From Mytilus californianus (taxonomy: Eukaryota): a DNA stretch of 64,000 nucleotides. The stretch is from positions 43,090,001-43,154,000 of the forward strand of contig NW_026262690.1 of NCBI RefSeq assembly GCF_021869535.1, written 5' to 3'. A program made the position numbers and the translations under genes. The notes beneath the pieces were generated by a model, which ran no database searches, was not told where the DNA came from, and saw only the letters and a program-made list of their open reading frames with translations. Shown here piece after piece: positions 1 through 64,000 of this stretch; within the stretch, counting starts at the first letter, position 1, and each line of letters begins with the position of its first letter.

Positions 1-410
1 TTTTTCTGCATAGGTTTTCGAAGAACAAGATATCTGTCTACAGCGACGATCACCAAAATAATTAACGATGCCAATGACAAAAATATTGTCATAAAACATC
101 CGAACTTGCAGACGATATCTACTGAGTTCCAATAGGAAAGAATATTGAAAATGTAAAATGGTAACACTGTCAAACAGAAAACTATGTCTATGCCAGATAG
201 GAATAACACATATAATCTGTAATTTGATTGTTTAAATTGTTTATAGTAAACGTGGAGTACAAATGCATTCCCAGTTACACCAATCACAAAACATATCGCA
301 AGGAAAACACATGATGGCACATGCTGGTTGAGAAACAATAATTCAGTAGTAAATCTGTCCGATTTGTTTTGCAACAGAAAGCATTGACGACCAACGTTTA
401 GGTCAGTCAT
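1..410 (-). CDS. Rhodopsin-like (class A) GPCR, 5' part (N-terminus to ICL2), truncated by the window edge
   Basis: Manual translation from ATG at 410, open to position 1: MTDLNVGRQCFLLQNKSDRFTTELLFLNQHVPSCVFLAICFVIGVTGNAFVLHVYYKQFKQSNYRLYVLFLSGIDIVFCLTVLPFYIFNILSYWNSVDIVCKFGCFMTIFLSLASLIILVIVAVDRYLVLRKPMQK. It has TM1 GN, TM2 D, TM3 Cys and the DRY motif. Confidence 0.9.
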   Translation of the reverse strand, partial: MTDLNVGRQCFLLQNKSDRFTTELLFLNQHVPSCVFLAICFVIGVTGNAFVLHVYYKQFKQSNYRLYVLFLSGIDIVFCLTVLPFYIFNILSYWNSVDIVCKFGCFMTIFLSLASLIILVIVAVDRYLVLRKPMQK

Positions 411-2169
411 GCTGAGCACTGGCAATTCGCAAAGAGGAAGTTATAAAGTGAGAACGGGAAGTATTTTTTTTTTACAATAAATTAGACTTAGAAATGATTT
501 CCTAAAACACTAAACTAATATCTATTTAAAGTGTAACATTCAAACAATACAATGTAGTCAAGTCACAGTTTTTAGATTAGATCAAATCTTGTGTTGCCCA
601 CAGTTATTGTCGAAATAACTGCTTTTTTTATGCTTTGAACACCAAACTATTTTAAAACTAAAGCTATCCCTGTTCATTAAAAATAATTTACTTGTAAAGT
701 CATTCTCAGACTGACGTTTTTTTATATCAACAGAAAGACGTTTCTGAAGAACCTTATAATTTCCCATTTTCAGTAGTAATAAAACAACTTAAATCAATTG
801 GATTGCAGAGTTTTAGAATTGGGGCTGCACCTTCGGCAGCTACCAGAGGAGTGCCCTTAGCTATGATTCAAAACATGGGTAGACAGAAGTCTAATTCCCT
901 TCAGCATTATATAAGAATTGATAATGTTTGTGTGTAAGTAAAAAACATTCTGTGCTCTTGGTAGTAGATATTTGTTTCTATTTAGTCGAACATTCTAAAA
1001 TAACTAGTAGAGGTCAACATGGTTGGCTCTACATTTTTTCGTACATTTTAGTATATTTGGACAGAGGTCAACATGGCTTGCTCTACATTTGTTTTTCCTT
1101 CCACATGTCCAATACTTATGTGTTTTGTGAAAAATTGTTCTTTGTTTGTTTTTGTTTTTATATTTTAGAATTTGTAAGTGAACCTTTTCACATGACTATT
1201 ATTAACTATATGTTTTTTATTTCCCCATGTATTTTCGTCTATATGGACGGTAGAGGTTAGAACATGGCTTGCTCTGCATCTCGATTGTCAGAAATGGCAT
1301 TATCCCAAGCTATATATATACCGTACAATTCTGAACAAGTCATATTTGTCTTCCCTATAGTTCTGAACAGGGATTTCGCTACTATTAATATTGTTTATGT
1401 CATTCTCTAGTAATGATAAATTTTGACTAAATGACATTTTGCTTAACCTGAGTTTTATATTAACATCAAACTTAGTTCAGCCCGCCTATAGGTTTATTAA
1501 TTGAACATCATCTTGAGGAACTTTGGCTGTCAAAAAAGGCGTTTCTGAAAAACCTTAAAATTTCCCATTTTCAGTAGTAATAAAACAACTTAAATCAATC
1601 GGATTGGGAAGCAAGACAAATTAAGCCTTACAACATAATTAAAATAATCCATGAAGTGAAAGTTAACGTTATTTCATGACTTTCATGTATGAAATCTATT
1701 TAGAAGTATAACAGTCAACGATAGAATGTTAAAAAAAGCATGTATTTATTTCAACAGATTAAATACTTTTAGCGGCAATCCTATTTCAATCTGTGGCTAT
1801 TTTCCAATCTTGATTGTTAATTAAGTAGTATAGTTTTTTTTAGTAAAGCACTGGTCTTTCAAGATTTTCGTTGTGAACATGTTCATTATATTCTTTATTG
1901 TTGCATCGATTGAATTTGTTACATCATACTTGCCCACCACAGGCTATAAACCTCTTTAATTGTTGTATTTTTTGTGCACTTCGCAATTGATGCTGATCTC
2001 TGAACTTAATATCAGTTTATTTCATTAACTACCCGACTAGAATTTCTATGCATCATATGGTCAGGTGTAAAACTGGTGCAAAGTAAGATATGACGTTTTT
2101 CCTTTTACCTAAACAATGATTTTATTGAAACTTTGATTATGTTTTTAAATGAAACTAAAAACTGAAATG

Positions 2170-2846
2170 GCCAGGTGGCACATAGTGTTTCTCCAACTAA
2201 AGGAAATGTTTATAATAATCTTTTAAATAACATTTTTGTATGGAAATGTAGAGAGTGAAAATGGAGACCAAATATGTATGAATAGAGTTGATGAACATCA
2301 GTTATTGTGCAAACACTTTGTCTTGTTTAAAGACTCCAGGAGGAGTTGATTGTTACTGTCTTTCTGCTGAAAAAAGATAAGTTCCGAAGTATGGAAAAAA
2401 AGGATACATTTCTGAAACAATTTCATCATAGCAACTATAATATTGTGCAATATCTCTGTGAAGTTTCAAGGATCTGTGCGAAATCTGTAGGAACATTTGA
2501 TTACACAAAATTGGTACCGTCTTTAATAATTTTTTTTTAGAAACTACCAATTTCCTAAAGTCTGGAAATTGGAAACAGTCACTCAAACAATTTCTTAATA
2601 GTAGGTGAACTACTTCAATATGTGTGCAATCTTTCTGTGAAGGATCAGGAATCATTGTTGAAAAATATAGAAGTTATAATTACAAAAAGGGACTCGAATT
2701 TCTCAATTGACTGGCTACACCACCAGCCCGACTTTGAAATTCATAAACTCGGCCAAAATGCGTTAAAATATATTCTCGAAAAAATGCAATCAAAACATTG
2801 TTCTTGTGATGACTGGCGACATGTTTTCGCGGTCGCAGAACTTTAG
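2170..2846 (+). pseudogene. Possible decayed coding fragment, product unidentified
   Basis: Consecutive protein-like ORF pieces (2346..2540, 2622..2846) separated by stops and frameshifts; no motif recognised. Confidence 0.25.
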
Positions 2847-3075
2847 ATACCAGAATAGTTGTCTGATACGAATTTTACCGATTTTTTTCTATACCTGATC
2901 GGTGACATTTTGACTGAGTGTTGATTAGCATGGCGGATGATGCATGCTAAGCTGGGGACACTTACCTTGTCATCACACCTGGTCGGTCCTTCTAGAGATC
3001 ATGCTGTTCCTAGGTTTTCGTGTGTTACCTTCATTTGTATCGATTTATGAGATTTGAACATCGGTAAACTGCCTC
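2846..3075 (+). mobile_element. 3' tail of Penelope-like element (subfamily 2)
   Basis: Similar to 41103-41200 plus 42635-42690, which follows an RT C-terminal relic. A related inverted copy lies near 3690-3830. Confidence 0.5.
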
Positions 3076-3294
3076 AATTTAAACTTTAAATTCGCATACA
3101 TTTTGCAATTTCTTGCAAATTAAATTTTAATCATTTCGGTATTGGGCCCATTTAGAGCATATAAATTATTATAATGTTAAAACATATACACCCATACTTA
3201 ATGATTAAAAACAAACGTAAAGGCGAGTAGACAACCAGTACAAAAAGGGATAACTCTAAATATAAATTTTATCTCTTTTTTTCTTGAACTCCAT

Positions 3295-3385
3295 GAGACT
3301 CATCGAATATATCAGGCTTATAATTTGTTACTTCAGATTGGTGTTCCGTCTACATAAGACTCATCAATGACTGAATACCAGTGCT
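3295..3385 (-). ncRNA. Decayed minimal type I hammerhead ribozyme motif inside a repeat
   Basis: cagtca-TTGATGA-GTCT-tatgt-AGAC-GGAAC-acca-ATC-tgaagta. The layout and stem II are intact; core positions are substituted. Confidence 0.55.
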
Positions 3386-4404
3386 GTATAGATACGTAAT
3401 AACGCTGTGAGCTTTATGTCCAAAAGGGACATAAACAGAATAGTCAAATTCATCTAAGATCAACTTTTCCTGAGGGAGTTGGAACCTTAGTTAAATAATA
3501 ATTTCTTAATCTATATCAACGGTGATAAGTAACATGTATAGGAACAGTTTTTACATAGCCTTTTATCTGGACAGCAACTCAAGTTTTATCCTAGGCTCGT
3601 TAGTTTTCGTTCATGTCTCCGAGTGTTTACACCCAGGCTTATGTACTCCGCCTAAATGAAGTTAAAACTGTTCCGTTGTTGAATAAGAGCAATCGGTGTT
3701 CAAATCTAATAAATCGATTAAGAAGACAAATCAAGATAACAAACGAACACCGAGAGAATCGCACGAACTCAACAGAAAGGATCGAGACCGGGTGTGTCGA
3801 CAGGTAAGCGTCTCCTGCTATGCATGCTTCACACGCAATGTGAATCCACACTCAGCCAAAACACCAAGCACACAAACAAATAACATAAAAACATTAGATA
3901 CACAGCACCAATATAAGAGTAATCGCAGTTCTCCGTCTATTGCAAATAGATATGTTAATATCCAGTTTTCAATCTAAAAATGTATGTTTGAGTACCATGA
4001 TTTTTTTACTTATTTTTGCCATATTTATTTTGCTTATAAGCTTAACTAATCAGGACATTGGAAACGTGCTCAAACAGTCTATAACAGTCGAAGAACAAAA
4101 ATACCGAACTCCAAGATAAATTCAAAGTATTGCTTTGATAAGTCTATATTTAATGGGTATAACCTAAGTTCTACTTTAAAAAGTCTATATCTTATGGATA
4201 TCACATAAGTTCTGAAAGGACTGCTATGTTTGTACAAAGTAAAGTAACATGCACCAAGAATATGTTTACACATTTGTAGGTTCAACTTTTCCACTTCTCA
4301 TTCTTTAAAAATGTCAGCACAAACAAAGAATGCCGTTCAAAACGACACGAAGGACCATCGTTTAGTTCCAGTGAAGTGTTGGATTATGCTCCGTGTTGAA
4401 TGCT

Positions 4405-4475
4405 TTACTCTATTGAAGACGAAACGTGCGTCTGGCGTACAAATGTTTAATCCTGGTATCTGTGATGAGTTTATT
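4405..4475 (+). ncRNA. Partial hammerhead ribozyme motif (3' half), same repeat family
   Basis: AGAC-GAAAC-gtgc-GTC-tggcgta followed by a tail similar to the 3295 copy; the CUGAUGA box is not recognisable. Confidence 0.45.
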
Positions 4476-5441
4476 TATACAGGAATGGTTATAAAAGCGC
4501 TGTTTTTATGCACTTGGGTTTGTCTATAGGTTTGGGTTTGTATAGGGATTCTTTTGTGACAGTCATGAATTAATACATCGTTTGCCTTCTTTCACAGTAA
4601 GGTAAGTCGTGAGTTAATTTAACAACACGACTAAAGATCTAACACAACCAAATTTTGAATAGTCATTATTATAAGAGGGGACATCCACTAAAGAGATGAC
4701 TGATTTTGACAATAAGTTTAGTTACGAGCATTAAATCTTCGATTAATCTGAATATGTGGAAGAAAAATTGAAACGGTTCAAAGGTAAAATAAAACAAACC
4801 AGAAAATGCACTTTCGTCAATAATATTAAAATTAATTCAGAATAAACACTCATCTGAATGATAAAGGCATTTAAAAACACAAAAAACACTGTTGGGTAAA
4901 ACAAAATTCCTGTATGAAATAACCGCTTTAAAGAAAGTTCGAAGATACTAATGGTATGTTCAAAGTACTTTATATGTTGAAAGATAATTCAGGCCTTCTT
5001 ACACTCTTTATTTATCAGTTAGTGTTCATATGTGTAGATTTCACATAAGAATGTCATAATAATGTAGGGAAAAATTTTAGCAATGTTCGTGGAAAAGTCA
5101 ATGGAAAATCCAAATGTAGAAAAGGAAAAGAAATGTTACAGGCTGTTACTCCTCATGTTCAACTCCGTCTGTTTTGGTGTTTTAATATAATTTATTTAGT
5201 TTCATTTAGCGTCATCGTTGATCATTAAAAAATCTTATCTTCGAATAGGAGAAAAGAAGTCCCACAATTTATTTAAAACTTAAGTTAAGAATAAAACACT
5301 GCCCTATTCGAATAATGTGTATATGGTTGTTATTTTCAAAATTCTAATCAATCCTTCTAATATCATAATTGTCACCTTACAAAGAAAGAAGTACAATACA
5401 TATCAAGTCATGAGTGTCAAATGCGTAATGAATTATGCTTA

Positions 5442-6704
5442 CTAAACATCAAGCTCCTCTGTTCTGCAGACCTTTAATTTCAATGTTCTCGCTACTCTTC
5501 TACATGCATGTCTAAATCTCCTATCAAATATACTATATATTATAGGGTTCACAGTGGCACCAAGGAAATATGACCGCAAGAAGAAACCATATACGACCCG
5601 ACCACCTGGATTCATATTTAACACGAAATTGTCAATGACATTGTTTAGAATTATAAGAATCAAGTAAGGCAGACCTGCAATGATAAATGAAAACGTTACA
5701 ATAAACATAAGATATGTTGTATTTCGTGCCAACGTTCGTCTGCGTTTTATCTGATCCAGTTGGGTAGTAGATAGTTGGATTTTGAATGGTTTCTTTCTCT
5801 CAATTGTCCCGATCTCGGATGTTTGTGAATCCATAGATTTAAAATCATCAATACTGTCATTGCTATTATAAGTCGTGTTTACAATATCTTTACTATTACT
5901 CTTTGACACATGAACATACTCGTTCATTGCAGCGGCGTTAGAGTTCTCAGTTCGCTGTAACCTCTTTAGATTAGAAACATCGCCTAAGTTTTCGGTGCTA
6001 TCTAACGTATTAGACTTAGACTGGCTGCCACGTCTTTCATTTTTGTAGGCAAAGAATCTCACCTTTCTCCCGATCAGACAATACATGACAATCATTATTG
6101 ACAACGTTGCGGTGAATAGAATAAAAATCAGAAACTTGAAGACAGTCGGATATGCTGATTTTTGATAAACATCTTCGATCGAACACTCCGTTCCATTTAA
6201 TCCTTCACCTTTGATCACAACAGTTTTCGAACCATTCATAACAAATTCAGGCCATACGAGAAGAAGTGTAACAAAAAACAACACAATACAGAGTAATTTG
6301 GCCGTCCTGTTTGAAATTTGAAATCCCACTGGGCGACATATTTTCAAATATCTGTCAACTGCTATTGCAAGCAATACCCCACCAGCGTAAAGGGTGGTTA
6401 GTGCGTTTCCTGTTCTTGAAAATTTACATAGCAACGTATCTTGGAAATTGTATTCGTTAAGTACAGTAATGATTTCCAATGGAATATCTATGACGCAAGT
6501 GCTCCAGTCTATTGCAGCAAGAAAAAGTAAGAAAATTCTGGAATTTAATTTTGTATAAATTGATGCATAAATGTAAAACACTAAAGAATTTCCAATACAT
6601 CCTGTGATTCCAACTAATCCAAGGTACACGACTATCGGAATGTTTCGTAACGCTTGCGCATGATTTAGTTCTGCAAGACGTGATGACGTGTTATCGAATT
6701 GCAT
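5442..6704 (-). CDS. Rhodopsin-like (class A) GPCR, 420 aa, uninterrupted CDS (orphan peptide-receptor-like; resembles the molluscan group often annotated CCK-receptor-like)
   Basis: Seven hydrophobic segments, GN in TM1, AVDRY, ECL2 Cys, long ICL3, NPIIY in TM7 and an N-terminal NTS glycosylation site. Candidate 5'UTR acceptor (tgtctttag) near 6752. Confidence 0.95.
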   Translation of the reverse strand: MQFDNTSSRLAELNHAQALRNIPIVVYLGLVGITGCIGNSLVFYIYASIYTKLNSRIFLLFLAAIDWSTCVIDIPLEIITVLNEYNFQDTLLCKFSRTGNALTTLYAGGVLLAIAVDRYLKICRPVGFQISNRTAKLLCIVLFFVTLLLVWPEFVMNGSKTVVIKGEGLNGTECSIEDVYQKSAYPTVFKFLIFILFTATLSIMIVMYCLIGRKVRFFAYKNERRGSQSKSNTLDSTENLGDVSNLKRLQRTENSNAAAMNEYVHVSKSNSKDIVNTTYNSNDSIDDFKSMDSQTSEIGTIERKKPFKIQLSTTQLDQIKRRRTLARNTTYLMFIVTFSFIIAGLPYLILIILNNVIDNFVLNMNPGGRVVYGFFLRSYFLGATVNPIIYSIFDRRFRHACRRVARTLKLKVCRTEELDV

Positions 6705-7012
6705 TGCCCACTTTTCTCAGTCAATCACAATAATTGCTCCTTTTTCTTGACCTAAAGACATCTTACTACATGTTTACTACTTAAACAGTATATTTTGAAT
6801 ATGGAGGGGTAAGATTTATAATATCCGGAGATTAACTTAATATGAAATTTAACCATTTATAACTTACAAAGGGATTAATAATATCATGCAAGATCCGGGA
6901 TTGTCATACAAATTCAGACACAAGTATGCAAATACAAGACATATATAAATCCAAGTATTTATTTATCGCTAAGAGCTTGTCCTTTTTGACTCGTGCTTTA
7001 TACGCTTTATAG

Positions 7013-7480
7013 ATATAAGAAGATGTGGTATGAGTGCCAATGAGACAACTCTCCATCCAAGTCAAAATTTATAAAAGTAAACCATTATAGGTCACAGTAC
7101 GGTCTTCAACACGGAGCCTTGGCTCACACCGAACAGTAAGCTATAAAGGGCCCCAAAAAATTACTAGTGTAAAACCATTCAAACGGGAAAACCAACGGTC
7201 TAACTCTATATAAAAAACGAGAAACGAGAAACACTTATGAACCACATCAACAAACGACAACTACTGAACATCAGATTCCTGACTTAGGACAGGTGCAAAC
7301 AAATGCAGCGGGTTTAAACGTTTTAATGGTACCAAACCTTCACCCTTTTTCTGAAACAATAGTGTAACATCACAACATAGAAAGACACACTATAAAATAT
7401 CAACTGAAATAGCTTAACTCAATCAAAGGACATATTAACACCATTGAACATACGCTGAACAAATAAATTTGACCTATGAC
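7013..7480 (+). repeat. Abundant interspersed repeat (agaagatgtggtatgattgccaatgagacaac family)
   Basis: Similar copies at 32335-32910, 43256-43885, 38890-39145 (-), 44803-44950 (-), 46035-46150 and 57530-57600. Confidence 0.85.
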
Positions 7481-8309
7481 ACAATGTAAATACAAAATAA
7501 ATAAACTAAGGGAAGAATAATAAAAGTAACATATTATATAGGTAAGAAATGTTAAACAATTAAAGAAAAACAATATGCTCGAACAAATATACCATCCATT
7601 TGCAATAACTTTAAACACAGGTAAATGAAAATAATTTTGTTGTTAGGTATACGTGTACAGTACCAATAGAGAAAGGAAATATTTTTACAAAATAAATAAT
7701 TTAGAATACAAAATAAATAAACTAAGGGAAGAATAATAAAAGTAACATGTTATATAGGTAAGAAATGTTAAACATTTAACGGTTACATAATACAATTTGC
7801 AAATTATTTGACTAAAACAAAATTGCATATTAGTGTATGATGAATGAATATAGTCACAAGTCAAAAGAGAACGAAAAGCCAAAAGTAACAAAAAAAATAA
7901 ATATGAAAAAATCGAAAACAATTCAGGGCAAAGGAAACAAAAAAATCAGACAGGTAAAGCATGGAATTACAGACATTTGCACGTCTTGAATCCTGGTCTT
8001 GTCATATTATTAAATCAGCCTTTATAATAAAAGATTAGAGGTTTGCATGTTAACGAGACAGCAACCAACAACACAAAAAACAATGAAAAAATTATTTAGA
8101 CTTTAACATACGGGTTTCAACCAAAGAAAGTTGTCAATGCTATATATAAACTGTATATTGCCCCGAGTCCACAAAAGAAGTAAATGCATTGAATAGTCTA
8201 TCGGAGATCTTCATTCAAACCCCAATCCGCCCAAGATGACAAAAAGCAACGAAACGAAAAGAAATAAAACCAAATGAAATTAAAAAAATCAAATATATTA
8301 TAATATATG

Positions 8310-8410
8310 CCCGGAGAGAACCACCAACCTTCGGGAGGAAACTGACAATCCTAATCAATTAAGTCTGGAGTCGAGCACACCTGCCACGTGCGGTCGAACT
8401 CAAGCCGGGT
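8310..8410 (-). mobile_element. tRNA-derived SINE fragment (V-domain-like)
   Basis: Similar to 46160-46335 (-) and 10203-10275 (+); carries the ggttctctccgg motif. Confidence 0.5.
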
Positions 8411-8514
8411 ATCGAAACGACGACCTGCAAATTGAGACGAGCACATTACCACGAGACTACTCAAGCGGTTATAACCATTCTGTTTGATGACAACTTATTA
8501 TCTTCTAAATAGAG

Positions 8515-8800
8515 GCGGAACACACCAAAGGGGTATGAAAACTCACAAGTCACGGAAGACAAACTTACAACGCCATGGCAAAAAATGAAAGACAAAAGTG
8601 AGCAAAACACAAAAAGAATAACTCAAGACTGAACAACACGAACTTGATGTGAACCAATGCACCAAAAACAGGGGTAATCTCAAGGACTCTGGAAGGGAAA
8701 GCAGATCTTGCCTCACATAATATGGCACCCCTCATGCAAGTACAAATTCTGTGATAAGTCTCATTCGGTGATGTAACATTCAAGGGAAAGAGGCCTAGGA
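8515..8800 (-). mobile_element. 3' tail of Penelope-like element (subfamily 1)
   Basis: Reverse complement of the repeat at 21206, 28405 and 40540. Confidence 0.6.
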
Positions 8801-11124
8801 CGGAATTGAGGTTAAGACAATTGAAACAAATCCGTCGTCATCTGCATAACGATCAACTTTAATGAAATGTATTTCCTGCAGATCAACTTTAATGAAATGT
8901 GGGTCAAATGTATTTCATTCTTGACAAAGAAATATGCCGTGTAATAAAAGTGCTTTATCAATTTCTACAAAATTCGGTTTACATCCGCTGTGTAGTTTCA
9001 AAGGGGGATTTGTCAATAAGAGTCAAAGAATGCATCTGAAAAATGTGTAAAATTTACCTGAACGGACGGGCAAACGGACGGAAAGTGACGGTAATAGCTC
9101 AGAAGGCCTTTTAGGCCAGAAAAGCTAATCAAACTGGGATGAGTGTCATAAACCCTCATGAATGAAATGTGAATCAAATTAATTTATTACATTTCGTTTC
9201 GTTTTGTTCTTTCGTTGATTTCATTTCTTTTCTTTTCGTTACGTTTTGTTTCTTTTCGTTTCTTTTCCATTCGTTTTCTATTTCTGTTTCGTACTTTATA
9301 GGCACCCCATATTTAGAGTATTTTGAGCCAAAATTTACTTGTCAATGAATTTGTATTAACAAGTGAGGACTCATGTGCTCCATAGTATACTTATTCAAAA
9401 TTTCGAGAAAAACAGGGGTTATTTTTAGTAGCAATTCCTTCTGAACGGTCATGTTTCACTTTAAGACTTTTAACATTGGTTGAAAATTGGCATGCAGAAA
9501 GGTGATAAATGTACAATTTCGGATATGCATTTTGAATTGGTGGTCTGACACCTAAATGTGCCTGTCTTGAAAGCTCAGTATCATAGTATGTTCGAATAAG
9601 TCAAAGATGCGGTATCGATCCATGCTATAAAGATAATAAGTGTTTTTGCCTTTTAAGAGCTCTAATATTTTTATGAACATTTAGCGTTTTATGAAATAAG
9701 TTGCCAGTGCTTCATTCATATTTTTTTTAATCTCCGGAATAGAGGGTTTTGACTACATTACTAATGGTTGGTCTCTTTTCTTTAAAAGTCATCCAAATGT
9801 TTCCTTTCTGAATTATTTGTTTGATTAATAATTTCATTTGCATCATACATTTTATATTATAAACATCTCATTAATTTCCTTTATGTGTCTTGAATGGATA
9901 ATCTAGTCGGCTATTATCCTAGGAGTCCCAAAACTACCATTTTGTTTCTAAAAAGCATTGTAAAATGTTCTCTAGGATAATATGAATTTTGAGATCTGCT
10001 AATTCTGCGGAGGCTCATCCACTCATCGATACATCCAAGATTTCAAGATCAAATGTGTTAATATAAAATTTACTGTTCTCTAGAACAACCCGTTGCATGT
10101 GTACTATACCCTTTAGGCAAAACTTGGGATTTCAAAATCGGTTTAATATTGTCCATTATCTTTTTATTAGTTTCGAGTATTTCATCGAATTTTAAATTCA
10201 GCACTAAGGTTGTGAGTTTGAATCCTGCACGTGGCAGTTGGGCTCAACTCCATTCTTAATTGACTAAGGACTTAGTTTATAAATGCTCAAAATTGTAGGA
10301 CTTTAAGCAAATGTAAGTTTTAATCAATCAATTATTTTTTTTATTCAATCTGATCTACTAAACTTGATTGTTTTGTCTACTGTAATATATGTCCTATTGA
10401 GCAAATCAACTTTTCTTGCCTGATTTTCATCATTAGCCTTTTCTCTGTATCGTTTATTATTCTTTTTTGGTGGGGTTTGTGTTGCTAAGTCTGTAGTTTT
10501 CTGTTCTGTTTTGTAGGAATTGTCGTTTGGTCGTTTTTCATCATCATGGTGTCAGTTGGATGTAAACTTAATAGTTTGGATATCCCTGTGGTATCCTCCA
10601 CCTCTCTTTTATTATACAATCGATAGAAGTGGTTAGAAATCTCTTTCTCAATTGCCTTTTTACTTTCTGCAGCAGTTGTTGTTTGTGGAACTTAATCTGT
10701 TTATTTCATTAACAACCTGTTAACACTTGGAACGATTTAGAGCTTGAAATAGGGAGTAGACGCAGCTATTTCAATCTGGAAAATATCACAGCAAAGGCTA
10801 TTTCAGAAAACTTGCATGGAGTAGAATTCCTCCGTCTTTCATTTTTTTTTATGAAATTGAGATTATGCTCTTTGAATGCATCAACATAAATTGTATATGT
10901 CTGGGAAAATGCGCATTAGTATTGCCACAGGCACTTGTCTCAGAAATTTTTTTTCCTACATACCTTAAGGTATATAGGATTTTTTTTTTCTGAGACTAGT
11001 GCCTGTGGGTATTGCACAGAATTATATATTAAATCTAAATGTTGACAACATAGACACTAATAGACTATAGGATCGCTATGTATCGCTTTTGCAACAAAAT
11101 AATTGCAGGCTTGACAAAAACAGT

Positions 11125-13452
11125 AATAAAATGCTCCCTGGGCGCAGCTTGATACGACCGCAGAGGTCGAACCCTGAACAGTTGGGCAAGTATGGACACA
11201 ACATTCAAGCTTGATACAGCACTGAATTTGGATTGTGATTAAATATTTGACACAGCATTGGTTTCTGACACAGAATGAATGTGGTCTAAGAACTTAAAAA
11301 TTTTTAATTTACCTATTCAAACCATATCATTATTATTTGCTTTTATATATAAATCAGAAATAACCAATTTAAAATGGAAAATTTTAAAGAAAAAAAATCC
11401 CTCCCCCAAATTTTTTGAACCCCTTTATGATTCATCACCCCCAAACTCAATCCCGGCCTTCCCTTTGTGGTATGGTACCTTGCAGTACAATTTCAGAGAG
11501 ATCCATACACTTGAACACAAGTTATTGTCTGGAAACTAGAAAAATGCTTGTTTTTAGGCCCCTTTTTGACCCCAAATTCCTAAACGTTTAGGGCAATTAC
11601 CCCCAAACTCAAACCAAGCTTTCCCTTTGTGATATGGAACCTTGTGGTACAATTTCATAAAGATCCATACACTTACATACAAGTAATTGTCCTGAAACTA
11701 GAAAAATGCTTGTTTTTTGCCCCTTTTTGGCCCCTAATTCTTAAATTTTGAGGCAATTACCCCCAAAATCAATCCCAGCCTTCCCTTTGTGGTATGGTAC
11801 CTTGCAGTACAATTTCAGAGAGATCCATACACTTGAACACAAGTTATTGTCTGGAAACTAGAAAAATGCTTATTTTTGGCCCCTTATTCCTAAACTTTTT
11901 AGGCAATTACCCCCAAACTCAATTCCAGCTTTCCCTTTGTGATATGGAACCTTGTAGTACAATTTCAGAAAGATCCATACACTTACAAGTTTTTATCCTG
12001 AAACTAGAACTAGAGGCTCTCAAGAGCCTGTGTCGCTCACCTGTATTTACTGATGCTTTGGAAATCATGTAAAATAAGGTTAATATCATAATTAATAGTA
12101 TTAGATATTAGATATTATAATGATATCTAAGATAATAACAAAAAACTGCAAAATTTTTGTAAAATTACTTACTCAGGGGCAGCAACCCAACAACAGGTTG
12201 TCGGATTTGTCTGAAAATTTCAGGGCAGATAAATCTAAATCTGATGAACATTTTTGCCACCTGTCAGATTTGCTCTAAATGCTTTAGTTTCAGAGATATA
12301 AACCAAAAACTGCATTTTACCCCTATGTTCTATTTTTAACCAAGTCGGCCATGATGGTTGGAAGGCGGGGTCATCGGACAAATTTTTTAAACTAGATACC
12401 CTAATAATGATTATGGCCAAGTATGGTTAAATTTGTCTCAGTAGTTTCAGAGAAGAAGATTTTTGTAAGAGATTACAAAAATTTACGAAAAATTGTTAAA
12501 AATTGACTATTAAGGGCAATAACTCCTAAAGGGGTCGACTGACAATTTTGGTCATGACAACTTATTTGTACAACTTATTTGTAGATCTTACTTTGCTGAA
12601 CATTATTGCTGTTTACAGTTTATCTCTATCTATAATAATATTCAAGATAATAACCAAAAACTGCAAAATTTCCTTAAAATTACCAATTCAGGGGCAGCAA
12701 CCAAACAACAGGTTGACAGATTTGTCTGAAAATTTCAGGGCAGATAGATCTTGACCTGATAATCAGTTTTACCCTATGTCAGATTTACTCTAAATGCTTT
12801 GGTTTCAAAGATATAAGCCAAAATCTACATTTTACCCCTATGTTCTATTTTAAGCCATGGCGGCCATCTTGGTTGGTTGGCGGGGTCATCGGACACATTT
12901 TTTAAACTACATACCCTAATGATGATTGTGGCCAAGTTTGGGTAAGTCTGGCCCAGTGGTTTCAGAGGAGAAGATTTGTGTAAAAAGCTTAAGACAACGG
13001 ACAACGACGGACGACGGACGCCAAGTGATGAGAAAAGCTCACTTGGCCCTTTGGGCCAGGTGAGCTAAAAATGCTTGTTTTTTGCCGCTTTTTGGCCCCT
13101 AATTCCTAAAATTTTGAGGCAATTACCCCCAAAATCAATCCCAGCATTCCCTTTGAGATATAGAACCTTGTGGTACAATGTCAGAGAGATCCATACACTA
13201 ACACACAAGTTATGTCTGGAAGTTACAAAAATGCTTATTTTTGGCCCCTAATTCCTTAACTGTTGTTACCATAACCCCCAAAATCAATCCCAACCTTCCT
13301 TTTGTGGTATTGAACCTTATAGAGATCCATTCACTTAAACTAAAGTTAGAGTGGGAAAAACCAATGTGTCTTCGGACGACGACAACACTGGACGACGACA
13401 CCAACGTCATACCAATATATGACCACAAAATTTTGTTGTGGTCGTATAAAAA
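11125..13452 (-). mobile_element. HINE/Helentron-like non-autonomous element, family A, with a nested family B insertion
   Basis: Same ends as the 18235 and 55399 copies; atacgacc subterminal inverted repeat with adjacent hairpin; (gac)n microsatellite; internal repeats of about 130 bp. Confidence 0.8.
12008..13068 (-). mobile_element. HINE-like element, family B (agctcacct...gtgagct)
   Basis: Minus strand begins tttttagctcacctggcccaaagggccaagtgagct, has a gtcc/gtc microsatellite and ends aggtgagcgacacaggctcttgagagcctctagtt. A second copy lies at 33030-33648. Confidence 0.8.
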
Positions 13453-13779
13453 GTGTTTTATATCACAGGAACCAAAAAAAAAATTAAAAAAAAAAATTCT
13501 TTCCCTCAAGATATGGTCATAATCTCAATTCAAATTTCCAATGGAGTTTGCAATCATAATTACCCATTTAAATACATCATAAAAGTCTTAAAATAGAAAA
13601 TGACATACATAATCATTGCTAAAATTAATATTCCTTAATCAGCATTTTTAATAGAACTTCTCAAAATAAATTGACAGCTAATCACCTCAAGACAATACAA
13701 CATTTCTTTATACATAATTTAAAAGCAGGATAAGGGAGGTAATCCAAACATAACATTGTACTTTTTTTAATTGTCCATT

Positions 13780-14177
13780 AGCGTGGAAACCCTTGTTTTT
13801 CCCACTTTTTTCCCCTAATTCCTAAACGATTTGAGCCATAACCTCCAAAGCCAATCAAACCATCCCTTTGTGGTATGGAAACTTGTGGTATAGTTTCAGA
13901 GAGATCCATACACCGTTCCACAAGTTATTGTCTGGAAACTAGAAAAATGCTTATTTGGGCCCCTTTTTGGCCCCTGTTAGGACTATAAACCCCAAAATCA
14001 ATCCCATCCTTCCTTTTGTAGTTATAAATCTTGTGTTTAAATTTCAAAGATTTCTATTTACATTTACTAAAGTTATTGTCCGGAAACCAAATGTCTTCGG
14101 ATGACGCTGACGAGGACGTGATAACAATAAACAACCGCAAAATATTCTGCTGTCGATTTTTTGCGGTCGTATAAAAA
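13780..14177 (-). mobile_element. Diverged partial HINE family A copy
   Basis: One core unit plus the gcggtcgtataaaaa terminus. Confidence 0.65.
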
Positions 14178-14561
14178 GTCAATCTAGCATGGATCATAAG
14201 ACTCCTAATGTACTATATAAGAGACTGCATTGGTGAAATAACATTATGACAGAAATAGTCAATCATCAAAAATACCTGATGATACAAAGATGGCTGAATA
14301 AAAGTAACAAATAGGTATACATGATAGATCCTAATCTGATGAAGATTGGGTCTCTATATCTTTTGATACTGCAGAGTTATGTGACTATTCAGTCCAAAAT
14401 AGACATTTTATTAAATCAATGCATTTACTCAATTTCATTTTGTTAGATTTTCACACACTTTACCAAATTATTCTGAATATGAGTCTAAGTAAGTTTTGGA
14501 TATTTCACTCATCATTACAGAAGAATGGTTAGACTTTTCTAGTTTCCTTAACTTTTACTAG

Positions 14562-14803
14562 TTATTAGCAAAGGTGGTATCTGTATAAACTCACTTTTAT
14601 TAGCAAAGATGGTATCTGTATAAACTCACTTTTATTAGCAATGGTGGTATCTGTATAAACTCACTTTTATTAGCAAAGGTGGTATCTGTATAAACTCACT
14701 TTTATTAGCAAAGGTGGTATCTGTATAAACTCACTTTTATTAGCAAAGGTGGTATCTGTATAAACTCACTTTTATTAGCAAAGGTGGTATCTGTATAAAC
14801 TCA
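14562..14803. repeat. Minisatellite, 35-bp unit, about 7 copies
   Basis: Unit ttattagcaaaggtggtatctgtataaactcactt. Confidence 0.95.
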
Positions 14804-15131
14804 ATTTTGAAAGTGTGTGTACACCTGTTGAGAAATACAACCATATTCTTTGTGAAAGCTCTACTTATCAAAATATATGCAGAATTAAAACCTAACCTAA
14901 TCTATCTATTTTGGGTCAAAATGTAAATACATTTCTTCAATAAGTCTGGAAACTGTAATTAATATAGAATACCTGTGTTTTGATTAACTTACAGGAATAC
15001 TCTAAATATTCATTTATTTAAGGGCCTTTAGACAAAATAACAGAGAGACAGTGATATTTTTCTCTGTATTTGATACAGATATGATAAAATAATGTCCATG
15101 TTTCCTGAGAATCGCCACAGTCATCCCTCTG

Positions 15132-15188
15132 TCAAAATAATCCAAATAATGGGTTTGCATAGGCCATGGGTTTCACATTGGGATGTGG
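15132..15188 (-). CDS. PPP5C: PP5 exon 14 ([18 protein letters not shown]-stop)
   Basis: PP5-type C-terminal autoinhibitory tail; TGA at 15134-15132. Confidence 0.95.
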   Translation of the reverse strand, partial: PHPNVKPMAYANPLFGLF

Positions 15189-18100
15189 CTGAAATAAACA
15201 TTACAATTATTGGTTAAAAATATTTAAATACATTTAACATTTAAAATACTTACTACATGTTAATAAAGATAGAATTTACATAAAGAATATGAAATTTTCA
15301 TGTCATGTATACAGATAAATATAATGAATATCAGTCTTGTTAAGGATGTGTTTGATGGTCATTTCAATTAACATTTTATATGTAAAAGGGATACGACAAC
15401 AAACATAAGACTACAGGTCCGTAGCCATGAACTGGTATGTTCATAGTATACATAGTCCTCAGCCATGAACTGGTATGTTCATAGTATACATAGTCCTTAG
15501 CCATGAACTGGTATGTTCATAGTATACATAGTCCTTAGCCATGAACTGGTATGTTCATAGTATACATAGTCCTTAGCCATGAACTGGTATGTTCATAGTA
15601 TACATAGTCCTTAGCCATGAACTGGTATGTTCATAGTATACATAGTCCTTAGCCATGAACTGGTATGTTCATAGTATACATAGTCCTTAGCCATGAACTG
15701 GTATGTTCATAGTATACATAGTCCTTAGCCATGAACTGGTATGTTCATAGTATACATAGAAGGTTTGAATATTCTTAAATAAACACATATGTTGGTACCA
15801 ATAACTTAAAAGATTAGCTTTGTTTGAGGTGGTTAGGGTTGTTAACTATAATTCTCAATAGAATAATAAAGTATCTATTTCAATCACAGTTTGATAGCAA
15901 TAAGTCCAGCACATGATTTCTCAAAATATATTATTTCTATCTATCATCAAAGTTACTATTTTTAAAAGGGTGATGGCCATCTTTTTTTTAAAGAATGGGA
16001 TTAACTCTCATTATGGTAAAAAGAATTTTACAGCTTTTCTATAAAAGCATGCAAAGCAAACCTTTGATCAACTTGCTTGCTATGTTTGCTTGGATGTTTG
16101 CAAACAATAGGTAGGCGGAGTTTCAGTCTGTTTTGTATGTACTGGAATTTGATTAGACAATAAAAATTGACATGCAATGAAGTTTATGTTTATTGTCCAA
16201 TCAAATTCCAGTATATAGTAAACAGATTGAAACAGACTACCTACCTTTTGTTTACAAACATCCAAACAAACATAGCAAGCAAGTTGATCAAAGGTTTGCT
16301 TTGCATACTTTTATAGAAGAGCTGTAATTGTGTATTTAACAAAAGCTTTTTTTAAGGTAATTAGTCCTTTACATGATTTTCCAAACTATTTTATTAACTT
16401 TTTTGTCAAATTTACAATTTTTTAGTTACAGCAGCAGTCCATGAAGGATGATAGGTTCAAAAACCATTCTTCTAAAAGAGGATCATAAATTTATAAAATA
16501 AAGACAAATGCCAACCTGAACTAAGAAGTCCAAGCATGATTTTGAAATGGGAGTCAAAATAAGAACTGTGTGTCATTAATTTCCCTGTTCAATTTGTTAA
16601 TATAATGTTTGCTGTTCGTGTTAATATAATGTTTGCTGTTTGTGTTAATATAATGTTTGCTGTTCGTGTTAATTTAATGTTTGCTGTTCGTGTTAATATA
16701 ATGTTTGCTGTTCGTGTTAATATAATGTTTGCTGTTCGTGTTAATATAATGTTTGCTGTTCGTGTTAATATAATGTTTGCTGTTCGTGTTAATATAATGT
16801 TTGCTGTTCGTGTAAATATAATGTTTGCTGTTTGTTAATTCATTCCTGTCCTCTCTTTCATTGCAATACTATCCTTATCTTGATAAAACTGACTACTTAA
16901 TAAATTACTGGCAATAACAAACCATTTGTTGTGAAGTTTTAATTGATGGTCAATTTTTAGAACATCCAACTTACCACTGCTTCAAATGATGTGAATTTGG
17001 GGGTCAGGTCATCACCGGTGATATTGATAAAGGCTCCTTTATTTCCCATCTGATCACTGAAAAGGAAATAATGCTTTATATAGAAACTAAGTTAAATTTT
17101 AACAGTTTAAGTTGAATGTTTATGCAAATATGCAACCTGAAACTCTTTGTTTTAATGAGGAACTTTATAAATGTATTATAGCAACAAATATATGGAATAA
17201 TGTTTTCTTCTAATGAGTATTAAATGAAATAATTTTTCTTTAGGTAACAGTTATACACATCATATCATACATCAGAATTTTATCAAATACATTTAATGTG
17301 CACAACAATTTATTTTATTTATAATGGAAAAGGATCTAGGTTTCCGAGATAATGGGAAGAAAATTTCATAGCACAGATAGACAGACTGACAAAATAAAAA
17401 CAGTTTACCCCCTCACACAGAGCAGATTTGTTTAAAATATTTTCAAAATACTCTTTTATCTGGTACTAAATGACTGTGCTGAGTAAATTTAAAGTTCCTC
17501 TCATTCATGCAGCTGGCCTTAGACAGATTAAATCATTCTGATATAACCCTAAATACTGCAATCATATTACTATGTTGTGAACATTAACTTATGATTAGGA
17601 CCTTATTACACTGTTATTTTATATGATGACATACCAGTAATTAGGAGCTGAGAACACTGTTATACATTTGCCATCATGTATCACTTCATATCCTTCCTGT
17701 TTCACTTCATGACTCCTAACAATATAGTCCAATTTATTTTTCTGAAGAAATTTCTTTGTTACATCTGGTCCAAACATGGTCCCTACCCCTCGTTTACTGT
17801 CACTTGTCCCACACATCATCTGGGGATCAGACCATAACAGTTCACACATTGCTCCTGTTAATATTTATCAAAAAATTACATTTTATATCTTCCATTATAT
17901 TTATCCTGTAGAATCAATGACAAAATACATTATTTTCCCCTTGAAACACAGCTTAAAAGAACCAATCACTCAAGTTTTAGTTTCTGATATTGCAAGAAAT
18001 ATTTCAAATAACAAAGTTACTGGCAAAATAACTGCAATGCTAAGCTTAAAATCTCAACATGCTTATATCTGACAGCTAACCAACATCTACTTTAGTCTAA

Positions 18101-21100
18101 TGTGTTCTACGGTCACAATTTAGCAAATCAATTAAAATTAATTCTTTACATCTTGAATTACAAATATCTTTATATCCTGTTACAGTTAATTAAAATTTTA
18201 TAATAAACATAAAAAAAACCCATTACACTGTTTTAATAAAATGCTCCGCAGGGCGCAGCTTGATACGACCGCAGAGGTCGAACCCTGAACAGTTGGGGCA
18301 AGTATGGACACAACATTCAAGCTTGATACAGCTCTGAATTTGGATTGTGATTAAATATTTGACACAGCATAGGTTTCTGACACAGAATGAATGTGGTCTA
18401 AGAACTTAAAAATTTTAAATTGGACATTCACCTATTATGGTCCAATATCCAAAATCTAAATACATGGTTAGATTCAGCATATCAAAGAACCCCAAGAATT
18501 CAATTTTTGATGAAATCAAACAAAGTTTAATTTTGGACCCCGATTTGGACCAACTTGAAAACTGGGCCCATAATCAAAAATCTAAATACATGTTTAGATT
18601 CAGCATATCAAAGAACCCTAAAAATTAAATTTTTGTTAAAATCAAACTAAGTTTAATTTTGGACCCTTTGGACCTTAATGTAGACCAATTTGAAAACGGA
18701 ACCAAAAATTAAGAATCTAAATACACGGTTAGATTCGGCATATCAAAGAACCCCAATAATTCAATTTTTGATGAAATCAAACAAGGTTAAATTTTGGACC
18801 CTTTTGACCTCAATGTGGACAAAGTTGATAACAGGGCCCAAAAATCAAAAATCTAAATACATGGTTAGATTCAGCATATCAAAGAACCCCATATATTAAA
18901 TTTTTGTTGAAATCAAACAAAGTTTAATTTTGGACCCCGATTTGGACCAACTTGAAAACTGGGCCCATAATCAAAAATCTAAATACATGTTTAGATTCAG
19001 CATATCAAAGAACCCTATAATTCAATTTTTGTTAAAATCAAACTAAGTTTAATTTTGGACCCTTTGGACCTTAATGTAGACCAATTTGAAAACGGAACCA
19101 AAAATTAAGAATCTAAATACACGGTTAGATTCAGCATATCAAAGAACCCCAATAATTCAATTTTTGATGAAATCAAACAAAGTTAAATTTTGGACCCTTT
19201 GGACCTCAATGTGGACCAATTTAAAAACGGGGCCCAAAATCAAAAAACTTAATACACGGTTAGATTCAACATATTAAAGAACCCCAAGAATTCAAGAATA
19301 AAACCCCATTGAAATTGATCAAGAAATAAGCAATTTATACGAAGTATCTTCTTTTGCACAATACTGTGCAATTGAATATTTCTTGCTATTGCGCAATACT
19401 GTACAATTGACAATTTCTTGCTATTGCGCAATATTGTGCTATTGGATATTTCTTGCTATTGCGCAATACTGTGCAATTGAAGATTTCTTGCTATTGCGCA
19501 ATACTGTGCAATTGAAGATTTCTTGCTATTGTGCAATACTGTGCAATTGAAAATTTCTTGCTATTGCACAATACTTATTAGATAATAATTTACACATCCT
19601 GTTTGGTGTGTATCTCCTACCATATCATTATTATTTGCTTTTAAATATTAATCAGAAATAACCAACTTAAAATGGAAAATTTTAAAAGAAAAAAAAAAGG
19701 AAAAAAAGAAAAAAAAAGAAAAAAAAAAAATCCCCCCCCAAATTTTTTGAACCCCCTTATAATTCATCACCCCCAAACTCAATCCCAGCCTTCCCTTTGT
19801 GGTATGGTACCTTGCAGTACAATTTCAGAGAGATCCATACACTTGAACACAAGTTATTGTCTGGAAACTAGAAAAATGCTTATTTTTGGCCCCTTTTTGG
19901 CCCCCAATTCCTAAATGTTTCGGGCAATTACCCCCAAACTCAATTCCAGCTTTCCCTTTGAGATATGGAACCTTGTAGTACAATTTCAGAAATATCCAAA
20001 CACTTACACACAAGTTATTGTCATGAAACTAGAAAAATGCTTGTTTTTTGCCCCTTTTTTGGCCCCTAATTCCTAAAATTTTGAGGCAATTACCCCCAAA
20101 ATCAATTACAGCCTTTCCTTTGTGATATGGAACCTTGTGGTACAATGTCAGAGAGATCCATACACTTACACACAAGTTATTGTCTGGAAGTTACAAAAAT
20201 GCTTATTTTTGGCCCCTTTTTGGCCCCTAATTCCTTAACTGTTGGTACCATAACCCCCAAAATCAATCCCAACCTTCCTTTCGTGGTATTAAACCTTATG
20301 GTAAAATTTCATGGAGATCCATTCACTTAAACTAAAGTTAGAGTGCGAAAACCAATGTGTCTTCGGATGACGCCGGACATCGACGACGACGACGACATCG
20401 CCAACGTCATACCAATATACGACCAAAAAATTTTTATTTTTTGCGGTCGTATAAAAACTGCAACACCTACCACTTTCTGGAGGTTGTCTGTTACGATCTA
20501 CTTTCCGTAAATCATCTAACGTTACATTTTCATCCCTGAACAATCCTCCATGCATTAACTGTAATAAAAATATCATAAATTACTGTGTTCAAGCTATTGG
20601 TTGTAAAATGTTAAATAAAATTCATTGTTAACCCTACATATGTTCTCACAAATAATGTGAGAAACTTAATGAGTCAGTTCACATACAATCAAAATAAAAA
20701 ACATCAAAACTGGTTCAACATTTTTCTCATTCTACTACCACAGATATGAATAGTTGCAGCCTTCAGAAAATATTTTACAGTTTAAATTTTATTCATTTTT
20801 GTAACATTCATATGTATCCATGGTTTTGATTATATCAATCTTTATTTCAATAAATGGGAATCGCCGAAGAAATGAGTTGCAAAGACAAATGAATAGTGAT
20901 ATTTTACAAAGCCACATCCAATCCTCATAAATCGATTTAAATTCTTCTGATAATAATCCAAAGTTTTATTTAGAAACTTTCAATGGAATTGGAAGCTCTT
21001 ACAAGAAGTGGCAGCATGAATGATACCAGAGGTAATGAGAATCAACTGTCAAACTTTCAGTATTCTACTGTCATGACATTTATAGATTTCACCAAGGCAT

Positions 21101-24100
21101 GAAAGTATCCTTGGTTGACGTCATAAGATTAACAGACTGTTGGATATGTTTGGAATGTATTGTGTCTTTGTGTTGTCTCTTTGATGTATACCCCACATCT
21201 TCTTTTATTACCCTTTCGGAGCACCTGAGATCACCCCCAGTTTTTGGTGGGGTTCGTGTTGCTTAGTCTTTAGTTTTCTATGTTGTGTCATCTGTACTAT
21301 TATTTGTCTGTTTGTCTTTTTATTTTTGGCCATGGCGTTGTCAGTTTGTTTTCGATCTATGAGTTTGACTGTCCCTCTGGTATCTTTCGTCCCTCTTTTA
21401 TTCTTATCCAATTTTGTGTAATTATGTATCTGTGTCATGAGCAAATCCTTGATAACTGCCCTAGGGTTTATGATATAGGATTCACAGACTTCTGTTGACA
21501 TTTTTGATAGAATGTCGAGTCCCTCTAAACTTTGCCTGTTTACCTCTTGGAAATGTTTAGCAAAATATCAAAACCTTTGAAGGAAATTTTGCAAGATGAC
21601 CTTTTCAGGATTTTTTTAGAGCTTGCTATAAGAATATTTTTTCAATTACCAAGAAAAAATGTAATCAATACTTAATACATGTAAAATGAGCTAGTCTTTG
21701 AAAACATTTATTAATTAAAACAACAAGCAAATTGGCTTTAGGTGAGTTTTGATATATAAACAGAAAGAGTTTTCGCAGTAAATATTAGGATACAATGTAG
21801 CCTTAAAATGAACATTTCATATTAAACAACTAAAAATTATAGCTTCAATTTAACAAGTGGTAAGGATTATTAGAGAGATTTTGTTCAGTAAAGGAGATTT
21901 TGACCTACCTTAATTGAAACAAAAATTATGTAGAGAATCAATGCAATTGGGTAAACCCCTCCCCAAAGTGGTATGATTTCACTTAATAGATCTTCAACCC
22001 CAAACATCCTCTTAAACACTTATTAGTAAAGGTGCCCATAAACAGACATTTGGTAATTACTTACTAAAATTTTATTATTTATACAGTGACATAAAGGCAG
22101 CAAATTGAATATCTCTGTAAATAGGTCAGCCATTTTACTGCTGTATGTGGTATGTGTTAAGGATTATCTTTATTAACTAAATACACATTATATAACTTAG
22201 AGTATTGTTGATTCATTACTATTATATGGTTTACAAATTACAACCATTTTAAGGTCTCAAACAATATTCTAGTATTACAAAGTGTCATAATAATGTGGAA
22301 ATGACAGTCAATTGCATATTTGATCTAATATTAAATGATTGTGTGAAGAGATTTTTTCCTTAAAAGTAATGATGTACATGTATATTGATATTTTCCACTG
22401 ATTTTTTCAATTCATCCTGGAGTTAGCTTTATTTGTTATTCACTTTTTTATCATAGGTTTCTCAGAATTGGACAAAAATATAAAATGACAAAATTGAAAA
22501 ACAAGGCAGACAAACAGATGGAAAACTTTAAATCTAAAGGTAAATAATATAAAAGCATATTTTGATTTGACTTCTCCTTCAAAACCATACATCTGGTTCA
22601 TTGTTGCACTTTCATGATTCCCTAAAAATACAAATATAAAATAATTCCACAGAAGTTTTACTTACAATGCAGTGTATCTACATTTCCTTTATTTGATCAA
22701 TTTTTAAATAACAGAAGATATTACAGTACAATACATAACAAGAGTGCACACGCTGAAATGTCTCGCCTTCTTTACTAACCATTGATTTTATGTTGATAGT
22801 CCTAAATACAAAGCTTTACTACAAGTAACACATAAACTTAACATGATCCAAGAAAATGAGGTCAAGGTCAGATAAACCAAATGAGAAATACATGTACACC
22901 TTACAATCATTCAATAAACCAAACATACGGGTAGTTGACCTATTGCTTATTGTTTCTAAGAAACAGTCTTAAACAAGAAAACGTAACATTGACCGATGAA
23001 CCATGAAAATGAGGTCAAGGTCAGATGAACCATGCCAGACAGACATGTACACCTTACAATCAATTTAGGCATTAAATATAGTTGACCTATTGCTTATAGT
23101 ATCTAAGAAACAAACCTAACCATGAAAACTTAACATTGACCAATGAACCATGAAAATGAGGTCAAGGTCAGATGATACCTGCCGGACAGATATATACACC
23201 TCACAATCCTTCCATACATCAAATATAGTTGATCTATTGCTTATAGTTGAAGAAAAACAGACCAAAACACAAAAACTAAACACTGAGAAATGAACCGTGA
23301 AAATGAGGTCAAGGTCAAATAAAACCTGTGAGACTGACATGTACATCATTAAATATTTCCATACACCATTTATAGTTGACCTATTGCATATAGTATTAGA
23401 AAAAAAGACCAAAACTCTAAAACTTAACTTTGACCACTGAACCATGAAAATGAGGTCAAGGTCAGATGACACCTACCAGTTTGACATGTACACCCTACAA
23501 TCATTCCATATACCAAATATAGTAGACCTACTGCTTATAGTATCTGATATATGGACTTGACCACGAAAACTTAACCTTGTTCACTGATCCATGAAATGAG
23601 GTCGAGGTCAAATGAAAATTGTCTGACGGGCATGAGGACCTTGCAAGGTACGCACATACTAAATATAGTTATCCTATTACCCATAATAAGAAAGAAATTA
23701 ACATTACAAAAAATGTTGACTTTTTTTTCAAGTAGTCACTGAACCATGAAAATGAGGTCAAGGACAATGGACATATGACAGACGGAAACTTCGTAACATA
23801 AGGCATCTATATACAAAGTATGAAGCATCCAGGTCTTCTAGCTTCTAAATTATAAAGCTTTTAAGAAGTTAGCTAACGCCGCCGCCGCCAGATCACTATC
23901 CCTATGTCGAGCTTTCAGCGACAAAAGTCGCAGGCTCGACAAAAACCAAATTTACTGAGCATATCTTAGTAATATCTTTAATAAAGGAGACAGAGGGCCT
24001 CAATGGCATAAGTTTAAGTAGTTCTTCTTCAGTGATCGCTATAGCCTATCAACTCTAAAGTGGCGAGGTATGTTCGACTCTGAATTTAATTGAAAAGTAT

Positions 24101-27100
24101 TGCCAGTTTTCTTGCTAGATGTCAATGATTCTCTCAAGGTACCCTGGCTACCTCCACCAATAATAAAGAGCTGCACCATGAGCGCATGATATGCCCATTC
24201 CTTTTTCAAAGAATAATGTTCCATAACTCCTCAATGTCATATCAGAAATTTATAAAAAAACTAAAGGGAGCTTATTTTAATTGATATAAACCAGTTACCA
24301 AAGTTTCATGAAAACTGCTCAAAGCATTTTGAGTTACCGGTATTGTCAGAAAACTGGAAAATCCCCTTTTTTAATGAATAAAACCCCAAAACTCAGAAAC
24401 ATAAAATCAAAAATTTATAAAAATCGAAAGGGAGCTCACGTAAATAGATATAACAATTCACCAAAGTTTCATGCAAATTGGTCAAAGGGTTATTGAGTTA
24501 TTGTATGACATGTTGACAACGAACAAACAGATGGACGGATGGACAACGGTATACCATAATACGACCCGTAAATGGGCGTATAAAAACTAACCGCTATGAT
24601 ATAGTTAAAATCCATGAAAGTGGAATGAACCACAACAAACAAACAATTTTACAAGGGTTATGGGTGAATATGAGGTTGTAAATTAACTCAAGGGACAATC
24701 TTAACCATGCTGAAAGTTAGTTATAAGCTCAATTAAAACCTTCAAATAATTGACATGAAAATGAATAGAAGGTCAAATGCAGGGTTAAACATAGACTTGA
24801 AAATAATTTTTTTTGCTTCTTCTCCACTAAGCATGGGGAACTAAGGACTAGGAGCAGTCTGGTAAGCTTAGAATCATAATAATGTGTCCTGGTCTTCTTG
24901 CTGACTGTTACCTTGTGAACTACCACATTAAAAATCCAGCTGAGCGTGTCAGACTTTTACAAAGCAGGGTTCATATGCACAACACATTAACATTTTCTAG
25001 TCCTGGTATGCATGTAATATAAGCCACTGGATGTCAAAAACCTATTCATCATCATCAACATCATCATGTATCTTTTTGTTTGGTGTGTTGTATTTTTTGG
25101 AAGATTTTATTTGATAAGGTGTTGTATCATTGACTAGTTCCTTATTGAATATCAGATAAGACATTGTTCCTCTGATGCATGGTTATTTCCCAGGTTTTAT
25201 TGTCTCATGTACATCTATCCTAAATCATTCCTCCCCCTCCAAATACTTCTGGCAATAACTAAATATTAAATTCATTTGAATTATACAGTTTTATCAGAAA
25301 ACTTACCCCTGGCCATATAAAAACTATCTGGATACAAAAGCTTAAAACTAAATAATACAAATATACATTCTACTGAGAATGACCCTCGGTCTACAAAATC
25401 ACCATTAAATAACTGAACAAAGGTTAAGGAATTTCTACTTATATAATTTTACAGCCCATATTTCAAGGATGTTTCACCTTTAAAAGGGTAATATGTTTTC
25501 CAGAATATGAATTGAATTCTCAATGCTATATTTTCTTACACACTTCATTGTTGTTTCTAAAACAATGTTGATACTATTTGTGTATGTTAACTTTACATAG
25601 AGATACAAGCTAAATAGCAGCGAAACAGCAACCCAACAACACATAACAGGACAATATGATCCAGTGGTGGATTAAGGGGGCGTAGAGGTCGTAAGCACCC
25701 ATTTCAATATAAGTTATATCATTTTTAGCATAAAATCGTCCAAATTTTTTTCATATATTTTGTTATCTTCAATTATGCCCCCTTAAAAAATCATTGATCA
25801 GCCTCTATGATCAAACAGCTTTTTGATATTTATAATCATTTCATTCAAACTCTATAATACCACTTAGTGTCATAAATTTTTGTAAGCTGATGTTATAAAG
25901 GATACATAAGGATTATCTACAGAAGGTAAACCATTTAACTTAAATATATTAAGTAGATCATAATACTGCCCATGTATATCCCCACATATAGTAAACTTCT
26001 GTCCCTGAAAATAGAAATCATTTCATTGATTACATTTCGTTTTTATTAAGTCCAATAACTGATACGCAGATATACAGAAGAAATTAAATCTTTAGATCAA
26101 TTATGTGAATTTGTGTTCACAAAGTTAACTTCTTTTGAGAACTGCAGTAAAATAATTGCTTTTTTTTGTAAGTTTATGAGTAAATAATTCATAAAAATAC
26201 TGTTTATTTATTTTAAGTTGTATCTATATAGGTAGAATGGCAACTAAGAGATCTGAATCAAAAGTCAATAATACAGAATTTTGTATAGGCTATTAACCTT
26301 TATTGTAGACAATGAAATTAGTGTCAACAAGCAGATACATCAAAACAAGCCATTTTCTTCCCTATGCCTGTATTTTCTTCCCTATGCCTGTATTTTCTTC
26401 CCTATACCTGTATTTTCCTTTATTATTGGCATGAAGAAGTGATTTACTGAAACATCACAAAGCCAGGATACTTCAAATGAAATTTTTAGATGAAAATAGT
26501 CCATTGTGTTCATCTTACCTTTGGCACATCTATATCAACAAGTGAAGGTAGATCTTTAAACAGTTCTTTAATTTGCAATAATATCTGAAAATAAATCACA
26601 GATAAAAAGTAACAAATATATAAAATTACATAACTGTATCTTTAAATAAATAAAGTAAATGCAACATCAATATACCCATATGTTCATACTTTAGGGAATA
26701 CAATGTATAAATGTTGCAGTAAAAGGTTTGTGCACTTGTGAGTGATATTTGTATGTTAGAAATAAAACTGAATTTTGTGATGAACAAAAAATATTATACC
26801 ATTGAAAAACACATGATAGTAAAAGACAATTCATATGTAAATGGAAATAAGTTATATTAAAAGGTAAATTCCTAAGCATTACCACCTGCATGTAAGATAG
26901 CTCTCATTGAAGAACATCAAGTAAAGGTTCACACGCACAGTTCTTTATATCATTTTTGATGTATTTCATAATATTTTTGTTACCTTTACCTGATATCCAT
27001 CTTTTAAATACTTTAATCAAGTATTAAGCAAATGCATGTTCTATTTAGTACCCTAGTTTTTTTAACAGATAACAAAACATTACTTACCTTTATTCAACCT

Positions 27101-30100
27101 CATCAATAGTTGTACTTATTTGAAATGATCTGTTTAGGGGAATACTCTGAGTGCATTTTCAGAGAATATATACTATGTAATAATTACATTACATATATGT
27201 TTCATTATCATACATTATTTTGATTGGCTAACAGCAATCTCGCGTCATTCTGAAACCAACCTTCATTTCAAAATGAAATGTAACATTCATGATGACACGA
27301 GCTTCCACAATAAAGTGCACAGGTAAATAAAAGAAAAACTTGATAGAAATCGTGTTTTCATGATCCTAGCAAAAAAATGCAATTATAAGTATTAAATGCT
27401 TCTTTTAGTAACTTTATAGGGTTGTAAAAGCGTTGACTGTCATGACTGTGCGCACATTTTTAGAATGAATCGCTTCCGTGCTTCATACAAAATGTACTTC
27501 TGTCACAAATTTACAAAAACAAGCATTCAATTCTTAAATAAATACTTTTCTAACAGATTTTAACCAGTTTTTAAAGTCTGGAGGTAAATGGGGACATCAA
27601 GTTACAGGCTAAAGAATACTTTCAAAAGGTCAAATCTGCTAATCTTGAAACTGATACAAGATTACAATTAGATGTATGGAAAGCCTTTTTGTTTATTCTA
27701 TTATTAATGAAAATAATTGAATGGAATAACAGGGGCAGTTCAATTTACTTCAATTTGGTTTAGTGGAATATTATAATTCAAATCCTAAACTATAAGGGAC
27801 AGGGGTCTTTTACGGATTTTTCTTATAAAGTGCACGTGATAAATACATTTTTTACCTGGAATGCAAATCTACTGTGTAATTTCTTCTGGTCTCTAAATGT
27901 ATCAAGTAAATCTTGTACAAATTTAAGTGTAACCTGTCCGTTCTCTAAAACTGGTCCTGAGTAGTCTCCCTCAATTGCTACAAATCAAAACAATACATGT
28001 GTTAATATAAAGTTAGAGAAGATCATAAAACATTGCAAGACAATGCTTTCAAATCTAACAGTTCTCTAAAATTATTCTATATGTATAAACACCGTACCTA
28101 AGAACAAGAACATATTCTTTTAATAGTCTTTTTTAGACGAAAAAACTAAAATCTACATATTGGAAGACAAAGTATGAAAATTTTACCCACAGAAAGTTTG
28201 GTCATGATAAACCTAATAGCTTTCATTATACATACTCAATGACTCCAAGTCAATAGTTTCTGACACGGGTTTCTCTTCCACTGCAATAGCCTTCTCAAAG
28301 GCTATTCTTTTAACAATTTTGCCACATTCATTAAACTTTGCCCTTGCATCTTTATCACTTGGCTTCACTTTCACAACCTGAAAATATAGGTATTAATTTA
28401 ATGTTGTAACTCCAATCCCGTCCCCTTTTCCCGAATGTGACCTACCGAATTAGACTTATTACCGGGTTTGTACTAACATGAGCAACATGACGGGTGCCAC
28501 ATGTGGAGCAGAGTCTGCTTACCCTTCCCGAGCACCTGAGATCACCCCCAGTTTTTGGTGGGGTTCATGTTGCTCAGTCTTTAGTTTTCTATGTTGTGTT
28601 TTGTGTACTATTGTTTGTCTGTTTGTCTTTTTCTTGTTTAGCCATGTCGTTGTCAGTTTATTTTCGACTTATGAGTTTGAATGTCCCTTTAGTATCTTTC
28701 GCCTCTCTTTTACATTATAGCGTTATCATTTATAAACAGAGTGTACAGAAAAAGACATGGGTACAGGTGTCACTGTTAAAATACTTTAAAAAATGGTAAA
28801 GTCTAATAATTCTAGTAATAAGCTATTGACTCAGAGATATGTCTGGCCTCTTAAAATAGCAATACTTTAACATGTAAAATATGCAAAATATTTAAGTCAA
28901 TGAACTAAGACTGAAGGTACAGGGTCTAATGAATTCCCTGGAAATAAGATATGTCAATACTTATTCAACTGCATACCAAATTTCATTGACTTATCATAAG
29001 TGGTTCCCTTTAAACTGACCTAATCACAAACTTTAACATGTTACCTATGCAAAAGTTTCCAAGTCAATAAACCATGACTGAAGGCATAGGGCCTAATAAT
29101 TTTCCTGGAAATAAGATATGCCAATGCTAATACAACAGCATACAAAATAGCATTGACTTGTCATGAGTGGTTCCCCTTAAAGGGACCTAATCACAAACTT
29201 TTAACTAATTATTGATGCCGCCGCAAAGCGAAACAGCACACATGAGGGGGAATGCCCTTTACCGTCAAACGGTCATTTTCGGCTACCGTTAGCATCAAAA
29301 TGGTTAAAATTTTATCGTGATTCGTCAAAATATTCTTATCGAGATTCATCAACGGTCTCAAATAATTATCTTTTACTGTTATTTTTGGAAAAAATTTAAC
29401 GTGATTCATCAAAAGCAGTCAATTTTTTTTTTAACATCATTAAGAAAATGTACATTTCATCGTCATCCATCAAATTACCGTTGACGTCATTAGGCAAGAT
29501 TTTTTACCATTATTTGTCATGAAGGTACCCCCATTGCAACCTCATACATAAGCCTCCATTAAGGGAAGATAAAAAATTGTTAAATCAAAATGGTTGTAAA
29601 ATACGGTCAACTACACGATTGCAAACAATTCTTCTAAATATGAGAGTTTTCGGTCAAACCTTCTCAAAGGAGTTGTGTTCCTAAAGTGTTTTGAACTAAC
29701 CAAAGGTCTGACGGATACTATTACAATATTCCCACAGTGCGACGCGGAATGACAATAAACTGCTTGATAAACAGAACTTTAGAATTGACCTTAATATAAA
29801 GTGATTCTCCACATTGGCCTCTGCTATAAAACTCATACAGGTCTAGAATATCTGTGGTACAGTGCATTGTGGAGGCCATGACTAATTCTACCTGTGGTAC
29901 CATGGACCATGAAATGACTTGCTTAAAATAAGGTCAGTTTGCAATAACAGCATTGGTCCATGGAATATATACCTGATACCCCACCTGCTGCCAGACTGGT
30001 ACATCACTACATGTCCATTGTAAGAGGCCATGTTTACCTCTACTTCTAGTACCATGGCCCATGCTAAGCATCATTTATTCACTTGAAATACTGTAAATTC

Positions 30101-33100
30101 AGAAATTATTGTAATGTTTTTATTATTGCGAAAAATGCGACAGGGTTATAATCGCAATAATTTAAACTTGCATTTTGAAATTTTTATCTAAATTAAACAA
30201 GATTTTTCTCAATATCGCAAAAATTAGAATCGCATTTTAGTCTAAAATGACAAAATGGCAATAATAAATGCACGCAATAATTTCTAAATTTACATTAGTA
30301 ATGTTAATTGAAGAACAAATTTTTAAAAAGTAAAAATAATCATATAATGCTTACAGCTTCAAAATCTTTCAATGCAAGTTTGAATTTCCCCAGGGCCATG
30401 TTAGCTGATGCCCTTCTGTAGTAAGCCTGAAAAATACATAGAAGAATGTAATAAAATTATTATCGTGACTTTCCAACCATTGACAGGATGTATTACATGT
30501 ATTTCCTACTGTCAATTCCAATCAAATCTCCTCAGTTTTTGTCATTATTAGATTTAACTTTGAAACAGAATACAGATAATCTAGTTCCTACTGGCCCATT
30601 ATTTTCAGAGGAGAAATTTTTGAAAAAATTAAGACCTACAAACAGAAACTAAATGAAAGTATCATCTCACTCTAGACTGGTAAGCTAACAAATAATGTTT
30701 TTGAAAGCTTAAAAACTGTATATTGACCTGCAATTGTAAGCAATAAGTTAATTCTGGTCAAATGCATCTTAAAAGTTTTATTAACATAATGATTGGACAT
30801 CGCATGTCTATAAATGGGGGTACTAGATATCATTCAGTGGTCCAGCTCTGGTAATATTATTTGCAGGGGAACTAACTCAAAGGTTATGTTGGTAGAGCAT
30901 AGTCTAGTTTCCTTTGGCAATACAGTTTTAATTAATAGTCAATAAAACTTAAAATTGGATTTTCATATATTAATCATTCACAAATAGATATATTGTACAT
31001 ATTTACATTGCATGTCATCTTTGAATTAAACATCTCTAGGTCATCATGATTTGATTCAATCCTCAATTATGAAAACTTCAAATAAAAAGAGTTCATTGTA
31101 TATAACAATGTAGAATAACACTTTTTCAGATCCATCTTTCTCAAACCTCAAAAAACTACACTTTTCAAACAATCATCCATTTTATATTATTAGCTACCAA
31201 ACCAATCAAAATACACAACTTCCAAAAAGGGAGAGGGGGTATCTTTTAATTCCACTAATTAAACTATAGTCCCTTAGATACCTTTTTATTAATTAACACT
31301 TTTAAGGTAAAGAATTAATTATGTAAGAAAATAAAACATCTTTATCCTGTCTACAATAGGAAATGGCTTATAAGCTTACAATTGCTATTTGACTGATAAT
31401 CAAACATAGTATAATCTTTTAAAGGTAATCAAAATAATTGCACAAGTATTAATGCCTTAATCCCTAATCCAGAATTTAGAAATCTATGCCTAATTATGAC
31501 ATTATTTATACATGTAAAAAGTCAAAACATAGTCTTGACATATTCATCTCAAGCACTGAAATTAAGCATTATAAACAAATATAGATTTGCTAAACACAAT
31601 CATATGCAATTTTTGCTAATGAAAAATTGGTGGTACCTACTATAAGATAAAAATGACACTGGCATTTTTAAAATTCAAAATTGAAACAACAAACCTTTAT
31701 GTAAGATCTGTCCAACTGTAATGCCATAGTAGCATCAGTTAAAGCAAGACCAAACATTTCTGTTTTGATGTAAGCAAAGCTTCTGTTTCCAAAATATGCT
31801 GCTACATGAGGCCATTTTTCAATAGCTTGGCTGTACAATTCTATTGCCTTTACATAGTCTCCATCTAATATATATAATATAAACTATTATCAACACAATA
31901 CATATTTTTATATAATATTACCTGTTAAAGTGTTAATACAAAAGCATTATTTCATGGATTACATTTACAGGACCATGAACCAGTACTTCCTTATAATGTC
32001 TTCAAAGTTTCAAATTGCACGTTTGAATAACAAGATTTACAGAGAAACAGAAATTGCCAAGGGAGATATTTTTATAGCCGATTTAGCTATTTTAGCTAAA
32101 ACTGCAAATAAACAATGTGTATTAAAGTTTGTTGTATACATGGTATATATGTGTGAAAAAAATATGATCTTTATGATATTTCTGTGTAATTTTTTTTAAC
32201 TTTAATCACAATTTAAGGGGGCAGTATGTGTCTCAATAAATTTATCAAAAACTAAGTTTTACTGGAACTACATGTAATACAAGAAGGGACTTTAAACTTC
32301 TAGCAATAATCAACAATTGCTTGATTTTTCAAGCCCAAGAGCTACTTATATAAAAATAAGGAGATGAGGTATGATTGCCAATGAGACAACTATCCACCAA
32401 GTTCAAATAAAGTAGATGTAAGCATTTATATGCAACCATTTGGCCTTCAACAATGAGAAAAGCCCATACTGTATAGTCGGCTATAAAAGGCCCCAAAATG
32501 AATAATATGAACAATTCAATTGAGAAAACTAACGGCCTAATTTATATCAAAACAGTTAACGAAAAAACAAATATGACAGACATGAACCAACGACAACCAC
32601 TGAACTACAGGCTCCTAATTTGGAAAGGCGGGGTTTAACATGTTTGTGAGCGCTCAACCCTCCCCTAACCTGGGACAGTGGTGTAACAGCACAAGATAAG
32701 AAAAAACTATAAAAATCGTGTTGAAAAAGGCTTAACTCATCAGACCGATTCAAAGCAGAAAAAACATCAAACATAAACACAGAATGGACTTGGCAGGGTA
32801 TTTATCCATCCCTCATCCCTAACAACAAAAAAGGACACTAAGAACAGATCTGAGACTACTCGCAGTTACTGACAGCTACATGTAGTTCAAAGCCAATAAC
32901 AACTATTAAAAAAAATTTGTTCTTTTCTTTTGATCTACACTACATACAATTATTCTGTCTCAAATATAAATTATTATGAATAAGCTAGATGTGGTTTTTT
33001 TAGAGAAAAAAAAAATAGAATCCGTATAAAACAAGAGGCTCATGAGAGCCTGATATCGCTCACATGTAATTTCAGTTTCAGACATTTGACTTATTTGTAG

Positions 33101-36100
33101 ATCTTACTTTGCAGAACAATTTTGTCATTTACACTTTCTCTCTTTCTTAAATAATATTAAATAACCCAAAACTTTAAAATTTCCTAAAAATTAACCATTT
33201 CTGGACAGTAACCCAACAATAAGTTGTCCTATTGGTCTGAAGATTACTTGACAGGTAAAAATAAACTATTTCCAACAGTAACCCAACAATGGGTTGTCGA
33301 ACTTGTCTGAAAATTTCATAACAGATAGATCATGAACCATTTATTACTTTAACTCCATTTCACTTTTGCTCTAACTGCTGTAGTTTTTGAGATATAAGAC
33401 AAAAACTGCTTTTGTCCCCTATGTTCTATTTTTAGCCATGGTGGCCATGTTTGTTATGGATCAAAACTTCGGATACAATTTATAAACTAGATACCCTAAG
33501 GAACATTCAGTTAAAGTTTGAAGGTATTTGGCCCAGTAGTTTCAGAGGAGAAGATTCTTGAAATAGTTTACGACGACAACAGGCGACAACGGACGCCAAG
33601 TGATGGCATAAACTCACATGGCCCTCAAAGGGCCAGGTGAGCTAAAAAGGAATGCAAGGACAGTCTATCTTACTTTTAAATCAAAGCTACATGGATCTGA
33701 TTCACTAGGGACAATAAGCAAAATTTGTAAGTTACCTAGTCTAAACTCATAAAAATGCAATAAAACAGCTATGTGTTATTCAATTTATCATACTGAATGT
33801 TCTATTGTTATTGTCTTTTAAATTTTAAATTGAAAGTACTTAACTATGATGTCATGTACATACCAATATTACAGTTATTAGAAAAACAACAAAAGTGAAG
33901 CAAGATGTATTTTCTATTTTGACAGTGAATGAAAAAGTTCTGAGGCCAAAAATATAACTTGCGAATTGTCTTTAAAATTATTGATGTAAATTTAATTCAT
34001 TGTCTTTTGATTCATCGATTTTTGATTGGTCTGCAGGAGCGGTTGACATTCAAAAAATTGTCTCCTGCTGAGCCATGGGATAAATTATGGGTAGGTCTTT
34101 TCACCGCCGAACACCACTGCACACCATCGAACACCGCCAACCACCCCAAACGTGAATTGAAACTATGAAAAAACACTTATGTGTTTCAATAAAAGCAGAA
34201 AACTGTTGAATTTGTTGATTTTTTTATCGCAATTTCAAAGAATAATTAAACGGAGAATACACATAGCGTTTGTGAGTCTATTTATTACGTTATTGTTTCT
34301 GTGAATCAAATACATATATATTGAAGTCATTATTAATTTTTTTCAGATTCATTGTCTATTTCAATACAATTATTGAAGGTATTTTTTTGGTCCTGGGCAG
34401 ATGAATTCTTTTTTTATTTTGTTCAATATATATATTTACGACAAAAACTGTTTTTCAAATAATATTTAGAGAAAGTGTCGATATAGGAAAGTTTTTTTTT
34501 ATTCTGGACAAAAACGACACTTCATCGGATTATTAATTTACTGAACAATTTCAGAACACAGGAGCTTGGACGACAAAAACTGTTTTCCAAATAATATTTC
34601 GAGAAATTGCCATTTAAGGAAAGTTTGTATTCTGGACATAAACGACACTCAATTCATCAGAATATTACTTTACTTAACAATTTCAGAACATGGGAGCTTG
34701 GATGACATACATGTGTTCTAAATGTATGATAAATCAATTTTAGCCTGACAAACGTCTGGAAGGGGGGATTAACAAGATTAAACGTGATAATCGCCAATCA
34801 AACAAATTCAGGTTTTTGACCAACCAAAATTCCTACAGGTAATGCCAAATGCAGCACATGTATCCTCAAAAATGGGAAAAGTATAATGTAATTTAGTTTT
34901 AAATTATTTTGGGGTGTTTGGCGGTGAAAAGACCTACCGATAAATCATCTCCCTTGTATTAGCCAATCAAAATCTGTATAATAAACTTGTTTATTCACAG
35001 TTTCATTTTCATATAATAGTATTTGATATTTGTACATGTATATTTGGGTACAAAAATGTGTGTTTTAAATAATGAAAAAACCTCCATATCATTAAGAGAT
35101 CAATAACTTAAATTCTTAGAAAAAATGCATTTTTCAATACTATTTTTATGAAAATTATAAAACAAATATTCCGTAACAAATAAACTATGCCACCCTATGA
35201 GACGTCCTCTTTTCAACCATATAAAGTAATTAATACAACAAATGATGAATTCATTCACCTTACGAAATTAAAATATTTGAATGATTTGCAAGGATGGATT
35301 CTCTAAATATATGAACACCAGGAATACAACTAAAAAATGAAATTATGGAATTGAGATTATGAAAATTGCCCTATGCCACTCTTAACAATCATTTCTCTTC
35401 AAATGTCATATTTTTAATTAATACCAAAAGGCAATCCTAAGACATGTAAGAGTTAGATATATACTACTAAGACCAATGGTTAAACAGAGAAATGCTCCGA
35501 AACAGTCATTAACATTCAATTTTGTGGAGCAATGAAATTAACGAATATTCTTAAACAAGTCCCTTTATATATAATGGTCCCCATTTGTATCAAAATTTTG
35601 AAACGAGGGATGGGATTATTTGTTCACACTACTTGACGAGTGAAAAAAGATGCATGATTATATTCTGCATCTCTTCCTTACTATGTCTGCAAAGCTTCAT
35701 ATTGCACTTCCAAATGATAAGCAAGAGACAAAAATTTCATTAAAATATTTGCCAAGGGAGATAATTTGTAGCCTTCTTAAGCTTATATAAGCTAGATATG
35801 TAGATTTGCAAAACTCCTAAATAGAATCCCAATAGTCTGGTAAATCTATTCATTTTTTTTAATAACCATTAAATGAACGGACTTACTGGACAAACAAAAT
35901 TACCCCCCACCATCCTTTTGTGTCTTGACCTGGTGGATCATTATGTAATACCAGGGCAATAAAAATAGAGATATAAAAATACTGGTACAATACTGGAATA
36001 GAATTTTACACCAGCATTAGTAAAAATAGCGTGGTATAACAGTATTAGGATCTCCAAGCACTGGAGATTCCTTTTTTCTTTGACTCATAATCTGCTAATT

Positions 36101-36284
36101 TGCATCAACACTGCACATAGAACTGACAAATATACGTAAGGATAACTGTGAAACTTGTTTTACTTTTGAAAAACTCGTTTGCCGCTTCTTTCAGTTTTTC
36201 TGCTTCTGCTTTAAGCTCCTCTGGTGATTGTTTGTTTAGTATTTCCTCGTCTTTTTCCTTCTCTTCCACATTTTCAGCATCCAT
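15132..36284 (-). CDS. PPP5C: Serine/threonine-protein phosphatase 5 (TPR domain plus PPP catalytic domain), 14 coding exons, 495 aa
   Basis: Exons 36164-36284, 31695-31864, 30355-30426, 28236-28377, 27856-27977, 26519-26584, 25906-26004, 25307-25412, 22561-22621, 22065-22146, 20471-20558, 17635-17854, 16975-17056 and 15132-15188 join in frame (1488 nt, all phases compatible). Contains the TPR repeats, GDIHGQ, GDFVDRG, RGNHE, HGG, RSHE and SAPNY motifs, and the C-terminal [12 protein letters not shown]. Confidence 0.97.
15422..15758. repeat. Minisatellite, 38-bp unit, about 9 copies (PP5 intron 13)
   Basis: Unit tagccatgaactggtatgttcatagtatacatagtcct. Confidence 0.95.
16031..16324. mobile_element. 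Foldback MITE (Tc1/mariner-like: TA flanks, CAG...CTG ends)
   Basis: Arms of about 135 bp are near-complementary; flanks read ta|cagc...gctg|ta. Confidence 0.75.
16597..16838. repeat. Minisatellite, 24-bp unit, about 10 copies (PP5 intron 13)
   Basis: Unit ttaatataatgtttgctgttcgtg. Confidence 0.95.
16975..17056 (-). CDS. PPP5C: PP5 exon 13 ([27 protein letters not shown])
   Basis: tttcag acceptor, GTAAGT donor. Confidence 0.95.
17635..17854 (-). CDS. PPP5C: PP5 exon 12 ([11 protein letters not shown]...RSHE...SAPNY)
   Basis: LWSDP, RSHE and SAPNY motifs. Confidence 0.97.
18235..20457 (-). mobile_element. HINE-like element, family A, near full length, in PP5 intron 11
   Basis: Terminal subTIR and hairpin, two internal satellite-like arrays and a 35-bp minisatellite. 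Confidence 0.85.
19356..19575. repeat. 35-bp minisatellite, about 6 copies, inside the family A element
   Basis: Unit tgcgcaatactgtgcaattgaagatttcttgctat. Confidence 0.9.
20471..20558 (-). CDS. PPP5C: PP5 exon 11 ([29 protein letters not shown])
   Basis: HGG motif; GTAGGT donor. Confidence 0.96.
21206..21400 (+). mobile_element. 3' tail of Penelope-like element (subfamily 1), in PP5 intron 10
   Basis: ggagcacctgagatcacccccagtttttggtggggttcgtg...; matches 40650-40825. Confidence 0.75.
22065..22146 (-). CDS. PPP5C: PP5 exon 10 ([27 protein letters not shown])
   Basis: AC acceptor preceded by TCCTTAAC; GTAAGT donor. Confidence 0.93.
22147..22560 (-). other. U12-type AT-AC intron (PP5 intron 9)
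   Basis: Donor ATATGCTTTT, branch site TCCTTAAC (22163-22156), then 9 nt ending in AC. This is the only junction found that restores EVKSKYSSKM. Confidence 0.88.
22561..22621 (-). CDS. PPP5C: PP5 exon 9 ([20 protein letters not shown])
   Basis: GNHE motif; followed by the AT-AC intron. Confidence 0.95.
22737..23945 (-). mobile_element. HINE-like element, family C (gtcgagcc...agctcgac, (ggc)n, core tandem repeats of about 160 bp)
   Basis: Repeated gaaccatgaaaatgaggtcaaggtca units; minus-strand end ...gtgtgcactcttgtt. Confidence 0.8.
24161..24586 (-). mobile_element. HINE-like element, family E (atacgccc...gggtcgtat)
   Basis: T-run, subTIR with inverted repeat, (tcca)/(tccg) microsatellite, 3' gggcatatcatgcgctcatggtgcagctctt. 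Confidence 0.65.
24800..24970 (+). mobile_element. Decayed MetaSINE-like fragment
   Basis: agaatcataataatgtgtcc...aaaaatccagctgagcgtgtc resembles 61700-61840. Confidence 0.45.
25307..25412 (-). CDS. PPP5C: PP5 exon 8 ([13 protein letters not shown]...FYMAR)
   Basis: GDxVDRG motif; GTAAGT donor. Confidence 0.97.
25413..25905 (-). other. U12-type GT-AG intron (PP5 intron 7)
   Basis: Donor GTATCCTTTA; branch site TTCCTTAAC (25431-25423) ends 10 nt before the 3' end; no long polypyrimidine tract. Confidence 0.93.
25906..26004 (-). CDS. PPP5C: PP5 exon 7 ([18 protein letters not shown]...DNPY)
   Basis: GDxHG metal-binding motif; followed by the U12 donor GTATCCTTT. Confidence 0.97.
26351..26418. 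repeat. 20-bp tandem repeat, about 3 copies
   Basis: Unit tattttcttccctatgcctg. Confidence 0.85.
26519..26584 (-). CDS. PPP5C: PP5 exon 6 ([22 protein letters not shown])
   Basis: ttcag acceptor, GTAAGA donor. Confidence 0.93.
27383..27541. repeat. Imperfect palindromic repeat in PP5 intron 5
   Basis: The arm aagtattaaatgcttcttttagtaa pairs with ttacaaaaacaagcattcaattctta. Confidence 0.5.
27856..27977 (-). CDS. PPP5C: PP5 exon 5 ([13 protein letters not shown]...SRFAFQ)
   Basis: ttgtag acceptor, GTAAAA donor. Confidence 0.95.
28236..28377 (-). CDS. PPP5C: PP5 exon 4 ([15 protein letters not shown]...IDLESL)
   Basis: tttcag acceptor, GTATGT donor. Confidence 0.95.
28405..28712 (+). mobile_element. 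3' tail of Penelope-like element (subfamily 1), about 27 nt from the exon 4 acceptor
   Basis: Colinear with 40530-40825, directly downstream of the RT relic. Confidence 0.75.
30091..30298. mobile_element. MITE with TIRs and TA flanks (Tc1/mariner-like)
   Basis: ta|ctgtaaattcagaaattattg ... caataatttctaaatttacattag|ta. Confidence 0.7.
30355..30426 (-). CDS. PPP5C: PP5 exon 3 ([24 protein letters not shown])
   Basis: tttcag acceptor, GTAAGC donor; TPR3. Confidence 0.95.
31695..31864 (-). CDS. PPP5C: PP5 exon 2 ([14 protein letters not shown]...DRSYIK), TPR
   Basis: AG/GT boundaries; peptide matches PP5 TPR1-2. Confidence 0.95.
32335..32910 (+). repeat. Same interspersed repeat family, in PP5 intron 1
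   Basis: Colinear with 43256-43885. Confidence 0.85.
33030..33648 (-). mobile_element. HINE-like element, family B, in PP5 intron 1
   Basis: Ends similar to 12008-13068. Confidence 0.75.
34089..34939. mobile_element. Non-autonomous TIR element with 9-11 bp TSD (Mutator/MULE-like)
   Basis: TIR ggtaggtcttttcaccgccRaacacc (25/26 match); flanks ataaattat and ataaatcat. Confidence 0.7.
36164..36284 (-). CDS. PPP5C: PP5 coding exon 1 (MDAENV...AANEFFK)
   Basis: ATG at 36284 (alternative in-frame ATG at 36296); donor GTAAAA, phase 1. Confidence 0.85.
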
Positions 36285-38089
36285 GCTTAGTAACATCAAA
36301 GAGTTCAGTCAAAGGGAAACAACTCATTACAAAACTTTGTATGGAGGGCAGACTTACAATTTTCTTGGTCTAGGCAGGAACATATATATTGACATACTGT
36401 TCCCAGGTCTAGGCTGAGACTACTCTATACAAAACCGGTCTAGGTCATACAAATCTACAGTCTTAGGTCAGAAGAGTTTCACCTATCGTAAATTCGCCTA
36501 TTTTTTCATATAAAACACATTTTTAATAAATATTCTACCAGTGAAGATTTTCTTGGACAAATGGAATGAATTTTATTTTCATTAATGTCTGCAGTTTCGT
36601 GTAATATATTTATGATTTATAGTTTCAGGGAAATCACTGTTTAAAGAAAAAATGAATTTCTGCAAGAAAAAAAATCATTTGGCTATATCGGAAAAAAATA
36701 CAGTAAGTTTCTATATTTGTATAAACTGAATAATGATTTCTCAGTAATGACAAGTCATAAAAATATTTCATAATAACCATAACAAACTGTACACATTTAT
36801 GAGTTTAACATTCAAAATTTCATCAAAATTGGGCCTCAAATAAGGTTTTGACAATGTTTTTAAAAATGTGATACCAAAATGATTATATCACCATAGTCCT
36901 GGACTTTTTGATAAAGTTTGGTGGATTGTTATTTCGCCGGACCAACTAATTGAGCACCTCTACATACTGGTCGACTGGTTTTTGTATTCATATGAAGCAT
37001 ATTTCATACACTATCTACTCAAAGACAAAAGAAGAGAAAATCCTGAAAATTTCTTTTATTTCACTTTCAGATCAATGATATATTTTCATTGATGAATGAT
37101 TTATAATGATTAATGATTAATGGTTGATGATCAATAATTAATGATTTATGATACCTGTACCCACTCAATAACCGTAGACCTGCTGACATTTCAGTGAGTG
37201 TTTGTCTTCTTTAGATGCTCTGTCAAAATGGGTTAAGGCTGTGAGGTAATTGCTACAAATTACTAACTAAAAAACTGAATAGGTATACGAATATTCATAT
37301 TTCATTGATCTTAAAGACCCAAAGTTGCTATAAGCTGTAGCACATGTCCTATCTCCTTGACAAATATGCTATTGTCCTGCAGATAAAGCCCAAAACAATA
37401 TCGTGTTTGCGTGTAAATCACATAACATATTCTGCTTGATAAATTGATTTATCAGGTATAAATAATTCACTCAGATGTCGATTCTGAAAAAAAATCTTTG
37501 CTAAGATATGCTGGAGCACATACAACGAGAGTCTCTTTCCTGCTGCAATTATATTAAAAAAAAACACTTTTCTACCCTTTACACAACTATTACCCCTTTC
37601 AAACTTAAAGACAGATTAAAAGAATTGGTCCAACTTTGTTTCATAAAATCGGATGGTCAACATAGACCTTGTTTTTGGGAGAGATAAATCCTACTTTGTA
37701 ACAATGAAAAAAATATCTCTGAAATTGACATTAGGGACTGGTCATTTGTTACACGAAGAGGGAGTGGGAGAAAAATAAGGGGGCCTTAAAAAAAAATTTA
37801 GGAATGGAAAGGGGTATCCACAATTTTAATGCTTCAAATGGAGGCGTCGAAATGTTTATACATTTTTACAAGACAGATTTGAGCTATCCTTTATTTCAAA
37901 CATGCAAAAACTATAGCCATTAATTCATTATTAGCTGATTTAATTAATACACTAAATCAGTATCTGATTGACTGATTATTCAGCAGGAGTATATAACACT
38001 TGATCCAGGTGTCATTGCTATACCTGTTTCATGTATGTCAATACCTTTCTCTGTTTGTTTTTTGAACATGAAACCGTTTTCAACTGATT

Positions 38090-38520
38090 TTTACATCGGA
38101 AGACCGTGAGGGCATTCCGGTGTATTGCTGTCGCCTAGATTTCCATTACGTAACTTTCGTGTTGGGATTGTAACCGATATATAAACATGATAAATACGTG
38201 GACATTATCGAGTGCAAAATAACATTCCTTATTGCTTGTTATAAATTCATTTTTTCATTGGATACTCCTAAAAATATTTTTTTTTAGAACATAAATTAAT
38301 AATATGAAAATGTTTTGTCGTTAGAAATATATATATAAGTAAAAAACTTTAATATCTATGCACACGTACAGAAGTACAGAAAATGTGTGTTAACGCATGC
38401 GGAAGAATATCTCAAGGACGTTTGCAATCTCCCATGCAGAGTTATCGGTCCTCGCTCTCTCTCAAGGACCGATAACTCTGCATGGGAGATTGAAAGTTTG
38501 GCGGGAAACTATGAATGCCT
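38090..38520 (-). promoter_or_regulatory. Possible PP5 promoter region
   Basis: Locally CpG-enriched, about 2 kb upstream of the ATG; E2F-like site TTTCCCGCC (plus strand ggcgggaaa, about 38501-38509). TSS not determined. Confidence 0.3.
38425..38492. repeat. Perfect 28-bp inverted repeat with a 12-nt loop
   Basis: caatctcccatgcagagttatcggtcct-cgctctctctca-aggaccgataactctgcatgggagattg. Confidence 0.9.
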
Positions 38521-39898
38521 ACTCAAATCCAATCTATTAGAACAATCGAATTATTACAGAAGAGTGTCCACCATGCACTTGCACTGCCCTATTATTAATA
38601 TAAAGAATAGAATGATATGCAAATGGATGTAAATTATGTATACATGTAACTGTAATATACAAATATTAATATACACGTAATAGATAACAACAAACCACTG
38701 AGAGTATACTGATTTGTATCACTTCAATATCAATATCCATATCAATGTCGAAGAAAAAAAAAATATATCAGTACATTAACCTCATTATCAGGTATAGAGA
38801 TGTGACTTTTTCTGAGACAAGTGCTTGTGACCATCCACAAGAACTTGCAATCATCCGGTGTTCAGTAATTCAGTACTTTGATTATAGTTTGTTCTTATAT
38901 CGTACTGTTAGTTTACACCACTGTCCCAGGTTAGGGGAGGGTTGGCGCCTTCAATCATGTTTAACCCCGACACATTCTTTGTGTGTTTGTCCAAGTCAGG
39001 AGCCTGTAGTTCAGTGGTTGTTGTTGGTTCATGTCGGTCATATTTGTTTTTCGTAAATTGTTTTCTTATAAATTAGGCCGTTTTTTAGTTTTCTCAATTG
39101 AATTGTTTCGTTCTTTTAATGTGGGGGCCTTTTAAAGCCGACAGTATACGGTATAGTTTTTTCAGGTTTTCATGAAGCTTTTCTAATTACATTGTTTTCC
39201 ATATAAAACACTTATAATTCTAATAGCTGTTTCCTTACATAATTAATCGGAAAACTCATGATTAAATAGAATAGAAAAACAAAGAATATGGGGTATCCAT
39301 CCATGACACAAAATCAGTACATGCACAGAGCACATATTTCAATGGTTCAAGACGATATAGCTAGGAGTCAAGTGTGGTATTTTAATATGTCTTAACGGGA
39401 ATAATTTCCTATATGACTTGGAGTTATGGAGTCAGCCATACCCAACGCTTCTGCTTACAATAAAAAAAGCATGATTTTTTTATTGGCAGGAAAGACGAAA
39501 TTTTTTTTCGCCTCGCTCCGCTAAACTCGATTGTTCAAATAAAAATCCAAATTTTGAACATGTTTTTTCCAGGAAAGTATTTTTATCTGAAGTTAATTAA
39601 CTAAGCTCTTTAGAAAACTGTACTGAAATAGAATGAATGTGTGATAAATGTCAATGACCATAACAGGCATATCTAAATAAAGTTCCCTGTAGTAACAAAC
39701 ATCTTCCCCACTTGAAGCTTTATTTCCACTACTGAAGAACTATTGAACAATAATACATAAAATATAAATTGTATGTTTATTTTTATTATTTTTAAGAACA
39801 GAAGTATTGAACCCAAGGTGGGGACTTGAAAAAAATAAGAGAAATTCAGATATTTCCTCGCATCCTCCAAACGAAAGAAAATGACCAGTCCCTTATCA

Positions 39899-40830
39899 AT
39901 GCTTGATCTATTGATTGACAACATATTTGTTACGTCTTTCCAACAAATTCAATCGACATTCCCATAGGAACTAACTGTGCTTCTCTTCTTATCTACTTGA
40001 TCCCTTATTCATTTGATGCAGACTTCTTATAGGAGCTTCTTATGAAAAATGAAAAGAGGCTAGCATTATTTTTTAACATCACGTTCTGCTATACAGATAA
40101 TGACCAAGTCTCACTTAATAGTTCAACGTTTGTTGACTGTGTTGAACGCATCTATCGCATCGAACTTGATATAAAGGAAACAGCAGCTACAGTTATGCCT
40201 TTGATATCATGAACTACATCTAGAATGAGGGTCGGTTGATAACAACACTTTACGACAAAAGAGATGATTGATTTCAACTTTCCTATTCACGATGATCTTT
40301 CCATTTCTATGTAGCAACATGCCAGCATATGGAATATATATATCTCCTTGTTGATACGACTACGATATTCCAGAGCTTGCGTTTCCTTTCATGATTTCCT
40401 TGTTGAATGTTTCTGCTTACAATGAAGGGTTTAAAGTGGTGAAGTTAAGGTCATCCATTCGAAAATTTTACGGACACCATCACGAGTTGGTTGACCGTTA
40501 TTGAATTTATGTTTCACAGATGAAGACGGATATGATCTTGTTGTCGTAACCACAAACTTGTCCTCTTATCACCGATTTAGACTTATCACCTAATGTTTAC
40601 TTGCATGAGCAACACGGCTGCTGCCACATATGGAGCAGAATCTACCTACCCTTTCGAAGCACCTGATACCCCCAACCGGGTTTTTGGTGGGGTTCGTGTT
40701 TTGTAGACTTTGCAGTCGTTTTTTGTTGACCGGTCTTTGTCTAGAGTGTTCTTTTTTGTCGTGGTGTTGTAAGTTTATCTTCGACTTCTGAGTTTGAACA
40801 TCCCTTTGGTATATATCACCTCTCTTATAT
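39899..40830 (+). mobile_element. Decayed Penelope-like retroelement (RT C-terminal half plus 3' tail)
   Basis: Frameshifted translation gives LIDNIFVT, IPIGTNCA, CYTDN (RYIDD equivalent), LYDKRDD, AYGIYIS and RKFYGHHHELVDRY, typical of Penelope-type RT. Confidence 0.8.
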
Positions 40831-40874
40831 CCCAGTGAACTACTAAAATAAATAAAGTCTACTACTGAAACTAG

Positions 40875-42690
40875 AATTCCGCTTCATATCCTGATCTTTT
40901 CCTCGACAGTGACACCGAGATGGACGACTTCAAACTATAATCTATCACAAACGTGATGAGTTCAACTTTCCAGTTATCAACTCTCCGAATTTCTCAGCAG
41001 TAACAAATCCTCTGTTTTTACGGTCATCATCATGAATTGGTTGAACGATACGATATGTCTGTGGCTCAACTCATTGACGATATGTCTTCGCCGTCTAAGA
41101 TCTTTAGATACCAGAATAGTCGTCTTAACTGTAATTTGACCGAATGTGAGTGACAGTTTGACTGAGTTTGCAGGAGAAGCGTACCCTGCCGAGACACCTG
41201 CAGTGGCGGATCCAGAGGGGGGCGTAGAGGGCGTACGCCCCCCCTTTGCATGAACTTTTTTTTTTTTTTTTTGTAAAATGATTAATCAGACTAGACTTCG
41301 TGAACTTTGCCATTACCCGGCCGTGTATTTAATTTTTATGCGACAATTCTTTACTTATAAAGATATTTTTCGCTCGTATTTACTGTAATATATTATTGAT
41401 TATGTCAAAGTCATGTGATTCGCTACGGTGGAGTTGATCAGTACGTCGAAAAAAACGTCACTCAGTCATTTTGAAATTTAAATTACAGTAACACATTGCT
41501 TTCGGCGGAGGATGACAAGCATGACTCTTTCAAAGCGACAAAGGATTGAACAAGAACCACGTATTGACTTCTATTTCACAATTCCACTCAACAGAAAGTA
41601 ATACTCTATTACACTCTCATGAAAAAAAAGTTCCACAGCAATATTATTTACCTACAAAAATATGTTTAACCCCAGACGCCCCAGCCAATTAATAACATTG
41701 CTGAATAGTGATCCCCAGTCAGTAAGCTCTAGATAGATTTAAAGTCTAAGGTACGGACCATTTGATTTGATAGGGCAGTCTGAGATATTTTAGAGAAAAA
41801 ATTCTGACCCTGATTTTTGCCTTAAACAAAAATTCTGGCCGTATCTGTATTGAAAACAATTCTCGTGTCCCCTTTTTGCTATCAGAAAAAAAATCCAACA
41901 GAATTATTCAGCATTAAATGAACATGGTGAATAAAAAAACGGGCGTACATTTTTTTGGGGGTTTGCATGTAAATCCCATATCTGACCGAAATGTCTGTTT
42001 CGCCGAACTGATATACTGAATACTTTTTTCAAGGCCCAACTGCAACCTGCCTGCTGAGTGTGGCCTGTCTCCATTTGTCGACCGTCATTCACAACTTCGT
42101 TGTCATTTGATTTTCAGACTCATTCGTAGCCTTTGGTTGATTTGGGACCCCTCACTTCCCTTGTTGGGTGAAACATTTCAACCAAACATTTGGATAAAAA
42201 ATGCTTGTTTGTCTTTGTTCGTGTCGGTCGTATTATAAACTTCATTGAATAGCCGCATATCATCATACATGTTTACAAAAAGAAATCTGTGAGGTTATGC
42301 TAACTAACCATACAACAAACGAGAATTTTCCATGTCCATTTTTTACTGACAAATCCCACATCAAATATATTAGTTGTACATAGCTTTGGATCCATTCAGT
42401 CATTTTATAATAGACAATTAATGGGGAGAATGCGGCATCAAAAATGTCCAACCCTAGCTTACACTTTAACTATAAAATATACATGCCCCACGTCAGGAAC
42501 CGTTAAAAATGTGCATTTTACACTTATTTTATGTTTTTTAGCCCCAAAAAAGGTCTAAAAAAAATTTTGCCTCGCTCCGCTCGGCGAACTTTAAATACTA
42601 CGCCCCCCTTTCCAAAATCCTGGATCCGCCCCTGACCTGGTCTCTCTCGTTTTAGAGATCATGCGATTCCCTCAGTTTTTGTTTGTAGTA
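40875..42690 (+). mobile_element. Second internally deleted Penelope-like fragment; its tail is split by a DNA transposon
   Basis: ASYPDLFL, KRDEFNFPVIN and FYGHHHELVERYD pieces, then a tail interrupted at 41200/42635. Confidence 0.65.
41201..42634. mobile_element. Non-autonomous hAT-like element with a 5-bp TSD
   Basis: TIRs cagtggcggatccag and ctggatccgcccctg; ACCTG duplicated at 41196-41200 and 42635-42639. Confidence 0.8.
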
Positions 42691-43255
42691 CTGTTTTAAA
42701 TGTAATTTTACAAGATTATTTTTTTTTAGTTTAGAATTTATTTCCCAAATACGTAGGGTCAGAGACATATAATACATTGTATTATATGTCTCTGGTAGGG
42801 TTTTAGCTATATCATATTATAAGATCTTCTAGATGAGTTTAATGTAATATAATAGTTATTTAATCTACCAGTTCTTTCTTTTGAGATCCGAAGAGAAATG
42901 TTATCCGGAACTGCAGTTTTCTGTAGATTTAGACCAACTAGTAACTTCAGGCAACCCTGGCAACAATCTTAAACAATGTAAAAATCCAAACTTAACTGAA
43001 GCTTGAAGACAAGAGAGCTGGTGACATTCAAATGAAATAATTATGAAACATAAAAAATGTATCTGATAGCGAAGACAATGTCCTCTTGTTGCTGGTGTCG
43101 CTCTTGTTACAACTACGACTGTATAGCCACAAGTCCGTTGACAATCCTATACCCTTACTGACAAAATCAGCCTCCTGCAAATATTTGTTGCAACAAAACG
43201 GCTGCAGACTTGCAGCAAGCTTGAGGAAATGTCCAAGAATAATTTAAAATAGAAT

Positions 43256-43885
43256 ATATATAAAAAAGAAGATGTGGTATGATTGCCAATGAGACAACTC
43301 TCCACAAGAGACCAACTGACACAGAAATTAACAACTATAGGTCACCGTACGGCCTTCAACAATGAGCAAAGCCCATACCGCACAGTCAGCTATAAAAGGC
43401 CCCGAAATAACAATGTAAAACAATTCAAACGAGAAAACTAACGGCCTAATTTATGTACAAAAAATGAAAGAAAAACAAATATGTAACACATAAACAAACG
43501 ACAACCACTGAATTACAGGCTCCTGAATTGGGACAGGCACATACATACAGAATGTGGCGGGGTTAAACATGTTAGCGGGATCCCAACCCTCCCCCTAACC
43601 TGGGACAGTGGTGTAACAGTACAACATAAGAACGAACTATAAAAATCAGTTGAAAGAGGCTTAACTCATCAGATGGATAAAAATACAAATAATACAAATA
43701 CAAGTGGACGTGGCCGGGTACTTGTACATCCAAACAACAAAAAGACACTAAGTACAGATCTGAGAGTACTCGCAGTTACTGACAGCTAGTTCAAAGCCAC
43801 TAACAACTAATAAAAAAACACCATGCATCTAAGACTAAATTATCAATCCGTACACATCCAACATCCAATGGATTTGTGTAAAGTC
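43256..43885 (+). repeat. Same interspersed repeat family, longest copy
   Basis: Begins tatataaaaaagaagatgtggtatg; colinear with the 7013 and 32335 copies. Confidence 0.88.
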
Positions 43886-44188
43886 GTCATGTCGGCTGCA
43901 TGTTTGCTGCAAGTGTGCTTTAAGTCTGCGGCAAACAAGTTTACCATTTAATGAGGATCAGCAGCTGGAAAATGAGTGTTTGTTGTAGATTTGAGACAAA
44001 CAAGTTAGCAAATTAATCTCGCTCCTGTGTTTTTTTTTTTTAAACTTACAGAAATTACAATATACCAACGAAATGTGTGTCTACACATCACCTTATTCAA
44101 ATTACAAACCAAATTCTGAAAAAAAGGTTTAGGTCATATACATACAGACATTCAAATACACTTTCTTTTCTAAACCAATCCAAGTATT

Positions 44189-44430
44189 AGGGAGCTACCA
44201 TTTGATGATGAAATTTTGAAAAAAAAAGACAGGACAGGAGTTTTTGAGTAAAAAAAAGACAGGATGAGCAACTTTGCACAAAAAAAAGGCAGGATGACAA
44301 TTTATGTAAAAAAAGTCAGGAAAAACTTATAAAAAAAAATGCAGAACCGAATAGAGTGAAAAATAAAAAAGTAGGACAGAGATTACAACCAAATAAATTC
44401 AGGACAAAATTTTTCATCCTAGCCCCCACC
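44189..44430 (+). mobile_element. Truncated MITE (agggagctaccatttga end, caggat internal repeats)
   Basis: One recognisable terminus plus internal repeats; the other terminus is absent. Confidence 0.45.
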
Positions 44431-45179
44431 CAATTTGTTGGATAACAAGCTGCAATCTATAGTTGCAAACATCATTTCTTATGTTCTAATTTCTTCTGAA
44501 ACCTTACTGCGAACAAAGTTGGTTCTGCAAACTTGTCGCATGCTTACAGCATAAATCTGCATTGTTCACTGGAAGGTTGCAGCTATCTTCTAACATCAGC
44601 AAGCATTATGTTCAGGCTTCCTGCAGGGCTGCTGCAGATGTGTTGAAAACATTTCAGTTTTGTAAGGGTACGTCATTGCAATTTTAAAATGTTGCCTACG
44701 ATGTTGAAAGGGTTCCCACACTGTTCCCATTTGTCGCATGCTTACAGCATAAATCTTCAATGTTTACCGGAAGGTTGCAGCTATCTTCTAACATCAGCAA
44801 GCACTTATAGCCGACTATACGGTGTGGGTTTTTCTCATTGTTGAAGGCCGTACGGTTGCCTATAATTGGCATTTGCTTACATCCACTTCATTTGAACTTT
44901 GGTGGATAGTTGTCTCATTGGCAATCATACCACATCTCCTTATTTTTATATTATGTTCAGGCTTCCTGCAGGTCTGCTGCAGATGTGTTGAAAACATTTC
45001 AGTTCTGTAAGGGTACATCATTGTGATTATAAAATGCTGCCTACGATGATGAAAGGGTTCCCATAAGAGATTCTCTAGCATCGACTTCACTCTGATAGTG
45101 GTCTTACATGTATCGTCTCCATAAACAAAACGAAAAACTCTTTTCTGCACCATCTATATTTGGTAGAATAATATGCCCT

Positions 45180-45517
45180 AAGGACCTTTGGCATCATGGG
45201 AGTTCCACAGTATAAAGAAGTGTCTTACTAATGTATTGAAGCAATTCTCCTTGATCTTTTTTGGGCATGTACTGAAGTAAAGTTTAACCCTACATACTAA
45301 GCTGTTATGACCTTAGCTAGGGAAGTCGATGAGTTTTGTGTGTAGCATATGTTGGTTATAGTCATACGCACTTGTCAGGTTTGAATAACATGAGGCAGTT
45401 GTTCTTCCATTTTTACAGTCATTGGTCCTCTAGACTTTCCGGTACAGTCTAGACAGTGTCTGCAAACAATCTCATCTTTGACAGATCGTTGGTGCCGAGG
45501 AGAAAAAGGAGGGTTCT
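45180..45517 (-). mobile_element. Decayed non-LTR retrotransposon RT fragment (L2/CR1-like)
   Basis: Minus-strand pieces LLFLLGTNDL-SKMRLFAD, WKNNCLMLFKPDKC and CFNTLVR resemble the RT core and thumb motifs. Confidence 0.65.
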
Positions 45518-46159
45518 AAAACTTTGATACTGTTTTATTTGCTGTTGTTTTGTTTGTGTCTGTTTTTTATTGTCTTTTATATCTGTGTTATTGAGGTCAG
45601 TGCTTTTCCTAAACTAATTTTTCTGTACTGTCTTCAATGTACTATTTGTTATTCTCCTAATCTGAATATCAAAAGGGGTGAGATGGCAAATAGCTAATTT
45701 AAACCTGCCAAATGTTCACGGGCCTGTCCCTAGTCTGAAACCTCATCAGTGGTAGACTAATTTTTAATTATTTACTAAATGTGTTAATGTGTGAACATTT
45801 ACCTCTTGGTGTTTTTTGTTTGTTTTTACAATGTCATTCGGCTGTTGTCTAATTTATTTAAATACCAATTATGTCCTTTTATTCACTAATTTTCCTGTTG
45901 ACATGACTTTAAATGTATTCATAATCTCAACAAAAACAATATTTTCTTGTTTTCTTGTTTACCTAATGGAATACCAACTTAATTCATAACTAACAATAAT
46001 TCTGTTAAAGAAGTTGGAGAAAATGCATTCTATCTCAAAATAAGATGTAGTATCATTGCCAGTGAGCATCTATCCAACAACAATCAAATGACAAGGATGT
46101 AAACAACTACAGGTCACTTTACAGCCTTCAACAATGAGCAAAACCCATGACAAAGATGT

Positions 46160-46335
46160 GATTGATTGATTGGTGTTTAATGCCACTTTCAGCAATATTG
46201 CACTTTTTCTTGGTGGTCAGTTTTTATTGGTGGAGGAAGCCAGAGTGCACAGAGAGAACCTCCAACCTTCAGTAGGAAAAAAGACATACCTAGTCAATTA
46301 AGATTGGAGTCAAATGCACCTGCCACATGCTGGAT
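46160..46335 (-). mobile_element. tRNA-derived SINE (V-domain-like)
   Basis: Minus strand reads ggttctctctgtgcactctggcttcctccaccaataaaaactgacc...aaagtggcattaaacacc followed by a (caat)n tail. Confidence 0.6.
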
Positions 46336-46389
46336 TAGATAAAAATGTATAAATGTGCCTGGGGTAACAAAATGTGAAGCAATTCAACA

Positions 46390-47343
46390 GAGACAAGCTT
46401 TCTGAGAGTATTGCATGGCAATACATAGTAACCTACCGGTTAAAAATTCATTATACTGGAACAAAATGCTAACTTGTTCTATAACTTGTCAGGGTGTAAA
46501 CAAAAAGTAAATATCATGGTAATATCTTCAAGCATGACAAAAACAGTGTGGCAAACTGATTACATGAGTGAATTTTTCATGTCCAAGGACCATAACTCTG
46601 CACAAAATTATTAGACCGAAACAAAAATTTGAACTTGATCTGTAACTTGTCATGATAAAACTATATACCAATTATCAATCAATATCTTATAAGCATGATG
46701 AAAAAAACATTAGATATGATTAATAGTTCTCTAAAATTAGATATGATGTAATACAGTGTATATCTATTTTCAAATTATAATCAAATATAATTAATAGTTC
46801 CAAATATTTTTTCTTTCATTTGTCACAAACTAATATAGATTTGTAACTTATCTATAAAATATCAACAACTTTTATCTACACATTGTAATGGATTGAAATA
46901 TATACATTAATAAAAAATAGATTATTATCTAATTAAAGGATTTCTCTTCATAATTTTGTTTTATATATATAGCATTCAGAAAATTAGTTTATACTAAATA
47001 ACAAACAAACCTGCCAAAAAATTCTTCAAATAATTTAACAAAGAATGTCTTCTAAAAAATGTGTTATCTCCCTTTGTACAGAAATATGGTTTAACATAGT
47101 ACTCTAACATTAGATACGGTCCATAACTCTGGACTAAATCATCAGACCGGAACAAAATTCGAACTTGATCTATAACTTGTCATGATATAACTACATACCA
47201 AATATCAAATCAATATCTTCAAGAACGAAGAAAAAAAGTGTGGAAAGCTGATTTGCCGGACTGACAGACGGACGGACAGACAGACAGACGGACAGAGTGC
47301 AAACCTAAAGTCCCCTTCGACTCCGTCAGTAGGGGACTAAAAA
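46390..47343 (-). mobile_element. HINE-like element, family D (agtcccct...aggggact, (gtct)/(gtcc) microsatellite)
   Basis: T-run, subTIR with inverted repeat, microsatellite and a duplicated internal unit (gaacttgatct...atatctt). Confidence 0.65.
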
Positions 47344-50199
47344 CCAACAACCTGATTTAAGATAAAATTATACATGTATCAATCAAAGTGCTTGACTAAA
47401 TGGTTAAGATTGCTTTCATCTGCAATGTGGAATTAAAATTAAACATTGAATTGAATTTACCAATGGAAAACATTTAGGTAATATTTTGAATAAGCCTTAT
47501 CTTCCTTTGTTCATAATTGTAGTTGACCTTTAACCTATTTTAATAACAGATAGATTCATACACCATGCACAACTTATGTAATTTTTAATAATTTTCTTCT
47601 GCACATACACATCATTTTGTTACTTGAATACCTGAGTATATGTTATTAATGAATTCTTTGACACTGGCATGGATATGATCCACAGAATGTTCACCTCACT
47701 GCACTATATTGTTTGGACTCTCAAAGGGTGAAATGAGGCTTAGAAGATATATCTATCAAGCCAGTACCAACAGGGTATTTGATGCAATCTTTACCCCCAA
47801 AAATTTATGGCAGGTAATAATGAACTGCAACTACTGGTTACCTGTCTATTTTCTATTTGAAATACCTTTTAAATATTTTCAGTCTTTTTGTCATCTCCAC
47901 AAAACCTAGTGTGTTTTATAATAATCAAATCCTAATTGACTTAAGATTTGCAAGTTGTCATGCTGAAAGGTTGATGGTTCTATCCAGGATCACCAGCTTC
48001 ACCCACTTACAAAAACTGGCCACAATTATGTAACCAACAAACAAACAATCATAAAACCTAGTTACTCACTATATATACCAATAATTATGTCAATATCATT
48101 AAACAAATTACATTAGATTTCTGAATACATGCTTTCATTATTTCCTTGGATTTCAATTAGTTTTTATCTGGCCCATATTGCATAGTCTTCTGCAAAGGAA
48201 GATAAACTGTTGAAACAGACATGTCTCACCTTTATGTAATTTTGATAGTATAATGCAATTGTTGAATTTAAAATGGCAAAACTTGAACATGTAAACTATG
48301 AAAAACATTTAAAGTCAATCATGACTGAAGGTGCAGGTCCAAATAACCTGCATGGAATTGAGAAATGCCAATGCTAATACAACTGCACACCAAATACCAT
48401 TCAATTATCATTAGTGGTTTCCCATAAACTGACCTAATCACAAACTAATACATTGTAGACATGGCTGGAAACAGCACGCTATAATCTCTCTTGCTTCACT
48501 TGGTTAATGCAAGATAAACAAAATCCCAGAAATTAAGCAAAGACAAACATATCAGTGATAATTTATTCTTTATGTTTCAAACAGATTAAAGCAGTTACTG
48601 CAACAAAAAATATGAAAATACATAATAATCTGTCATGAATCAAGGAATGAAAATTTCAACAAAACAAGAACATGAGATGTAGTTTGCAAAATGAATTATT
48701 GTCACCCAAGTACATGTCTATGAAATATTGCATGAAGCCATTTAATTAAACAAATTTGCAGTAAACAAGAATTTATGAAATATAAAAGTACAAGAGAATC
48801 AGTCACATATTTTTCAAATTCATGGATTCTGTTTTGCTTCAATAGAAAACAATTCCTTACTACCTGAATGCTTACACTTTTATTATCAAGAGGTTTATGA
48901 ATTACCCCCCAACAATTTGTATATATTTTTTTATGATAGTAAACACCATCTACAAGCAGAAAAAAAACTATAACAATTTGACCAGCAATACCAAAATGCA
49001 TAAACAACAACTGCATTCATCCTAACAGAAGCCCAACCGTAATACATTTTCATATTTGTCAGAAATTAACTTTAGATAAGATGTTATCAACGGAATCATA
49101 AAGGTGTAATCATATTTAAATTAGAAAACAACAACCAAAACAAGGGGAAAAACTCTTTGAATCAGTAATTTTCTAGAGAAAGAAAAAGATCAAAGCTAAC
49201 TTTTTTATCATTCAAGTATTATTCAGAACAATTACAAAGCACTGACTAATGAGCTGATGCTACCCTCAGGGACTAAAAGCCAGTGCTAGAAAATGAAAAT
49301 ATCACTAAACAAATTTGGTGCAGTTACTTTCATAAACGTTTCTGTTCACAATGCCAAAACAGATATACAGTCCATTTAGGGACAATGTAATATCCAAGGG
49401 CTCATATTAGGATAATTTCCAATAAATATAGAAAAAAAATTTACCTTGTAAAAACCCATTTACATTAACACCTAATTACATTCAATGAAAATAAAATTTA
49501 TATCCATAAAAATAATCACAGCTTGCTGCTAAGTCTGAAAACAAAATACTTATATGTAGAAAATAATTCAGTTTTTTAATTTTGTTGTTCTTAGCAGTGA
49601 AATTTCTTGAAAATAAAGGAATCGCAAGAATATTCTCATAACTTTTCCTAAAAAAAAATGACTGTCCAGTGTTCTCCCCAGGAATTTTGGATAGCATCAC
49701 ATTTGGCGTAAAAAAAAATTTATATTTATTTTTCAATGTCATTTGTTGCGTCGCAGCGATGCTCTCTTTCTTTTAAGTTATGTTGATTTTTTTCAATTCA
49801 TAACTGAGAATACAATTAAAGTATAACTGTTCTTTTAGTTTATTTCTTTAATATTCATTTATAGTTACAGAATTATATTTTTCTTGTTAGAAACTACCAA
49901 CTAAAAATCTAGTACAAAAGAGAACTTCTTTTATATCAAAAAGGAAAAGAAAGTATCATATAGTCATACCATTTCAATTAAAAACTATTCTGTTTATCAT
50001 GTTTATGAAATTCATTATTTCCTGGGACTCAATGTATCAGTCCCAGTTGTTTCAAACAGATATATGTTTTTAACATTGTTAAACTACTTTAATCAGTAAA
50101 TTAATTGAAACAATGTGTTTACAGAGAAATAAATACATTTTGCAAGGAGATCTAACAAATAGTCTGTATATTCGTGTGGAATGAGTAGCTTTCCCTATT

Positions 50200-50650
50200 G
50201 GGATCATTATTATTCTGTCAGCTGTGATGTTTCTGCGTCTGTAGTTATTAACTTATTACCGTAAAAATGCGGATTTTTATCATAGCTGGTCCGCTTCCGA
50301 TCCGTAATTAGTACAAATATATCAATGGCGGTCGAAGAAAAATTTACGAAAATAAACAATGTTTGGGAAGCGAATTGGATGAATATATCACGATTTTACT
50401 GTAATAAATAGATGAAACATTACCTAAAGGCAATTTTCATCACGTTCTAATGAAGTATAGAACTTATTTTGCCCAGAATCGAAATGTTTTATGTACGCTC
50501 TCGAGTACCATGAGTACCGGAATGGAAAGAAAACACTTCTTTACAAGTTGTTAGTTTGAAATAACAAACGACCAGCCTGTTAAGTTCGCTCGTTTTTTTT
50601 TTTCTTCTCTTAGGAGACGAATTTGCCTTGATTCAAACGTAGATTTCGAA
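50200..50650. promoter_or_regulatory. CpG-enriched promoter-like segment, gene unassigned
   Basis: ETS-like cggaag (minus strand, about 50294-50299), YY1-like aatggcgg (about 50324), CpG excess relative to the flanks. Confidence 0.3.
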
Positions 50651-50879
50651 TTGTTTATGATTTTCTCAATGTCAAAATTTTGCAATTGGTCCACGTGTTA
50701 TCAGTCATGTCATAAGTGTCAGCTTGGGGTATTCGTATCCAAACAGTTATCACCCAAAGGACAATTAACACCTATTTAATCAATTTAATTGCCTCTTATG
50801 TCCGATTTGAAGGGATTACAATTAAAGGTGATATAATTTTTATGATCACAAGCGGCAATTCGATGAAAGTTCGAAATTT

Positions 50880-51029
50880 AGGACATCGATATTGCGGCAA
50901 TTTAAGAGCAGACAAGAAATAATAGCGTCCTCAAAATAATTATAGCGTCGCGGAAATTATTATAGCGTCACGGTAAAAAATTATAGCATCGCGGGGCCAC
51001 GACGCTAAAACGGCCTGGGGAGATCACTG
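50880..51029 (-). mobile_element. Isolated hAT-like terminus with subterminal repeats
   Basis: Minus strand begins CAGTGATCTCCC, followed by 4-5 tatagcgtc repeats about 22 bp apart; partner end not found. Confidence 0.45.
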
Positions 51030-54000
51030 CTGTCTGAAACAGATTTTAAAAGGGAATTTCTATCAATACCTGTTTTAACAAGTTTGTGACATAAGCATAT
51101 CTTGTTTTAAGTTGATTTGGTTTTGGCAGACCAATTAGCACATTTTTTTAATGCTTCCAAATATGCATTGTTTCTTAAAAGAAACATGTTTTCGAATGAA
51201 TATTCTCTACATATTGGTATTTTAGACATAAAAGATCTACATAAAATAAATCTATCAGCACTATTAGTAATATGACATGTAATATATAAACTAAAATAAT
51301 TATGTACAAAATTTAACAATAAGTTTGATTAGTTAAGTAGAAAAACAACAAACCATAATACATATACCTAATACATCATTCCAGTCATGTCACATTGAGC
51401 AAATTAGAAAATGGTTTCTGACATTTTTAATTATTGTTCTTGCTGTTTTAAATGTGCAAAAATATAATAACTTACTAAGTAATTGAAGTCTAATTTTATT
51501 AGACAAATTAAAATGCTTTCTAACTATACCAAGGGTACAGAAACAGTCATATTTGCAAGACATGACCTTTACTGAAAGACCAATGTCCTATTTCTTTACA
51601 GAAATAATCTTGGTCATTTCATTGAGATCAGGTCGCCAATTTTTATAGTTACTATACCTGTGTGAACAGCAGAAATAGGGAACTTATTTGTTCAATTAAT
51701 ATAATAGTTAAAGAAATCAATGGTTTAATGTGACTAATGTATAAAAGAAATCAACTACAGTTAACTAATCAATATAACCTTGTGGAGGAACAGATAACTA
51801 GCAAGTTCACAACTCCAAATTCCTGTTTTGTAAAAAGGATTAGAAGAAGCAGACATTTTGTGATAATCTTTCTTTCTAAAGTATCAGTAATGTTAATGTA
51901 AAAGCTAAGCCTCTATACCCAAGTTAAGTCCAGATAACATTATGAATCATGTAGCTTCGTCCTCATATTAATTACAAACATAATGTAAAGAGATAAATTG
52001 ACCGACAGGAAAATCAAACTTGCAGGGAATAAAATCACTGGTATCCTTTTTTCAAAACCAAAGAGTGAAAACTTATTGATTTCATGTACAGTATTGCCAA
52101 CATCAATCTATAAGATTTGACTACACATATAAAATTCATTAAGTGTGACTGCACATATATGTAAAGATACATAAGAATCACTTAACATATCTAACAATTT
52201 ACACAGTAATTACTGAACAAATGTACTTCAAAACTGATTGTCATATTTGTTATCACAAGAATGCCAAGTAATGTAAGTTAAAATGAGATAGAAAACCTTA
52301 AAATGTAAGTTAATGGACAACTTCTTAAATGATGCTTCAACATTGGCAAATACTATGTGTAATGGTATATTTACCTCCCTTGGCTGAACTGGTATTTTAC
52401 ATAAATAATCAATAAATCTTCCAATAGATTGTACATTTCAGTATATGATTAGGGTGTATCAAATAATGTGATAACTGTCATTGAATAAGACTTAAAGCCT
52501 GATATAGGTTCAATTTTCTTTAACAACATTCATACCAAAATTACAGTGTTCTCATCAGCCCTTTAAAGCAATGTGGTACTACAGTACTTTCCAGATGACC
52601 TCAGTGGTCTTTTGTTCATCTACAGCATTAGAGATTCAGTTAAGATATTTCCCTGTAATTTATATTACCCAGTCATAACATTAATAAATAATTTGCATTA
52701 GGTACAACACAACGTGCATACACTGAAATGGCTTGCCTACTTTACTTATAATGGTTGAATTTTAGGTTGAATGAAAAGATCAATGATATGCCTTGATAAA
52801 AAAGTGTACTATCTGAGTTCTATCAGAAGTGAATGCAGACTCTACTATTAAGTTTTACAGAAAAAGATAAATATAATTCCTTAGAATAATGTGGCCCAGC
52901 CCACCCTTATTGAGCTTTGTATATAGTTAATGTATAGACTTTTTACAAGTCCCACTCTTTAACTTTTTCTTTCTAATGGGACCCCCTTTCTAAAAATCCT
53001 GGGTCTGCACCTGTTATGCATGTAATTATACCACTGGTATGGAACAAAATTATGTTAGACTTCAATGTTCTAACTAGAATTTAAAGGCTGAGGGCCACAT
53101 TTTCAGATGAAGTGCATTTTTTGAACAGATTCTTGTTTGAAAAGGAATGCCTTTATCATGTTTGTAGAAAAAAAAGAGAAATAATTGAAAAAGTTTTTTA
53201 ATGGATTCATAATTATTTGTGTGTTATAAAACACTTTTTCCAGTTTAAACGATTCCCTTGCATTGAAAAGTATTTATTTTCCTTTGAAAAACAAAAAATG
53301 AATAGGGCAGAGGGGAGAACAAAAGGGAAGAGGGGACCTCACCTCTTCCTCTCTATTTTGAACTAGCTATGATACTGTACTTTATCAATTTGATTTCAAA
53401 ATTCATCTATACAACACAGCACAAACATGTCAGGGTGATAACAAGCAGTAGGAAGTTTCACTACAATGCTATCCAAAATCTGAAGAGAACACTGCAATAT
53501 TTTTGATCGTACTCTTAATATAAGATAAACACCAAAAATACTCACCATACAAGAAAAAAAAATATCTCTAACATAAATATACTTTGTATCGTTAAATGAT
53601 ACAAATATTTTACTAACTGTTAATAAATATGTTTTTTGAGGATTCTTACAATAATTTTAGTACATTCAGCTAAACCTGAGATTCCTGAAACAGCTATTTT
53701 ACTTTTCCAGTTTAGAAATTAAGAAACAGTAGTCCCCTCTTGTAATGCCCCTTTTGTGTGCAAATACTCTGCTTAATATGACATTATAATATTACTGAAG
53801 AGAAGTTTATAATGCAAACCCTCATTCCCCTTGTCAGGAGCTGATAATTTCCTTCAGAAATAGGGGCTACTGTATCCAAATTTTAGAACTGTACTGTATT
53901 ATGTAAAATACAATTCATTTAAAAAAGAATCAATTTGTATATGTTCAACCCTAAGATTTAAAAAGCACAGCAGTCTATATTAACCTGGTTTTGTATCATG

Positions 54001-54035
54001 ACAGAAGGAATAAAAATATAATGAACACAGATAGG

Positions 54036-54188
54036 TCAGATGTACATGGTTCCTGGATGACTAGTTCCATCACCAATGTCCAATTCAAATTCATCCTGAA
54101 GGTGAACCTGACTAACAGATGCTGTTGCCATAGCAATATCAGGCATGGTTTCACTTAAGACACTTTCATGACATGGGTTAATATCAGG
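54036..54188 (-). CDS. BTBD7: BTBD7 last coding exon (PDINPCHESVLSETMPDIAM...GTMYI-stop)
   Basis: tttcag acceptor, in frame with the previous exon, TGA at 54038-54036. Confidence 0.82.
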   Translation of the reverse strand, partial: PDINPCHESVLSETMPDIAMATASVSQVHLQDEFELDIGDGTSHPGTMYI

Positions 54189-57100
54189 CTGAAAATAAAA
54201 AAAAACATATGGTTGTTAATCTAATTCATAATTTCTTTTAATATTTATTGCAATGATGCCCTACCTTAGCCCATATTGAAGGTCAAGGAATCCTCCTCGA
54301 GTCACAATGTGAGATATTTGGGCTTTATTGATATTATTACTTTGTCAGATTAACTTGCTATTTTTTCTTTGAGAATATCATTTTGTTTTTTATATTGTTG
54401 TTTTATTTCATTTGTGATTATCTGTACCCCTACATCTTTATAGATTATGGTTATCTTTCATACAGTAGATATTTTCTGTGTCCATTTTTTTGTCTTTATT
54501 TTTGCCATTATCTTTCTGCTTTCTATATTGTCTATGTAAGGCTTTTGTTACAGTTAACAATTCATTTCATTTTGTGCTATCATTAAATTATCTGTGCAAA
54601 ATAAAACTACAAATTAAAGTATTCTGCATAGAAAAATGAAAGCTGAATAAGAGTTTAAAATAATGCAACAAGATATCGACATTAATGCATGGAAGCTACA
54701 CAAATGAAAATATCCCTGGTCTTAACTATATGACAAAAACAAATATAAAATTCTGTTTTCTGTCATTACCTGTTTAAGGGACCTTGTAGGTGATACCATC
54801 TGTATAGGTTTTGTAGGACTACCATGTCTACTCCTTCTGCTCAGTGGTGGGCTTTGTCTCCTTTTTATCGGCAACAATGGATTAGTTCTAACAGGTGTTG
54901 GTGGCTGAGGATGATGATGATTTCTTACATTGTTTGAATGGTAAAAATGACTATTTTGTAATATTTCAATAGTACTATCGGGGAGTCCAAATTCTCTCAC
55001 TATACGTAACTGTATTTGATAATTCACAACACGACGGTCACAGTAAGGTAGAGATAATGCTCTTATAGTCAATTTACTCTCTTGGAATTCTTTTTCTCTC
55101 TTTATCATCATTTTCATTGTTGTCTGATCAGGCACTGTGATAGAAAACAAATAATTAAGACTTATAACTGTAATTCAAAGCCAAAAATATTTAGCACTGC
55201 TTTGTTTGATTTCAATGTGATACATAAAATACTGGGTACTTAACATAATTGTGGAAAAATTGTTTACTGTATAATTTTATATCTTAGATGATATCCTCAT
55301 GATCCTGTGTAAAAAGTTTTTTCTTATCTTAAACAATAATCATTTTTTATTTGACCTCCAATTAATGTACTGTAAGGTAAAATAAGATAGCAGTTGTCAA
55401 TAAAATGCTCCGCAGGGCGCAGCTTGATACGACCGCAGAGGTCGAACCCTGAACAGTTGGGGCAAGTATGGACACAACATTCAAGCTTGATACAGTTTGC
55501 ATTTGGATTGTGATTAAATATTTGACACAGCATAGATTTCTGACACAAAATGAATGTGGTCTAAGAACTTAAAAATTTTAAATTGGACATTCACCTATTA
55601 TGGTCCAATATCCAAAATCTAAATACATGGTTAGATTCAGCATATCAAAGAACCCCAAGAATTCAATTTTTGATGAAATCAAACAAAGTTTAATTTTGGA
55701 CCCTTTTGACCTCAATGTGGACAAAGTTGATAATGGGGCCCAAAAATCAAAAATCTAAATACATGGTTAGATTCAGCATATCAAAGAACCCCATATATTC
55801 AATTTTTGTTAAAATCAAACAAAGTTTAATTTTGGACCCCGATTTGGACCAACTTGAAAACTGGGCCCATAATCAAAAATCTAAATACATGTTTAGATTC
55901 AGCATATCAAAGAACCCTAAGAATTAATGTAGACCAATTTGAAAACGGAACCAAAAATTAAGAATCTAAATACTCGGTTAGATTCGGCATATCAAAGAAC
56001 CCCAATAATTCAATTTTTGATGAAATCAAACAAAGTTTAATTTTGGACCCTTTGGACCTCAATGTGGACCAATTTAAATATGGGGCCCAAAATCCAAAAA
56101 CTAAATACACGGTTAGATTCAGCATATTAAAGAACCCCAAGAATTCAAGAATAAAACCCCATTGAAATTGGTCATGAAATAAGCAATTTATACGAAGTAT
56201 CTTCTTTTGCACAATACTGTGCAATTAAATATTTCTTGCTATTGTGCAATACTGTGCAATTGAAAATTTCTTGCTATTGCACAATACTTATTATATAATA
56301 ATTTACACATCCTGTTTGGTGTGTATCTCCTACCATATCATTATTATTTGCTTTAAAATATAAATCAGAAATAACCAACTTAAAATGGAAAATTTTAAAA
56401 GAAAAAAAAAAGGAAAAAAAGAAAAAAAAGGTAAAAAAAAAAAATCCCCCCCCAAATTTTTTGAACCCCCTTATGATTCATCACCCCCAAATTCAATCCC
56501 AGCCTTCCCTTTGTGGTATGGTACCTTGCAGTACAATTTCAGAGAGATCCATACACTTGAACACAAGTTATTGTCTGGAAACTAGAAAAATGTGTTTTTT
56601 GGCCCCTTTTTGGCCCCAAATTCCTAAATGTTTAGGGCAATTACCCCCAAACTCAATTCCAGCTTTCCCTTTGTGATATGGAACCTTGTAGTACAATTTC
56701 AGAAAGATCCATACACTTACACACAAGTTATTGTCCTGAAACTAGAAAAATGCTTATTTTTGGCCCCTTTTTGGCCCCTTATTCCTAAAATATTGAGGCA
56801 ATTACCCCCATCATCAATCCCAGCCTTCCCTTTGTGGTATGGAACCTTGTAGTACAATTTCAGAAAGATCCATACACTAATACACAAATTATTGTCATGA
56901 AACTAGAAAAATGCTTGTTTTTTGCCCCTTTTTTGGCCCCTAATTCCTAAAATTTTGAGGCAATTACCCCCAAAATCAATCCCAGCATTCCTTTTGTGAT
57001 CTGGAACCTTGTGGTACAATGTCAGAGAGATCCATACACTAACACACAAGTTATGTCTGGAAGTTACAAAAATGCTTATTTTTGGCCCCTTTTTGGCCCC

Positions 57101-60100
57101 TAATTCCTTAACTGTTGGTACCATAACCCCCAAAATCAATCCCAACCTTCCTTTTGTGGTATTGAACCTTGTGGTAAAATTTCATAGAGATCCATTCACT
57201 TAAACTTAAGTTAGAGTGCGAAAACCAATGTGTCTTCGGACGACGACGACGACGCCAACGTCATACCAATATACGACCACAAAAATTTTTATGCGGTCGT
57301 ATAAAAATCTGTTATGAATACACTTTATATTTGAAGATTTAAAAAAATTCATCAGTCCAAACTATTTGATTTGAAAGTTATGCAATGAAAAGGGTAGACC
57401 ACTAAAAACATGAATGTCATCTACTTTGATTACAAGCAAATTTGGCAAGTCAAATTGGAAAGTCGAAAGAACCTGGCAAAACTCTTGGATTATATGAGGT
57501 TTAGTCAACCAAATTGGAAAATTGCATCATATAAAATTAAGGAGATGTGGTATGATTGCCAATCAAACAGCTATACACCAGAGACCAAAGAACAAGGATG
57601 TTTTCTTGTTTCTATAGTATACTGTATTGTCAGACTGATATTTAAATGTAAAAAACATGTTTTTACCCAATGCATCTGCATCCATTAAATTGAAAAATCC
57701 ATTATTTAATAAATAAGTATGACTGACAAAACAGTACATTAAAGTTTAGAAAGACAACTCAATATAAATTATGTAAGTGGTTGCGACTGAAACAACTCCT
57801 AGGAGATGTAGGAATTTCTTTTTTAGCTGCTATCTAGTTCAGTCTGCATCCTTTACAATAATTTTGAGTGATTAATTTAAATTCTAATGGTTTTTTCATC
57901 TTAATCAATACTCTTGGGTTTTAATTCATTCCTTTAGTATCCAAGGTAAAATGTGTATGACATGCATAATTTTTTCCCAATGATCAGTCATCAAGGTACA
58001 ACAAACAAACAAGCCACTCTCATCGTTGAAACAAATTCATTTAAAGGTTATTACTTAAGCAAATGCATTTGAATGCACATTATAAAATCAACCAATTTGA
58101 ATATTTGAGCTTACAATGATCCATATTCTTAGATTTAGCTCAATTACATATATTTTGAATCAATAGAAACCATGTGGTTACACAATAACAACATACATCA
58201 CTCTTAACAACATAACAACATCATGCTTAATGCCAAACTTCTAATTAAATTAATGCAGTTAATAAATAATTTTGTAATAAAAAAAAATATCCAATCTATA
58301 GTTGTGACATTTAAAACAAATATTATTATGCCAATCAAATTGTACACTGACTGAAAAATAAAAGAACAAATAAATAACAAAAAAATTGATAGGTGTGGCT
58401 ATAAATAGACTTTTCTTTCCATTACAGGAACCAGGAGAGCAACAGATGAAAGTTCACGAATATGATAAGTTTTAAATCATTGTGATATATAGCTGCTTGG
58501 CAGTGATAACAAATTCCAATATGACATATAGAGGTTCTTTTGAACAGATATTATTATTCAGGAATCTGGTGAATGATAGACGTGAAATGTATCAAAATGT
58601 GTTACACTTTACATCTCACCAATATAATGAATAAAATGCTAAATTTTCAAATCATGGTGATGCATAGTTACAGAGAATGTACAGAAGAAAAAGTGACAGG
58701 GTGGTTGATTGAGATAGGGAAACTTGTATATCCCCTTCTTTCAGAGTACAAGTATAACAAGAGAACTATAACTTATTCTAGCTTGAAGAGTGTGTTCTTG
58801 GGTTCTCACGGTGACCTACCAGGAATAGTACCAGCAACAATATCAACAGTAGAACTCCCTGAACTGAACGGTATATAGGACTGTAGTCTGTCTTCTACCA
58901 TATACAGTGTGTCTGGTATAGAAGACATTTGTATAGTCCGTACACGACCTGAGTCTTGATCCTGATCCTGTGACATCTGTTCTTCTAATACCGCCTATCA
59001 ACGAAAAAAGTCATTATATAAAACATTTTGCTTTCACCATAAAGAATGGTATTATCAGTAGATTTTGATAATCTGTATTTGCTGAGTAAATGTTGTATGT
59101 CTGAATTTGTTATTAACAACATCAACTTAAGACTTTGACGTCTTCAATTTTTCAATAAAGGCAAAGCTGTTAAACTGTAAAATAACAACCTAATATTGTT
59201 GTATCTCTAAAGCCAAATTGGACTCCTTCTGAAATCATTTGCCCCCATAAAACATACACTTTTCAACAATTCAATTATATCTCCCTTATCAGCAAACATT
59301 GCAAACGAATGTATATGAGAACAATCTCATGAAAATACTATATTGACATACCAAATATAATATATATTCATGGTTTCTTCATCTTCAAAGTTCCTGAATG
59401 TGTTGTTAACATTTATCTGAACAGTTTAATTAACTTACTTTCATATATTTTTTTTAGAAAGAGACACTGTGCAGGCAAAAGGTTGAATACTTCATTGTAT
59501 GTGAAAAGTGAATTTTAAATGACAATTAAATTTGTAGAATTTGTTCCAGATTTTTTTCTACGCTTCAAATGTAAAGGTGTAAATCTTTTACTTTTGTGCA
59601 ACCCAGGCGGAAATTCTGCTTTTTTTCTCAGGGCTTTATTTGTTGTTCAACTTTTTTTGTTGCAGGTGAGAGTTCATTGATAATATACCTTTGATTCTTC
59701 AAAATATGGAGTAAATAGTCTGGGTCGTGTAAACGTTCCATGACATTTGGTGCGTATCCATGTTGAAACAGGTAAACTTTGACAAGTTTCGTCTCCCATC
59801 ATATGTAATGGTGGAGAGCTTATAAGTCCTCTTTTTATTGCACTATTTAATGTTTCATTATTATAAGGTATCACATGATCTATTCTGACCAATGAAATTA
59901 TATCACATAAAATGTCTCGCAATTCATTGTCATTTAAATCTCTCTTCTTCACTCCTTTCTTACTGATACTGTGTGCTGTATGGCTGAGTATATTTGGCTC
60001 TGAAATTAAAAGTGATTAAATGACTGTAAATTGTTTGAAAAAACAAGTGTTTGTGAAATAATTTCATTTTCTTATTTTAAGCTGCAAGATATTGAAATTT

Positions 60101-63100
60101 AAAATGTCTTTCTATCATTATATAAAATTCCTATTGATATATACACTGTGTATGTCAAATTTAAAACAGCAAATTTAAGAACCTAAAATATCCAATCCTT
60201 AGATTGTAATAAACAACTGTGACATGATCACATGATACAACCATCCCTTATCTCAAACATTGAAGTGCTAAATTCTAGAACAACAAATCGGGAAGCATTC
60301 AAATAAAATTTGAATAAAAAGGTAGCATTTACTAGTTGCCTATTTGTTAAATTCTCAAAGTGGTTTTCAAGTATGTCAACCCCTATGAAAGAGGATTTGA
60401 CAACAGTCAACTATCACTAATTTCTCCTCAACTCTATGTACTAATTATCAAATAAAGAAGTATTTTTATCCAGAGAGTTTTTGTATATAGTAACAGTAAC
60501 CATATTGGCTAAGCTGATGGCTCTTCACCTAACTTTTAAAAGGGTCAAGGCCTAAAATAAAATATTGTTTGTTTCCCCAATCACGACTGACCTTGAAAAA
60601 TCGCCGCGAACGGAATAATTTTATTGCCGATTTTGTGTAGAAATTTTTTTTTATCGAAATTCATGTGGTGGTGCGGTGCTCCTATGAAATGGAGGAGTCA
60701 AATACATAAGACAATAGAAGAAGACGCTGTTCTTCAAAGCGCCTTTGTAATCAGCCTAGTTGAAAACGCCTTGATGACGCGACTTGGCTTTCTTCTTGCA
60801 CGTGGTCTCGGGTCTTTACGATATTCTCTAGATTGTTCATACATTTAAATGTCAGAACATGGACGCCGTTCTGTCGGTTTCTGTTGCCGTTTATTCGGCA
60901 GGAAACTTTAAGAAAGACTACAGGTAGGTAACCAATATGTCGCGCAGATTTTCTAAGAAGGAAATATTTGAAGACATATGTGAGGACGTGATAGCCGATT
61001 TAGAATTGACTGAAGAGGAGGAGGATGCTCTTGACAAAAAACACATCCGTGTATCCATTTCTGAAAAAAAGTGGTTCTACAGTAATATTTAGTCCACACT
61101 ACGGTGATGACATGAAACTGGCACTAGACTTTAATAAAGACTTTAAGTTTTTGAAATTTTGCATTGACATTGATCGGACCTCTACAGAAAAGAAGCTTCC
61201 TCCTCAAATATTGTCAATACCTTTGACAAAATGATGGGAGCCAGTCAAGCTGTCAACAAACTTCCTAAGCGAAAAGCAGAAGCTATTAACAAGTTTACAG
61301 GTATGCATAATAAGTGACCGTCCCAACATCTATTTCTTGCAAGCAAAGGTAGATTTTTTTAGGATAAGGAGAGTCTCCCCACCTTTGTTTGCATTCTTTT
61401 TCTTGTTTTCTTGCAAATTTTCAAACCCTTAACCTAAATTCCCTAATGATTTCCTTATGCCCTTACTAATTTGACCCGAGGCCTGAAAGCAATTGATTTA
61501 AATTAATCATTTGGTCCCTAATAAAAGCAGACCACTCCACACTAGTCTCGTAAAAGCAGACAGCCCATACTTCTCTAAAAAGAAGGCTGCCACAATGGTA
61601 GTGTGCTCGCCTCGAGTACGGTGGCTTCTATCCCTGACGGAGTCACTGAACCAAAGGCTTTAAAATTGGTATTTGCTGCTTTTCCGCGAGGCATGCAGTA
61701 CTAGAGTTAGAGCAAAGACTGGTTTGCCCGGAATCAGAATAATGTGTCCGAGTAGGGTGACACGTCTTCCTGCAGACTGTTATCTTCAATGTGTGATTGC
61801 ACGTTAAAGATCTGGCTCAGCGTGTCTGACTAGTAAAAAGCAGGCTTCCTTCCATGGTCATTTCACACATACACTTCATGTCCAAGCTAACCAAGTACGA
61901 CTACTGCTGTGGATCTGTTATCACACCTGAAGGTTTGCTTTTATAGTATTCCCAAAAGATTTTCTTATCACTTTTAATACATAATAACATGGTCTTGCAT
62001 AGCATGATTTTGTGAACCAACATTAAATGAAAGTTCCACATTTAACATACAATAAAATGTTCATACATTCTCAGTTGATTGTATTTTATATGCATGTTCC
62101 ATTGAGTTATTCAGTGTTTGATATGCTTTCAATGTTTAAATCCTTCTTTCCGTGGAAAATTGCATACTTCAATGAACGGTATAAACTTCATTCTAGTAGT
62201 ACACTCTCTGACATTGAACTTGGACAGATTTCTGACAGATTATACTGCTTAATATAATAAACAGAAGGCTCAGTATTTTAGACATTTTATTCATTGAAAA
62301 TTACCAATATATATATATACAAAGTACTCTAGGATATTATTTTTTATTTATTAAAGATCTCTGTTGTTCTTTATTTCAGGTGATGCTCTTGAAGGCGTGG
62401 TGAATGTGCACCTACAGATAGACTGTAATACACATGTGGAATATCCGTATTATGACTCTACCCTGGCACAGCCCGATATCTGTGCCTTCTGTGTAGCTGT
62501 GGGGGCAACAAGGGACCAAGATGCCATTAAATCATATCGTATTGTTCTACCAGTTTGCAGAGACTGTGTCATTATTGGAAAATTACCACCCAAGAGAAAC
62601 CCAATTAAATAAATTATTTCAAATTATACATAGAGTTTTATTTAATATATCTGACATGAGGAAACTGATAGCTTGATACACCCTAGAATTTAAAATACTG
62701 CCCTATAATGATGGTTTGTAATTTCCTATTTACAAGTACAAAAAAAACCAAATTTACCAAAAAAATAAAATAATTTACCTACCTACCTACCCACACCTGA
62801 CTTGAGAGGGTCAGGTTTAGGGAAAAAAACAATTATTTATTTTTGGCCCAATTGGCATGATTGGAGGACCAACTCACACAGTTTGAACCAAAAAAGCTTT
62901 ATCAATCATGTCAATATTGGTCTTACCTCTTCATTTTACTTACTACAATCAATTTGATCTGTTCAGACTAATTATCAAATAAAAAAGATGAGAAGTATTT
63001 CTATTCTGAGAATTTTCATATATAGTAAAAGTAACCATATTGGTTAAAGCTGAGGGTTCTTCACCGAACTTTTAAAAGGGTCAATTTGAGGACCAACTCA

Positions 63101-63396
63101 CACAGTTTGAACCAAACAGATTTATCAATATTGGTCTTACATCTTCTTTTTACTTACTTCAATTCATTTTATCTCATTAAAAGTTGTAAACTCTGCTCTG
63201 AGACAAGAACCTAAAAAATCAAATTCCTTAGATTGTAATTCTATTTAGTTCTTCCATCAGTTTTAGTTTTTCAGCCAATTTAAGGTTCCTGCACCTCCTT
63301 TATTGATTTGCTATACTAACCTCTCTCTTCAATCTTTTTAACCAGATGATGTTCACCCCATTTTAACACTGCTGATAAAATGTCCAGCTCTCCTGC
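54036..63396 (-). CDS. BTBD7: BTB/POZ domain-containing protein 7 orthologue, last five coding exons (5' part outside the window)
   Basis: Exons 63321-63396, 59689-59999, 58820-58994, 54770-55134 and 54036-54188 join in frame with GT-AG sites. Peptides KWGEH..EPN, KRGLISSPP, RPRLFTPY, PDTLYMV, QIQLRIVREFGL and MPDIA match BTBD7 as I recall it. Confidence 0.9.
54770..55134 (-). CDS. BTBD7: BTBD7 exon (PDQTTMKMM...REFGLPD...RSLKQ)
   Basis: Overlaps ORF 54722..55150; cacag acceptor, GTAATG donor. Confidence 0.9.
55399..57307 (-). mobile_element. HINE-like element, family A, in a BTBD7 intron
   Basis: Highly similar to 18235-20457, with different internal repeat counts. Confidence 0.85.
58820..58994 (-). 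CDS. BTBD7: BTBD7 exon (AVLEEQM...IPDTLYMV...GTIP)
   Basis: gatag acceptor, GTAGGT donor. Confidence 0.88.
59689..59999 (-). CDS. BTBD7: BTBD7 exon (PNILSHTAHSISKKGVKKRDL...PYFEESK)
   Basis: Overlaps ORF 59674..59952; AG/GT boundaries. Confidence 0.92.
61588..61870 (+). mobile_element. MetaSINE-like tRNA-derived SINE nested in the Zator-like element
   Basis: tRNA-like head followed by agagcaaagactggtttgcccggaatcagaataatgtgtccgag, resembling the Meta domain. Confidence 0.6.
62380..62612 (+). pseudogene. Cys-rich C-terminal exon of a putative transposase
   Basis: IDCNTHVEYPYY...DICAFC...VLPVCRDC...P..RNP-stop, preceded by a tttcag acceptor, inside the TIRs. Confidence 0.55.
63321..63396 (-). 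CDS. BTBD7: BTBD7 exon (AGELDILSAVLKWGEHHLVKKIEER), end of BACK-like region
   Basis: tttcag acceptor, GTTAGT donor, phase 1. Confidence 0.9.
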
Positions 63397-64000
63397 CTGA
63401 AAATATATACAAAATATTAACAATGAACTGCAGCTGTTATTTGATACATGTAAATCCTCATTTCATACACCTTACAGAATAAATCAATAATATTTACCAT
63501 ATATTCTGGTTATTATTAACTATTTTATCTAATTTTTGTGTTGGGTTGCTGCCTCATTGATGTTTATTCTACACCTCCTTTTTTCGTATTCATAAACATG
63601 AGTCCAATGAACATATCATCAGGTATACAAAGGTTGAATAATTAAATCTCCCATTGTTTGTTAAAAGTTCAGATTAACTATTTCAACACAATGAAACTCC
63701 TTGTAGCTTACATAAACGTCTTTCTACAATACTATCATGACTATTAAAAGTTGGTGTCATATGTCTTTTTGAAGTATAATCCGACTTGTTGTATTTATAA
63801 ACTTTATCCTTGTGTATCAATGTTTTTATTCATGTTATCATGTGTATAATATCAGTAAGACAGTAATAGTTTCAACTGAAATGTTTGCATTATTTTCAGT
63901 TAATTAACTATATAACATTTGTGAATCAAGTACTACTGAAAGATTTTGACTTATCAGACCTGACCAGCTGATTGAGGACTGTTGAAATCTGGAGCATTTT

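Follow-up and report, generated by a model that had tools for sequence, protein, structure and literature searches.

The single-copy PP5 gene of Mytilus very probably contains an old, U12-dependent AT-AC intron, the normal donor of which is ATATCCTT and in which a G at donor position +5, most likely hypomorphic, is segregating. The intron, referred to as intron B, lies at 22147..22560 on the minus strand of the window, which is the whole 64,000-nucleotide stretch of Mytilus californianus DNA analyzed here (GC content of about 32%, no N). It is a known kind of intron, and represents neither a new type of element nor a lineage-specific regulatory design. The host gene is PPP5C-like and has 14 coding exons on the minus strand at 15132..36296, the ends being approximate; it was traced by tblastn of Mytilus PP5 proteins and by the mRNA contig L016. 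The best protein match to the gene is M. californianus XP_052057709.1 (P0273), and the M. californianus RefSeq protein gives the best tblastn fit to the exons of the window. In searches with single exons, exon 9 matches solved PP5 with an E value of 1.4e-5, and a later exon matches PP5 best (E 1e-32), ahead of rdgC, PP1, and PP2A.

Intron B is 414 nt long, has phase 2, and is located inside the Lys codon of ..EVKSK/YSS... The upstream exon 9 (22561..22621, minus strand, 61 nt) encodes 20 residues and the AA of Lys, holds the catalytic GNHE motif, and has GTCAAATCAAA as its 3' end at 22561. The downstream exon 10 (22065..22146, minus strand, 82 nt) opens with ATACAGCAG at 22146, and contributes A, the third base of the Lys codon, and 27 residues before a GTAAGT donor. 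The 5' splice site is ATATGCTTT at 22552..22560 (minus strand), as compared to the consensus ATATCCTTT and to ATATCCTT in the orthologues. Over positions +1 to +9, it matches the consensus ATATCCTT(T) at eight of nine bases, the mismatch being G at +5 (C at 22556 on the plus strand), while the other allele and all orthologues examined match fully. The U12 branch-site motif TCCTTAAC is located at 22156..22163 (minus strand); the probable branch nucleotide is the A at 22157, at a distance of 10 nt from the end of the intron. The motif is followed by nine bases, ACATACCAC, which include the terminal AC and lead to the intron end at 22147. The 3' region is A-rich and lacks a polypyrimidine tract, and the branch spacing falls at the ~10–15 nt characteristic of U12-type introns.

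Exons 9 and 10 align to residues 127-147 and 148-174, respectively, of solved human PP5 (3h60 and others). As residues 147 and 148 are exactly contiguous, the two exon halves abut without loss or gain. Enumeration of the protein-correct cuts yielded five equivalent placements inside an ATA(Y) repeat present at both borders, and AT...AC is the sole one of the five with recognized termini. GT-AG alternatives were rejected by hand and by enumeration, as none of them keeps the frame. Judged by its sequence, intron B is a genuine U12-type AT-AC intron without which the PP5 frame cannot be completed, and its removal would depend on the minor spliceosome. The donor and branch motifs prove nothing by themselves: one-mismatch RTATCCTTT occurs 53 times in the window vs 54 expected, and TCCTTAAC 7 times vs 2.5 expected. 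The evidence lies in their placement at the exact exon junction and in RNA. When intron B is retained, the read-through frame (22440..22560, minus strand) adds 39 codons after Lys and stops at 22442..22440, upstream of the HGG and RSHE exons. The initial annotation had described a frame completed only through an AT...AC intron, a branch site 9 nt from the intron end, G at +5 of the donor, and about 40 extra codons with a stop before HGG and RSHE upon retention; all four descriptions are borne out by this structure, with the branch site at 22163..22156 and the retention length at 39 codons.

RNA and protein data agree with the junction. L016, a 3,602-nt contig assembled from the public run SRR13891809, covers each of the 14 exons at 96.5-100% identity and skips every intron. 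It reads ...GTCAAATCAAA joined directly to ATACAGCAGT, and thereby links 22561 to 22146 exactly at the junction proposed in the initial annotation. L016 differs from the window by ~2% and stems from another allele or the sister species, and the nucleotide-level junction rests on this contig. It also carries an unrelated upstream open reading frame with MAM/Sushi domains (L016:178-1869), and is probably a chimeric transcriptome contig; its PP5 part aligns cleanly to the window. The RefSeq PP5 proteins of M. californianus, M. edulis, M. trossulus, and M. galloprovincialis share an identical 12-residue stretch across the junction. Raw RNA reads from this organism (X21) and an RNA contig set (X15) cover the exon bins and have a depth of 0 in the interior of intron B. 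The small depth in the bin beside the donor equals the amount expected from the 3-nt ATA overhang. The depth profile of X21 and X15, which is shallow and pools the alleles, contains no retention of the intron.

The G at +5 (22556, minus strand) has a canonical counterpart in the same organism. In the DNA run X3, which comes from another individual of the same organism and from another study, a 1,328-nt contig carries the canonical letter, resulting in the donor ATATCCTTT, with a depth of 7.61 out of a total of 15.4 at 22556. The contig depths are flat means, and a second X3 contig with the window letter is implied by the total of 15.4 vs 7.61; both alleles are therefore present in X3. The run X9 from the sister organism has only the canonical letter at this position (47.9/47.9). 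Two deposited proteins that wrongly read through the donor independently point to C. M. coruscus CAC5396199 (P0274) continues as KSKYPFVLF.. and M. galloprovincialis VDI09845 (P0194) as KSKYPF.., so that the codon is CCT in both, in place of the GCT of the window (KSKYA). The PP5 region is single copy in the assembly, which rules out a second gene copy or a haplotig as carrier of the C allele. Since both letters occur in the same organism, the relatives have C, and the region is single copy, the +5 G is most likely a derived single-base allele that segregates with the canonical C, being neither fixed nor, most likely, an assembly error. The initial annotation had taken the non-consensus donor as a feature of the intron or lineage, a view contradicted by the presence of both letters in X3, of C only in X9, and of ATATCCTT in all orthologues examined. 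Its G at +5 has thus been recovered by implication in reads of another study, together with the canonical C.

We then inspected the minor-spliceosome machinery of the genome. Three U6atac, three U11, three U12, and one U4atac genes all score above the Rfam cut-offs. The U11 5' start AAAAAGGGCC is found in 3/3 copies, and GAAAGGAGAG, including G14/G15, is kept in 3/3 U6atac copies. Compensating snRNA variants for the +5 G, which the initial annotation had considered, are ruled out, as the pairing boxes of U11 and U6atac are canonical in all copies. Two of the U11 genes, G000:C13:36902481-36902607 and G000:C13:37802723-37802849, have identical alignments to the Rfam model and lie 0.9 Mb apart in opposite orientation; the third copy, on C154, is diverged. 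The U6atac copy on C99 may be a pseudogene, to judge from a deletion of 2 nt and a G>U substitution in its conserved 5' region.

These snRNAs allow the likely effect of the G allele to be assessed. In the P120 intron, the donor change CC5/6GG abolishes U12 splicing, and only U11 GG6/7CC combined with U6atac GG14/15CC rescues it (PMC4980772); these published functional data concern the +5/+6 double mutant rather than +5 alone. Since the rescue involves both snRNAs, +5 would normally be base-paired to a G in each of them, and a G at this position would create a G-G mismatch in both helices. A crude calculation with the genome's own snRNA ends puts the U11 duplex at -6.1 kcal/mol with C and -4.7 kcal/mol with G, and the U6atac duplex at -7.6 and -3.8 kcal/mol, respectively. 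The best predicted duplex of the G allele is out of register, and five contiguous U11 pairs remain at +6 to +10 (CUUUU). In a set of ~1,330 minor-intron donors from mouse and human, ATATGC does not occur and GTATGC occurs once, as a low-scoring entry. As mismatches are expected in both helices, the G allele would most likely be a weaker (hypomorphic), possibly retention-prone splice allele, the unspliced product of which would end ahead of the HGG and RSHE motifs. On this analysis, weakened splicing is more likely than a neutral allele that splices normally; a complete failure of splicing is a further possibility. Neither allele of the donor found a match in a scan of metagenomes, and exact database look-ups of the read-through open reading frames and of protein P0194 returned no record.

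Other explanations of the +5 G can be weighed against this reading. It could be an assembly error or a private somatic or sequencing artefact in a species that has only ATATCCTTT, which would fit the C found in every relative examined and in one X3 contig, as well as the near absence of +5 G from catalogued donors. We consider this very unlikely, because the study behind X3 differs from the likely source sample of the assembly and its total depth is about twice that of the C contig, pointing to a second contig with the window letter; outside the assembly, the G allele is carried by this one run. More remote still is the proposal of the initial annotation that the intron is weak and rate-limiting, i.e. 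that a fixed, lineage-specific weak donor makes intron B a regulated step of PP5 expression. Minor introns are often slowly spliced, and retention would truncate the enzyme. In addition, low-level retention values are tabulated for the other minor intron of mouse Ppp5c (Olthof 2019 tables, PMC6717393). Nevertheless, this proposal is extremely improbable, since the canonical allele segregates in the same organism and is found in all relatives examined, U11 and U6atac are canonical without adaptation, and the RNA depth in the intron interior is zero.

More weight is due to the possibility that the G allele exists but is neutral in practice, because the U residues at +7 to +10, together with the exact branch site and with proteins contacting the donor, suffice for it to be spliced about as well as the C allele. 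The five contiguous U11 pairs that remain favor it, and with +6 to +10 still paired to U11, a single +5 change may be tolerated. Furthermore, the allele has turned up two times, once in the assembly and once in X3, and is thus not vanishingly rare, and RefSeq models on the M. californianus assembly use the junction. Bivalves, however, carry many deleterious segregating alleles, so that being sampled twice is weak evidence. The near invariance of +5 across the ~1,330 donors, the loss of about half of the predicted energy of the U6atac duplex, and the loss of U12 splicing in the +5/+6 double mutant (PMC4980772) also speak against neutrality, which we regard as possible but unlikely. The hypomorphic G allele is hence the reading retained here.

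The age of intron B was examined in orthologous loci, which were retrieved after a representative search with one exon and one word search, and cover bilaterians only, with one species per outgroup phylum. Another Mytilus assembly (L008) carries the AT-AC intron at an identical codon and phase, with ATATCCTT and CCTTAAC near the terminal AC. The intron, with ATATCCTT, CCTTAAC, and AC, is found at this very site, in the same phase, in Pinctada imbricata (L009), Haliotis rubra (L010), and the spider Oedothorax gibbosus (L014). It is absent, with contiguous coding sequence, from the annelid Owenia (L011), the brachiopod Lingula (L015), the hemichordate Glandiceps (L012), and a vertebrate-type locus (L013, GCA_048418815.1), the protein of which differs from human PP5. 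Given its presence in molluscs and the spider and its absence elsewhere, intron B looks, by parsimony, to predate the split between molluscs and arthropods and to have been lost several times. The initial annotation had left open whether the intron is lineage-restricted or is ancestral and was lost in vertebrates. The spider locus contradicts the former, and the latter is the better of the two options, with the ancestry reaching back, among the loci examined, to the mollusc/arthropod ancestor. The statement in that annotation that human PPP5C lacks an intron here is consistent with the contiguous sequence of the one vertebrate-type locus.

Human PPP5C and mouse Ppp5c are both catalogued as having a minor intron (Olthof et al. 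2019 supplement, PMC6717393; Minor Intron Database), a point missing from the initial annotation, with the donors TAT/GTATCCTTC in human and TAT/GTATCCTCA in mouse (PMC6717393 supplement). A full-text literature search for PPP5C with 'U12-type' returned nothing, and the catalogue entry stood only in a supplement (PMC6717393). As judged from this supplement, the source of all human and mouse intron data used here, the catalogued mammalian intron corresponds to a second U12-type intron of the mussel gene, intron A, which is located after ..NPY and is different from intron B. Intron A (25413..25905, minus strand, 493 nt) is of the GT-AG subtype, and runs from ..DNPY/GTATCCTTT to TTCCTTAAC followed by 10 nt ending in CAG. 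It is spliced out in L016, is kept in the other invertebrate loci examined, and has a matching branch site, ATCCTTAAC, in the vertebrate-type L013. The mammalian minor intron and intron B share the gene family and the spliceosome. They differ in that the former is GT-AG, has phase 0, and is located two exons upstream, whereas intron B is AT-AC and falls outside the mammalian list. Nor does intron B share the position of the mammalian intron, its own site ..KSK/Y.. being contiguous in L013. The idea that it is the mammalian intron 'slid' by 4 nt, as suggested by the TAT/GTATCC donor, is ruled out by intron A after ..NPY. Because an intron of the catalogued type is also present in the window at 25905..25413, the mussel PP5 gene, as read from its sequence, has two minor introns two exons apart, of which vertebrates keep only the upstream one. 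In Lingula anatina (L015, ~4104), intron A has a degenerate donor, GTATCTTT, read as TAC/GTATCTTTT with T at +6, and the branch site AACCTTGAC; by its sequence, this donor is a further natural deviation, within PP5, from the consensus of U12-type donors.

Several deposited bivalve PP5 models are faulty (P0002, P0155, P0194/P0281, and P0274). The model of Tegillarca granosa skips three exons (..SRG/IMCELL..), that of Pinctada imbricata lacks VKSKYT owing to splicing at a cryptic GT, YPFYFSK is inserted in M. galloprovincialis VDI09845 and VDI09844, and M. coruscus CAC5396199 runs into the AT-AC intron. Exon skipping, use of a cryptic GT, and reading through the intron have thus made several deposited models wrong at the AT-AC junction, which is therefore useful for testing annotation. 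The introns of the gene also contain very high-copy repeats at 22737-24730, 21185-21578, and 20200-20593, with contig depths of 1e5-1e6 in the DNA runs, and these repeats are also transcribed. A contig from the sister organism passes directly from 22736 to 23941, so that ~1.2 kb of the 22737-24730 block seems to have been inserted only in the organism of the window.

Intron B resembles AT-AC U12-type introns such as intron F of P120/NOP2 in having AT...AC termini, a ATATCCTT-type donor, TCCTTAAC ~10 nt from the 3' end, and no polypyrimidine tract, in a genome equipped with U11, U12, U4atac, and U6atac genes. The window allele departs from them by its +5 G, which is essentially absent from catalogued donors, while the other allele is fully canonical. 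As a single-base change within the nine conserved donor positions, which U11 and U6atac read, the G allele is comparable to disease-type minor-intron donor variants (SCN5A c.392+3A>G, PMC13602164) and to the experimental P120 CC5/6GG mutant (PMC4980772). Unlike these disease and experimental variants, it is natural, occurs in a wild invertebrate, and has an effect that is predicted.

The finding that an apparent non-consensus donor is a polymorphism calls for caution in scans of a single haplotype in highly heterozygous animals. PP5 in molluscs and a spider has two minor introns, one of which is kept in vertebrates, and this adds a dated case of minor-intron loss. The G allele is usable as a natural experiment on donor position +5. 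Tentatively, G may be a common natural variant, segregating in wild mussels, that weakens the splicing of a conserved phosphatase gene present in a single copy. If the G allele is spliced normally, +5 would be dispensable when +6 to +10 pair fully. If it is a splice-weakening allele, heterozygotes would provide an in vivo, internally controlled test of the role of the +5 C in recognition by U11 and U6atac.
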